63,725 nt of DNA, filler included, from Dicyema japonicum (GCA_011109175.1; 11 parts of 11 records of this genome joined end to end with filler, not necessarily neighbours in it); one strand, 5' to 3'; numbered from the whole stretch's first letter, positions 1 to 63,725 are shown. The notes: a model not told the origin generated them from the letters alone. A program made the numbers and translations.

Positions 1-7
1 TGTACAT

Positions 8-22
8 TAGTGGTTCTCAACC
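8..22 (+). mobile_element. hAT-type terminal inverted repeat (left end)
   Basis: TAGTGGTTCTCAACC matches the CAGTGGTTCTCAACC hAT/Buster-type terminus; the reverse complement is at 11419-11433. Confidence 0.5.
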
Positions 23-127
23 TTTATTTTTGTATCGCCCTCTTATTTCATTAGTAATAATATTACTATTAAGTAAGTACATTGTACATAAATTCTATAC
101 GTTGTCGCCTGCGTGGCGGGAATGAAA

Positions 128-530
128 AAAAAGCAGCACTACCGGGAAGGCAGAGGCAGGTAAGTGCCTCAGCTCTCTTTATGCGGGCCACACACAATTT
201 TTAAGAGCAAGAGAGAGTACGAGAGAGTTAATTATTCTAATTAATCCCAGCCAGGGTAAGACGTCCATTAGTTCTCTCTTGTCTTAAGTTTTTCTTTTTA
301 TTTGTAGTGCAGCCCAACAGATGCTAGGAAGTTCGACATCTAATCCGGAGATCTGGGGATCCGGAGACCCATCTCTGTGCGGAGTCCGTATATGATCAGA
401 TGTTTATGACGGCATCACTCGTCAAATTCAGTCAGAGCTTCCGGCACAGGCAGCCTCCAGAAATCGAACCCGGAACCAAGTGATTTAGTTACGAGCACTT
501 AGCCGTTCGGCTACGTGGCGGGAATGAAGT
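128..530 (-). mobile_element. tRNA-derived SINE-like element
   Basis: Minus strand has A-box-like TAGCCGAACGG, B-box GGTTCGATTTC and the core TTGACGAGTGATGCCGTCAT shared with the SINEs at 9463, 49513 and 58881. Confidence 0.6.
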
Positions 531-736
531 TATTTATAAATCCAGCGAATTAGAATAATAAATTATTGTTCGTGATCTAGAAACCGTTTGTGATGTGACA
601 CAATTTATTTTTACTAAGAAAAATTTGAAATTGTTTATTTTCCAACAATATTGTGTGGAATCGCCTGGTTTCCACTCAAATAAAGTATTATTCATGCTAG
701 CAAATTTTTTTCTTTTGCATTTTATATCAGCCCGCC

Positions 737-1400
737 ACTTGTTAATGAAAGATTAAGATGAATATAAGTTGTTGAAATCAATTACTTAACAATGAAGAGC
801 TCTATTTTCCCAAGTATAGGAATCAAAACATTTCACAATTAATGAGGGGGANACATGTTAATGAAAGATTAAGATGAATATAAGTTGTTGAAATCAATTA
901 CTTAACAATGAAGAGCTCTATTTTCCCAACTATAGGAATCAGAACATTTCATAATTAATGAGGGGAAATTATATCTGAAAGATGTAAACGGGCTAAACAA
1001 GCTCTTAATTGTTTCCACGACCAAAGAAATAAAAATAATTGCTCGGGAGATTCATGAAATAAGATTTATGAGGCCAATCATTGTGGGCACCTTGGATTGG
1101 AAGCTCTATAAACAAGCTCTTAATTGTTTCCACGACCAAAGAAATAAAAATAATTGCTCGGGAGATTCATGAAATAAGATTTATGAGGCCAATCATTGTG
1201 GGCACCTTGGATTGGAAGCTCTATTTATGAATAGATTTTTTATAATAAAAAGAAAGATAATTCGACAAGTTGTTAGAGAATGTAATATTTGACAATTTTC
1301 AGTACCACTAAAGTAATATGATGATTCAATATAAATTTGTTGCTGATGCACCTAATGAAAGATTTCAAGTCGATTTGATTGATCTTAAAGTTCTACAATT
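737..1400 (+). mobile_element. degenerate rve integrase remnant (Ginger/Gypsy-like)
   Basis: Frameshifted translation EIHE..ANHCGHLGLEAL...VRECNI..VADAPNERFQVDLIDL gives an HHCC zinc region plus the start of the integrase core; contains local duplications. Confidence 0.5.
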
Positions 1401-4400
1401 TTTTCAATGTCGAAAATAGTGACGGATCGGTAAAGAAAATACTTGCAAAAATACTTAATAAGTTGAATGTGATGACTATGACTAATAATTATTCTTGATC
1501 TTTAAAAAAATTAAGTTAATTGGATATTAATTAACATTGATTGGTAGAGCGTAGCGCTCGCGACATATTATCTTCAGTAAAATTAATATTGTTTCAACAA
1601 TCACATTAAAGGAGTTACGAGTGTCAATTAGGAATCGACAAATCAATTTTATAATTTGGAAATATTCTTTATATTTTATACTAAATTCTTTATATTTAAA
1701 TTTGATGATTTTTGGTATAATATTTTATTCTATTATAATAATGATATGACAAAAATTAGTCGTGAATTTTTTACTTTAAAACAAAATATTCAGGACTCGA
1801 AGTGATGAATAGGATTCAAATTAAAAATTTAACCAGCTTAACAATGACAAAAATTAGTCGTGAATTTTTTACTTTAAAACAAAATATTCAGGACTCGAAG
1901 TGATGAATAGGATTCAAATTAAAAATTTGATCAGCTTAACAATCACAGCTTAATAATATTTGACAGATTAAATGGTAATTTCCATTACTTTTCTAACCAT
2001 CGTAAAACAGTTGTTAAATTAAGTAAAAAATCAGAATTGCCATCAACTCATAAACCTAAAAAGTCTTGAGGGGAATAAAAAACGATAAGCTATTCAAAAC
2101 TGGATTAGGACAATTGTATTTTCTCCGTCCAAGGTGAAATTCCAAAAAGAAGGAAAAATTGTAAAATAAGGAAAAGGATAGATGCAAATTTGTTTCAGAT
2201 GGTACTTCCGTGTAAAAATTTTTAATCCATAAAATGATTTTGTGATTAAAGTCAGGAACTGAGAATTTCAGAATGGTGGAAAATATATTAAAAACAAGGC
2301 AAAATGCATGTTATTACGACTCAATTGAAACAGATTGTTTCAGCAAGAGAATGCGTCTCCACAGTTTTTAGTTCAATGGTTTCTGAATTTATGAGTGGAA
2401 TATAAATGATCGATTCCTTGGATTAATCATTTAAATTTATTCGTTACCCCTTATCCTGTTTTCAAAATATAATGATCGATTTACTAATTTAAATTGTTTA
2501 TAATTTATTTCGAGCACATTCTAAATCGAAATAATTTGAAATTTGATAGAAATTTATAGATCCAAATACATTTTGAAAAAAAGAAAATTTCAGAAACAAT
2601 CCGTGCAGCCAGGATAATATAGATTTCATACTGTGATATATGTTTTTCATAAACTATCTTAATNTTCAAAATATAATGATCGATTTACTAATTTAAATTG
2701 TTTATAATTTATTTCGAGCACATTCTAAATCGAAATAATTTGAAATTTGATAGAAATTTATAGATCCAAAGACATTTTGAAAAAAAGAAAATTTCAGAAA
2801 CAATCCGTGCAGCCGGGATAATTTAGATTTCATGCTGTGATATATGTTTTTCATAAACTATCTTAATTAGAATTAAGTAGTTTTAATATATGTGATATGT
2901 TTTGGATTTCTATTGATCTACAACAAATGAATCAATGAATAAAGATTAACTATAACATTGTTAGTTTAATTATTCTTAAGAATGTTGGCACGAGATTCAA
3001 TCAATTCTGTCTAAATTTGCAAACTCGTGATGATTTATTTATATGTAAATTATCGCGAATGTCTTTAATGGTTAAACCTCCAGAGGTGTTTTTAAATGTT
3101 TAAATTATTTTATTTAGTGCAATGAAAAACTTTCAAACAACAATTCAAATACTAGGCCCGAGTTAAACTGGAATAGCGACTCCCCTCCTGTAATAACTTT
3201 TTTCTAACTTTTAAGGTTTCACCAGAAAGAAGAACCTTTCACGAAGTTCCCGAGTATGCTTTAATCCTTGTATTTGATTATTTATAGAACTACGACAGAG
3301 AATGCTGAAATATATGTAGAAGAATCATTTTCAGATGATGGGTTGGTTAAACCTCCAGAGGTGTTTTTCATTGTTTAAATTATTTTCTTTAGTGCAATGA
3401 AAAACTTCCAAACAACAATTCAAATACTAGGCCCGAGTTAAACTGGAATAGCGACTCCCCTCCTGTAATAACTATTTTCTAACTTTTTTAAGGTTTCACC
3501 AGCAAGAAGAACCTTTAAAGATATCCCCGAGTATGCTTTAATGATTGTATTTGATTATTTATAGAACTACGACAGAGAATGCTGAAATATATTTAGAAGA
3601 TTTCTTTTTAGATGACGAGTTCGAAAGTATGGAATGCATACAAAAACTTAAAATTCTAGATTTATATGAAACATCGAATGATGAATATTATTCGCCTGAA
3701 GATTCAGATTACATTGATACTTCAACATCTTAATCTAATTTGGTCTTACTTTTAATTTATTTCTTTGGTTTTTAATTTGTTTTAATTGGAAACAATGATT
3801 AAATTTATTTCAAATCGGCTAATTTAAAATTGTAATTAATGAGTTCCTATTTAAAAACGGAAAAAATGAAATAATCTTAGTTTCTAACTAATGAGCAACC
3901 GCCCCAATAAGATTGTCGCAAGATTTAAACGTTAAGTTAATAAACAAATTAAATTTAAGGTCTAACTTTGAAGAGTCCTCCATATCCCGACAATTGAGGA
4001 GAAAATCGAGCAACTGGAATTATATATATTAGTACAGTTTAATCTTAGTCACGAATCTTTCCGGTATTTTGAGTAAAGCTAAAAAAAATTGTTCATTCGA
4101 AAGTGGAATNNNNNNNNNNNNNNNNNNNNNNNNNNNNNNNNNNNNNNNNNNNNTTAATTAATTAANNNNNNNNNNNNNNNNNNNNNNNNNNNNNNNNNNN
4201 NNNNNNNNNATGTGGTCTAATAAATTTTATATTGTAAAATTTTTGTTTTATTGAAAAGAAATATGGACTACTCTAAATATCTTAATTTTTTAGGCTATTC
4301 TATTTTAAGTTGTCTATGCCAGATATTAATTGATCCAAATGATATTTTCCCTATTTTTATGAATTCAGATTTTAGCGATTTGAATCCATACGAACCCATT

Positions 4401-4894
4401 CTAGAAAAAATATTTCAGTTTATTAAATATCATGATTTTGAGTACGACTTTGATTTCGATATGTATTATTTTTAATTTTCTATATTAAGGTCAATGAAGC
4501 CAACGATAAATTTATTGAATGCGATCACAGATGAACGAATTTGGCTCTGGGCTGTGTGGGAATGCGCTAATATTGCATTGATATATCGTTAATCCTTATT
4601 TTTATAATAGCACATAAATTGATTGACACGTTTATTTCTCATAACATTGTTATGAAAATTGAGAATATCTGTTTACTCTCCAATATGAAAGAGATCCATT
4701 ATTATGCTGAAAAGTTTCAAACACATTACAATGTTGTAATTTTTATAATTTAGAATTATATTAATTGGCGGTAAAGTTAATCCATATTGGTCAATTTATT
4801 AATAATATCATTAATTTATTTATTAAACCCAGATACACATAGAAAGAAGTTATGGTAAACAAATAGTTAAGTGCATTTAATTTCTACGTCTAAA

Positions 4895-5030
4895 AAAACA
4901 GAGTCCACCAGGAATCAATATAAAGGTTAAAAGACGTCCATCTTGCAGTTGTGGACACCCCTCCAGTGGAGTGTGGGAGAGCAAATGATCATTTTTCGTG
5001 CCGGCCTGGCGCTGGGACCTACGCATTGGG
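4895..5030 (-). repeat. dispersed repeat, inverted copy of the 28975-29155 family
   Basis: Reverse complement aligns by eye with ccaggccggc..gatcatttgctc..ctccactggaggggt..ccacaactgca..ggactc at about 29010-29120. Confidence 0.75.
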
Positions 5031-5489
5031 CTTAAAAATAGATTGTTCTCAACAATAGACTTATTATCCCTAAAATTTTAAACAAAAAAATGATTGGTCG
5101 ACTACGAGTTTTCTATCTGAGAGAATTTACTCGCATTGGCTTTCTCACAAGGCTAGACGCCAGTAGACTATTTTCCACAGTTGACATCTGCAAAACTTTC
5201 GACTCCGTTCCTAGGAAGGATCTTACTTCGAAAACTCTAGACGGAAATTTAGAATCTGGTCTTCTAATTTTTAAAGGACAGAAAGAAAGAGTCTGCCTTG
5301 CAAACATTCGATCTGTTTCCCAGATATATCCTAGTAATTTCGCCTGATGTTATATAGTAGGATGGTTTTGTATCCATATTCAATAGAAAGTACAATTGTA
5401 TATCTTTACTCAACGCATGAAGATCTTTCTATTAAATATTAAAAATATGGGGAATAATATTTATTTAACAACTCAAAACATCAGTAAAA

Positions 5490-6200
5490 CCTAACTAATT
5501 ATAAAGTGATCACGATGCGTTCCAACAGTGATTTCTTCTATGCCAGTGTTCCTCCCTCGTGTCCTAGCATAATCGTAAAGGATAGCTCACAGTATTTATG
5601 GGACCGCATTCATGAGTCTAGTTTCATAAGGGCCTCAGAGACGTTAATTCGGTTCGATGATCTTCACAAATCCATCTCTCCGTTACTGTGAAAGTCCTCT
5701 TTGTATATCAACGATTTTCCTCATATCTGTGGTGGTCCCCAATGGCTTAAGCATATGAAAAACATGACTCGATGTGATGTGTATGCACGTTATCAGAACC
5801 GGTTGAGTACCACTCTTTCATAAAGGTATGTCGACCTTGTTTAACTTCAAGGTATCTTTCTTCCCTCCTTATCTTGTCAGAAGTAAAATGATAAGTAGAA
5901 GACTTCTCACCATTCATCATGATCCGGTTTTCTGTTATCCAGGCATAAATCGTTCCATATCAGCTTGTATTATTCTGAGGCCTTGTGGATGTCTCGATCT
6001 CTCGAGCCGAAACAATCGCCATATCAGTATAAAAAGGTAAAAATTATTATAAGATTCCAGAGTCGAGAGATCGGCCAGGAAAGGTTAGCCAGAACTTTAG
6101 CTAAAAAGATTCTCCAGGATTATGACATCTAACATAGTAGTTTTCGGGTCTTAAAGACACTTTTTCTTCTAGGTTTTAGTATGGCAGTATTATGCCTGTA
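5490..6200 (-). mobile_element. degenerate non-LTR RT, 3' portion
   Basis: Broken frames FYTDMAIV and AWITENRIMMNGEKS (RT domains 5-6 like); ends in GTGATCACTTTATAATTAGTTAG, as in other LINE copies here. Confidence 0.5.
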
Positions 6201-7329
6201 ATCATAACCCTCCATTGTAAAAATCAATAATTGTCGTATGTCATAAGAACCCGGGGCGTTGATACTGTCCGGGTTGAAGAGACAAATTTATCACTTGAAA
6301 ACATTAACAACCACTAAGTTTTGTCTCAAAAGAAACAAAATAGAGAGAAGTTAAATCCCCAAGAAAAATAGAAAAGTAAAATCCCGGAGTAAAGTAGAGA
6401 TGTTAAATCCCCAAGGAAATGAACCGAGATTTAAGGTTACTTTATAGCAAATCCGACAAGACAAGACAAATTTTATTTTCTAACAAACCCCAAAACTAAT
6501 TACTGTAAAGAAACCAAAACCTGAACCAAAACTAATTAAGTGGGTTTGTATTCATCGTGTAGGGTCATTTTATGAGACACTTCGTTTGGACCCCAAAAAT
6601 TACATCACATTTTCCATAAGTGATGTAATAATTTTTCTATCTTTCTGACTTTCAGGTCGTAATCCTCTTCGATATTGGATTTTAAGTCCAGTCCATATGC
6701 CAATTTAATCGCAAATCTTCTGGACTTTTCCAATTTTTTGACAAANNNNNNNNNNNNNNNNNNNNNNNNNNNNNNNNNNNNNNNNNNNNTTAATTAATTA
6801 ANNNNNNNNNNNNNNNNNNNNNNNNNNNNNNNNNNNNNNNNNNNNTAAAAAATTAGGTGTACGAGAAAGAGATTAAAGAGAAAATTGAAAGTTATAACTA
6901 CAGAAGAAAATTTGATGCTAAAACGAGAATTTGGCACCAGACTTTCTATAAATAACAGAAGACTTTTGTTTTTGATATTCTTTTTCTTTCGTACATATAC
7001 TGCTACAAAAAATTAAAAATTTTATATCAATTAATACATTTATTATATTGATCAATACATTTTTTTATATTAATTAATACATTTTTTATATTGATCAATA
7101 CATTTTTTATATTAAGAAATACACTTTTTATATTTGTTGATAATTTTTTTATATTTACTAATAAGTTATTATTAAGGGTTATTAGTAATAACCCTCAATT
7201 TCTTTAACGAATGCCCAGAGAATTGTGGCAACCCAAAAAAGACCGTTTTCCGTGTAAAAAAACTGGATCAAAGGCGATCTAAATTCTACACCTACAACCT
7301 TGGAAGACCTAGTAAGAAGAATAGGAGGT

Positions 7330-7640
7330 CAAACTCAACGATNCTTCTAAGGAAGTTACTATTCTACAACTGAATATTAATGGAATCTATCGTAAACGGA
7401 ATGTACTCATGCTGTTTCTGACCATCACAAACTGGACATCGTCTTTCTTAAGAAACTTGTATAATTCATTAAAAATCAACACCAAGATTCAAAGGATTTA
7501 CCAGTATAAGTACAGAACAAACGAATGGCTCAAACGGTTGAGGTGCGGGATTCATTTCACTAGCACAACATACATCACACGTGCTTTAAAATACCTTCTT
7601 ATATCTCACCTTATGTTTTACGTAGCACATATCTCTTAAA
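7330..7640 (+). mobile_element. APE-type LINE fragments (endonuclease N-terminus and C-terminal RLRCG piece)
   Basis: VTILQLNINGIYRKRNVL..HHKLDIVFL (APE start) followed by KRLRCGIH. Confidence 0.5.
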
Positions 7641-9462
7641 AAATAAGATTCCTATCCCCTTGTATATCAATTCCATTCGAAACAATACATCTGGAAAACC
7701 TTTATCAATTACAAACGAGGGAATTGGGGTGAATTTCAACAATTAACGGAATCCAATTTCAAATTTTTTTAGAAAATTTAAATTCGATGGAGTCTGAATG
7801 ACTCTGAAATGTTTTAATATCGAAAATGGATTCCAAAGGGGTGCACTCCTGGGACTAAACATTTTTTCAGATGTGAGATGATATCTCTGATAAAACAAAG
7901 ACGGGCTATGAAAAAAAAGAAACAGCTCTGATACTCATTTCTGTAAAAAACATTTTGCCATATCTAATCGAGTCCACAAAAAGAAAATTAAATTTCAGCC
8001 AAACTGAAAAGAAATTTAAACAATCATAATGGAAGTGTAACTGATTAAAAATGTTACAAGTCATCAGCGAGAGGAGTCATTCCTATTCTGAAACCGGTAA
8101 AAAATCCACACAATACAGGATTTTTTTCCCGACTTTTTCTCTTCTTTGTGCCACTTCCAAAATTTTAGGGGAAACTCGTGCTTAACCACATCTATCAATT
8201 TGAATGGTTTGAATGGTGGATAATACTCGAGATTCTGACAGTAATAATGCTACCACTGAATGAGAAAAAAGTCGGTCATTTGGCCATTTTTAGAACAAGA
8301 CTCGGAATGTTGGCCGTGTTCTCACATTGTTCGTGTTTTCACATAAAAACAAGTAAAGTGAATCTTAATAAAACATATTTAGGATATTCTGCTAAAAACG
8401 AATATTCTAAAACTTCATTTTAACACGCAGTCTACTACCTGTGAAGGCTGGATGGAGCAACGCTAAGTAATATGGACTACTCTATAATTATATTGATTTA
8501 CAAAACCTGGTTGTGGTTCCTGTCATAACCACCAGAATGTGATCGGGATCAATTATATAGTCTACATAATATTGACTGTCTTTTTTATGGTACATTTTCA
8601 TAGGCTTCTTGATTGTCACACATCAGTGTGAAGGGGAACAGATTACGGAAATTGTGCACTTGATAAGACTACAGTGAACAATAAATATTATTTTAACGTA
8701 AATGCGTAGGGTAAACTCTCACGATAGAGCCGACCAAACTGTTTATTCCAAAGGGTAAATATCAACACTTTGGAAATTGTGACTCAATTTAGAAGCTAGG
8801 ATAGAGTCCTCAGTACAAATCGGTTTTGGTAAATTGAACATTGGGTAGACTATTCTCTTTACTCCCTTATATTGAAATTCCTATTGGAATGTCGTTCCTC
8901 ATTTATGCGATTATAGGCATTCAGTTTCCTTGAATGACAGTACTCAGATTAATAGCAATAATAAATTTCAGTTCTTTCATCAGTCCCTTATTTTACTATT
9001 TAGGCATATTCTTTATATATTTGTATATCTTTCACTAGGGAGGCTCAGCAGGAGATTGTATTTCGGGGGAACATATGCATCACCCAAGAGTTAATAATCC
9101 AAATAGCTGTGGTTTTTTTTGCCTAAGCTTCATAATAGAGATTTTTGATTACCTAACACAAGATTGGTCAATCTTTGGTACACATAACTTTGAAGAATTC
9201 GAGCATAATTCTGATGTCACGTGGCTATTTATGTGATGAGAAAGGTTGATAAAGTATATTTATTTAGTAAGTCTCCTAAGACAATATCTACCATTAGGAT
9301 GCTATGTCCTCATACATATGCCCGTAAGGTGCATATTATCAGTTATTGTAGAAAATAGCAACAATAAATATGCCATTACTGAGTGGCGGGACTGTCGAGT
9401 TTAAAGCTACTTTATTTGCTCTTGTGAGGTCAACCTTCCATGTATTTTTACGAGTTTATTAT

Positions 9463-9720
9463 CGAGTGGCTCAGTGTTACCAAAAATAACGAGGTCCCGG
9501 TTCGAATCCCACTGATGCCCATTCGGTTTTAAGGTTCCACGCATCTATGTTGCTTTAACTTGACGAGTGACTCTTCATCAGTGAACATTTTACTGCGGAG
9601 CCGTATCGTCTAAAAAGGACTTAAATCCAAAAAATAAAAAAAAAGAAGTGAAGAGCATTCCTTTGTTCTCCCTCATCGATTATTATGATAACTGTTCTTT
9701 GCTGAAAATCAAGTGTGATC
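9463..9720 (+). mobile_element. tRNA-derived SINE
   Basis: A-box GAGTGGCTCAGTG, B-box GGTTCGAATCC, then a body colinear with the full-length copy at 49513-49826. Confidence 0.75.
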
Positions 9721-10799
9721 TGATGCATTAGTTATTTAGCTAAATATTCAAATTTGAAAGATTTGGAAATTAACATTGAAGGTCACCCCACATACATCGT
9801 TATATTCATCAAAAATTGTTAAAACTCAAAGCCTTATTATCTGGTTCCTGGGGGAACTAAGGTCCAGAAAAGTACGGCAGTCCAAAAGAGCAAAGATATG
9901 TGCAAATGCGTACCCAAAAAAAGTTTTGGTAAGTCAAGCCTAGACAGGCGTTTAATATATTAAATAAAAAATTTAAAATAATAGAAAATTTAAAAAGTTA
10001 TAATTTATCCTCAAAAACATATTTTCAAAATTAAACTCTATAATTTGGCGCGTTACTTGGCCACGTGACTAAATTTTGATATTTAAAGGTAATTTTTGTA
10101 CAACTAAAGAGAGCTGTTTAATCATTTTTCTGTTAGATTGCTACTTCCAAACGTAGTTGTTAGTGTTGATTAGGTAGTTTACTGGTTAATGTTGTTGCTT
10201 ACGTCGCATTTAGCTGTGGGTTAATTTCCACACGCTACGTCCTATTTCGATGTGCGGAACGTTGTGGTCATCACTTGAATTTACATTCAAATCTGTACAG
10301 GATTGGATAATCGTACTTTTAGAGTATGCATTTGCTCTCTAATATGCCCATCATACTTTCTTGAAGACGGGTCACATTTTCTCTTGTCCGGGTTCACCTA
10401 CTAGTTCTCTACAGAACCAAATATAGTCATGAGATTTCTGGGAGCGTCCGATCTTGGCTGTGACGTTTTTGTTAGCCACCGGTATCCTTCACTCGAAGGG
10501 ACCGGGAGTAAATAAAAATAAATCAGTTATTAATTCTAGAATGTTCTAAATAATTTAGTTTGTTGCTAGCATTTCATCATTGAATCTACCTTACATTGGA
10601 GACCGGCATTTAAAGAGATCCATCTCTTCATCCAAGCTCCCTAACGACGAGTTCTGGTTTGACCAGCCTAGATAAAGCGTTTACTGGTACAAGTTAGGAT
10701 CACGAGATTAGTTAGTTTAGTTTCACTCTTGGTCTTTGGAACCATTTCATTTATCTTAGGCATATGTTGAACCTTAATTATTCCGCATTGAAGACTCGG

Positions 10800-11433
10800 C
10801 GAAATTCAAAAAGTTCATCCAAGTCTCACTGATTTTCTGTACCCATACCGTTCTTCACTTTAAAGAATTTGTAAAGGGTTGAATATCTCGTTATACTGAG
10901 GGACTACTGCTGACTGATGAAGCAATTTGTTATCGTTCGCAAAAGCGAAGAAAATTGAATCCACTTGTTAGATTTCAGACTCGTTGAGAATGAAAGGGAT
11001 AATTATTCTGGATGGCTGGTAATGCAAACCTTTTTTTCCGAAAATGGACCATCTAGAAACAATTAGGCCAAAACATAGGAGGAAATCTCCGACTTCGAAT
11101 TTGAACAGTGAAATAAAAGCTTAAAATTCAGAGGTTAAAATGGACTCGGGTGGTTTCTGATTTGAACTAAAATACCAATCTGTTAATTTTGCAGAAAACG
11201 ACTTGAGAAGGTGTTGATTCATGCAGACTACTTACTCTTGGGATTCATATGATATTCACAAAAATTTATGGAACAAGAAATCTCTACTTTGACGTTTCTC
11301 CAACTTCTCAATTAATTCAAATGATATCTTTCAAATCTCATATTTAAAAAAGTTTTTTTTAAAAAGCGTTATAAATTAGTACATAGAGTCATCATTTCTT
11401 ATTCAAATTATTGATTTAGGTTGAGAACCACTG
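10800..11433 (+). mobile_element. decayed hAT (Buster-like) 3' end with TIR
   Basis: Weak C-terminal motifs (LFWM..FFPKM; GF*..QTTY) and terminal GGTTGAGAACCACTG followed by a NNNTANNN site (TGTTAGAG). Confidence 0.45.
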
Positions 11434-13269
11434 TGTTAGAGGTGTTTCGGAGATTTCATTGTGGAATCAAGAATGATATTATACCGTGAAATAACGATTT
11501 TGTACTCGGTATACATAAAGACGAGAATATCCTCGGAATAAAAATGGAATTAAAGAAAGAGAATGAAGCATGAATCTAGAAAGATGTGTAGGAGCTCGAC
11601 GATGACAAAAATTTCACCAAGTCCCTTTAAGAGAAATGAAATAAGTCATTTTTTAAGAAAATGAACGAATGAGGAGGCGATTTTACTTGATAGGATGCGG
11701 CGGGAAATACGATCAAAAGCTTGGAGAAATCTATAATAGAAAGGAATATGAGAAGAAGTAGTTTGTGATTTTTAAACCCATCACCGGTGAAATTGTATAG
11801 TGTAGTTAGTTAAGTAACCCCAGCCTCACGAACTTGTAGGAGATCAGCAGTTATTAAATAGGACGCATTATATGTTGGTNNNNNNNNNNNNNNNNNNNNN
11901 NNNNNNNNNNNNNNNNNNNNNNNTTAATTAATTAANNNNNNNNNNNNNNNNNNNNNNNNNNNNNNNNNNNNNNNNNNNNTTCACAAAGATTAGAGGAATT
12001 AGCTCAGTGACGAATAGTCAAACAAATTTGAATGACAGTTTGAGTGCAGGGAAACCTCTTTTGCTAAAGATCTGGTGTTTCGTAGAATATGACAATTCCA
12101 CTTTATTAAAATTAAGAGAATTATTAAAGAATAGATAGCTGACATAATACTAATGAGTAATACCACAGATTACAAAAGACAGTCAGCAGGGACGATGGCC
12201 ATTTCGTGACTATGTAGGAATCATCATAGCTCCAGATGGTCTTGGTACGTCTCCTTCTTTTAACTGAGACTCATGATTACAAATTTCAGACTGCACATTT
12301 CACATAGGAGTCTAAGCTTACCAAATCTGTCTCCACTCAAAAATACTCTGTACTCTGAAAGGATCGGGTGATGGGACATAGCTCCAGATGGTCTTGGTAC
12401 GTCTCCTTCTTTTAACTGAGACTCATGATTACAAACTTCAGACTGCACATTTCACATAGGAGTCTAAGCTTACCAAATCTGTCTCCACTCAAAAATACTC
12501 TGTACTCTGAAAGGATCGGGTGATGGGACCTGGCAGAACTCCAACAATTATCAGAATCTGAATTGTGTTCAATGATATCTTCCATGTTGTGTCCTCTATA
12601 AAGGGATAAGCTGTAACAGATTTCTATTGAACTTTCTTGACATCGAAGCGTTTCATATTCTTGATCGTCTGATTCCTCTTCAGGGGTGTGCCCGACCACA
12701 CATATTTTCAACCTATCGAGACTATAAAGAGACAGTAAGCATTGTCGTGGACTATAGCAATTCAAGGGGCTGAGAGAATCATCTTAGTTCACGGGTGTCT
12801 CTGGGTCGTTCGGTGATTTGAATAGCAAACATTCCCATTTCTGCAGTCTCAACCAACTAATAGTTGAGGATATTGTCGTCCTTAGATCAGGTGGTTAATG
12901 TTTACAATCCAAATGTTCATACCATGGATACCCCCACTTCTCCGGATATGTTTTTATGTACTTCACTTGCAGAGTATCTTTAATAGGCCAACCAGATTTT
13001 GTGAAAGACTCAAAATACCTGTTTTGTGTTGTGGTGTTCTACAAAGTTCGAACATTATTCGAAAGCTGACTGTTCGGCTTCTCCACGTATGTGAGAGACA
13101 TTCTACTGATAGTATTTCAACCTACAAAACAGCAAAAATACTGTCGTCAGTGATTTTGTAAAACAGGTGGATCTTTATTCTTCTATCATCCAACACAAAC
13201 TTTGACCGAGTTTTAGTGCTCATTAAAAACAAAATGGCTTGAAGAAGACTCTGATCCAGATTGAAGACT

Positions 13270-14453
13270 CTGTATCGACTCTACACTTTCTCAATTAAAA
13301 AACAGCACTATTCCTATTGAAATTGAAAAGAAGTCTCAACATCCAGAGAATCTCCTATCTACTAAGGACAGCTCCATATTATTCTCAACTGGAGCTGCTC
13401 GAGAATTTTGATTTGTCTCTCCTCAGCTCGGCGGAGCAAATATTTAATGTCCGATTCGACGATGATACATGGATGCAGGCTACACTCCCAGTTAGATTCA
13501 GGGGTCTTGGAATCCGTCGAACTTTGGACGTCTCACTTCCCGCTCATTTATCATCACTCACGGCCTGCGAACCTTTGGTCAGGAGGATTCTACACTCCCC
13601 ACCCGAATTTTCAACTGACCAAGAGATAATCCACGCACGAGAAGCCTGGAATGTCACCAACCTCCCCCTGCCTCCTTCCCAAGATCGCCAGCGAAACCTG
13701 GACAACTTATTATGCTGGAAATCATTTGGACTCCTACTGGAATCTGCCAATCAGCATCGACGCGCTTGTTTGCTTTCGAGGGCTTCCCCTGAGAGCGGAG
13801 CTTGGCTAAGCGCCATCCCCAATGGAGCTTTGGGCACTTTTCTGGATGATGAATGCGTTAGAACTGGTATCTCTCTGCAGCTGGGAATAAAAGTATGTGT
13901 ACCTCACCCGTGCCGATGAGGCATTCTGATAGACTGCTATGGCCTGCACCCTCTCGCCTGCAGGAGGAGCGCTGGCAGATCCCCAAGGCACAAGGCTCTG
14001 AATGAAATTGTCAGGTGAGCTATGGATGCTGCTGGATACTCGGCCATTCTTGAACCGGTCGGGTTATGCAGAAGTGACGGGAAACGACCGGACAGGATGA
14101 CCATATTTCCATTTGAGGCCGGGAAACCACTGGTTTGGGATGTGACATGTACAGACACGTTCGCCCAGAAAAATCTTCACGAGAGTGCTACAAGGGCCTG
14201 TTCAGCATCCGTAAAGGCGGAGAAGGCCAAACTCGTTAAATACGTCGACCTTCCCGATGATGTCAAATTTGTTCCCCTTGCTATGGAGACTTCCGGATCC
14301 TACTCCCCCTCTACACTCGAGTTTTTCGGACGTCTTGGAAACCGGATCACCTCATGCACTGGAGATCTCCGTGAACGCCGCTGGCTATTTGAGCGAATTT
14401 CGCTCGCAATTTTGAGAGGGAACAGCCACGCAGTGAGGGCGGCAACTACCTGA
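13270..14453 (+). mobile_element. CRE-clade non-LTR retrotransposon, 3' part (post-RT region, CCHC, RLE nuclease), inactivated
   Basis: QATLPVRFRGLGIRR...GAWLSAIP...CR*GILIDCYGLHPLACRRSAGRSPRH...LEPVGLCRSDGKRPDRMTIFPFEAGKPLVWDVTCTDT...EKAKLVKY; two in-frame TGA stops. Confidence 0.85.
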
Positions 14454-15030
14454 CTTCTATTGTTTAAAAATTAATTTTTATGGTGGTTAAAAAAAATTAA
14501 AAAATCTAGTTAATTACGAGCACAAATGAAACTTGCAGACCACAGTCAGTAGCCTACTTAATCTGCATAATGTGTACACAAGTCCATTACTTAATTGCTT
14601 GCAAGACGTTGTTTCTGCTATACACCTTAAGCAATAGGCCATTGGGCCAAGGTCGTGTTAACGAATTCAATTATTCTCTCAAATTCATAAAAATCCAAAT
14701 ATTTAAAAAACACACTGATTATGGAAAGTCCTAATGATGATCTCTTGTGTTCCATCATGGCTTTAGATCAGAGTGAGAGTGAGATGAATTATTTCTTAGC
14801 AATGTCCGCATCACATTTATGAGATGTTTGGTAATTCTCGTCATCACTTATGGCACCAATGAGATTAACTCATCAGAGTAAAAAAGTGATGAGAGGGGGA
14901 TTTAATAGTAAATTGTGGGTATTACAGCTGCATCAGCTGGTTTTAACATTGATTCTATAACTATGGAGTACATGGAAGATGATAAATTGTAATAACCAAA
15001 CTCAATAATTAAAACTAACGTAAATATAAT

Positions 15031-18000
15031 TTAATCCTCCTCATCACTCTTTGCTGATCTTGATTTTACATTGGAGGAAGAACGACTTCCATATTTAGTA
15101 TAATCATATCTGCTCTTATTTTGTGTCATATCACGTTGTAACATATCCACTGTCTCACTCAACTCATCCCTTTCGTTTTGAATCTTCCTCATTTTATTCT
15201 TCAACGTGTTAACTTCATCATCAGCCTCCTCTACGTTACGCTTTAGTGTTCTATTACGAGAACTCATCATTTCCAACTGACAATATTGACACACTCATTA
15301 CCTGAGATTTAAAAGATTCGCCACATCTTCGTTCGTCATCAACATTCTGCTGAGATTCTCTCAGTTTCCTCTCCAATGACCTTACTGTTCGTAGGGCACC
15401 CTCCTTGTCTCTACAAATGAATCCCCACTCTACCGTGTTTCTGAATCCAGTAAAGCTTCAAGTTTGGAATTCTTTTGTTCGAGGAGAACAACAGAAGAAC
15501 CCGAGACTTTTGATCGTTCAAATTCCTCTTCCAAAACAGCAATACGAGAACGAAGATCTCTATTTTGTCTCTCAGAGAAAGAAAGCTGATCAGCAAGTTT
15601 AGAACAAGTGGTTCGTTCAGTATTCAAATCAACTAAAGATTGATCAATTTGTAGTTTGAGTTTTCTAAGATCGTCCTCGTATTCTTCCCTTCCATTAAGT
15701 TCATCATCCAACTCAGCCCTAAGACTAGTAATAGTCCTTTTAGAATTAGCCAACTCTTGTTGAGCATGTGAACTAGAATAAATAAAAAAACTACAATTTA
15801 GATGAAATATCATTATAATAATCTCTGCACTCATCCCTCTCTTCAATTAATGACTTTTTTTGTGACTGAAAAGTGTTAATATTATGATTAAATTCATCAA
15901 CTAATGTTTGTAATTGCTTATTCTTTCTCTGTTCTTCCATATATTTATTATCAATATCCTCCTTTATTATTTTGTGATCATTAAGTTCCCGTTGAGCATC
16001 CTTAAGTCCATTCTATAATAATATAATTTATATTACATTAAGTTTTTTATTATGTTTTATCAACTCAATGTTTTTAGACTCCAAATCACTAATTATGCCA
16101 CTCATCTCCCTGTTGTCACTCTCCATCTTCTTTTTACCAGAGACCATCAATCCTTTCTGTCTTTGTTCCCCATCTAACAGTTCCTCCAAGTCTTTATTCT
16201 TTTTAGTGATTGATCTTAATTTATCCTCAAATTCATCAATTCTTTCTCTGTTAATTCTCTCCCATTCTGTTTTGTCAGATTGGAAGGCAACATCCTTCCT
16301 AGTCATGTCATTCTTTAGCATGTAAATTTCATCCTCCAATTCTGCGATTAAAGTATTTTGTTCTTCATTCCTTCTCTTTTGTTGTTTAATTTCATCTCTG
16401 AGCATGTGTTTCTAAGTAATGACTAAAAAGTACATCAGCAGTCTCGCCCGTAGCTGCAGATTGAATAATGTTGAATTCTTTGTTTAGATTGTTAATCTTT
16501 TTATTAAATTCTTGTATTTGTTCATCCTTATCATCTAATTCTCTACATGCACACAAATATTTAGTCTCCATATTTCTAAACTCCTGTTCAATACTATCTT
16601 TATCCTTTATAATACTAATAGTAAATTATAAAATAACCAATTCTTTGCATTCCTCTCATCCTGTAGTAAATTATCAAATTTTTTATGTTTAGTCTCTAGA
16701 GAGGCAACATTAGCAGCATAATTATCAAGTTGTATATTACTATCATCCAATTCATTCTCAAGACGACTTATTGTTTTTGTTAATTTAGTTTTATCACAAA
16801 TTAAATCATCATTTTCACATTTGTATGTTTCAATCTCCTTATTTAATCGTCTTATTGTATCATCACATACAATCTTCTCAGCACTCAATACATCATAACG
16901 CTTAGTAATATCATTTAATTTATTCTGTATTTGTTGTAATTGTCTGTATTGGGCCTCCACGTTACCTTCTTCCTCCAATATTTTATCATTTAATTTATCA
17001 ACTTGACTTGTCTTTACGTTCAGTTGATTTGTAATCTTTTTTCTCTCACATGTTTCATATTCCAAGTTTGATTCTGTTTCACTCAATTTTTGTCTCAATT
17101 CTTTTACTTGTCGTTCATAATCAACAACACTCTTTTCAAGTTCTTCCACGTGTTCGCCAGTCCTCTCTAATTCATTCTATTAATAATTATATTAATAAAC
17201 ATTAAGTCTATTGAGATTATCAATACTATCCCCTCTCTCTTTGTCAATATCATTCATTTTAATACTCATATCCATTATTTGATGTTCCAACTGCTTTCTC
17301 TTATTATCACTCTCTGTCTTTTTATTCACTGTAACACATAAATTCTCTTTCATAACTTCCATCTCATCCTCCATACTCTTTAAACATTTCTTTAAATTTA
17401 ATTCATTCTAATATTAAATAAACAAATATACCTTTCGTAGTCCATCAATCGTTGACATGCTATTATTTATTTCATTAATATATTTTTCCTTATTTTGTTT
17501 TATAGTCTCATCAAATTTGTGTCTCTGTCCTTCAATCTCCTTCATTAACATACTAATCTTCTCCTCTTTCTCCCTTCTCAGTTTCTTTTCAGCCTCACCA
17601 ATATCAGTAGTCTCCTCGTATTGCATTCTCAGATTATCCAATTCATGTTGTAATTGACGTTTATCCTTTTCAAGAGTAATCTTTGCAGTTTGTATAATAT
17701 CCAAATCATCATTCAGTTGACTAATAGTATTATAAGCATCTCTATTATCCTTCATACTTTTAGCCAAAATAAGACTATCCTCATCAGCCCTAAACTCATT
17801 ATAATATCAAACTTTGCTGTTAATGATGACAAATTATCAGTCTTTAAAGTCAATTGAGTTTGTAATTGCTCAATTTGGGATTTCATTTCATTATTTAATT
17901 CTCTCATATCAGACAATTCACTACAAACTCTTCTTTCATTCTTTTGTATATCACTCTTTATGTGCGTCTCCCGTTCTAATTGGGAATTAACTTGTTCAAG

Positions 18001-21000
18001 TTGGGCCTCCAATTTCTTAACATGTTTCACAATATTATTAGCCCTATCCTCCTCAGATTGCCAAGATTGTTGTACATTATTCAATTTATCCTCAATAGTT
18101 TTCTTTTCTTTCTCCAACTTGACATTACAACAACTTGTACCTTTCCAATCTTATAATCTTTCTCAACAATCTGTTCTGACAAATTACCAATTTTATTATC
18201 AGCAGAGGATTTATCACTCTGTAAGACATCTTCATAATGAGATAATCTATGTAAATATAATAATTACTGTTGTTCCAATTGTGCAATATTATCAGTCAAT
18301 ACTCGTTTTTCTTCCAAATATTTGGTTACATTGCTTTCCTCTTCAAAGAGTCTACTCTCCATGTCCTGTAATAAATCCTCCATCTCCTTCTTCTTTCCAG
18401 TTAATATGAAAATATTCTGATTAGTAATATAATAATACTTCATGTAGATTATCAGATCTATCAACCTCCTCTTGAAGACGACGAGATAGAACATCCCTTT
18501 CCTGTTCTAATTCGGAGATAGATTTGATATTATCAGCTAATATGATTGATTGTTTATCCAAAGTAGTTTTAGCTTTAACCAATTCATCATTAATAGTCCT
18601 CATCTGATCAGTGTCCACCATTGGTAGTAACTATATTAAAAAAGGGTAAACAACCTTACTATAAAGTCTAAACCAAGTCCATTGTCGTAATTTGAGATAA
18701 TTTTTACAATTTCGTTGAATAACAATAAGACTAGACTTGTATTGCATACGTTTGGAGTAATATTTTTTGGATAAATATTCTCTGGCCTTTGATTGAAGTG
18801 ATATTATAAGTTCAGCAATTTTAAGGTCTCTCTCTTCCTCAAAGTGAGCCAATACTCCTGTACGGAAAAACACTTTAGTCTTTCCTAATCTGTAGAGAAC
18901 AGTATCAATCTCTAATTCTTGTAGCATAATTTCAACTCCCTTTCTATTATCCATGAATTCATTTAACACATTAGTTTGTACTAATATTGAATATCTTTGT
19001 CTAAAATCCTCATATGTGACTCTATTAGGGAATCCCTGTCTACATATTCTTATCCCTTCAAGTACTCCATTACACCTAAGTTGATCCAAAACCAAATGAC
19101 AATCCACTTTGCCTGCTTTCTTCTCCAAATTAGGAATTATGCATCTTATAAAGTGGGCTGTTGTACTACTAAGATTGTCCATTAATCCACATAATTGTAT
19201 TTTGTATAATTGTGAGACTGTCCTGAACATTCCTTTCTTTTCTACATACCAAGTGGGATCTTTCCAAATATCCCTTACAAATGGGATGGTGGAGTTTTGT
19301 AGAAGGGACACAAGTGAATCGGACAGTGGATCCATATTAGTATATAACCAATTATTAGCAGAATATTCTACCTACTAATAATAATTAATATAACTCTTCC
19401 AGCATAATGGGATATTGTAAAGTCAGAATCAGTCCTACGTTGTTTAGAAAAGTTAGGATGAGAGCCCAATTGAGTAACTAATTTCTCCACTAATGTTTTA
19501 TTGGTTGCCTTAGGAAATAGACACTCTTCATCCAATAGTCCTAATACTCCAATAGGTTTTTCAATTAAATCGATGGTTGGTTGTAAATCTAATCCAAAGT
19601 CAATGAAATCCCAATTAATTCCTTCCTGTTTGTACTCAAACTGTTCTATTATGAACATTCTGTGATTAAACAACTGTTGTAATTTCTCATTGGTGTAGTT
19701 TATGCATAATTGTTCAAATGAATTAATCTTGAATATTTCAAATCCAGCAATATCCAATATTCCTATAAATTGATTACTGTGGTGTTTTCTGCTTAATAGT
19801 TTGTTTAAGTGCATTACAATCCAATTAAATAATTTCTCATATGTTGCCTTTGCTATTGCCTCCACTGATAATTCAGCCTGCTCCTTTGTTTGAGATTTTT
19901 GTACTGAATCCCTACCCACTTTTATTCGAGGACGAATTAACCCTTGCACAAGGTCACCCACATTCAAGCCCAATAAATTACATACTCTTTGTGCACATGA
20001 CTTGTCTGGGAGAGTGGCCTGTTCACTATTCCTCTCTACTGAAAATAATATATTCCCAAATACTAATACTGCCTCCACAGTCTCCAATATACCTTAATAT
20101 ATAATTTAATATTACTTTTTACAATATTATCACTAAATCCTACTACTTTAAATGATTCCATTGTCCTTTTATACTCTTCACTGTCCTCCACTCCAACAAT
20201 CTCACTGTCTCCATTCAAATATTTGTATTCTCCACCAATCTGGGACAACAGTTGGTACATTATGTGGAATGATCTCTCACCCACATTTTGTCTTACTGTT
20301 CTGCACTTCTCCAACAAATATGTCATAACTGAGCCTCCCCTTATTATTCCACCATCAAAGTTTATTTTAATATATTTCCCCTAATTATTATTATTTATAT
20401 TACAAATCTGGATGAATTATCATTCTTTACTGTCTTTGCATTACCAAAGGCTTCCAATATTGGGTTTGCCTCCAATAGTTGACCCTCTATCTCAGATTCT
20501 CCTTTCCCAACTTGACCCAAATATTCTATCACTTTCTTTGTGTTCTCTGTCTTACCTGCACCTGATTCCCCTCTATTAATTACTACATCACAATAACGTG
20601 CACAATATTGACTGATCTTCACGATCTTCCAACATACTACGATATGCATGCTCGGCTATCATATACACGTGTGGAGGTGCATCGTGCTTTTTCTTACCTC
20701 CATAATACTTCATTACATCCAATGAATATATTGGTAATTTCTTGTATGGATTTATAACAACACAAAACAGACCAGAGTATGTCTAAACTATCACTAAATC
20801 ATACGTATATTAATCCTGATGAATAACGCTCTCGAAGGTTCCAATACACACATGCTTCGTTCAAACATGCCAGTTCTGACATATCCTCACATTTCTCAAA
20901 TTTGGGTGGGTTCATCTTGTGTACTTCGTTCTTTGATAATCTTCTATGCTCACAACTCTTTATTATTTCCACTTCCACTCCATCACCATCCTCTTTCAAT

Positions 21001-21131
21001 ATTCGTCCTGCTGTAAATCCTTCTTCTTTGCATGACACCCACACTAGTCTCTTTGCCGCCCATTCTTTCATTAACATTCCTTGGTTCTCATTTACTCTTC
21101 GTTCAAGGTAGTACAAGACGTTATCAGCCAT
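15031..21131 (-). CDS. MYH9: myosin II heavy chain, non-muscle (MYH9/MYH10/zipper class), about 1,900 aa, 18 introns of 21-25 nt
   Basis: P-loop [13 protein letters not shown], switch I NDNSSRF|GK, switch [31 protein letters not shown] region and long coiled coil. Frames join exactly on removing GT-AG introns, e.g. 20783-20804, 20573-20597, 20381-20403, 20093-20115, 19372-19394, 18631-18654, 18417-18438, 18247-18267. Vertebrate paralog assignment is not resolvable. Confidence 0.97.
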
Positions 21132-23539
21132 TGTAATATCTTATTATTATTTTAACTTTATTTTTTATTTTTAATTTTATTTTAATTTTATTCATAATTT
21201 TTTATTTATCTTATTTTTATATTTTATTAAAACTTGCCAATTTTAACAAAATAATATTTCCTAATTAAGTGTAAATCATGTACTAATATAGGTAATTTTC
21301 CACAATATCGAAACTTTCATGTGGTTCACTCTCACGTAGCGAAAATTTGATACAAGTTTCATTCTAGCAACTAATAGAACCGCAATTATTCGCCTATCAA
21401 CCTGTTCTTCAACCACAATATCAAGAACAAGGATATAATTATAGCATTATAGGATTAATGATTTATACTTCACTCATGATGATTTATCACATATATTGAT
21501 GAACTTTTTGCATTTTGATTTTTGTACATAAAAATATTAGAAAATAAAAATTATAAATTACACTTAATAAAACATCTTGGAAATCGTAAAACAGAATACG
21601 TAACTAAATATTATGGGAGTTACATTATGCAATGTTCTGTTGAGTCTACTGATATCAAACTATTGTATTTTATAATTATGAGACTGTCCATTCATGAAAA
21701 GTACTTACTAGGCCTTAATGAATTGACTAAACAATTAATAGTGTGGCTTAAAGAGGATTATATTCACTGAGACTGTCAGAGAGGAGGTTTAACTATAGTA
21801 ATGCTTCCAATTTTTAACTTTGACTTTAGCATCTAAAATAATATAAATTTATTTTGATTGCAATTAGGTAATCCTGTCAATCATATAAATATGTGTGAGA
21901 ATGTAATTGGGTTTAATAAATATAATCAAATCCACTAAATGTGATACTCTCAACAAACATGTGCTTACAACATACGAACATGCAACAATGTTAAGTTTCT
22001 TTACGGTTGTGATGTGGATATCAATTTGGAATGGTCATTTACCACTTGGTCTAACCCTATGGTAAACATCTCCAATTCCTCTATATGATGGAAATATATT
22101 TTATCGATTTTAATAAGTGTTCAATAGGGTGACCCACAGACCTCCTCCTCTTATCTATTGATAGTCCCATTGATAACATTATGTATATGATTGGGAAAAG
22201 CATAATTGAATCACTTGAAACAGAGATCACTGGATCGGCCTAAATGTCAACACTCATCATGTAAGAGTAAAACCACAAGAATTTCAATATTATGAATTAT
22301 GAACCATCCAAAGTCGTTTATTTTAAACTTGGATTCGTATCAGTACGTCTACCCCTTAGATTTGACACAATAAAACAACCCCTACTATGAAATCAACAGA
22401 CTGGCTGAGAATTTGACCATTAAATAAATTAATGTTTATTTTCCGTGTTTAGTTATTTATGTGAAATTACGGATTACTGAGGATCCAGAAAAGGTATTTG
22501 TTAGAATATGTTAAAGGTTGATTGTTAATCTATTTTTCTTATCTAACTTTAATGCACTAATTGATATTCTAATGAATGGTCAGTAAGCACAACATTTAAA
22601 AATTATATTTTATTTCAGTTGTCTCTATGTGAAATTACGGATTACTGAGGATCCAGAAAAGGTATTTGTTAGAATATGTTAAAGGTTGATTGTTAATCTA
22701 TTTTTCTTATCTAACTTTAATGCACTAATTGATATTCTAATGAATATCAAGTAAGCACAACATTTAAAAATTATATTTTATTTCAGTTGTCATTGTACAG
22801 GAAAAGTGTTGTCTTCAATACTAACCATCACTTAGGCGAGACTCACTTTATTTTTAAGGAAAAAACAGTTATGGTGTCTAATTGTTTACATGGAGATAAT
22901 AATGTTCCTAACATTTTTGTTGCATGAAGGTATTCACTGATGACAACATTACTCGTCAAACCAAACTACGTATAAATAATTAAGAGAATGCTGTTTACCG
23001 TTTGTTTTGTTTTATTTATTTCAAAACCAAAAATCACGGCAAAATAAAAGAGTTTGGGGGCTGTCAGGTGANGGCTGTCAGGTGATTTGGGCCTCCTTAA
23101 ACAGTCGCCTTATCCTTTCTCAGTGTTCCTCCAAACAGCCGACACACTTCCTATATGGATGAATCACTTTTCGAGAATGTTGAGGATTCAACGGGGTTCA
23201 TGTCTTCTCATAAGTTCCTTAAACAGAGTTGGCTTTAGTGGCGAAAAGAACCTCTGTAAAGCCATCGTTACTATTTCTTGGAAGGAGTTTATTTTCTTTA
23301 GGTAGGTATAGGATAGGTTAGAAACAGTTTTGTAGTATACAAGTAGCGTTTTTACAAAATTTAGTTTTTGTTGGGAAGGAGATGACGTTGCTTACGTATT
23401 TGCTTAAGGTCATAAGGGGGTCGTATGTGATCCCCAGTATTTTGATGTTAGAAACAGTTTTGTAGTATACAAGTAGCGTTTTTACAAAATTTAGTTTTTG
23501 TTGGGAAGGAGATGACGTTGATTACGTATTTGCTTAAGG

Positions 23540-23780
23540 TCATAAGGGGGTCGTATGTGATCCCAAGTATTTTAATTGAATCTGTTTTTTCAGAATGTCC
23601 CTAAGCTCAAGGACCTTCCCTTTTAGTCCGTTTATTCTTAGTTGTAAGAGGACAAGGCCTTTTGGTGGCTCAGGATTTGGATTTATGTCTCCAGAGAGCA
23701 TCAACAGGACCTCGATCAAGTTTGGTGAGGCAAAGAAAAAACATTTCTCCCAAGAGAAGGGGAAGATATACAATGTACTT
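23540..23780 (-). mobile_element. LINE ORF2 start: 2A-like motif followed by APE endonuclease N-terminus
   Basis: LLMLSGDINPNPEP-PKGLVLLQLRINGLKGKVLELRDIL. Confidence 0.7.
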
Positions 23781-24079
23781 ATTCAATTTTGATTTTCAGA
23801 CAAAAAATTCAATTCAAAATTATTTAAAGAAATCTGAGAGCAGTATCTTGTCGCTCGTCCCTAGCCACTACCAAGCAAACTATTTGGTAAGGAAATAAGT
23901 TAGCTCTGTTCGCTACAAATGCAGACTTTTTCTCCACGAGCAGGTGACCCACATGAAAGTCGCGACAGAAACAATCCATGATTGAATATTTAGTAAAGCC
24001 ATCAGAAGCCTTGTTATCAACAAGTTTCTGGGTCTTATTCCATTTATTGTTTACGGAAGCGAAAATTTCCTATCACGGG

Positions 24080-24548
24080 AAGTTCGCGTCCACTTTGTAC
24101 GTTTACGTTGTGGCCATCACATGGATTTACAATCATATTTGTACATGATTGGATACTCATCCTCTTTACTATGTATTCATGCTTGACGACTTTTCCTGTA
24201 AGTACGCAGAAGCAGTCAAAATTTCCGTAGAGTACACGTCAACACACATAGCATCTCAAACCAGGCTTCGACCATTAGCGAAGAAGGTTGTCATCTCACT
24301 AGGACATTAGCCATCCCACTGGGGGAGACTAATGAGATCAAAAAGTTAATAGTACCCAGCAGAGGAAAGCAAATTTAAGCTGTTTTGAGTCAAGTCTGTC
24401 TTCTTTTGAAGTTCTAGGTCACATCTGTAAGACAATCTCAAACTTGGTCATGTCCCTCGATTATGGAAGAATTCCGTTTTGAGAATGATTCCCAAACACA
24501 GAATGCTCAAGAAGGATCCCATAAATTACAAGTCGATCAGCCTTATTT
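24080..24548 (+). mobile_element. LINE fragments (C-terminal RLRCGHH region and RT domain 0/1)
   Basis: VRLRCGHHMDLQSYLYMIG, then LGHVPRLWKNSVLRMIPKHRMLKKDPINYKSISL. Confidence 0.6.
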
Positions 24549-25149
24549 ATTTTAAAAATTATTAAGCGAACTATTTTATGTTAAATGTAGATCTACAGGA
24601 TATCCACCATCCAATGATAACGACAAACCTCATTGAGAAACGAGTCACACATTATTTTCAATTTGACTGTTCATCCGAAAGTAAATCTCTCACATGAACA
24701 GTTTTTGAGCTGATTTTTCATCTAAATTTAGACGAATTCCGCTCTCAAACGAAACAATATCTGAAGAATTCAAGAAATGGGTGGCAATATATTGTCCACA
24801 GTGAAGCATATTCAAAAAAATGCATGATCTATGTCTTTAGTTTGATGAATCGACTAATATAACACCAATTTACTAACCATACCTACGCATAGTAGAAAAT
24901 GACCATATAATTGAGGATTTTCTTATTTGTGTTGAAATTTCAGACAGGATGCTTGTCTATACATATTTGATATTATTATAGGCACGTACGGGATGCCAAG
25001 ATCATGACAAAGCATGTGCACACGAAAGTTAACAATCTAATTAACACTGATATGGATGGTTTAATTAAATAATATTGATTAAGTATGAGTACTGAGAAAA
25101 ATATTGACAATACAAAATTAAAAAACAACCCTTTATTTTTAAGACAATT

Positions 25150-25880
25150 CCTTTTACATAGGCCAAGATCGTGAGAGCATTCCCTCTGATCACTGACATT
25201 TCGAGCCTCTGTCTAATCCAAAGTCATTCGTGGGATTCTCTTCAAAGCGGTCTTTCTTGATCTTAGAGAGAAATTCGTCAGTCAGCTTTCCCATGACTCC
25301 GGAAGTATCTTATTATAAGTACGAAATGATAGTTTTCGTGAAGGGATTCGCATTTTTGGATTTTCCAGTACTCTGCCTTGTCGTTCACATCGCTAGGTGA
25401 GTGAAAATAATGACATCTTATCTGACCTTTCTTCATCGCCTCTGTCCAAGCCTAAGCATTCCAGCTCAGCTAAAAACCACAAGGCTTTGAGTTCTCGTAT
25501 AACAACGTTGGCAAGACAAAGGTTGTCCTCTTTAGCGAGTTGAAGGCATTTGGGATTATTTCCGCTGAAGTAACTACTCGTTGCGCCCACTGCTGCATCG
25601 CATCCCCTGATCACACCCACGCCAATTTAAATCGGGGAGAGTTCTTTGGCGATCCTAAGAGAGATTCACCAGTCCACGATTTTAGAGTAACTACTCGTTG
25701 CGCCCATTGCTGCCTCGCATCCCCTGATCACACCCACGCCAATTTAAATCGGGGAGAGTTCTTTGGCGATCCTAAGAGAGATTCACCAGTCCACGATTTT
25801 AGCAGCAAGCCTTCGGTAGTATGTTCCGCTCACATTTAGGCGAACTCCCCCATCTATCTTTCTGAATGCCAGTAGATGTC
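25150..25880 (-). mobile_element. CRE-clade retrotransposon 3' fragment, degenerate, with an internal duplication of about 117 bp
   Basis: LECLGLDRGDEERSDKMSLFS and WIRQRLEMSVIRGNALTIL align to the LEPVGLDRGDGKRPDGM and ERLSIAVIRGN motifs of the 47556 copy. Confidence 0.7.
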
Positions 25881-26122
25881 CGCAAAAAAGATTATGAAAG
25901 CTTGATACAAGGAATCAACACGATGTGTTTGGATATTTCAAAAGATATTGATGTTGTTTGGGACAATACACTTTTAGAGCAACTTGTGTCTACGAGAGTA
26001 CGACGAATCTCCTATTTGAAATGAGGTCTTTTGTGAAGATGGAAACCCTTAAGATGAGGGTCCTTGTGGCTATCCCCTAGTGGGTGAAAAGTAGTAATAA
26101 TGAAGCCAAATAATAATAATAA

Positions 26123-26935
26123 TCAATTATTGTATTCTGACCAATGGCCATATTGCATTTGCCATTGATATTGGTTTTCCCACGTTTGATAATCAAAATC
26201 TCCCCAATTATAAGGATATAATTGTAAAGGATAGCGAGGCCATCTTTGTGTAATTTTCTTAGCAGACAATGGTTGTGCTAATTTACATTCAACCTAATAT
26301 TATATAAATAATACTTTCTTTCCATTAATAATAACATATCTTTCCATACATAATCTATTAACAGGCTCCTTGGAATCAAAGGTGACAAACCCAAATCCTC
26401 TATGTCTCTCCTTATTAGGGTCCATCATTAATACACATTCAACCACCTATTTATTATATTTACTTTACATTTCCATAGTAACTAAAATAATTCTTTATTG
26501 ATTCATCATTACAATTGGCAGGTAATCCACCTATAAATATCTTTAAATCATTATCCTTTGTATCCTAACATATTATTACTCGTTACCTTCCCACGTGGAT
26601 TACACACTTTTGCATCAACAATCTTACCGTCTATTATGTGATCCATTGTGTTTAATACTCTCTGAACTGCTCCTTGAGAGTCAAATGTTACAAATCCGAA
26701 TCCACGTGACTGTCCTGTCTCTCCATTTGTCATCACTACTGACTCCAACACTTCGCCAAATCGGGAAAAGTACATCTTTAGTGACTCTAATAATTCTATA
26801 TTTTTAACTACCGTTGTTAGTAGGTGGAGCTAACCCCCCAACAAATATTTTTCTAATTAAGTTTATTTAAGTTTAATTTATTATCTAAACTAATCTTTAC
26901 CTTCTTTCATCATTATTTTGGGGTACACACTGCAT
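26123..26935 (-). CDS. two-RRM RNA-binding protein (DAZAP1/Musashi/hnRNP A-like)
   Basis: MQCVPQNNDERR-KIFVGGL...QSRGFGFVTF...KIFIGGLP...RHRGFGFVTF...KKVECKLAQP, then a W/Y/Q-rich tail; introns of 48, 25, 22, 22 and 21 nt restore one open frame. Confidence 0.9.
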
Positions 26936-27639
26936 CGATGACTATTGTATTATTATTTAAATTAATTATTTTTATTTTATTAATAATTTAATAATTCTTT
27001 TTATTATTTCTCTAACCACACAGACTTACATAATTTTAGCCAAATAAGATTTCTGACAGACTGACAAAATTTTAACAAAATAAGAACCCATATCATTAGT
27101 GTGTATATTCGTCCTTTAGTTAAGTTGTTATTTCATCCATACATAATTTGAATTTATATCTACTATAAATACACTACGCATACTATAACACATCAAAGTG
27201 TTAGTTATTAACTAAGCATCACAGTGTATCATAAATAGATTAGCTAAGCATCAGAGTGTATCATAGATTGGTCACCAACCTTGTTTCCTTTAATATATAT
27301 AACAATTAAATTGTGGATTGTAATAATTGCTATATTTGTAGAGAGTTAATTGTAAACTGAGGAACCTTGTTTCCTTTAATATATATAACAATTAAATTGT
27401 GGATTGTAATAATTGCTATATTTGTAGAGAGTTAATTTTAAACTGAGCTTACTCTTTCCTTCCTTCCCATAGGAATAATAATCAGAACACCTTAATAATA
27501 CTTTAGTTAAATATCCAAATGGCTGATAATCGTTCTCTTAGCAGAGTTAACCACCACTCATCCTTTTCTCCACATCAGTTCAGCATACAATAAGATACAC
27601 ACAAGATTGACAGATGTAATTTCCACAAGTTGATTTGAA

Positions 27640-28880
27640 ACAGAGATGAAATCTTAACCTGGAACTTTAATTCCGTGTATGTGCTCAACCACTATACTTA
27701 ATATGAATACGAGGTCGTGTGGTGCAAAAAGGGAGAGCTTTCCTTGTCAACATTTCTATATTTAGAAGTTAGAAATCCGTCAATTGTTTTCCCAAATGTA
27801 ATTTATTTGTTTTGATTACTCACAGGATCCCTGACCTCCCCAAACAAATAGTCTTTTTATGGCCATCTTTACATTTTGAAGAAATAATTCTTCCCCCACA
27901 TAAGAACCGTCTGAAAATAAAACTTACCAATACTCATCCGGGAATAGGATTGTCACAAGTAACCATTAGCATGTGATATCGCCATAAACGGAAAAAAGCA
28001 TGAACCGAATACTACTCGAAATGTGCAGTGTTACAAGTACAAGACATAAAGGTATACTCTCAATGATAACTGTTCTTTAATCTAAAATAAAGTTTGCGTG
28101 CCATGTCTTTGTATAGCTGTAAGTATTATGGATATAGTGAAAGAGATATTATTTTCTAGTCGACATACTGTCAAAAGACTTATGTTTATGACCAGGTAGC
28201 ATTGGTTAGTGCTGTCGTATGCGTCGCAGGGTTCAATTTAAATTCTAAAATACCACCTAATTATTTTGAGTATAAAAATACCACCCAATTGAACAATAAT
28301 TTCGCCACTTGAATAAATATTGTTTGATGCAAGGGGTTAATAAACTCCAAACTCTCCCTGTTCAATCAGTCTCTAGTGATAGATTGGTTAAAATAAAGAA
28401 ACAATCAACCGAGGGTCATACAGTAACCACTCAAATAGCCAACTCACGAAGATCTCCTGTTTGTGTAGAAATCTGATTCCCAGAAGACCCAGAAATTCCG
28501 GACTTTTCAACGGACTGATTCACCATTTCGAAAATATTAGGGCATTTTTCCATACACGCCTCTAGGATATACGCCTCTAATGAGACTGGTGAAAGCTTTC
28601 TGGATGTAAAGTTTGCCAAGAACATGCCCCAGGAATCTTCTCTGCTGCTTTATTGAAATGTTCTAACTGAATTAACAATTGCCTTTAATTGTAGACGAAC
28701 TTCAACTCATACTTGAGTAAGGCTTAACAATTGTGTAATAAAGGGAATTGAACACGTGGAGAACCACTTCGGAAAGTACTTCAAACATAATCCGATTCAT
28801 ATGTGAGGTAATTGAATTTGTCTCTAGTTGGTAACGAGTTAGTCTTGCCAATAAAATTCTCTATCTCTCTAAACCTGGAT
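27640..28880 (-). mobile_element. possible Gypsy LTR remnant (gag-like and integrase-like pieces)
   Basis: Heavily broken motifs: DKFNYL..VLSEVV (gag-like), NGYL*QSYSRM and LHHTTSY..VVEHIHGIK (integrase-like). Confidence 0.3.
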
Positions 28881-28899
28881 TTTGCCGCGTGGCGCCATG

Positions 28900-29155
28900 T
28901 GATGCTGCGTGGTTAATTGGTTAATTTTTTCTGCTTGCTTGTCTCTTCCTTCTCTCTCTTCCTAATAGAGTGGCGTCATGTGATCCACCTGACTAGGTGA
29001 CGCCCAGTCCCAGGCCGGCATGAAAAGGGATCATTTGCTCTTCCCCACTCCACTGGAGGGGTTTCCACAACTGCATGTAATGCACGTCTTAACCCTTATG
29101 GTGATTCCGGATGGACTCTGTAGAAGTGGAAACTGGATACACTTAATTAGTTGTT
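28900..29155 (+). repeat. SINE-like dispersed repeat ending in a LINE-derived tail
   Basis: Second copy at 4895-5030; ends GTGGAAACTGGATACACTTAATTAG, resembling the GIT*-TTAG LINE ends. Confidence 0.55.
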
Positions 29156-29713
29156 TACTTTAACTTCTTTCTCTTTGTATCCGGGGTTAATAAATAATAA
29201 TAATAAAACCTTCACATACCTAATGGCAATTTGCTGTTATTATTTAGGTTTGGGTCTATTGACACCCATTACACGCAGGTTGCTTTCTAAATGGTAGGTA
29301 CTGTACGAGCTGTCCTACGTCATATTTTTCCATTATGTGCGTTTTTGATTACTCAAAAGAATATAAATCTTAGGCTGATTTGCAATAGATGTTGTAACTG
29401 TTCCAAACTAAGATACCCTGTCGAATGGAGATGATTTTTACACTCCCTGGGATACGCCATCATCTGCAGCAATGCCCACTATCTACTGGCAGTTCGAACA
29501 CGATTTGTTACAAATGTCTTCGCTTCTGTTTACGAATACAGATTAACGTGTCATAGTCAAGGATTTATACTCGATTGTTAGTGAATCCTTAGTCCGACCT
29601 CTCAGTAATCTCATCACTGAATAATTGAGGTTTCTTTTAAATCATAATTCAGACCACGGATGTTAAAAATTAATTCAATTCCAAAGACCATTGTTAAACC
29701 GAAAAAAACTAAA

Positions 29714-30330
29714 CTAAGTGATCCCGACGAATTGGATCAAGGCTCTCATCTTTTCTCGGTGTTGATCCCTTGAGCCTACACAAGTACGTTGCGGACGAGC
29801 GCTTTCTTTTTGGCATTGGAGTCCATTCTTGTTTTCTTTGATTAGTTTCTCCATGAGCGTCGGTGATTTAATGTTTTCCCCTGTGTACCATCTCTCCGTT
29901 AGCTTGAAGGCCCTTTTCTGGGTTGCGGAGATTTTCTGGATGTTCGCATAAGAGGCCAGTGGTCCCCAAAAAGTACACGCATATGAAATGCATGGTTCGA
30001 TGTACTGTGAGTAGAGCGTTTTAAGTATATGATGATGTCCAATTTTCCATAGACCTGTTAGGCATTTCAGAAAGTTGATTTTCTTCTCACATTTGTTCAG
30101 CACGTCTCGAATAGTTCATGTACGTATCGAAAGTCAGACCCAATATTTTTTGCCATTTGCTGAACGGCAATTCTCTTCCCTCCGCAGTAATTTCTATTTT
30201 CCTGTTCGACAATCTTTTGTCCGAGGTATAGAGAGTTGTAACAGATTTTCGGTATTGATTGACAGCCGATTTTCATTAAACCACTCGAGTAGTCGATCTA
30301 TGTAGTTTTGTATTCTTTCCGTCGCTTTTC
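29714..30330 (-). mobile_element. APE-LINE ORF2 post-RT region and 3' end
   Basis: KKINFLKCLTGLWKIGHHHILKTLYSQYIEPCISYACTFW...QKRAFKL; ORF ends VGIT* followed by TTAGTTTAG. Confidence 0.7.
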
Positions 30331-30706
30331 ACAAGCTATGCCAGGATAACCGAGTCACGAACGATCCGCCTGAGCTTTCCAAGCCCCTAATGTTACTAAA
30401 CGCACGTGTTGCTTATTCCTTCAGATATCTCCAACACATTCAACGTCAGCAAAACTAACCACGTGATGGTAGTCCTCATTTACAACGAAGTTTTATTCGT
30501 TCTGATGTGATTCAGTATAAATAATGGCAAGAATGTCTGTAGAGTATTTAGCAAAATTATGATTCATTCATATAATGAATTGAGGAAGTAAATTTTTGTG
30601 AATTCCTTATATTGATTTACGTAAGTCCTCACCAAATATATAAGCAACTCCCGTCAACTCCAAACAAAATGGAATTGAGGAAGTACATTTTTGTGAATTC
30701 CTTATA

Positions 30707-31135
30707 TTGATTTACGTAAGTCCTCACCAAATATATAAGCAACTCCCGTCAACTCCAAACAAAATGTGTAGTGATAAGGATAAGATAACAAAGAATAAGC
30801 ACGATTTTGACTTTAATTATATATCACCTGAGGAAGACGACTTTGTAAGCGATAGTGATTCTGACGATGAGTTCCCCCAGTATTACATAGAAGATTCAGA
30901 AATGCAACGAATTCTACAAGATGACGAGCCGTTTATAATATGGAGTGATGATGGGGAATACTGGGAGTTGGATGTGATGCTACATATTAACAGCGCTGAT
31001 GTCATCTCACATATTGAGGAGACGGGATCACAGAAATCCGAAGACTATTGCATATCTAGTGAGTCCTTAGAGATGGTCGAAGAATCTAATAATTCAAATA
31101 AGTCTGAGCCGGACAAAACTGATAATTTCGAATAG
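30707..31135 (+). CDS. orphan acidic ORF (142 aa), function unknown
   Basis: Uninterrupted D/E/S-rich ORF in AT-rich DNA; no recognisable domain; the 5' end lies in a tandem duplication. Confidence 0.25.
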   Translation: MIYVSPHQIYKQLPSTPNKMCSDKDKITKNKHDFDFNYISPEEDDFVSDSDSDDEFPQYYIEDSEMQRILQDDEPFIIWSDDGEYWELDVMLHINSADVISHIEETGSQKSEDYCISSESLEMVEESNNSNKSEPDKTDNFE

Positions 31136-31204
31136 CTTTATTTATTTAATTTATTTTTTTTAAATTAATTGTTAGAAATATTTTAAGAATATTTATTTAT
31201 TCCT

Positions 31205-31495
31205 GTTAGACACTGAATGGATTTGGAATCACCAGCAAATAGTGTCATGGAGGACTATTTCGAAGCTGACGGACTTCGTTTCAGGGGTCGCCAGAGAAGT
31301 ACTCTCCCGGTTACGCTAGATAGAGACCTTCGGAGAGTGGGGAAACAATTAATTGACGGGGACGATCTTGACGCCTTACGGTACGTTGCCCAGGACAGGG
31401 GGAAATGAAAGAAATTAATAACTCTAATTGTTTCCTGTGCTGCACAAGCTTTGTAATGATTCATGGCATCGCGAAAGTGCTTAATAATAATAGGC
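31205..31495 (+). mobile_element. RTE-like LINE 3' end
   Basis: RFRGRQRSTLPVTLDRDLRRVG..LDALRYVAQDRGK(W), then a (TAA)n tail; homologous to 43066 and 54560. Confidence 0.75.
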
Positions 31496-32589
31496 ACTTG
31501 TTTCTTTCACTTGAAAGTACAGGAAGTGCGTATGCCCTTGATTGCATAAGTGTTTTCATAAATGAATTCTACAACGTATAGCATCGCATCGTCTATAGCA
31601 TCGGCTTGTATATTTTTGTTAAAGTTCTTAGTGACGCAGAATCGAGATAAGGAACCTCCATGTGGACACTGCAGGTAATCTGGAAGTATGTTAGTTTTGT
31701 ATTTTCCATGGAATAATCCCGCACGCAGTCTGAAATGTTTTGACTCTATTTCTCATATAACTGCAAAATACGTGTGTTCTAGTAATCTGGAAGTATGTTA
31801 GTTTTGTACTTTCCATGGAATAATCCCGCACGCAGTCTGAAATGTTTTGACTCTATTTCTCATATAACTGCAAAATACGTGTGTTCTAGTAATGGCTATT
31901 AGTCGTTTGTTGTAATTCCTTCGAGGAACTTCATTAATTTCCTCTGTTTATTATCTTGAAGGCTCACAAAAAGTCTATCAACTCACGTTTTGTATTTCAG
32001 ATACAAGGCTACGAACATCTGCGGTATACCTTCCACCGCGGAATTCACTTGAAAGCTGTCAGGTTTCTGTATTAGAGCTAGAAGCTGTTCCCCAAGAGGA
32101 CCGAGATTGTTCTGAGTTGAAAATTATGTCCTTCTGGTAATTAACCATTTGGCTAAGTGTGGGGGTTCTGTGTTTCATTTACAAAAACCGTTGTTCCGTG
32201 TTGACTTCTCTGAGAAAAAGAATCATGGAACAAAAGCAGATCTTCAGATCTAATTCAAGTTCAATTTTCAACAAGTAAGGGAGAAACTAAAGTTTCATTC
32301 TGTGTCACCTGCGAAAAGTATTGAGGGAATGATTGGTGACGCACTGCAGTCGACTTGAAACTGAATATGGTCTTATTAATGTAGAAATATCATAAGTAGT
32401 TCAATATTGATTGAAAGACAAAGTCATCGACTCAAATTCAGCATTCATCCTTGTTACCATTAATTCAATATTGTGTATGTTTAATAGTGATTAACAATAT
32501 TGATTGTACATAATAATAACACTTCCAACATGAGTAGGTAATGTTTACAGTACTTTAACCTTACATTTAGGGGAACACACACTTTATTT

Positions 32590-32990
32590 TGAGAAGTCCA
32601 TCTGCGAAGATTAATATGAGAGGCTTCTGAACCAATCAACCAACACCGTGCCTGTTAGTCACTGAAAGATGCTAATGGGATGACGCTCGGATCAATGCCT
32701 TCCCGCTCAGTACCGTCGGGACCCACCTTGAAGACGATACTGTCCGCACCGGTATCTCCATCAGAATTGGACTGAAGATTTGCCAGACTCACAATTGTCA
32801 GTGCGGTAGTTCCTGTTATGGACATCAATGCAGGACGATTTTCAAGATATTAAGGCGATCAACGGAATTGTTAATCGAGTAATGGAGTCTGCTGGATACT
32901 CCTCCATACTTGAACAAGTTGGCCTGGATAGAGGAGAGGTAAAATAACTGGAAGGAATCACAATTTTTCCATTAGAGGAAAAGAACTTTT
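32590..32990 (+). mobile_element. CRE-clade retrotransposon fragment
   Basis: GTHLEDDTVRTGISIRIGLKICQTHNCQCG...ESAGYLSILEQVGLDRGEVK*LEGITIFP. Confidence 0.75.
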
Positions 32991-35094
32991 ATCACAAATT
33001 TGTCATGTTTCTTGTGGAGGAGTTGATTTGCCAATTTACTCAAGATATTATGGAAATGATGCAAGATGTGTGTTAGAAACTATTCTGACCAGGCAGAACA
33101 TACGTAAAGCAGAATTAATTCGAAAATTTAAGAAGTTTTCACAGGATCATATAAATTTGATCATTTGTATTCTCTTACTATACAAGCTGGTTTACATTTC
33201 GGAAGATGAGACATTCTTCGTCCCTCTGACTTCCTTATTATTCCGGGATTTGTCTCAAAGGGCATGGACTCAGATGATTCTGATAGATTCCAGTTTCACC
33301 AAGCTAGAAATACGGACTTCTATGGCATCCGTTTTACTTGNNNNNNNNNNNNNNNNNNNNNNNNNNNNNNNNNNNNNNNNNNNNTTAATTAATTAANNNN
33401 NNNNNNNNNNNNNNNNNNNNNNNNNNNNNNNNNNNNNNNNAGTTTCTTTAATGCAGTCAATCTTAATAAACACCCCATAAAAGTCCTGGTTTCCAGTAAT
33501 TGTCTGATTGTAGAATTTGCTGATTTACAGAGAAGATTGTCTCGATCTAAAAGAAGGACAGGTCCTACAATTTTTTAATAGTTTTTTGGTGTTGTTCTTA
33601 ACATGACACAATTTCGACAACTTGTGGGAGGACGTGGAGGAGATCTTCCTCAAATAGTCTTAACTTGTGTCTAAATCATTATTTATTTACTGCCCGACCT
33701 AAGTTTGCTTATCGAGGACTGAATTTGAGAAATATTGTCGTGTATCTCGTCGTGGGTGAGAACCGCGTGGAAGAACTTTCCAGAACGTTGTCCTACGTTG
33801 GAGGAAATTTGTTGTTCGATAGCATCGGCATGTATGGTCATCTGGACTTGTCATAGACACGATACTAGCTCGTGCATTTTTAGGAATTGGGATGTCAGTT
33901 CTCCTCCTGAGTGGAATAGATTCGAGGGGAATATTTCCCGGAAGATTGACTCTCGCATAGTTCAAAGTCATTTTCGAAGAAAATATCTAGAATGTATATA
34001 TTTGGGGACTTGTGGGACGTCCTTCAGATAGTTCATTTGGTCTATATATTACAATATATATTACTCCAGGGAGTGCTTCTGTGCATTCCGTGGCTCATAT
34101 ATGTTATATTTCTAAAGTTCATGTGTATAATGTACATCTTTGACAACTTTGAGGTCGTGTTTTGGCTGAATTCATATCAAACGTCTCCACAAAACGAGAA
34201 TTGACAAATTTATGTCCCAGTCGTCGGAGAGAAATGTCTGTGGAAGGCTGCTGCTTGGGACACAGCCGAGTAAGGTAGTAAGACAAGCCTATGTACATTA
34301 TGAGTGAGCATACATCGGGCTTAGGTAAGCGTCCATTCAGTGAAGAGGTGTAACTGCCATCTTAAAATAAACAAAGTATATAGACGCTTTTTTTCTATTT
34401 CGAGATGATGTTCACCATAAGGAAAAGGTGTGTCCATCTATATTACTTTGTATATTTTTTATTTAAAATATTTTGAGTTATTTTAACTTAATTTTATATT
34501 TTCTTCATTTCTGAAAAATTAATAAAATATATTTAGTTTGGGATTTAAAAAATTGATTTATTTTTATTTTATTATAATGAAGTAATGCTTAAAAGCGATT
34601 ATTTTAGAAGACACAACTTAAGTGTGAGGTTCATTTCCTTTATCATGTATGAAGTATGGAATCAGCATTGTAAAAAATTGAAAAGGATATTCAGTTCAGT
34701 TTTTGTTTATCATTGACTCAAATATTACGTCAAAAAAAAGTTTCCTCCTCCTCGATCTCTTCTTTTATTAAATTTCTGCTCCCGGAGGATTGCCCCTTTA
34801 TCATCCCATAAAATTTATGCAATTAGACCACAGAATCCAAAGTCCTTGGACTCTCACTCCTTGGAGCGGATTATCCTTAATAAATTTCTCTAGCGGTTAC
34901 ATTACAGCGGGGCGGGCGCCATCTCTTCTTATTCTACCATCGCTCCCCCTCCGGGAACGTCTTTCTCAAACTAAAGAGCAAACATCCAGACGGCCTTTCC
35001 GACCTCCGAGTTTATCTGGCAGAAAACTCGGTTTCACCCTCTGACGGTTTGTTTATTTCTTTGCCGGTTTGTTTATTTCCTTTGCTAATCCCAT

Positions 35095-35245
35095 GTCATT
35101 CCGTGTATGATAACATGGGATGGACTGGTCACTAAATACCACAAGGGTACTTAAGACAGTTGGGTGTAGATAAGTCTCTACAGGTTTATATGCAGGTAAC
35201 TGTTCTTAAGAGGATTCTGGAGAGTATCTCGTTTGATGCTCGCCG
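35095..35245 (+). mobile_element. R4/Dong-like RLE retrotransposon C-terminal fragment
   Basis: VIPCMITWDGLVTKYHK-(frameshift)-YLRQLGVDKSLQVYMQVTVLKRILESISFDARR. Confidence 0.55.
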
Positions 35246-35730
35246 AGTCAGTTCTTTCCTGACATTCAGTCAGCGAGAGGCGCTGGACTGCACCTTCTCG
35301 GAGGTCTGCAGAGCCAGAGTAGAGGAGGAAGAAGGGAAGGAGGTGTGTGGAGTGCCATCTTCTGTTCACTTCGAACTGGAGATAGTATTATTTGGTCTAA
35401 ATCAAGAAATCAATTTTTGGTACTTGGATACATCACCCTTGAGGGGACACTTGATAAGGTTCTGAGTGACGTTGCCAAGGTCACTTCAGGTTTTTCGGAA
35501 ATGGGTCTATTCCTAACTGGCCTAAGTCCGAGGTAATCAGGGTCCGAAGACTTAAATAACTAACTAACTTAGCTAAACACTACTCTTCTCAGCCTCGCAT
35601 CGTTTATCGTCCAGAGTCTATCAAACAGGTTGAAGAGGGCTTGAAAGATACAAAATTGAAATCTCATGCCTTCAGGAAACGGAGGTTTGTTCTGGTTTTG
35701 ACGGAACTTTTTCAATTTATTTATTTTTAT

Positions 35731-36345
35731 TCACCAAGACCACAGTAAGACCGAACTAATTAATGTGTGATCCCGATGCACTTCGCACGGCGGAGATTCT
35801 CCGGGAAGGTTCGATCCTGTGCAAAGTGCATCGTCCTGAGACGACGATGTCCCAGGGGGATAGATTCTAATGGTCCTTTTTTCAGTGGGCCTTAGGTTTC
35901 CACCTGAGCGTTTTCCAAATCCAATTGAAGTTTCCAAGTGAATTGGTGGACCACGTAACGCCACGCTAAGNCTAGCTAACTAAGTGATCCCAGATGCAAA
36001 TCGCACGGCGGAGATCCTCCTGGAAGGTTCGATCCTGTGCAAAGTGCATCGTCCTGAGGCGACGATGTCCCAGGAGGGAGGTCTATTGGTCCTTTTTTCG
36101 GTGGGCCTTAGGTTCCACCTGAGCGTTTCCAATCCAATTGAAGACTCCAAGTGAATTGGTGGACCACGTAACGCCACACTAAGATCGATAGAAGGAGATC
36201 CTCTTTTGCACCATCTGTGTCGTGCCAGAAGGACTCGTCGCCACACGGGCAAAGGAACGTCGACAAGATTGACCCAGCTCAACAGTTGCCTCTTCTGGAT
36301 TCGAACCCACGACGGCCCTGCTCCAGTCTCCATAGCGAACTCTTC
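35731..36345 (-). mobile_element. SINE-like element (B-box head, LINE-type tail) plus a truncated tandem copy
   Basis: GGTTCGAATCC at about 36297-36307 on the minus strand; ends GGGATCACTTAGTTAG at about 35980; 35745-35970 repeats 35980-36180 with substitutions. Confidence 0.55.
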
Positions 36346-37059
36346 AGTCAAGGGGTAGATTTAAGGGGTACCATATTCCAAGGGGTACCATATTCCATAC
36401 ATCAAATATTAACAAATCTTGTCTTTCTATTTCGTGTTTCTGCACGATTATTTTTATTTAATTCTTACTTCAATTATTAGGAATATTTTTTTCTTTTCTA
36501 ATTTTTCTAATTCGCTGGTTAGGTGGATAAACTTTTGAGCCCATAATTCTTACTCTTTAATTCCAGTAATTGCATCTAAATTCAGAAATTTTTATTTCAA
36601 ATGGTGCAAAATTTAGATCTTCTGTTTCGCAATCAGAGGAGAAGTAACGAACAATAAGGTAGATTTTTCTTTTCTAAAAATCATGAAATCTACTGTAATT
36701 TTTTTTATTTAATTCCGACCTGTTCTTAAAATGATTTGCTTACGATAAAGAGTTTCTTTAATATAGGAAAACTCAATCGTTTTAATCTCCATTGCATATT
36801 TAAGTAATTTAGGGAAATGAGATAAAATCCCATTCTCTGCATCATCTACAAAACAAGCATAGTTTTTTTTTTCAAATAAGACAATTTCCTCCAACATAAA
36901 TAATGCGATTATTTCCAGTTCCTTGTAATTTTATAAAACACCTAAATATAAGATAAAAAGAGATCCGTTTTTTAAATGAAAAAAGTATACACCAGTTTCT
37001 ATATATATTCAAGATATTTTCGAAAGACCCAATTATACGCCAGTCTCTAAATATATTCA

Positions 37060-37134
37060 GAAAATTTCGAAAGAGCCACTTCCTGAGCTCAAAGAGCCAC
37101 CGGTGACTCGCGAGCCACCGGTTGCCGACCCCTG
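37060..37134 (+). mobile_element. right terminus of a hAT element
   Basis: Repeated GAGCCAC subterminal motifs ending GGTTGCCGACCCCTG, typical of Buster/Charlie-type ends. Confidence 0.65.
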
Positions 37135-37142
37135 GTCTAAAG

Positions 37143-38120
37143 CATAGGTTTTCACGAGAAATGTCTCGCGGCGCAAATATAAAAAAATAATCTCGCGCGC
37201 ATAATCAAAAATAAAAATATATTTATAAAATTCCAAATTCCAAATTTATTATTTTTACATAATTGTTCTGTCTGGCTTAATATTTGACAAGGCCAGTCGC
37301 ATTTCTGAATCTAAATCTAGTAGCTTTTCCCGCTTATTGGTTTTAATGTTTTGTAATGCAGAAAACCCCTTCTCACACAAATAAGTTGTTGAAAATTGTA
37401 GAATGATCCTCATTGCTTTACCTGTTATTTTTGGAAATCTAGAACGAATTTTGATCCAAAATTCGCCAATATTTAATTCCATTTGTGATAATTTTAAAGT
37501 ACGATCATTAAATAGTTCGATAAGTTCCATATTTTCGACGGGTAATAACTCATCACTATGACTAACCAAAAATGGATTCCGTTTCTAAAACTAATTATTT
37601 GAATAAATACCCAATCATATTTTTCAATGTCTATGTCTGGAAAATAATTATTGACTTTTTGTTCCAATGATCTCAAATGCTCATATATAAGACTTTTTAT
37701 TATGGTAGCGTCAGAATCTAAATCAGCTTTATAAATTAGAATGGGAATAGTCTTAGGAAACATGCTAAAATCTCCACTTAATACTAGTCTTCTCCAATAT
37801 GTAATATTCATTTTTAAAGAACTTAACTTGTCCGTGGAACTCAAAATTGTCCGTGGAACTCATACTCTTCTAAGTTTAGATGGAACCATTGATTCATTCG
37901 ACAATACCTCCATGCAAATCAGGCACAGTGGTAAACTATTTCCAGTGCCACAGCAGTCAAAACCCATAGATAAAAAAATGAATTTTAATGACGATTACTT
38001 CGTTTGACAGAATTTTTAAGTTAAAAATTAAAAAAAAAGTAAATATACATCTTCACGCGGCGCATTTTAAATCGTCTCGCGGCACACAAATGCGCGCGGC
38101 ACAGTGTTTGAAAACCTCTG
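37143..38120 (-). mobile_element. hAT Buster-type non-autonomous deletion derivative with TIRs and one 26-nt intron
   Basis: Imperfect TIRs CATAGGTTTTCA / CAGAGGTTTTCA; BED-finger start PLCLICMEVLSNESMVPSKLRR fused to the C-terminus EFWIKIRSRFPKITGKAMRIILQFSTTYLCEKGFS. Confidence 0.85.
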
Positions 38121-39150
38121 TCTAGCCCAACTGATTCCAGGACAGAAGGGAATCCAGCGGCTTTAAGGGCGCGCTTTACAACATCATTCACTGAGGCGAC
38201 AAGAGAGAGGTGTAATCCCCTCCTGTCGATGAGTTTGCCACACCTGCAATGATGTGGCTGGCAAATCTCAATGCCAAGGCGTATGAAAATGCCGATGCGG
38301 ACTGATTCGTTGTCCAGAGCATACCGGCTGTCGAGATCGGTAACGCGTTGAGCCAATCGGCCGAATGTGGTTGACAGTCGCAATTAATACTTCCATCGGA
38401 GACTGGTTGGCGTGTAGCTGATAATCAAGTATTTGTGAGAAATGAATATTGTTCCAGTTTCTTTGACCTAAGGGAATTTCCGGATTTTAAGCCCGAGAAA
38501 ACCTACTCGTTGACACTTGCAACATATTCCGACAACTCGGACTGTTCAGAAAAGGGAAGAGAACAGAGTTGACGAAATTAGTGGAAGTGGACAACAATGA
38601 TAGGTAGCATGGCAGGGATACATCACCGCCGAGCGGATACCGATGCCCCCGCAGTGGATAGGTAAATTAACACGCGGTATGTCACCAGGTTTGAATTTAG
38701 ATAGGTGTTCATGCTCCTGAAAGCAGGGCGATGAGCGCATAAGAAAAGTAAGTTTCGGGATAAGGAAATAGTTCTTCAGTAAAAGCCCCAGATGAGATTC
38801 GAGTCTGCAGATACGTGAGATAAGGGTTTCTATTTTCGTCTTTCTTGCCAAGGAGGCCCTTCCTAGTGCCCTCGCGACTGATTTGCGAACCGAGGATAAC
38901 TAAGTCGTCAAAAGCGGTGATGTTCCAGTGCTCAACATAATGAGACAGGATAGAAAAAAAGATTCAAATTCAGATGAATTCGCGGATAGGCAGATCAGCT
39001 CGGATTTCGAACCGTTCAGGGCGAGCCCAATAGAGGAAAAGCCAGAAATAATTTTTGTGACATTATTTTTGACAACCTCCAAAGGTACGCCAAGAGTAAC
39101 GTCGTCAAATACCAAAGGTTTACTTCGGACCCACTTGTGATAAAAGAATC
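38121..39150 (-). mobile_element. CRE-clade retrotransposon, degenerate RT to CCHC/RLE start, truncated at the hAT
   Basis: VFDDVTLG...IGLALNGSKSELI; RLESHLGLLLLKNYFLIPKLTFLMRSSP; LGIEICQPHHCRCGKLID; SVLESVGLDRG. Confidence 0.8.
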
Positions 39151-40469
39151 ATCTACAAACTGAACATAGAAAGGGAACGAACCTCGACTTGATTCTGGTC
39201 ATTTAGTTTAGTGGCAGAAGGATATTAGTATAGTTAACAACATATTTAAGCTCAAAAATGATGTGCTTTAGGTAATCACTCAGCCAATTCTAACTAATTG
39301 GTCTTTTAATTTTTTGTGTTATAAAACCAACTCTTTTTTATAAATCACTNNNNNNNNNNNNNNNNNNNNNNNNNNNNNNNNNNNNNNNNNNNNNNNNNNN
39401 NNNNNNNNNNNNNNNNNNNNNNNNNNNNNNNNNNNNNNNNNNNNNNNNNNNNNNNNNNNNNNNNNNNNNNNNNNNNNNNNNNNNNNNNNNNNNNNNNNNN
39501 NNNNNNNNNNNNNNNNNNNNNNNNNNNNNNNNNNNNNNNNNNNNNNNNNNNNNNNNNNNNNNNNNNNNNNNNNNNNNNNNNNNNNNNNNNNNNNNNNNNN
39601 NNNNNNNNNNNNNNNNNNNNNNNNNNNNNNNNNNNNNNNNNNNNNNNNNNNNNNNNNNNNNNNNNNNNNNNNNNNNNNNNNNNNNNNNNNNNNNNNNNNN
39701 NNNNNNNNNNNNNNNNNNNNNNNNNNNNNNNNNNNNNNNNNNNNNNNNNNNNNNNNNNNNNNNNNNNNNNNNNNNNNNNNNNNNNNNNNNNNNNNNNNNN
39801 NNNNNNNNNNNNNNNNNNNNNNNNNNNNNNNNNNNNNNNNNNNNNNNNNNNNNNNNNNNNNNNNNNNNNNNNNNNNNNNNNNNNNNNNNNNNNNNNNNNN
39901 NNNNNNNNNNNNNNNNNNNNNNNNNNNNNNNNNNNNNNNNNNNNNNNNNNNNNNNNNNNNNNNNNNNNNNNNNNNNNNNNNNNNNNNNNNNNNNNNNNNN
40001 NNNNNNNNNNNNNNNNNNNNNNNNNNNNNNNNNNNNNNNNNNNNNNNNNNNNNNNNNNNNNNNNNNNNNNNNNNNNNNNNNNNNNNNNNNNNNNNNNNNN
40101 NNNNNNNNNNNNNNNNNNNNNNNNNNNNNNNNNNNNNNNNNNNNNNNNNNNNNNNNNNNNNNNNNNNNNNNNNNNNNNNNNNNNNNNNNNNNNNNNNNNN
40201 NNNNNNNNNNNNNNNNNNNNNNNNNNNNNNNNNNNNNNNNNNNNNNNNNNNNNNNNNNNNNNNNNNNNNNNNNNNNNNNNNNNNNNNNNNNNNNNNNNNN
40301 NNNNNNNNNNNNTGTTTGATTTTGTGTGTTTGATTGGGTCTGTTTGATTGTGTTTGTGTTGTGCTACCTTCAAAAGCTCTCCCCCTGCTCCAAAGAAACC
40401 AAAAAAGACCAGAAAGAAAATCCTCAAAATCAAAAAAAACACACAAAAATAAAAAAAATTAAAAAAAAT

Positions 40470-41018
40470 AAATTCCTTAGATCCCTCTGGAATGCCTAAT
40501 CATCTTTTAAAATTAAAGATAGGCGTTCCAGTGGTTTTATTACGAAATCTTGCGCCACCTAAATTATGCAACGGAACGAGGTTAGTTATCAAAAATTTGA
40601 TGGCTAACGTAATAGAAGCGACGATATTAACAGGTAAGTATAGAGGTGAGGATGCACTACAAATTCCGATGATTACCGTTTAGATTTAAAAGGCTGCAAT
40701 TTGCGTTGAGGATGAGTTTTGCGATGACAATAAACAAGGCCCAGGGACAGTCATTAAAGGTAGTTGGCTTATTTTTAGAAAGCGAGTGCTTTTCACATGG
40801 ACAGCTGTATGTGGGATGCTCGAGGGTAGGCAGGAGAGAAAATTATTCATATATGCGAAGGAAGGACGGACGAACAAACATCGTTTATCAACAGGCGTTA
40901 GAATAGGGTTACATCAAACCAGGTCGTTTTATATATCTGCATAAACTTATAGTTGTTTGGTGAAACAGGCCCTCCGCAGGAGCTAGGTCGCGGTGAGCGA
41001 AGCGAGCTGCCGAGCTAG
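40470..41018 (+). mobile_element. Helitron 3' end (PIF1 helicase C-terminus, hairpin, CTAG)
   Basis: NSLDPSGMPNHLLKLKIGVPVVLLRNLAPPKLCNGTRL...FAMTINKAQGQSL...FSHGQLYVGCSRV; GC-rich GGTGAGCGAAGCGAGCTGCC then CTAG at 41015-41018 followed by T. Confidence 0.88.
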
Positions 41019-41146
41019 TGTTTGATAAATATAAAATCTTATTTTATTTTTTGAATAATTGAGATATAATTGAGCTACTAAGCTAATATATTTAATAAAA
41101 CATTTTATATTTAAAAAAATATTTAATATAGAACGTGGGGACAAGA

Positions 41147-42570
41147 ATGCTGTCGCAAGGATTAAAAAACTTAAGGATTTTCCCATTTATTCGGAAATTT
41201 ACAACCGATAAACTAGAGGCCCTCGTGTTGTTGTGACTGGCTTGGGACTTGTTACTTGCCTGGGTGTAGGAGTTGAGAAAAGTTGGTCTCGATTATTAGA
41301 TGGTCAATGTGGGATTAAAAAACTCGATGAATGTTAGTTTTATTACTAATAAAAACTTTTACAGCATATAATCAAGTACCTGTGAGAATCGCCGGAACAG
41401 TTGATATGAAGCATCAAGATTTTATCAGCTGGAAACGCTCGAAAACCTCAAATTCTGCAAAAACACGTGGAATTGCATTTGCCTCGAAGCCTCAAGGAAG
41501 CAGTTGCCGACTCTGGATTGTCATTCACTACTGAAGAAGAACAAATACGAGCAGGAGTATTTTTAGATTTGGGTTAATTTTAAGGTATCGATAGGAACTG
41601 GAATCGCTGGGCTCGAAGAACTTTTAAAGGGGGATGAAATGCTAAAAGAACACGGAATGTCCAAAATAAATCCATTTTTATAAAACGAGAATTCTCAATA
41701 ACACTGCAGCAGGTCACGTAAGTATAAATCATAATTTAAAGGTTTTTAATTTGTGTCATTTAAATAGGGTCCCAACCTTGCATTATCCACTGCCTGTTCA
41801 ACTGGTACTCATTCGGTGGGTGAGGCTTTCCTTGCTATAAAAATGGGGACGCTGATGTAATGGTATGTGGAGGAACGGAGTCTCCATATCTCCTCTTACT
41901 ATTGGAGGGTTTTCAAGGGCAAAAGCACTTTGTACTGATTCCCAACGATTCTCCTGAGACCTCATCTCGTCCTTTTGATTCTTCTCGAAGTGGATTTGTT
42001 ATGTCGGAAGGTTGTGGAATACTTGTTTTGGAACGATACGATCTCGCAATTAAAAGAGGAGCCAAGATATATGGTGAAATAATGGGATATGGAATGTCTG
42101 GTGATGGATATCACATTACTGCTCCTCTTTCCTAATGGTGAGGGAGGTTTATCGGTGCATGAAACAGGCTTTGGAAACAGCTGGTATTACCCCGGATTAT
42201 ATCGGATTTGTCAATCCGCATGCTACCTTCAACTCCATTGGAGATAGAGCTGAGAATGCGGCGATTAGCGACTTTTGGAGATCATGCAGTTAATCTGCAG
42301 GTTGGAGCTAAAGGGATCAGTTGGACATTCTTTGGGAGGTGCGGGAGCAATTGAGTTGGCCTTCTCGATTAAATCAGCTGAGACTGGTCTGATTCCTCCG
42401 TCAATTAATTTAAACGATATGAATCCATATGACGAATTTGTTCTCAATTACGTTCCAAACAAGATTCAAAAATGGCAATATAGGCATAATGGGACTGGAA
42501 GATTGTTTGTATCAAAAATTCGTTTGGATTTGGTGGCTGCAATGTCTCCATTGTGTTTAGTAGTCTTTAG
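41147..42570 (+). pseudogene. OXSM: mitochondrial 3-oxoacyl-ACP synthase (FabF/KAS II), frameshifted: pseudogene or sequencing error
   Basis: [25 protein letters not shown] (catalytic Cys), RPFDSSRSGFVMSEGCG, HAT and KGSVGHSLGGAG (catalytic His), NSFGFGG; introns of 32, 28 and 26 nt; at least ten 1-nt indels. Confidence 0.85.
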
Positions 42571-42699
42571 TAATTTAATTATTCTAATTATTTGTTCAGT
42601 TCTTCAATTCAACCAAAATATTAATTTTTATAATGACCAAGACGGCTGTCGACACGGAATGATGATAAGTGGAGGTTACTAAAAGGCTCGGGTCGCTTC

Positions 42700-43322
42700 T
42701 GGAGATGCTGAGGACATCGCCGCAGAAAAATGTTGGCAACGTGTGCACTAAAAAAGATGTGGAGTATCTGGACACGCAGAAAACTTATCTCTCTAAATCT
42801 TCGGATACGCTTGTATAATGCCTTCGTACAACCAATCCTATTATACAACTCGGGAACATCGAAAACGGACCTTGACAGACTAGACGCTTTTCATAGAAAG
42901 CAATTGAGAAAAATCGCGGGTATCAAATGCCACAGATCATCAAAAACGACACTCTCTACAAATTATGTAAATGCAAGCCGATTAGCAAGGAAGTTACTAC
43001 CTCACGATGGAGACTTTTCGGACATGTCCTGAGAATGGACGAAACGATTCCTTTGCAATCAAATCATGGAAGAATACTTCTCTAATCACGGAATTGGATT
43101 TCGGGGTCGGCCAAGATGCACGCTTCCCCTCTGCCTGAGGATGATTACGCGAGAATTGGCGGCCGACTTAAAACTGGTGACGATCTTGAGGACATTCGCA
43201 AACGCGCGAGGAACAAGGCTAGATGGAAAGGACTGGCTGGGAGGATAGTTAGAGTACGGCATGAGCGAAACCTTAGGCACTTACGTGCTTATGGCAACGC
43301 GGTAATGCTATTAACTAACTAA
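42700..43322 (+). mobile_element. RTE-like LINE 3' part
   Basis: ISLNLRIRLYNAFVQPILLYNSG...LDAFHRKQLRKIAG; GFRGRPRCTLP; tail CTTACGTGCTTATGGCAACGCGGTAATGCTATTAACTAAC. Confidence 0.8.
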
Positions 43323-43736
43323 GACAGATATTGGAGCGAACTAAGTGGCCTAGTTAACATGTTTAGATTTATATCGATGTATGAGAGAGTTTCTTCAGAA
43401 TTGTCTAATATTTCTGAAAAACCTTCTAGTATTAACATTTAATAAATAACCACACAAATCAAAACGCCATTCAACCGCACGTCCGCCTTAATATTTCACA
43501 CCTTGTAAACTAACTGTCCCGAATTGAATGAAATATTTGTACAAACTAACGATAAATTTTATTTTGTTTACCATCAAGATCAGTAAAAAATAGACAAGAA
43601 AAAATTTTAGCTTTAAAACTATTTTGGATCAAACACNNNNNNNNNNNNNNNNNNNNNNNNNNNNNNNNNNNNNNNNNNNNTTAATTAATTAANNNNNNNN
43701 NNNNNNNNNNNNNNNNNNNNNNNNNNNNNNNNNNNN

Positions 43737-45270
43737 TAATTGACCATATTATTACTGTGTAATAAGTCATTATCAATCAAATGATGCAATGAAACTGTCC
43801 AAATTGTTGGGTCATCTTAGGAGAATACATTCGGATAAAAAAAATAAACCATTTGAGTATTTTGAAGAATTAAAGGATTCTTTTCGTAAGCAAAAAACGA
43901 TTGACACTGTTTTTACAAATAGAAGTAAAAGAAACAATAGTTGTAGTAATTTTAAATTATATTCAGGAGGACTAATTGCATCCTATAAAATTGCAATGAT
44001 TATTGCCAAAAATGAGAGTTCCCATGTTTCTGGTGAAAATCTCNATAATAGACCATATTGCTTACTGTGTAATAAGTCATTATCAAATGATGCAATGAAA
44101 CCCTCCAAATTGTTGGATCATCTTAGGAGAAAACATTCGGATAAAAAAGATAGACTATTAGAGTACTTTGAAGAATTAAAGGATTCTCTTCGTAAACAAA
44201 AAACGATTGACACTGTTTTTAAAAATAGTAATGAAAGAAACAATAGTTGTTATTATTTAAAATTATATTTAGGAGGACTAATTGCATCGTATAAAATTAC
44301 AAAGATTATTAACAAAAATGAGAGTTCCCATGTTTCTGGTGAAAATCTCATCAAACCATTTATATCAGTGATTCTATCAGATCTGATGGGTTTAAATCCT
44401 GACGAAATTTAAAAATCCGTGCCAATTAGCAATGATACAATTCGCCACAGGATTGACGAAATGTCAGATAATGTTGAACATATTTCATGTGAAAGGCTTA
44501 AAAATACTATTTTTTCGCTTCAAATTGACGAAAGTCATATATGTGACAACCAATCAATTCTAATGGGATATGTCAGGTTAATCTTATTAGAAGCTTACCC
44601 TTTAAGATATTTTGACGATCATGCTCTTCTTACAGAAGATTTATTATTCGTCAAATATTTGGAAACTGATACGACTGGATTTTCTATTTTTTCCGTAGTC
44701 AAATTATTTTTGATGACAAAAAGATTCCATATGAAAATTTGGTTTCTTGCGCCACAGATGGTGCAATGTCTATGGTTGGGAAGTATAAAGGATTTGCAGC
44801 ATATTTGAAAAAAAATTGTCCAAATGTGATTCATATACATTGCGTTCTACATAGACACCATTTGGTTTCAAAAGCTCTTTCACCAATTCTACATGAAACG
44901 TTAAATATAGTTATTAAAACCATCAACAAAATTAAAGCAAACAGCAAGTATGATCGTTTTTTTAGAAAATTTTGCTACGAGACTGGAGAAACTTATGTCC
45001 GTCTTTTGCTTCACACTGAGGTTATAGCTTCCAATTTTATTTTATAGGTACGATGGTTATCAAAGGGAAATGCATTAGAACGATTTTCATTTTCCGACAT
45101 CATACTGTGTTGAATGTGGATTTAGCATTGTACACCGAATAGTAAATAAAGAACGAAACAGATTGGATGTGTCCATTAGAGAACATCTTCGTTTGAAAAT
45201 AACATAAAGAGAGCCAGATAGCGAATCTTTGGTCAAAAAACATCAGTCACAGGGGTCCCATTGGTATTTA
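43737..45270 (+). mobile_element. hAT Buster/ZBED8-type transposase, internally deleted, N-terminus duplicated, three tiny introns
   Basis: BED finger CLLCNKSLSNDAMKPSKLLDHLRRKH; SNDTIRHRIDEM; FSLQIDES; CATDGAMSMVG; IHCVLHRHHL; HTE|VRWLSKG; C-terminus PTSYCVECGFS..RNRLD..QGSH. Confidence 0.9.
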
Positions 45271-47555
45271 ATTGTTTTTTATTATAGATTTATGCTTAGA
45301 TACTAGTTAGTTAACAAATATCGAATTTTTTTGTTTGATTATTAACANNNNNNNNNNNNNNNNNNNNNNNNNNNNNNNNNNNNNNNNNNNNNNNNNNNNN
45401 NNNNNNNNNNNNNNNNNNNNNNNNNNNNNNNNNNNNNNNNNNNNNNNNNNNNNNNNNNNNNNNNNNNNNNNNNNNNNNNNNNNNNNNNNNNNNNNNNNNN
45501 NNNNNNNNNNNNNNNNNNNNNNNNNNNNNNNNNNNNNNNNNNNNNNNNNNNNNNNNNNNNNNNNNNNNNNNNNNNNNNNNNNNNNNNNNNNNNNNNNNNN
45601 NNNNNNNNNNNNNNNNNNNNNNNNNNNNNNNNNNNNNNNNNNNNNNNNNNNNNNTCACTAAATAAATTATGTAATAGACAGTAAATGTATAGAAATATCA
45701 GTTTTCAATAGAATACATGTGAGGTGAAACAAATACAATATCAAATAAAACAATAGTAAACGTATGAATGACACAATATTTTATTACTAATGCAATTCAA
45801 AACATTACATAATAGAATCCCAAAACCAAAAATTAATATTTTCAAATTTTGTGATGCAAATTTGATGAAAATAATTCAATATTGTGCTATCAAATATAAT
45901 TAAAAACAAATATTAAATAAAAGATGTAAGCTGGTTCGAACTAGAATAGAAAATAATAACTAACTCCAATTAGAGCGATATTTTGTTTATCCACTAAAAT
46001 TAAATTCCTCAACTCATATCAAAATTTCAAATAAATTTACAACAATTACGTTTAACCATTAAAAAATTATATTATAAATTTAGAGTTTATATAATTAATT
46101 AACATTTTTTTTAATTTTTTAGGATTAAACATTTTATCCTAAAATAATCCAGAAATAAGTCCACGTCTTATAAACTAACTTAATTTAGTTCACCCTGTCA
46201 AGTATGTAGATTATCCTGGGAAAATCCAAAATCTCCTAACAAACTTCGACGTCACGAAAAAATCAAAAAGAGACCTTTCATTTTTTACGCCTAAGCACAC
46301 CCATGCGACTCTAAATGCGCTTTCATTGTTCAAAATGTAAGATTCGGGTCACCAGAGATCTCATTGGCTGAGAGAGCAGTCCAGGCAGAGCACATGACCT
46401 ATTCGACGAGGTACTGAGTCTTTTTCGTTAGTATATCTGTCTGAGAATACAGCCCAGAGAATCCGTAAGTCATTGTTTATCTCGACTTGTGGAATTGTCA
46501 TTTTTGAATTTGAAATTTACTTGATTTTTATTTGTTGAGGCTCATTCTTGACTACGCGACCAACTACAGCATTCAATGTTCAAGAAACAAAGCTGACTCG
46601 GCGTAGAAAAGTTCAGAACACTTGCAAGAAGTCTATTGTCGATGTTCTGACTTTCAGAGCACATGGACAATCTTTGGGGTTCTTGCACGTAGAAAAACTC
46701 AGGCTTATTAAAAATAACTTAATTTCCAAATTAATAAAACAGTAAACAAAAACATTAATCATAATAGTTATATAAGATTATTTGTCCTTCTTGATGTTTT
46801 GATGATTAAAGAAATAATTGTCTAATGACCTTTCTTCATAAATCTTCGATCTTGATAAAGTCCTCGTTTTCTTTAGGCAAAGTTGGTTCTATTTTCCAGA
46901 TTATTCCAGATTTCAATCCGCCCCGATAAAGTATTTATACTTGTTAATTACTGGAATTTACGTTCGCTGTTAATTCTTTTCCTCTTGCTATCTTATAAAC
47001 AATATCTTGTAATTTTAGGCTATAATCACAATTATTTAGCAATTAATGAGAACTTTTTTTTATTTACGACCTCCCATTTTTATTAATCCTAAATTTTTAC
47101 TGATTGCTACTGATTTTAATATTAATTACATATTTATACACACAGTGTAAGTATAACAAAATTTTAGTTTTTTGCCGGGATACAAAACGTCCTTTTGAAA
47201 TTCATATTGCAAGGTCCATAATGTGCCTCCTAATTGGTGAAGCCCAACCAATATCGTATTCATTTCGATACAAGCTTAGAATACTTGGAGGCGAGGGTGT
47301 TAAGTTAATTCTAGAGTAAGTCCATCTCTATTTCATAGCCTAGTGATAATTCTGAGTGGGAAATGAAGTACGGAACATTCACGGTGACAACTGTGGGAGA
47401 AACATTATCCAAGCGTGCAATGAGTGTCTTAAGCTTATTTCCATTATTGCATTCTTTGCTGGTTCAACTCAAGTTTTTGCAAAGCATAATATTTCTCCTT
47501 AACTTTTATCCAGACCTCGTTAGCCATTTAAGTGAGCGACNAGGGGAGAGTTTAA

Positions 47556-48586
47556 CTAGCTAATGGCCTCACGAGGCGCTCGGCCAGCCTCGCGAATAGC
47601 AAAGCCGTTCCCACGGATCACAGCGATCGACAGACGTTCCAAGAGCCAAGATGACTCTCTGGAGTCGTGTCTTATCCTTGATATCCGTCGACCGAGCGAG
47701 CGAAGGAAGCGGAGCGTCTTGGGGCCGAAGATCCCGGAAGACTCCAAAGCAATTGGAGTAAAAAAAAGCGAGTTCGAGAGGTGGCCGTACTTGAGAATCT
47801 TGCGATCCTCGGCGAGCCTCGAAGCGTGCCCAGGATCAACAGCGGACAAAGCGAGATTTCCGCGCGAGAATGTGTCTGAGCAGGTGGAGTCCCAAATAAG
47901 GGATTTCCCCTGCTCGTAAGGAAAGGTAGACATGCCGTCTGGGCGTTTGCCGTCTCCTCTATCCAGCCCAACTGGTTCGAGGATTGACGGGACACCCGCG
48001 GAAGCGAGGGCTCTTTGAATGATTGCGTTGAGTTCACTGTGGCGAGGGGCACGACCAGCACTCCGACGGCAAGCGAGAGGGTGCAAACCGTACTCGTCAA
48101 CAGTTCCCCCACAGCGGCATTTGTGCGCCTGACAGATCTTCAGCCCGACACGGANCCAGGATCAACAGCGGACAAAGCGAGATTTCCGCGCGAGAATGTG
48201 TCTGAGCAGGTGGAGTCCCAAATAAGGGATTTCCCCTGCTCGTAAGGAAAGGTAGACATGCCGTCTGGGCGTTTGCCGTCTCCTCTATCCAGCCCAACTG
48301 GTTCGAGGATTGACGGGACACCCGCGGAAGCGAGGGCCCTTTGTATGATCGCGTTGAGTTCACTGTGGCGAGGGGCACGACCAGCACTCCGACGGCAAGC
48401 GAGAGGGTGCAAACCGTACTCGTCAACAGTTCCCCCACAGCGGCATTTGTGCGCCTGACAGATCTTCAGTCCGACACGGAGGGAGATTGCGATACTTAGA
48501 CAATCCTTGTCCACCAGATTCCCGATGGAAGGGAGAGGGAGAGCCTTTAACCAAACACCGCTGCTTTGACAGCGACCTGCACGGAG
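47556..48586 (-). mobile_element. young CRE-clade retrotransposon 3' end with intact RLE ORF; partly duplicated across a single-N join
   Basis: ICQAHKCRCGGTVDEYGLHPLACRRSAGRAPRHSELN...DGKRPDGMSTFPYEQGKSLIWDSTCSDT...EDRKILKY; no stops in 47556-48086. Confidence 0.9.
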
Positions 48587-49512
48587 NNNNNNNNNNNNNN
48601 NNNNNNNNNNNNNNNNNNNNNNNNNNNNNNTTAATTAATTAANNNNNNNNNNNNNNNNNNNNNNNNNNNNNNNNNNNNNNNNNNNNTTAAATACGTTGCT
48701 ATGATTTGCGCGTTAAATTAACTTTGTAGTAATTAAAATTTTTAATGTGCTAATATAACGTCGTCTTTTGCAAACAAAATCTGAACGGCAATTCGTCATT
48801 AATAAAAAAAGACCCGACTGGATGCCATCTTTCTCTGTCATCCTGATACTGAGAGAAACTTGCCCTGGGTCCGACTGAGCAAAGGTTAAAATGTTGAATC
48901 GCAACTTAAGCGGCAATTTGTCTTCCTGCCTGTGGCAAACCTCGAGGCTCATTGAGGCTAAATACCTGACTTTCCTACAAATTTTCGTATCATTAATAGC
49001 CAGAAGGAGAGGTAGATTGTAGATGAAGCATATTTTCATACAACTTTACGCTCATAGGAACGGCTACTGCTTGATTAACAAATTGATTTTTTGAAATAAA
49101 TATTATTTATTGAATATTATGTACTTTATGAATTTTTCATTGAAAATATTAGACTATAATTTTTTTTATAAACTATTAACTTTTAACTGTTGATCTTTGC
49201 GACATAGTTGACTCACGAAAGCGACTGAGATCAATTGGATAAGCCACTGGGTTTCATGGCTTCTAAGTGTTAATTTTCAGATATTTAATTGTTTAAACTG
49301 TCAAATTAACAAATTTGAAATTGGTGGAAATCTGAGGGTTTTTAACTCGCAAATAGCATTCATATATTCTAAGCCCTTTGCTTAAGAACTATTGTATTCT
49401 TTACCATCTCTTAAAACAATCATTATACGTCCTATCGATTGGATTATTACTAAAAGCTCAATTCGAAAAAGAATAAAGGTAGCAATATTTCACTGCACAC
49501 ATAACAAAGACT

Positions 49513-49826
49513 AATAATAATATTTGCACTTTCCGAGGAGCGATATCAGTTATAACTCCCCTCAGGCGGAACACACACTTTATTTAAGCAAAGAACAGTT
49601 ATAATAGCTAATCGAGGGAGGATCAAGGAATGCTCTACACTTCTTTTTCTTGGGTGTATGTCCTTTTTAGAAAATCTAGTTCAGCAGTGAATTTCATTGA
49701 TGACGGCGTCACTCGTCAAGCCAAAGCATATTGATGCGTGGAACCTTCAACCGAATGTGCAGTATCGGGATTCGAACTAGCGACTTTCAGGCCTCTTGCC
49801 CCGAAGCCGTCACACTGCGCCACCCC
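49513..49826 (-). mobile_element. full-length tRNA-derived SINE (314 bp) with 9-bp target-site duplication
   Basis: A-box TGGCGCAGTG, B-box GTTCGAATCC, (TAT)n tail; ACAAAGACT at 49504-49512 and 49827-49835. Confidence 0.85.
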
Positions 49827-50723
49827 ACAAAGACTTATATGATAAATAATAAAATAAGTTCTTCAGTACGGCCTCACTTAAATTTTATCCATTTGTATCG
49901 CTCAATGTTTAAACTTGGATATACAATATTTTTGATTTGCCATTTGATCTATATAACTTAGGATGAAACGCTTAGACTAACGTATATTACCTTAAGCTAG
50001 AGAAATAAGGATGAAAATGATGAATGAGACAACCTACCGTGAACAGAATTGACAAAATCTAATAAACCGTGAACAAAATTGATTTATAACTTAGGATGAA
50101 ACGCTTAGACTAACGTATATTACCTTAAGCTGAGAAATAAGGATGAAAATGATGAATGAGACAACCTACCGTGAACAGAATTGACAAAATCTAATAAACC
50201 GTGAACAAAATTGATTTAATCTAATTCGACATTCGAAAATTGCCCATTTTTGGTTCCTTAGAATTTTATGGCCAATTTAAAAAATAAACTCAATAATTTT
50301 GAAAAGCATTTTTTAAATACTTTTAATGAACAAAAAACACATTTAAGTTAAATTTCAATAATATTTAATACCTAGCTTTTTTTCTTTGTTTCAGTAATAC
50401 TTGATTTTACTTTCTTAGGACAATAGTCTCCCTGACCTTACTATGATTAATTGCACAGTAGAGGAGACGGCCAAGATATTGTCCGCTATCATTCTGAGAG
50501 CTGATAAACTATTTATACCTGTCGCCTATTACAAGAAGTTCAATCCAAGATTATCATCACAAATTGTGTCACTCATCAAAAAACGAGATGCGCTGAAGAG
50601 GAATAGAACACAGACTAATATCTNNNNNNNNNNNNNNNNNNNNNNNNNNNNNNNNNNNNNNNNNNNNTTAATTAATTAANNNNNNNNNNNNNNNNNNNNN
50701 NNNNNNNNNNNNNNNNNNNNNNN

Positions 50724-52317
50724 TATTCAAGAATACTTTAAAATTGAAAGTATACTTCTATTCACATAACGTGAGTTCATTTGTCATTCTAGAACATTTC
50801 AAAATGCACAAAAATTATTCAAGGCTACTTTAAAATTGAAAGTATACATCTTCTCTCACAGAACGGGATTTCATTTGTCATTCTAGAACATTTCAAAATG
50901 CACAAAATGTATTCAAGAATACTTTAAAATTGAAAGTATACATATTCTATTCACAGAACGGGAGTTCATTTGTCATTCTAAAACATTTCAAAATGAACAA
51001 AATTTATTCAAGGCTACTTTAAAATTGAAAGTATACATCTTCTATTCACATAACTTGAGTTCATTTGTCATTCTAGAACATTTCAAAATGCACAAAATGT
51101 ATTCAAGACTACTTTAAAATTGAAAGTATACATCTTCTATTCACATAACGTGAGTTCATTTGTCATTCTAGAACATTTCAAAATGCACAAAAATTATTCA
51201 AGACTACTTTAAAATTGAAAGTATACATCTTTTATTTACATAACCGGAATCCATTGGTCATTCTAAAACATTTAAAAATGAACAAAATTTATTCAAGGCT
51301 ACTTTAAAATTGAAAGTGTACTTCTTCTAATCACATAACATAAGTTCATTTGTCATTCTAGAACATTTCAAAATGCACAAAATGTATTCAAGAATACTTT
51401 AAAATTGAAAGTATACATCTTCTATTCACATAACGTGATTTCATTTGTCATTCTAGAACATTTCAAAATGCACAAAAAGTATTCAAGACTACTTTAAAAT
51501 TGAAAGTATACATCTTCTATTCACAGATCGGGAGTTCATTTGTCATTCTAGAACATTTCAAAATGCACAAAATTTATTCAAGGCTACTTTAAAATTGAAA
51601 GTGTACTTCTAATGACATAACAAGAGTTCATTTGTCATTCTAGAACATTTCAAAATGCACAAAATGTTTTCAAGACTACTTTAAAATTGAAAGTATACAT
51701 CTTCTATTCACATAACGTGAGTTCATTTGTCATTCTAGAACATTTCAAAATGCACAAAAAGTATTCAAGACTACTTTAAAATTGAAAGTATACATCTTCT
51801 ATTCACAGAACGGGATTTCATTTGTCATTCTAGAACATTTCAAAATGCACAAAATGTATTCAAGACTACGTTAAAATTGAAAGTATACATCTTCTATTCA
51901 CAGAACGTGAGTTCATTTGTCATTCTAAAACATTTAAAAATGCACAAAATTTATTCAAGGCTACTTTAAAATTGAAAGTATACATCTTCTATTCACATAA
52001 CTTGAGTTCATTTGTCATTCTAGAACATTTCAAAATGCACAAAAAGTTTTCAAGACTACTTTAAAATTAAAAGTATACATCTTCTATTCACATAACGGGA
52101 TTTCATTTGTCATTCTAGAACATTTCAAAATGCACAAAATTTATTCAAGACTACGTTAAAATTGAAAGTGTACTTCTAATGACATAACAAGAGTTCATTT
52201 GTCATTCTAGAACATTTCAAAATGCTTTAATGTATTCAAGAATACTTTAAAATTGAAAGTATACATATTCTATTCACATATCGTGATTTCATTTTTCATT
52301 CTAGAATATTTCAAAAT
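50724..52317. repeat. 95-bp tandem satellite, about 17 copies, gap-bounded on both sides
   Basis: Unit attcaagactactttaaaattgaaagtatacatcttctattcacataacgtgagttcatttgtcattctagaacatttcaaaatgcacaaaa..; period 51101 to 51196. Confidence 0.95.
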
Positions 52318-52999
52318 NNNNNNNNNNNNNNNNNNNNNNNNNNNNNNNNNNNNNNNNNNNNTTAATTAATTAANNNNNNNNNNNNNNNNNNNNNNNNNNN
52401 NNNNNNNNNNNNNNNNNAAGTATCTCGTCACTTTATGGGTCAGTGAACTCACTTTGAAAGGGAAAGTGACGCTAATAGTCGGGAAGCCCTATATTTCCAT
52501 TATTGAACCTCTATATTTCCATTATTGTCGGGAAGCGTAGGAAGAACTTACAGTTTATTCAAGAAGAACAGTCATGCCTGTTAATCCAAGACATTGAAAA
52601 TGTTCTTGACTTGTCGTTCTTTCCTTTTTGCTTTTGTGTGAGCCTCAGAAGATAATCCGGTTCTATATTTCCATTATTGTCGGGAAGCGTAGGAAGAACT
52701 TACAGTTTATTCAAGAAGAACAGTCATGCCTGTTAATCCAAGACATTGAAAGTGTTCTTGACTTGTCGTTCTTTCCTTTTTGCTTTTGTGTGAGCCTCAG
52801 AAGATAATCCGGTTCCGCAGTGATGAATCACTGATGACGGCGTCACTTGTCAACCCAGAAGCATACAATTATTTGACTAAAATTTTTTAAAAACTCACCA
52901 TGATGATTTAAATCCAATTTTTTAAAACTTTTTGCTTTAAATTCAACCGTCCTTGCTTTAAACTCAGTCAGAAATAATAGAGTTAGTTACAAGTAACAG

Positions 53000-53215
53000 A
53001 GAAAACAGGGAAATTAATAGTGCACCATTCTGAAAGTCGTAGAGGGGTGGGAATTGTGGAACAGTTCTTTTCCATGCAAAACTTTCCACCACAACAGGTG
53101 AACCGTATGACATCACACTAAGAATTGTAATGGTTTTAGCTGGGACATTGGAAGACCACGCAAGGAGGATCCGGGAATTAATGGAGACTGGAATCACTTA
53201 ATTAGTTAGACCGGA
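53000..53215 (+). mobile_element. LINE ORF2 3' terminus
   Basis: ...RRIRELMETGIT* immediately followed by TTAGTTAG. Confidence 0.5.
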
Positions 53216-53519
53216 CAAGTAGCTTTTATGCTTGAAACCATTAACGGAACGACGAGAAATTGATTTTTTTAATTTATCTGAAGAGTTATGACACATAAGA
53301 AATTGATATTTTGTCATTCTGTTGAATAAATTTTACACTTTTAATTTTTCCGAATTTTTCAATCTCATAAAACTTAGCTTCATCACAAACACTTAGGAAC
53401 TAACTTAAACACGTTTAATAAACATTCAAAATAAAAAATTTTCAGAAAATGTGACGGATTTGGCTGAGGAGAAATAGGCGACAAATTAAAAAGCCACGTG
53501 GTGCTATGAGAATAATTGG

Positions 53520-54400
53520 TTAAAAATTTATCTACCTTCCCTCTGATGGAGTCATTGGATCCACCTTACTTAGAAGACGCCGAATGCCTGGCTGGCATCC
53601 AAAAGGATCTAATTATTCATTCCACCGGGAGACAATTCCGTTTCCTGGCAACGAGTTCTCTAATTGACCTCAGCTTCCCGGACAAGTCTTCTGAATCACT
53701 GTTCTTGGGTGGAGGTTCTTCTAGAATGCGTCAGGATCAAGGAATTATTGTTTGCCTTTATCCCTGGTCTATGGAACAATTTTACTTATTTAATGTCGTC
53801 CGAATGTACGGTAATCTCTCTCCACCAAACTTACAGAATGCGTCAGGATCAAGGAATTATTGTTTGCCTTTATCCCTGGTCTATGGAACAATTTTACTTA
53901 TTTAATGTCGTCCGAATGTACGGTAATCTCGCTCCACCAAAAATACAGGCAGAGTTCCCTGGTGTCATCCATAGTCATCAAAATGTATATTTAAAATCGT
54001 TTAATCATCAAGGAGGGGTAGGAGATCTTCATCATGATAAGGGGAACTTTGGAAATTGAAATCATTTTGGAAAGAATGAGATTTTTTGGGCATAAAAAGT
54101 CCACCATAGCTGACAAGAAAGGTCAATTTCCAAAGTGACCGAAGATTGTCAGGAAATGACTCTTGGAGTCGTCAGGGCAAACAGAGAGAAATGTCCACTA
54201 TATAGCAGTTCTTTGGACCCTTTAAGGAGTGATCTAGTGGGAGGGGAAGGTCAAATGACAACAGTTTTGTCTATGAGGGTTGGTATGATGGCGTAATGCC
54301 AAGATTATCGGCCTAATAATGTTCTACATTTATCGAGGAAATGTGAAGTGACTCCTGATTTGGAGAATCTGACTTCCAATACAGGTGAGACGGAAGAGTG
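53520..54400 (-). mobile_element. possible Gypsy-type RT remnant
   Basis: Broken motifs PDDSKSHFLTIFGH, FMPKKSHSFQ, NIHFDD. Confidence 0.35.
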
Positions 54401-54539
54401 TATAAGTTTACTAGAGCAAACAGGACTTCATGATGTTGACTTTTGGACCTTGAGCAGCTACAATTGATACTCCAGTTATTTCAGTGACTTCAGCATGCAA
54501 AAGTTTCTTTACATGTTGAGAAATATCCACATATTTGAN

Positions 54540-54950
54540 CACTTAATATTCACTACAAAATGAAGATCAAAAACGAACAATTATATAAGTTGAGCAAAAC
54601 AGAACCATTATCCATGGAAATCAGAAGATCGAGATGGAGACTGATCGGTCACATTCTGAGGATGGACCTGGATGTCCCGGAAAATCACGTAATAGATGAA
54701 TATTTCATGGAAAAAACAAAATCATTCCGAAAAAGGCCTAGAACAACCTTACCTATCACGCTAAATGAGGACCTAAAAGCCATAGGCAGGGAGTTGAAAA
54801 CAATGGATGACCTCGATGAACTAAGAGATCTTGCGAAACGGAGAGGCCTTTGGATGCGATTGGTGCAAAGGGTGGCCGGCGCGGCACAAGGGAACCTTAA
54901 TTGACTTTTGTTTTTTTATGTGTTCTCGGCAGTGCTGATAATAATAATAA
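54540..54950 (+). mobile_element. RTE-like LINE 3' end
   Basis: SRWRLIGHILRM...KRPRTTLPITLNEDL...LAKRRGLW; (TAA)n tail. Confidence 0.8.
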
Positions 54951-55049
54951 TGTACCTGACCAATTCCCTACGCAGTTGGGGTAACAATTGACTTCTAAGG
55001 CTGTGGTGGTGTGATTTGGCCAGTAATGATTTTTGTAATATTGAACATG

Positions 55050-55480
55050 CCTAGGTTTTCCAAGGACAAAAACCAAGAGAGGTCAAGCTCCTTTGGAACA
55101 AATGGGCGGGGGAATATATAGGTTGACGATAGTGTACTCCGTATTTTTGATTGTTATCAGTATTAGAATGACATCCAAATGGACTTCAGAACGAATAAGT
55201 GAGTTGTTGTTTCGGTGATGTCTGTAAATGGGTTACTATCACGAACAAGCGGATAACCCTTCCAACACTCGTTCGATTAAAACGATCCATGCGAATAGAT
55301 GAGTATGCTTTGAACCGAGGAGTAGGTCGCGAGAGAACAGTCGTGTTTCTTATATTACATATTGTATAGAGAAACTCTATCAACTCGTCACATTACGTGA
55401 GATCCTGTTGATATTTAGTTGCAGAGTTATTAAGTATTCCAATGGGTCTGAATTAGGTACGATATCTCCGGAAGGGGAGA
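55050..55480 (-). mobile_element. LINE APE endonuclease N-terminus preceded by a decayed 2A-like motif
   Basis: SGDIVPNSDP-LEYLITLQLNINRI...FKAYSSIRMDRFNR...TIVNLYIPP. Confidence 0.65.
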
Positions 55481-55924
55481 AACTCATGGAAGAGGCTAAG
55501 CGCCGCTTTAAGGACAGACAAAGGATACTGCATTAGGGGAGATCCTATGAAGAAAAATCGTGATCTATTTGTTCTGTGGAACATAACGTCCGAATTTTGT
55601 CGCGAGGAGGTTATCCACATTTTTTGCAACTATAAATAAAAAATAACCTCATGGGATGCAGAAAGAGTAAACTTATTCCTAAAACATTGACAGTCAAGAA
55701 ATTTTAAAAAAGCGTCATAATTTTTGTGTTTAGGAGAAAACTGTCAAATGTGAGATTTACATTCGGATGGACAGATTTTTGACGTCTCGTCAATTTAAAA
55801 TAACTGAGGGAGTCGTTTCCAATACAGCATTGCAATTCATGCATTAAGCTTATAAAACCAAATTTAACATTTTTTTAATTTTATTAACCCCGGAATCACG
55901 TTAAAGAGGACAAGAGTTATCGTC

Positions 55925-56400
55925 TAATTAAGTGATCCAGGTTTCTAAAAGTCCTTTTCCTGAGTTAATTTTGGAGTCCTTGATTAATCTTCAGAAGGTT
56001 TCTTCTCGTATCTTAAAAAAGTGTCCAGATATAGTTTGATGTCCGGCCCGAGGAGATGGTCAGGAGACTTTTCCATCTTGAGTAAGTCCAGATGGAAGGT
56101 CACTGAGGAACATATTGAATAGCGCAGGTGACATCAGTGATCCTTGTGGCACCCCATCTGGAAAGGATCGCGGTTTTGATTTTTGGTTGTTTGCCACCAC
56201 TTGGCCCATTCGACCGTTGATGAAATTAGCCAACCATGACTTGAATTCAGGGTGGATCGACGTCATAAAAATTTTCATTAAGGTATCATCTATCCGGAAG
56301 CCGTGAAGATGTTGTTCGATAAAATATGTGAAAGCGGGCCATACTGCACGTGGGAAGTTAACATTTGTTTTTAGAGTATGCGTTAACTTATGTTTCAGCG
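55925..56400 (-). mobile_element. non-LTR RT fragment joined to a LINE 3' end
   Basis: SWLANFINGRMGQV...GVPQGSLMSPALFNMFLSDLP; ends LLETWIT* then TTAG. Confidence 0.8.
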
Positions 56401-57999
56401 GGATCCTCATGATGATTGGTTATGGTCAGTACGTAAGTCGTATATAACACATGAAATAACAACCGCAAAAAAGGAACATCAAAAGAAATGCCAGATGAAA
56501 TAGGGGAGTCGCCCCGACGGGGTGGGGTCCTTGTGTGTTTGCTTGAATTATTGAGAATGATCAGGTCGTCAAAACCCTTGGATATGAGGACTCCCCGATG
56601 ATCCGATTGCTGGTCAGCATACCATTAAGAACTTTTCGCGCTTAGGTCACCGCTAATTAGCGTGTTTTCCAATCGCTTGAGCTCAGAACGGTAGCCGCTG
56701 GGGCATGGATAACACGCTAAAATAAAATATCTTTTGCAAAGATTAATAATCAAATTTTTATAAATATATTTTTTTAAAGAAGAAAACAATTTATTACGAA
56801 ACAAGACGATCAAAATTATCCAACTGATAGGATGGAATGTCTGTTTCCTCTGACAACTACCAGAGAACTCAACTCGTCTCGACAACAAAGGGCTGAACAT
56901 GGAATATAATTTTATTTTTTTGAATTTAAAATGGACCAAATTGAGAAAAGATGGTATAAGCGTTTGACTATATTTTGTATTTTTTCTTGATGCCCCAGGG
57001 GTCCTAAATAAATATGTAATTTTGAATTTCCAAAGACATTTTTTATTATTGACATTTCCAAGGAACTCTGTGATATCTTAAAGAGCATGTAAGAAAAGTA
57101 CAGACGTTTGTTTGAGCAAAAATCACTTATTTAGTTGGTCAATCTTTCTCAAATACTTATTTTAGTGATCATTAAAGTTACTTTATTTTTCGTCGTTAAT
57201 ATCCTCAAAANATAACGTTAGTAATTTTAATTATTTTGTCGTATTGTTATAGTGTATTTGTTTTTACTGGAAATTAAATTTTTGTATAATATATATTTAT
57301 TGACCTGAATAAAAAAAATTGATTTAGTTAAAGGTAAATTCCGATTGTCATTTTCTAAGAGAAACTCTTCAGTGTTTGTTTGATCACACTTTGCCCCTTG
57401 GCACGACGATACTGCTTCATTAGTCCCCCTTAGGCAGTGAGTTTTCTGGGAATCGTCCAAAGAATAATTCCATATTTGGGCTCTATACGCATACTCTCCA
57501 AAGTTTTCTTGATGACGGTTGATAGAGTATATGCACGAGTTGACTACTCTGAGAGGAGACATAAAATTGAACGTTAAGACAGTTCATTGACAACTTTATT
57601 CGACTTACGTAATGTATGATTCTTCCTTATGCACGAGTTGACTACTCTGAGAAGAAACAAAATTAAACGTTAAGACTTAAATTAAAAATAAATGCATTGA
57701 CAATTTTATTGTATGATTCTTCCTTATTCATGGATTAAATTCATGTTGATCGATGTCTGAAAATGAGATCTACATTTTCTAATGCCTGATGACCGATTTA
57801 CTTCAGTTCCGTGGTAGAGGTGGAGTAAAAACTAAGGACAAGTTTTGAAAAACCACGGCTTGGAAACTTTACTTATGCTTACGGCTCCATGAAACCTCGA
57901 TGTCTTTGTCAGGATAACGGACGTAGAGCTTATTTCGCGGAAATAAAAAAGTGTGAGATCCCGAAAGGAACATATTTGGAAGATGAAAATGCACAGAAC

Positions 58000-58780
58000 G
58001 GATTCAAAAAATTAAGAAAAGACAATTTTTCTAATATCGTCAATTGTAAGCTTATTAATCCTCTTCTTCTCACAAACAGAAAGCACTCCCTCGGAAATCG
58101 CCCCTTTAGTCTGCTGTAGTCTAATAATTCCTCTCCACAGTATCAGCACATATCAATCTATAAGCTATCACGAGGTCACTACCTATGTATGGTAACAGGT
58201 TTAGTCTGCCCCAATCTGTGGACCCGATCACACATTTGGTCCACTACGGCAGGATTCCTACCAATAACCCCAAAACATAACCAATGAGAGTCCATTAGAA
58301 ATATATTATTAGTAGAGACTAAATTGAGTCCCACACAGCCGGCCTTCATCGATAGAAGCATAATCTACTAATGAACCACCATTACCCTGACGTCATCGCC
58401 ACGTGTAAAGTCTTGTATAACATTCTGCCGTGAGTGACTAGATAGTTGTCCATGGAAGTAGCAAAACGGAATATTAAGTGATTTAATTCTTTCTGCGACA
58501 AAGTGAAGCAGCTTAACCCACTGAGAGACCACAATACTAGAATGACCTCATAAACAACCATTTATCACAACTCCCAGTTAGAGTTTTCTTCAATAGTGTG
58601 ACGAGCACCCCCAACTAATCCTAACCCTACAATCATACCTTACTACTGCTCACTGACTCTTTATCCTACAATAGTTAACATTGACTACATCAAATAGTCC
58701 CACGTGGCAACAACATTGTTGGAGACGAAGGAAGGAGAGGAATAAATGAGAGTTATCAACGTTAGATCTACCACATTACA
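58000..58780 (-). CDS. TTF2: TTF2/lodestar SNF2-family helicase, 3' half only (5' part lost in a gap)
   Basis: [13 protein letters not shown]; [10 protein letters not shown]; [44 protein letters not shown]; [10 protein letters not shown]; six introns of 21-25 nt; one frameshift near 58120. The 3' end is approximate. Confidence 0.8.
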
Positions 58781-58880
58781 NNNNNNNNNNNNNNNNNNNN
58801 NNNNNNNNNNNNNNNNNNNNNNNNTTAATTAATTAANNNNNNNNNNNNNNNNNNNNNNNNNNNNNNNNNNNNNNNNNNNN

Positions 58881-59100
58881 CGCCGTCATCAGTGGAGATT
58901 TACACTGTGGAACTGGATAGTCAAAAGACATACACACAAGAAAAAGAAAAAAACAAAGTGAAGAGCATTCCTTGGTTCTCCCTCTACGATTAGTTATAAT
59001 AACTGTTCTTTATTTAAATAAAGTGTGTGTTCTGCACGAGCGAAATTCTGGGTATCTTACGTGCTTATGGCAACGTGGTAGTGCTTAATTATTATTATTT
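58881..59100 (+). mobile_element. SINE 3' portion with RTE-like tail
   Basis: Body matches the 49513 family; tail CTTACGTGCTTATGGCAACGTGGTAGTGCTTAATTATTATT matches the RTE end at about 43280-43315. Confidence 0.75.
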
Positions 59101-61549
59101 AGAGTAACCGATTTCCTATTTTGCTTTTTTGATTGTGTTTTTCTGCTTTTAGGTGCAGTTTTTTAGTTGAGTAGATAGTTTATTGATTTCATGATGGTGT
59201 CTGATTGGTCAGAGGGTTACAATAACATTTCTTGTAGTGTTCTTGGTAATATTCTTAGTTTCTCTCCACAGAATGTCGGTGTTACATCTTTAAGGCTACG
59301 CTTTAATTTATCAGTTAATGAAGTCATATACAGTTTCCGTGTGGCAGGTTGGTACATTAACTTCTCAGCAGGGAATCTTTATATGGGGGCGTTCTCTTAG
59401 TCCTCCCATCAACTCCTTACGTTACATTTGAGTAGATCCTATTATAGCTATTGTTTCTTTTGCATCGCCGTTGAGTCCGTCCACGTTGAATAAGCAGAGT
59501 TAAAGGTGTGGATCTTCGACAGACCGATAAAGACATGAAAGGGACGTCATCACTTCAACCTGACTTTTTGGAATAAAAATGTCAACAACTTTAAGTCTCT
59601 ATCATGGGATTAGCATAAATGAGCAAAGTGACTAATATGACTACACTAATTACATTTAACAGTAGTAGTTATTTATAGTGATCTTCAAAGAATTTAATAT
59701 TGTCAGGTTACAATTACAGACTTTGTGGATGAGGTTTTAGTTGCAAGCCAACGGTAAGGACTAAGGTGATTTTATTGACTATAAATTTGAAATTTTGACG
59801 TAAATTGATTTTATTATTAAAGCAACGTGCATAAAACCATAAGATACATTGTTTTACGCATTCGGAGTTAAAACCATCAAACTAATTGGTTATACCTTCA
59901 GCGATCCTAATCAACCTATCGCAAGTTTTCAAAATGTTCTCCACATTTCACTTTTACGTACTTCAGATCAGCATCAAGTATCCCAGGAATTGTAACTCAT
60001 GGACGTCTACAGAAAAGTGATCCAGTCTCAACTAAGTACTACCCGTCGCTACATTAGCTTGGGTTTCTATTCTCAATATACGTTCGTAGAGACTCGTCTT
60101 TGGAATAATTTTATTATTGGCACAGGGAGTCTATATTTTAGAAACTCTGGTTGACGTTGTCTGGTCCACGGGATCGATTATTTTTAATTCAATTTATTTT
60201 TCAATTACCTTTGGTGTTTGGAATAATTTAATTGATTTTTTGTGGTGTGTTAATTCTTTATATTATTTTGAATAGACGTTCGTTTACACCTAATCGAGCA
60301 CTCGCCTTATCCAAGGTATTTTCTAGAAGTAGTTTTATCTCCTTTTGTTCTTTTATAAGTTGTGGTACATCGAGGCTAGTTTTGTCTTTGTTAAATGCTG
60401 GAATTGGGTTGTCTCATCAGTAGTAGAGTAAATTCAATCTTTAACAACAGTCTAAATCCCTTCAAAGGGAGTTTTTCAATGCTGCCAAATTCTTCTTAAT
60501 GGAAATTTGATAATTTTCTCTCCTCTGTGCGCATAGCTGTTCAGTCTTGTATCTTATGGCATCCGTCACGGACTTTCTTCGTTGCAGAGTTTTCATGAGA
60601 CTTCTGAGCGGCATTTGGTGTAGTCTATTTGATTAAAGATGCTGAATATTTCAACATGGCAGAAATTCTCTTCCAGTCCACGTAGTTTTATGACGAACGG
60701 AGAGCTGAAATCAAGTTTTGCATCAAAAAAAATCAAGTTTTGCATCAAGTTTTGATCAAGTTTGCATCTGATTCCTCTTTCGTGCGAAAGGCTTCATCTC
60801 CTTTTCGGACTTATACCTTCGCATTTCATCTAGTGATGAAGGAAAAGGAAGAAGTGAGCAAAAGTAGAGAGACCCCAATATTAAATAAAACAAGTAAGAA
60901 TCGAACCACAAATGCTTATTATAACCACTAACCTATCATTATTGTTATTTAAAGACAAAAAAATTATTAAATTAAAAAAGAAAACGTGGCTTATTCGGCC
61001 AATCTGAATAATCATTGCATCTTCGCTCGATGCTCTCACGTCTACTTCGCTTAGACCCGCGCTGGAAGAAAGCGTTCACGTGATGTGAACCACCCGCACA
61101 TTCTTTTCGCTAGAGTTTTGAAAAAGGTAATGTCTATGAAAACATAAAAGTTCCGATTACATAGAATTGTAAGGTTTATTTATTTATTATGTCACATGGG
61201 CCAAGCGATCCTATGGGCTGCCTGTTACATTAACCTTGAACCATGATTAACTTCAATTAATTTTATAAATGATTTATTAACCACAAAAAATTAAATTTAA
61301 GTAACTTTTTTTAGTCTACTCATTAATACAGTCGATATTTCTCCTTTCGATCTTTTTTATCTATCAAATTAAACTATTTAAAACTACCTCCACGCGATTA
61401 TTCGATAAAATATTAATTATTTCTGCAACTGGNNNNNNNNNNNNNNNNNNNNNNNNNNNNNNNNNNNNNNNNNNNNTTAATTAATTAANNNNNNNNNNNN
61501 NNNNNNNNNNNNNNNNNNNNNNNNNNNNNNNNTAACTATTCAATATGTT

Positions 61550-62880
61550 ATGTTGACCAATTCAGACTCTTGGAGATCTCATGAACGAATTTCCTCCACT
61601 CTTCCCGATTCGTTGCAATTTGGAGTAGCTTTGATGTAGGCATTACAGTGACGTCTTCCACCGTGGATAGCCACCGAGTCCTCGGTCGGCCAGGTCTTCT
61701 CTACCCAGTAATATTACTCAGCATAATGGTTCGTTCCAGTGAATCAGAGCGAACAACATGTCCAAAGAACGCCAATCTGTGTTTTACGATTCTTCCTTCT
61801 AGCGAAATGTCCGTCTCTACCCGTTTGAGTACATCGATGTTTGTTATTTTGGAGGTCCAAGGGATTCTAAGTAACCTCCTCCATCACCAAAGCTCAAAAG
61901 CTTCAATTTTTCGTCAATCCGTTTTTTCAGTATCCATGATTCTGCACCGTATAGAAAAACCGGGAACACAATTGCATTAACCAGTCTGCATTTGGTCCTT
62001 AAGCAAATATCTTTGCTCTTCCAATTTCTATTCATTCTCTGGAAGGTTTCTCGTCCCATGGCTATTCGCCTCTTGATTTCCAACCTCCGTCATCATTCCG
62101 ATTAACTAGACATCCCATAAAGACAACATTATCGCAACTCTCTATTTTCTCATTCCCAATTTTTAGTTCCATTATTCCATTATTAGCAGTAGTCCTAATT
62201 TTGGTCTTCTTGATATTTAGCAATAAACCAAAGACGGCACTTTCTTCTCTGAATCTTAGAATCAACTCCCTGAGGCCATCCTCTGTTTCAGCCAGTAAGG
62301 TTGTATCGTCAGCATAGCGCAAATTATTGATGTTTCTGCCTCCAATTTTAATCCCGTTATTTGATACAGTATCCAATTTAGTCATGATCATTTCGGCATA
62401 AATATTGAATAGGATGGGAGATAATAAGCATCCTTGTCTTACTCCTTTACCAATTTTGAACCAATCGGTATCTCCATACACTGTTCTAACAGTAGCTTCT
62501 TGATCCTTATAAAGAGATTTGATAAGCAATATCAGATGGCCATCGAATCCAAATTCTTTTAAAGCGGACCACAGCTTGTTATGTATAACGGAATCAAAAG
62601 CTTTCCGATAGTCAATGAAGTACATGTATACACTATAAAGAGATTTGATAAGCAATATCAGATGGCCATCGAATCCAAATTCTTTTAAAGCGGACCACAG
62701 CTTGTCATGTATAACGGAATCAAAAGCTTTCCGATAGTCAATGAAGTACATGTATACACTCTTTGGGATTCATGGGCTTTCTTCATAATCCACCGGACAT
62801 TTGCTATATAGTCAAGTGTGTCTCGTCCCTTCCTGAATCCTGCTTGGACATCGGGTAGAATCATTTCGGCATTAGACGAT
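61550..62880 (-). mobile_element. RTE-clade (BovB-like) LINE, RT to 3' end, with a 120-bp internal duplication
   Basis: FIDYRKAFDSV...GKGVRQGCLLSPILFNIYAE...NNLRYADDTTLLA...EIKRRIAMG...LYGAESW...RLLRIPWT...GRPRTRW. Confidence 0.92.
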
Positions 62881-63015
62881 GTTGTATTATCTTTAGAAGT
62901 ATTTTGCTGACGTGGGGAATTAAGGCTATTGTACGATAGTTTGATTATTATAAGTAAAAATAATAATAATTTTTAAATTAAAATAATTAATTTAATTCAT
63001 AGATTATTTTGGTTG

Positions 63016-63531
63016 ATGCTTACAAACATAATTAGATCATCTATTAGGTTAAATAGACAGTTAAGTAGTTTATTAGGTATATTTATCATAATCTTGGTTA
63101 GCCATTAGAAAGTACAGTCATGGGGTTACAGAGACTGACGAACAATTTGACAATAGATTTGAAGGGTATTTTAATGACCCAAAGGCAGACTGTTGGGACA
63201 TTAGAACTAGATTTCAGGAATTATTGGTTATTATTATAATAATATAAGGGATATGACCTCATTCCAGAACCAAGGATAATCATTGCTTCTCTTAATGCCT
63301 GCAGACGGGTGAATGACTATGCTTTGGCTGTGAGAATATTGGAAGCTGTTTATGTAATATTTTATATTATTTTAGGTTAAAACTGTGCCAAATACTGACA
63401 AAATATGGCCATACATTATGCAGGAAATACAACCTACTCTTGATAAACTAGGAGTTTCTACTCATATTGAGATGGGATATGACAAACCTGAGTTATTCAG
63501 TTATACTATGCTAAAGGATGAGACTTATTAA
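63016..63531 (+). CDS. COX5A: cytochrome c oxidase subunit 5A with transit peptide
   Basis: [44 protein letters not shown]...[34 protein letters not shown]...[28 protein letters not shown]; introns 63077-63101, 63227-63248, 63354-63375. Confidence 0.95.
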
Positions 63532-63725
63532 TTTTACTAATATCTACTAATTCATTCATTTGTTATCCTATTCTTACTATTTGTATTATTCAATCATTTA
63601 ATTAACACATGTTCTCTGTGATTTATGAACTGAACAACGTGCTTGATGGAAAGTACAGCCATTGCAATAATTCCGATAAGAATCCAGAAGGCCTTTTTTG
63701 TTAAGAGTTCAAAGATGGTTTCTTG

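Follow-up and report, generated by a model that had tools for sequence, protein, structure and literature searches.

We analyzed the piece at 43737-48586 of a 63,725-nucleotide window (the whole stretch of DNA studied here, filler included) and found, confined to its left 1.6 kb, the remnant of a Buster-type hAT transposase gene interrupted by three GT...AG segments of 27, 30 and 27 nt. We regard it as probable, at about 0.68, that these candidate introns derive, as fossils, from three genuine spliceosomal introns of ultra-short length in the transposase gene of a high-copy hAT family. The intron reading draws on the geometry of the segments, their GT...AG ends, their low GC content and their lengths, and we consider it likely, from sequence features of this kind, that the segments are spliced. 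The copy in hand, at 44045-45261, is a pseudogene that is defective, internally deleted and non-autonomous. The three segments are a fixed part of the element's DNA, and the element is a mobile, very high-copy family with deletion derivatives, of which this locus is a non-autonomous one.

On its left side the piece has a GC content of 30% over 43737-45346 and of 31% over 45655-47550, with an N gap of 307 nt at 45348-45654 between the two, and a block of 57% GC occupies 47551-48586. No host gene was found in the piece 43737-48586. A GC-rich retroelement ORF lies near the hAT remnant, and its stops are ordinary. The relatives of this ORF are without names, and an atlas search yielded no more than weak leads to RT-linked clusters. 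The leftmost feature is a first partial copy of the N-terminal coding region (43737-44043, + strand; from the zinc-finger part to ...GENL), truncated at its 5' end by the piece edge at 43737 and recognized by its translation and by a direct repeat, D2, in which 43776-44043 matches 44082-44349 (268 nt, 91% identity, spacing 306). This first copy contains a TGA and a 4-nt insertion when set against the second. At the join of the partial copies stands one n (44044), visible on direct reading, and a second duplication in the piece (47830-48129 vs. 48156-48455, 99% identity) also has an n at its junction, 48156. Because both duplications carry an n at the junction, the n at 44044 is probably a scaffolding or gap-closing join, and the 306-bp tandem duplication may not be real. 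Contigs of other family copies differ in sequence upstream of 44059. If the n-joins are artificial, we suspect that what the initial annotation called a paralogous copy of the first segment would be a second family member or an allele.

The transposase remnant itself (44045-45261, + strand; PYCLLC...HQSQGSH), delimited by tblastn against the relative P0002, is read successively in frames 2, 1 and 2. Three-frame translation follows frame 2 from PYCLLCNK (44053) to ...SVVKLF (44709), shifts to frame 1 across a 1-nt frameshift at 44711/44712 (+), and continues from DDKKIPYEN (44712) through CATDGA and IHCVLHRHH to LLLHTE (45020) and, 27 nt later, to VRWLSKGNALERF (45048-45086). Frame 2 is resumed from FPTSYCVECGFS (45091) to HQSQGSH (45261), across an internal deletion junction at 45086/45091 (+) where the tblastn matches stop and then restart. 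The recognizable motifs are located at 44053 (PYCLLC), 44521 (QIDES), 44748 (CATDGA), 44835 (IHCVLHRHH) and 45048 (VRWLSKG), with HQSQGSH at 45241-45261. Downstream, the 3' part of the element (45262-45347, +), placed by translation, motif positions and contig depth, enters the N gap at 45348, and the 5' end of the element lies outside the piece.

The initial assignment to the Buster-type hAT transposases was borne out by a tblastn match to the hAT remnant at E 1e-91 (P0002; P0006 followed at E 3e-83), by the names and domains of the relatives and by the match of P0002 to the Hermes fold. A phmmer search of the 106-residue stretch at 44703-45020 against 1.8 billion representatives returned 2647 matches, the best at E 5e-40 and the best in identity at 59-65%; the best protein identity to relatives was only 42-65%. 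The named relatives occur in arthropods, reptiles and fish as well as in one nematode and one microsporidian, and are called SCAN domain-containing protein 3-like, zinc finger BED domain-containing protein 5-like, ZBED8, FAM200C-like or Transposase, and the precomputed domains of the relatives are PF27073 (FAM200-ZBED5 RNase-like), PF27046 and PF14291. In a Pfam copy without PF27073 and PF27046, zf-BED scored 17.5 bits for the piece and 15.2 for P0002 against a cut-off of 20.6, and Dimer_Tnp_hAT scored 14.5 bits for P0002 against 21.4. The closest full-length relative, P0002, has 592 aa encoded by an uninterrupted 1779-nt ORF on a contig of 2119 nt. A sequence search of the PDB with P0002 gave no match. 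The AlphaFold model is of P0002, a relative and not the broken copy (built from 43 relatives, pLDDT 86): in the fold search with this model, the best 12 PDB matches were all chains of the Hermes hAT transposase (E 4e-10 to 1e-7), whose type of fold has the RW motif and an RNase H-like DDE core into which an all-helical domain is inserted. At invariant columns the remnant keeps D179 (QIDES), D246 (CATDGA), E543 (VECGFS) and W336 (VRW), and most of the helical insertion domain is gone through the deletion. No terminal inverted repeats were seen on the relatives' contigs L001 and L003. The exact ORFs of the piece have no database record, and neither the proteins of 53-168 aa nor a scan of JGI metagenomes yielded family members or spliced products.

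Direct reading placed the segments at exactly the coordinates given in the initial annotation, 44246-44272, 44577-44606 and 45021-45047, with a 27-nt counterpart of the first at 43940-43966 (all on the + strand), and all four have GT and AG at their ends. Segment 1 (27 nt, phase 1) runs from GTTGTT to ATTTAG, has 11% GC and is without an in-frame stop; segment 2 (30 nt, phase 2) runs from GTTAAT to TTTAAG, also without an in-frame stop; and segment 3 (27 nt, phase 0) runs from GTTATA to TTATAG and contains an in-frame TAG at 45045-45047. Reading, tblastn and alignment agree on the placement of each. All three 5' ends are GTT, A-rich stretches lie 10-17 nt ahead of the AG, and with 11-30% GC the segments are much AT-richer than their flanks. 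Removing them yields NNRGLIASY, GYVRYFDD and HTE/VRWLSKG, as had been proposed, and both split codons (segments 1 and 2) rebuild Arg; the rebuilt residues R195 and E333/V334/R335/W336 are invariant or near-invariant. The lengths 27, 30 and 27 are all divisible by three and segments 1 and 2 are stopless, so in-frame coding insertions would look identical. The counterpart differs from segment 1 at 5 of 27 positions, compared with 20 of 241 in the flanks, and faster divergence of the segment was not significant in this comparison (Fisher p 0.15).

Comparison with homologues identified the segments as insertions. In tblastn, the alignments with P0002 and P0006 are gapped solely at the three segments, by exactly 9, 10 and 9 residues. 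We also aligned with MAFFT the read-through translation, with X at each stop, the frameshift and the deletion, to 119 full-length relatives. At the nine columns inserted by segment 1, and likewise at the nine of segment 3, 0/119 relatives have a residue, while the flanking columns are filled in 119/119. For segment 2 there are ~10 empty columns adjoining a loop of variable length, in which 19 relatives vary, and the evidence for an insertion beside this loop is slightly weaker. Together, tblastn and the alignment define the three segments as exact GT...AG insertions in contiguous, highly conserved sequence, and close relatives with equivalent amino-acid insertions, which the initial annotation had named as the observation that would speak against it, were absent from the 119-relative alignment. 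Relatives are intronless at the DNA level where this was checked, in the Sipha flava genome and one metagenome scaffold, and nearly all of the 119 are encoded on contigs of 2-3 kb with an ORF of ~1.77 kb. No relative was found that is interrupted at the three segment sites. One relative, P0012, ends four residues past HTE, which might mark a shared intron position.

The presence of GT and AG at the exact borders is difficult to attribute to chance. In this sequence the joint expectation for GT and AG is 0.0024 per placement, and with one to five placements allowed per segment, the chance of GT...AG bounding all three alignment gaps is ~1e-8 to 2e-6. As for the background, 26 GT...AG pairs 24-32 nt apart occur in 1218 nt.

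In the P0002 model, the first site corresponds to codon 94, in the middle of the helix 81-109, and the second to codon 195, within strand 188-197, which comes second in the catalytic sheet and directly follows the D179 strand; the third falls between the invariant E333 and V334 in the HTEVRW motif. With segments 1 and 2 retained, a helix and a core beta-strand would be predicted to receive insertions of 9-10 residues. Segment 3 splits the HTEVRWL motif, as initially described, and because its in-frame TAG stands between the invariant E333 and V334, a working protein needs its removal.

The copy has decayed in several other ways. An in-frame TAA at 44410-44412 (+) and a second at 45205-45207 (+), both found by translation, are specific to it: at 44411 essentially all contigs have T, giving TTA, and at 45205 all contigs matched have C, giving CAA. 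A nonstandard genetic code with TAA read as Gln, as in ciliates, was considered and rejected, since both TAAs are private to this copy against a family majority of TTA and CAA and the nearby retroelement ORF uses ordinary stops. The deletion removes ~190 codons, the match to P0002 jumping from residue ~345 to 536 (about 346-535 missing). After ...QSQGSH the native stop is replaced by TGG, and the frame continues to a TAG at 45301-45303. With the stop, the frameshift, the 190-codon deletion and the further stop, no transposase can come from this copy, spliced or not. The frameshift is repaired elsewhere in the family by an extra G behind 44711, which restores the frame in six X1 contigs (~6% of depth), two X5 contigs and the only X6 contig. 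We also considered a fourth intron, the 29-nt GT...AG stretch at 44695-44723, whose removal would mend the frameshift; it was rejected as clearly coding, given that 11 similar residues of the relatives align across this stretch and that other copies restore the frame by the extra G. Most contigs of X1 (organism A) seem to share the frameshift, and because it is apparently common to them, the amplified lineage may long have been non-autonomous and perhaps never in need of a working ORF.

To describe the family, we compared Logan contigs with 44045-45346 in the runs X1 and X2 (organism A), X5 (organism B) and X6 (organism C), whose library types are unrecorded. At 80-100% identity we counted 2520 contig pieces in X1, 459 in X2, 202 in X5 and 6 in X6, with per-contig depths of 80-780 in X1; some contigs of organism B are at least 99% alike. 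The X1 and X5 assemblies total ~28 and ~36 million contigs. The check on other genomic copies that the initial annotation had suggested returned the three segments in all the contigs listed. Contig depth shows no dip over the segments and falls over 45277-45346, and contigs in X2 and X6 span segment 2 free of gaps. Among the joints and the 27- and 30-nt omissions listed for X1, X2, X5 and X6, no contig lacking a segment was seen, and among the alternative letters listed, no well-supported one fell on the GT/AG ends or the TAG; rare variants may exist beyond those listed, since rare forms are lost from contigs. At 45075-45089, many contigs of other copies continue into different sequence, which implies that undeleted copies exist. 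No intact full-length copy, terminal inverted repeat or target-site duplication was seen among the copies compared.

We propose the following explanation. The transposase gene of the family would contain ultra-short U2-type GT-AG introns, at least three in number and 27, 30 and 27 nt long. The first would lie in the long helix that precedes the catalytic core, the second in the RNase H-like sheet, on its second strand, and the third within the HTEVRW motif. For intact members to make the usual transposase of ~590 residues, these introns would have to be removed by the host spliceosome; in the present copy the introns would be fossils, and without enzyme provided in trans the copy could not move. 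We infer that intact family copies exist and that the host of the element is one of the animal lineages in which introns of less than 30 nt occur. Gain of the introns in the lineage of this element seems the simpler reading, as the relatives checked at the DNA level are uninterrupted. A more specific scenario, in which a Buster-type hAT first entered an animal whose spliceosome handles ultra-short introns, then gained three introns of at most 30 nt de novo and came to depend for its transposase on a machinery confined to a few lineages, is put forward tentatively and at somewhat less than even odds. The splicing-based, possibly germline-restricted control of the transposase suggested by the initial annotation is speculation. 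The runs X1-X4 came back from an RNA-kind query, with library types unrecorded, and if any of them is RNA, its unspliced contigs would count against efficient splicing. Transposase genes with introns and ultra-short animal introns are each already known, and our search of the literature found no report of ultra-short introns in a Buster element.

The segments could be real introns with a different history or role. In one such account the introns are ancestral rather than gained, larger introns having shrunk along with the host's own, as would fit the genome-wide shortening of host introns in myxobolids and Dicyema (PMC13644364). The nearest relative (P0002/L001, 29% GC, run type unrecorded) could then be the spliced transcript of an intron-bearing cousin. 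Against this, each relative checked in DNA has one ORF free of interruptions, the 2-3 kb contigs of nearly all 119 relatives carry the ~1.77-kb ORF, and no relative was found with an interruption at the segment sites, so that shrinkage of old introns seems to us an unlikely origin. Splicing of one or more segments might also be regulated by stage or cell type, as for the P element's third intron, and the truncated or otherwise changed protein made on retention would keep transposition in check. The in-frame stop in segment 3 would provide truncation, and with segments 1 and 2 stopless and multiples of three in length, forms retaining them would be translatable. Inefficient splicing of very short introns has a precedent in Microsporidia, for which a median of ~25% is cited (PMC13644364). 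Even so, we consider regulation of this kind quite improbable.

Other accounts interpret the DNA or the segments differently. The DNA might come from a contaminating host (fish or cephalopod) or another organism in the sample and not from a genome with miniature introns, the segments then being unspliceable insertions in a dead family. The family does occur in runs labelled as three organisms, with some organism B contigs nearly identical, the contig totals of X1 and X5 suggest mixed samples, and contamination is a known problem in such parasites (PMC6736024; 10.64898/2026.02.11.705288). However, at 30% GC the element and its flank agree with the parasite genomes and differ from typical fish DNA, the depths of 80-780 per contig are high for a contaminant, and three 27-30-nt GT...AG inserts are hard to explain outside a mini-intron genome. 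We give contamination of this piece little credence. Contamination or horizontal transfer may account for the presence of the family in runs labelled as three organisms. That the segments are ordinary short insertions or filler DNA of a non-autonomous lineage, never spliced and with coincidental GT...AG ends, would agree with their lengths in multiples of three, the two stopless segments and the frameshift already present in this and apparently most X1 copies; the abundance of GT...AG pairs, including the coding stretch 44695-44723 that even "repairs" the frameshift, points the same way. Yet GT/AG at all three exact gaps by chance has p < ~2e-6, the lengths match the published intron mode (PMC13644364) and the segments are much AT-richer than their flanks, which leaves coincidence very unlikely. 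The initial annotation had also offered the introns as a possible mark of domestication, that is, a host-owned, ZBED-like gene derived from Buster that acquired host-type introns. Buster-derived host genes are common in animals (ZBED5, ZBED8 and SCAND3 among the names met here), but this copy is a broken member of a family with thousands of contig pieces, which contradicts the suggestion: the copy number is very high with variants 80-99% similar, the copy shows two stops and a frameshift along with the 190-codon deletion, and mismatches between the partial copies fall evenly on the codon positions (5/9/6). Domestication is hardly credible on these grounds.

Should the reading as gained ultra-short introns be true, its significance would be severalfold. 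Reports of animal introns shorter than 30 nt are recent and have until now concerned host genes, and three of them in a high-copy transposon where more than 100 relatives are uninterrupted would amount to a clean lineage-specific intron gain and to a datable, multi-copy record of recent gain. With hundreds of copies at hand, the gains could be dated and the intron positions that tolerate change could be recognized, in effect a natural mutational scan of minimal splice signals. The introns would also be a built-in host-range lock: in parasite-host horizontal transfer, an element needing a mini-intron spliceosome should fail in an ordinary animal genome, being dead on arrival in a fish or cephalopod, where 27-nt introns are not processed by the spliceosome. 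For annotation, ORF-based transposon finders will label such elements broken. The value of the present case is limited in that the copy is dead, intron-bearing transposase genes are known in principle and the introns are still candidates.

The closest parallels in intron size are found in parasites. Among animals, introns of less than 30 bp are reported only in myxobolid myxozoans and in Dicyema japonicum (PMC13644364). Henneguya salminicola has a median intron of 27 bp and a genome GC content of 29% (PMC13644364), in T. kitauei most introns measure 20-25 bp and hAT elements are among the repeats (PMC4986447), and D. japonicum has 36.7% GC and 49% repeats (PMC6736024); in Myxobolus genomes, the share of DNA transposons can exceed 40%. 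The splice signals in these lineages amount to approximately "GTa" and "AG," with a few A residues upstream of the AG (PMC13644364). Either lineage, myxobolid or Dicyema, would suit the piece as its source. The segments described here are comparable to the introns of myxobolids and Dicyema in their lengths of 27, 30 and 27 nt, in their GT...AG ends with little other consensus and in being AT-rich. They differ in having GTT at the 5' end, compared with the weak GTa of the published logo, and in sitting in a transposon, whereas the myxobolid and Dicyema introns sit in host genes.

In its protein, the remnant resembles the Buster-clade hAT elements (TcBuster and AeBuster1) and the domesticated genes descended from them, ZBED5, ZBED8, SCAND3/ZBED9 and FAM200, with which it has in common an N-terminal CxxC...HxxxxH zinc finger. 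Also common to the clade and the remnant are the acidic residues of QIDES, CATDGA and VECGFS, the HC..HR motif, HTEVRWLSKG and a C terminus ending in ...HQSQGSH. Unlike the relatives checked in DNA, which are single ORFs, the remnant has three GT...AG inserts of 27-30 nt and is broken and deleted.

Intron-bearing transposase genes are familiar from other elements. The P element has three introns, the third of which is spliced only in the germline, and Tol2 and Ac are hAT elements with introns. Like the gene proposed here, all three need host splicing for their transposase, which gives scope for control that depends on host or tissue. The introns of the P element, Tol2 and Ac are of ordinary size, whereas the segments in this remnant are at or below the 30-nt limit, once held to be absolute for animals, and occur in the Buster clade.

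The transposase copy in the window carries a 1-nt frameshift at 44711/44712, and a 29-nt GT...AG stretch at 44695-44723 spans it; removing this stretch would likewise mend the frame. We rejected it as an intron: relatives align straight through it, and the match is therefore due to chance. The case serves as a warning against intron calls made by eye in AT-rich sequence. At the 3' end of the frame (45259-45303), TGG occupies the place where a stop normally follows the family C-terminus (...HQSQGSH), and the frame is consequently 14 codons longer, ending at the TAG at 45301-45303.

The piece under study (43737-48586) contains two apparent tandem duplications, one pairing 47830-48129 with 48156-48455 (326-bp spacing, 99% identity) and the other affecting the 5' region of the hAT element (306-bp spacing, 91% identity). 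In both, a single n lies exactly at the junction, at 48156 and 44044, respectively, and for this reason they look like overlapping ends of contigs that were not merged during scaffolding or gap closing, rather than real tandem repeats. A further single n is found at 47542.

To the right of the transposase lies an AT-rich spacer (45655-47550) that contains only short ORFs and gave no match against Rfam at E-values up to 0.1; an island of moderately higher GC is located within it at ~46190-46700. The minus-strand sequence at 47556-48514 has a GC content of 57%, the DNA around it being otherwise 30% GC, and holds ORFs of 176 and 124 aa. A Pfam search of this ORF tail returned no match. Its relatives number in the hundreds and are eukaryotic, unnamed and 45-63% identical, with RVT_1 detected on one of them; the region probably represents the C-terminal portion of an ORF from a retrotransposon.

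The hAT family at 44045-45346 is also present in the sequencing runs labelled organism B (X5) and organism C (X6), with 24 pieces in X5 matching at ≥99% identity and 59 at 95-99%. Its presence in these runs could stem from close relatives, from contamination common to them or from horizontal transfer. Among full-length relatives, the closest to the window transposase is P0002 (42-65% identity), encoded by an uninterrupted ORF at 262-2040 of L001, a contig of SRR25018382. This contig has 29% GC and a GC3 of 24%, equaling the window in AT-richness, and may represent a spliced transcript if it derives from RNA of a related animal with miniature introns.
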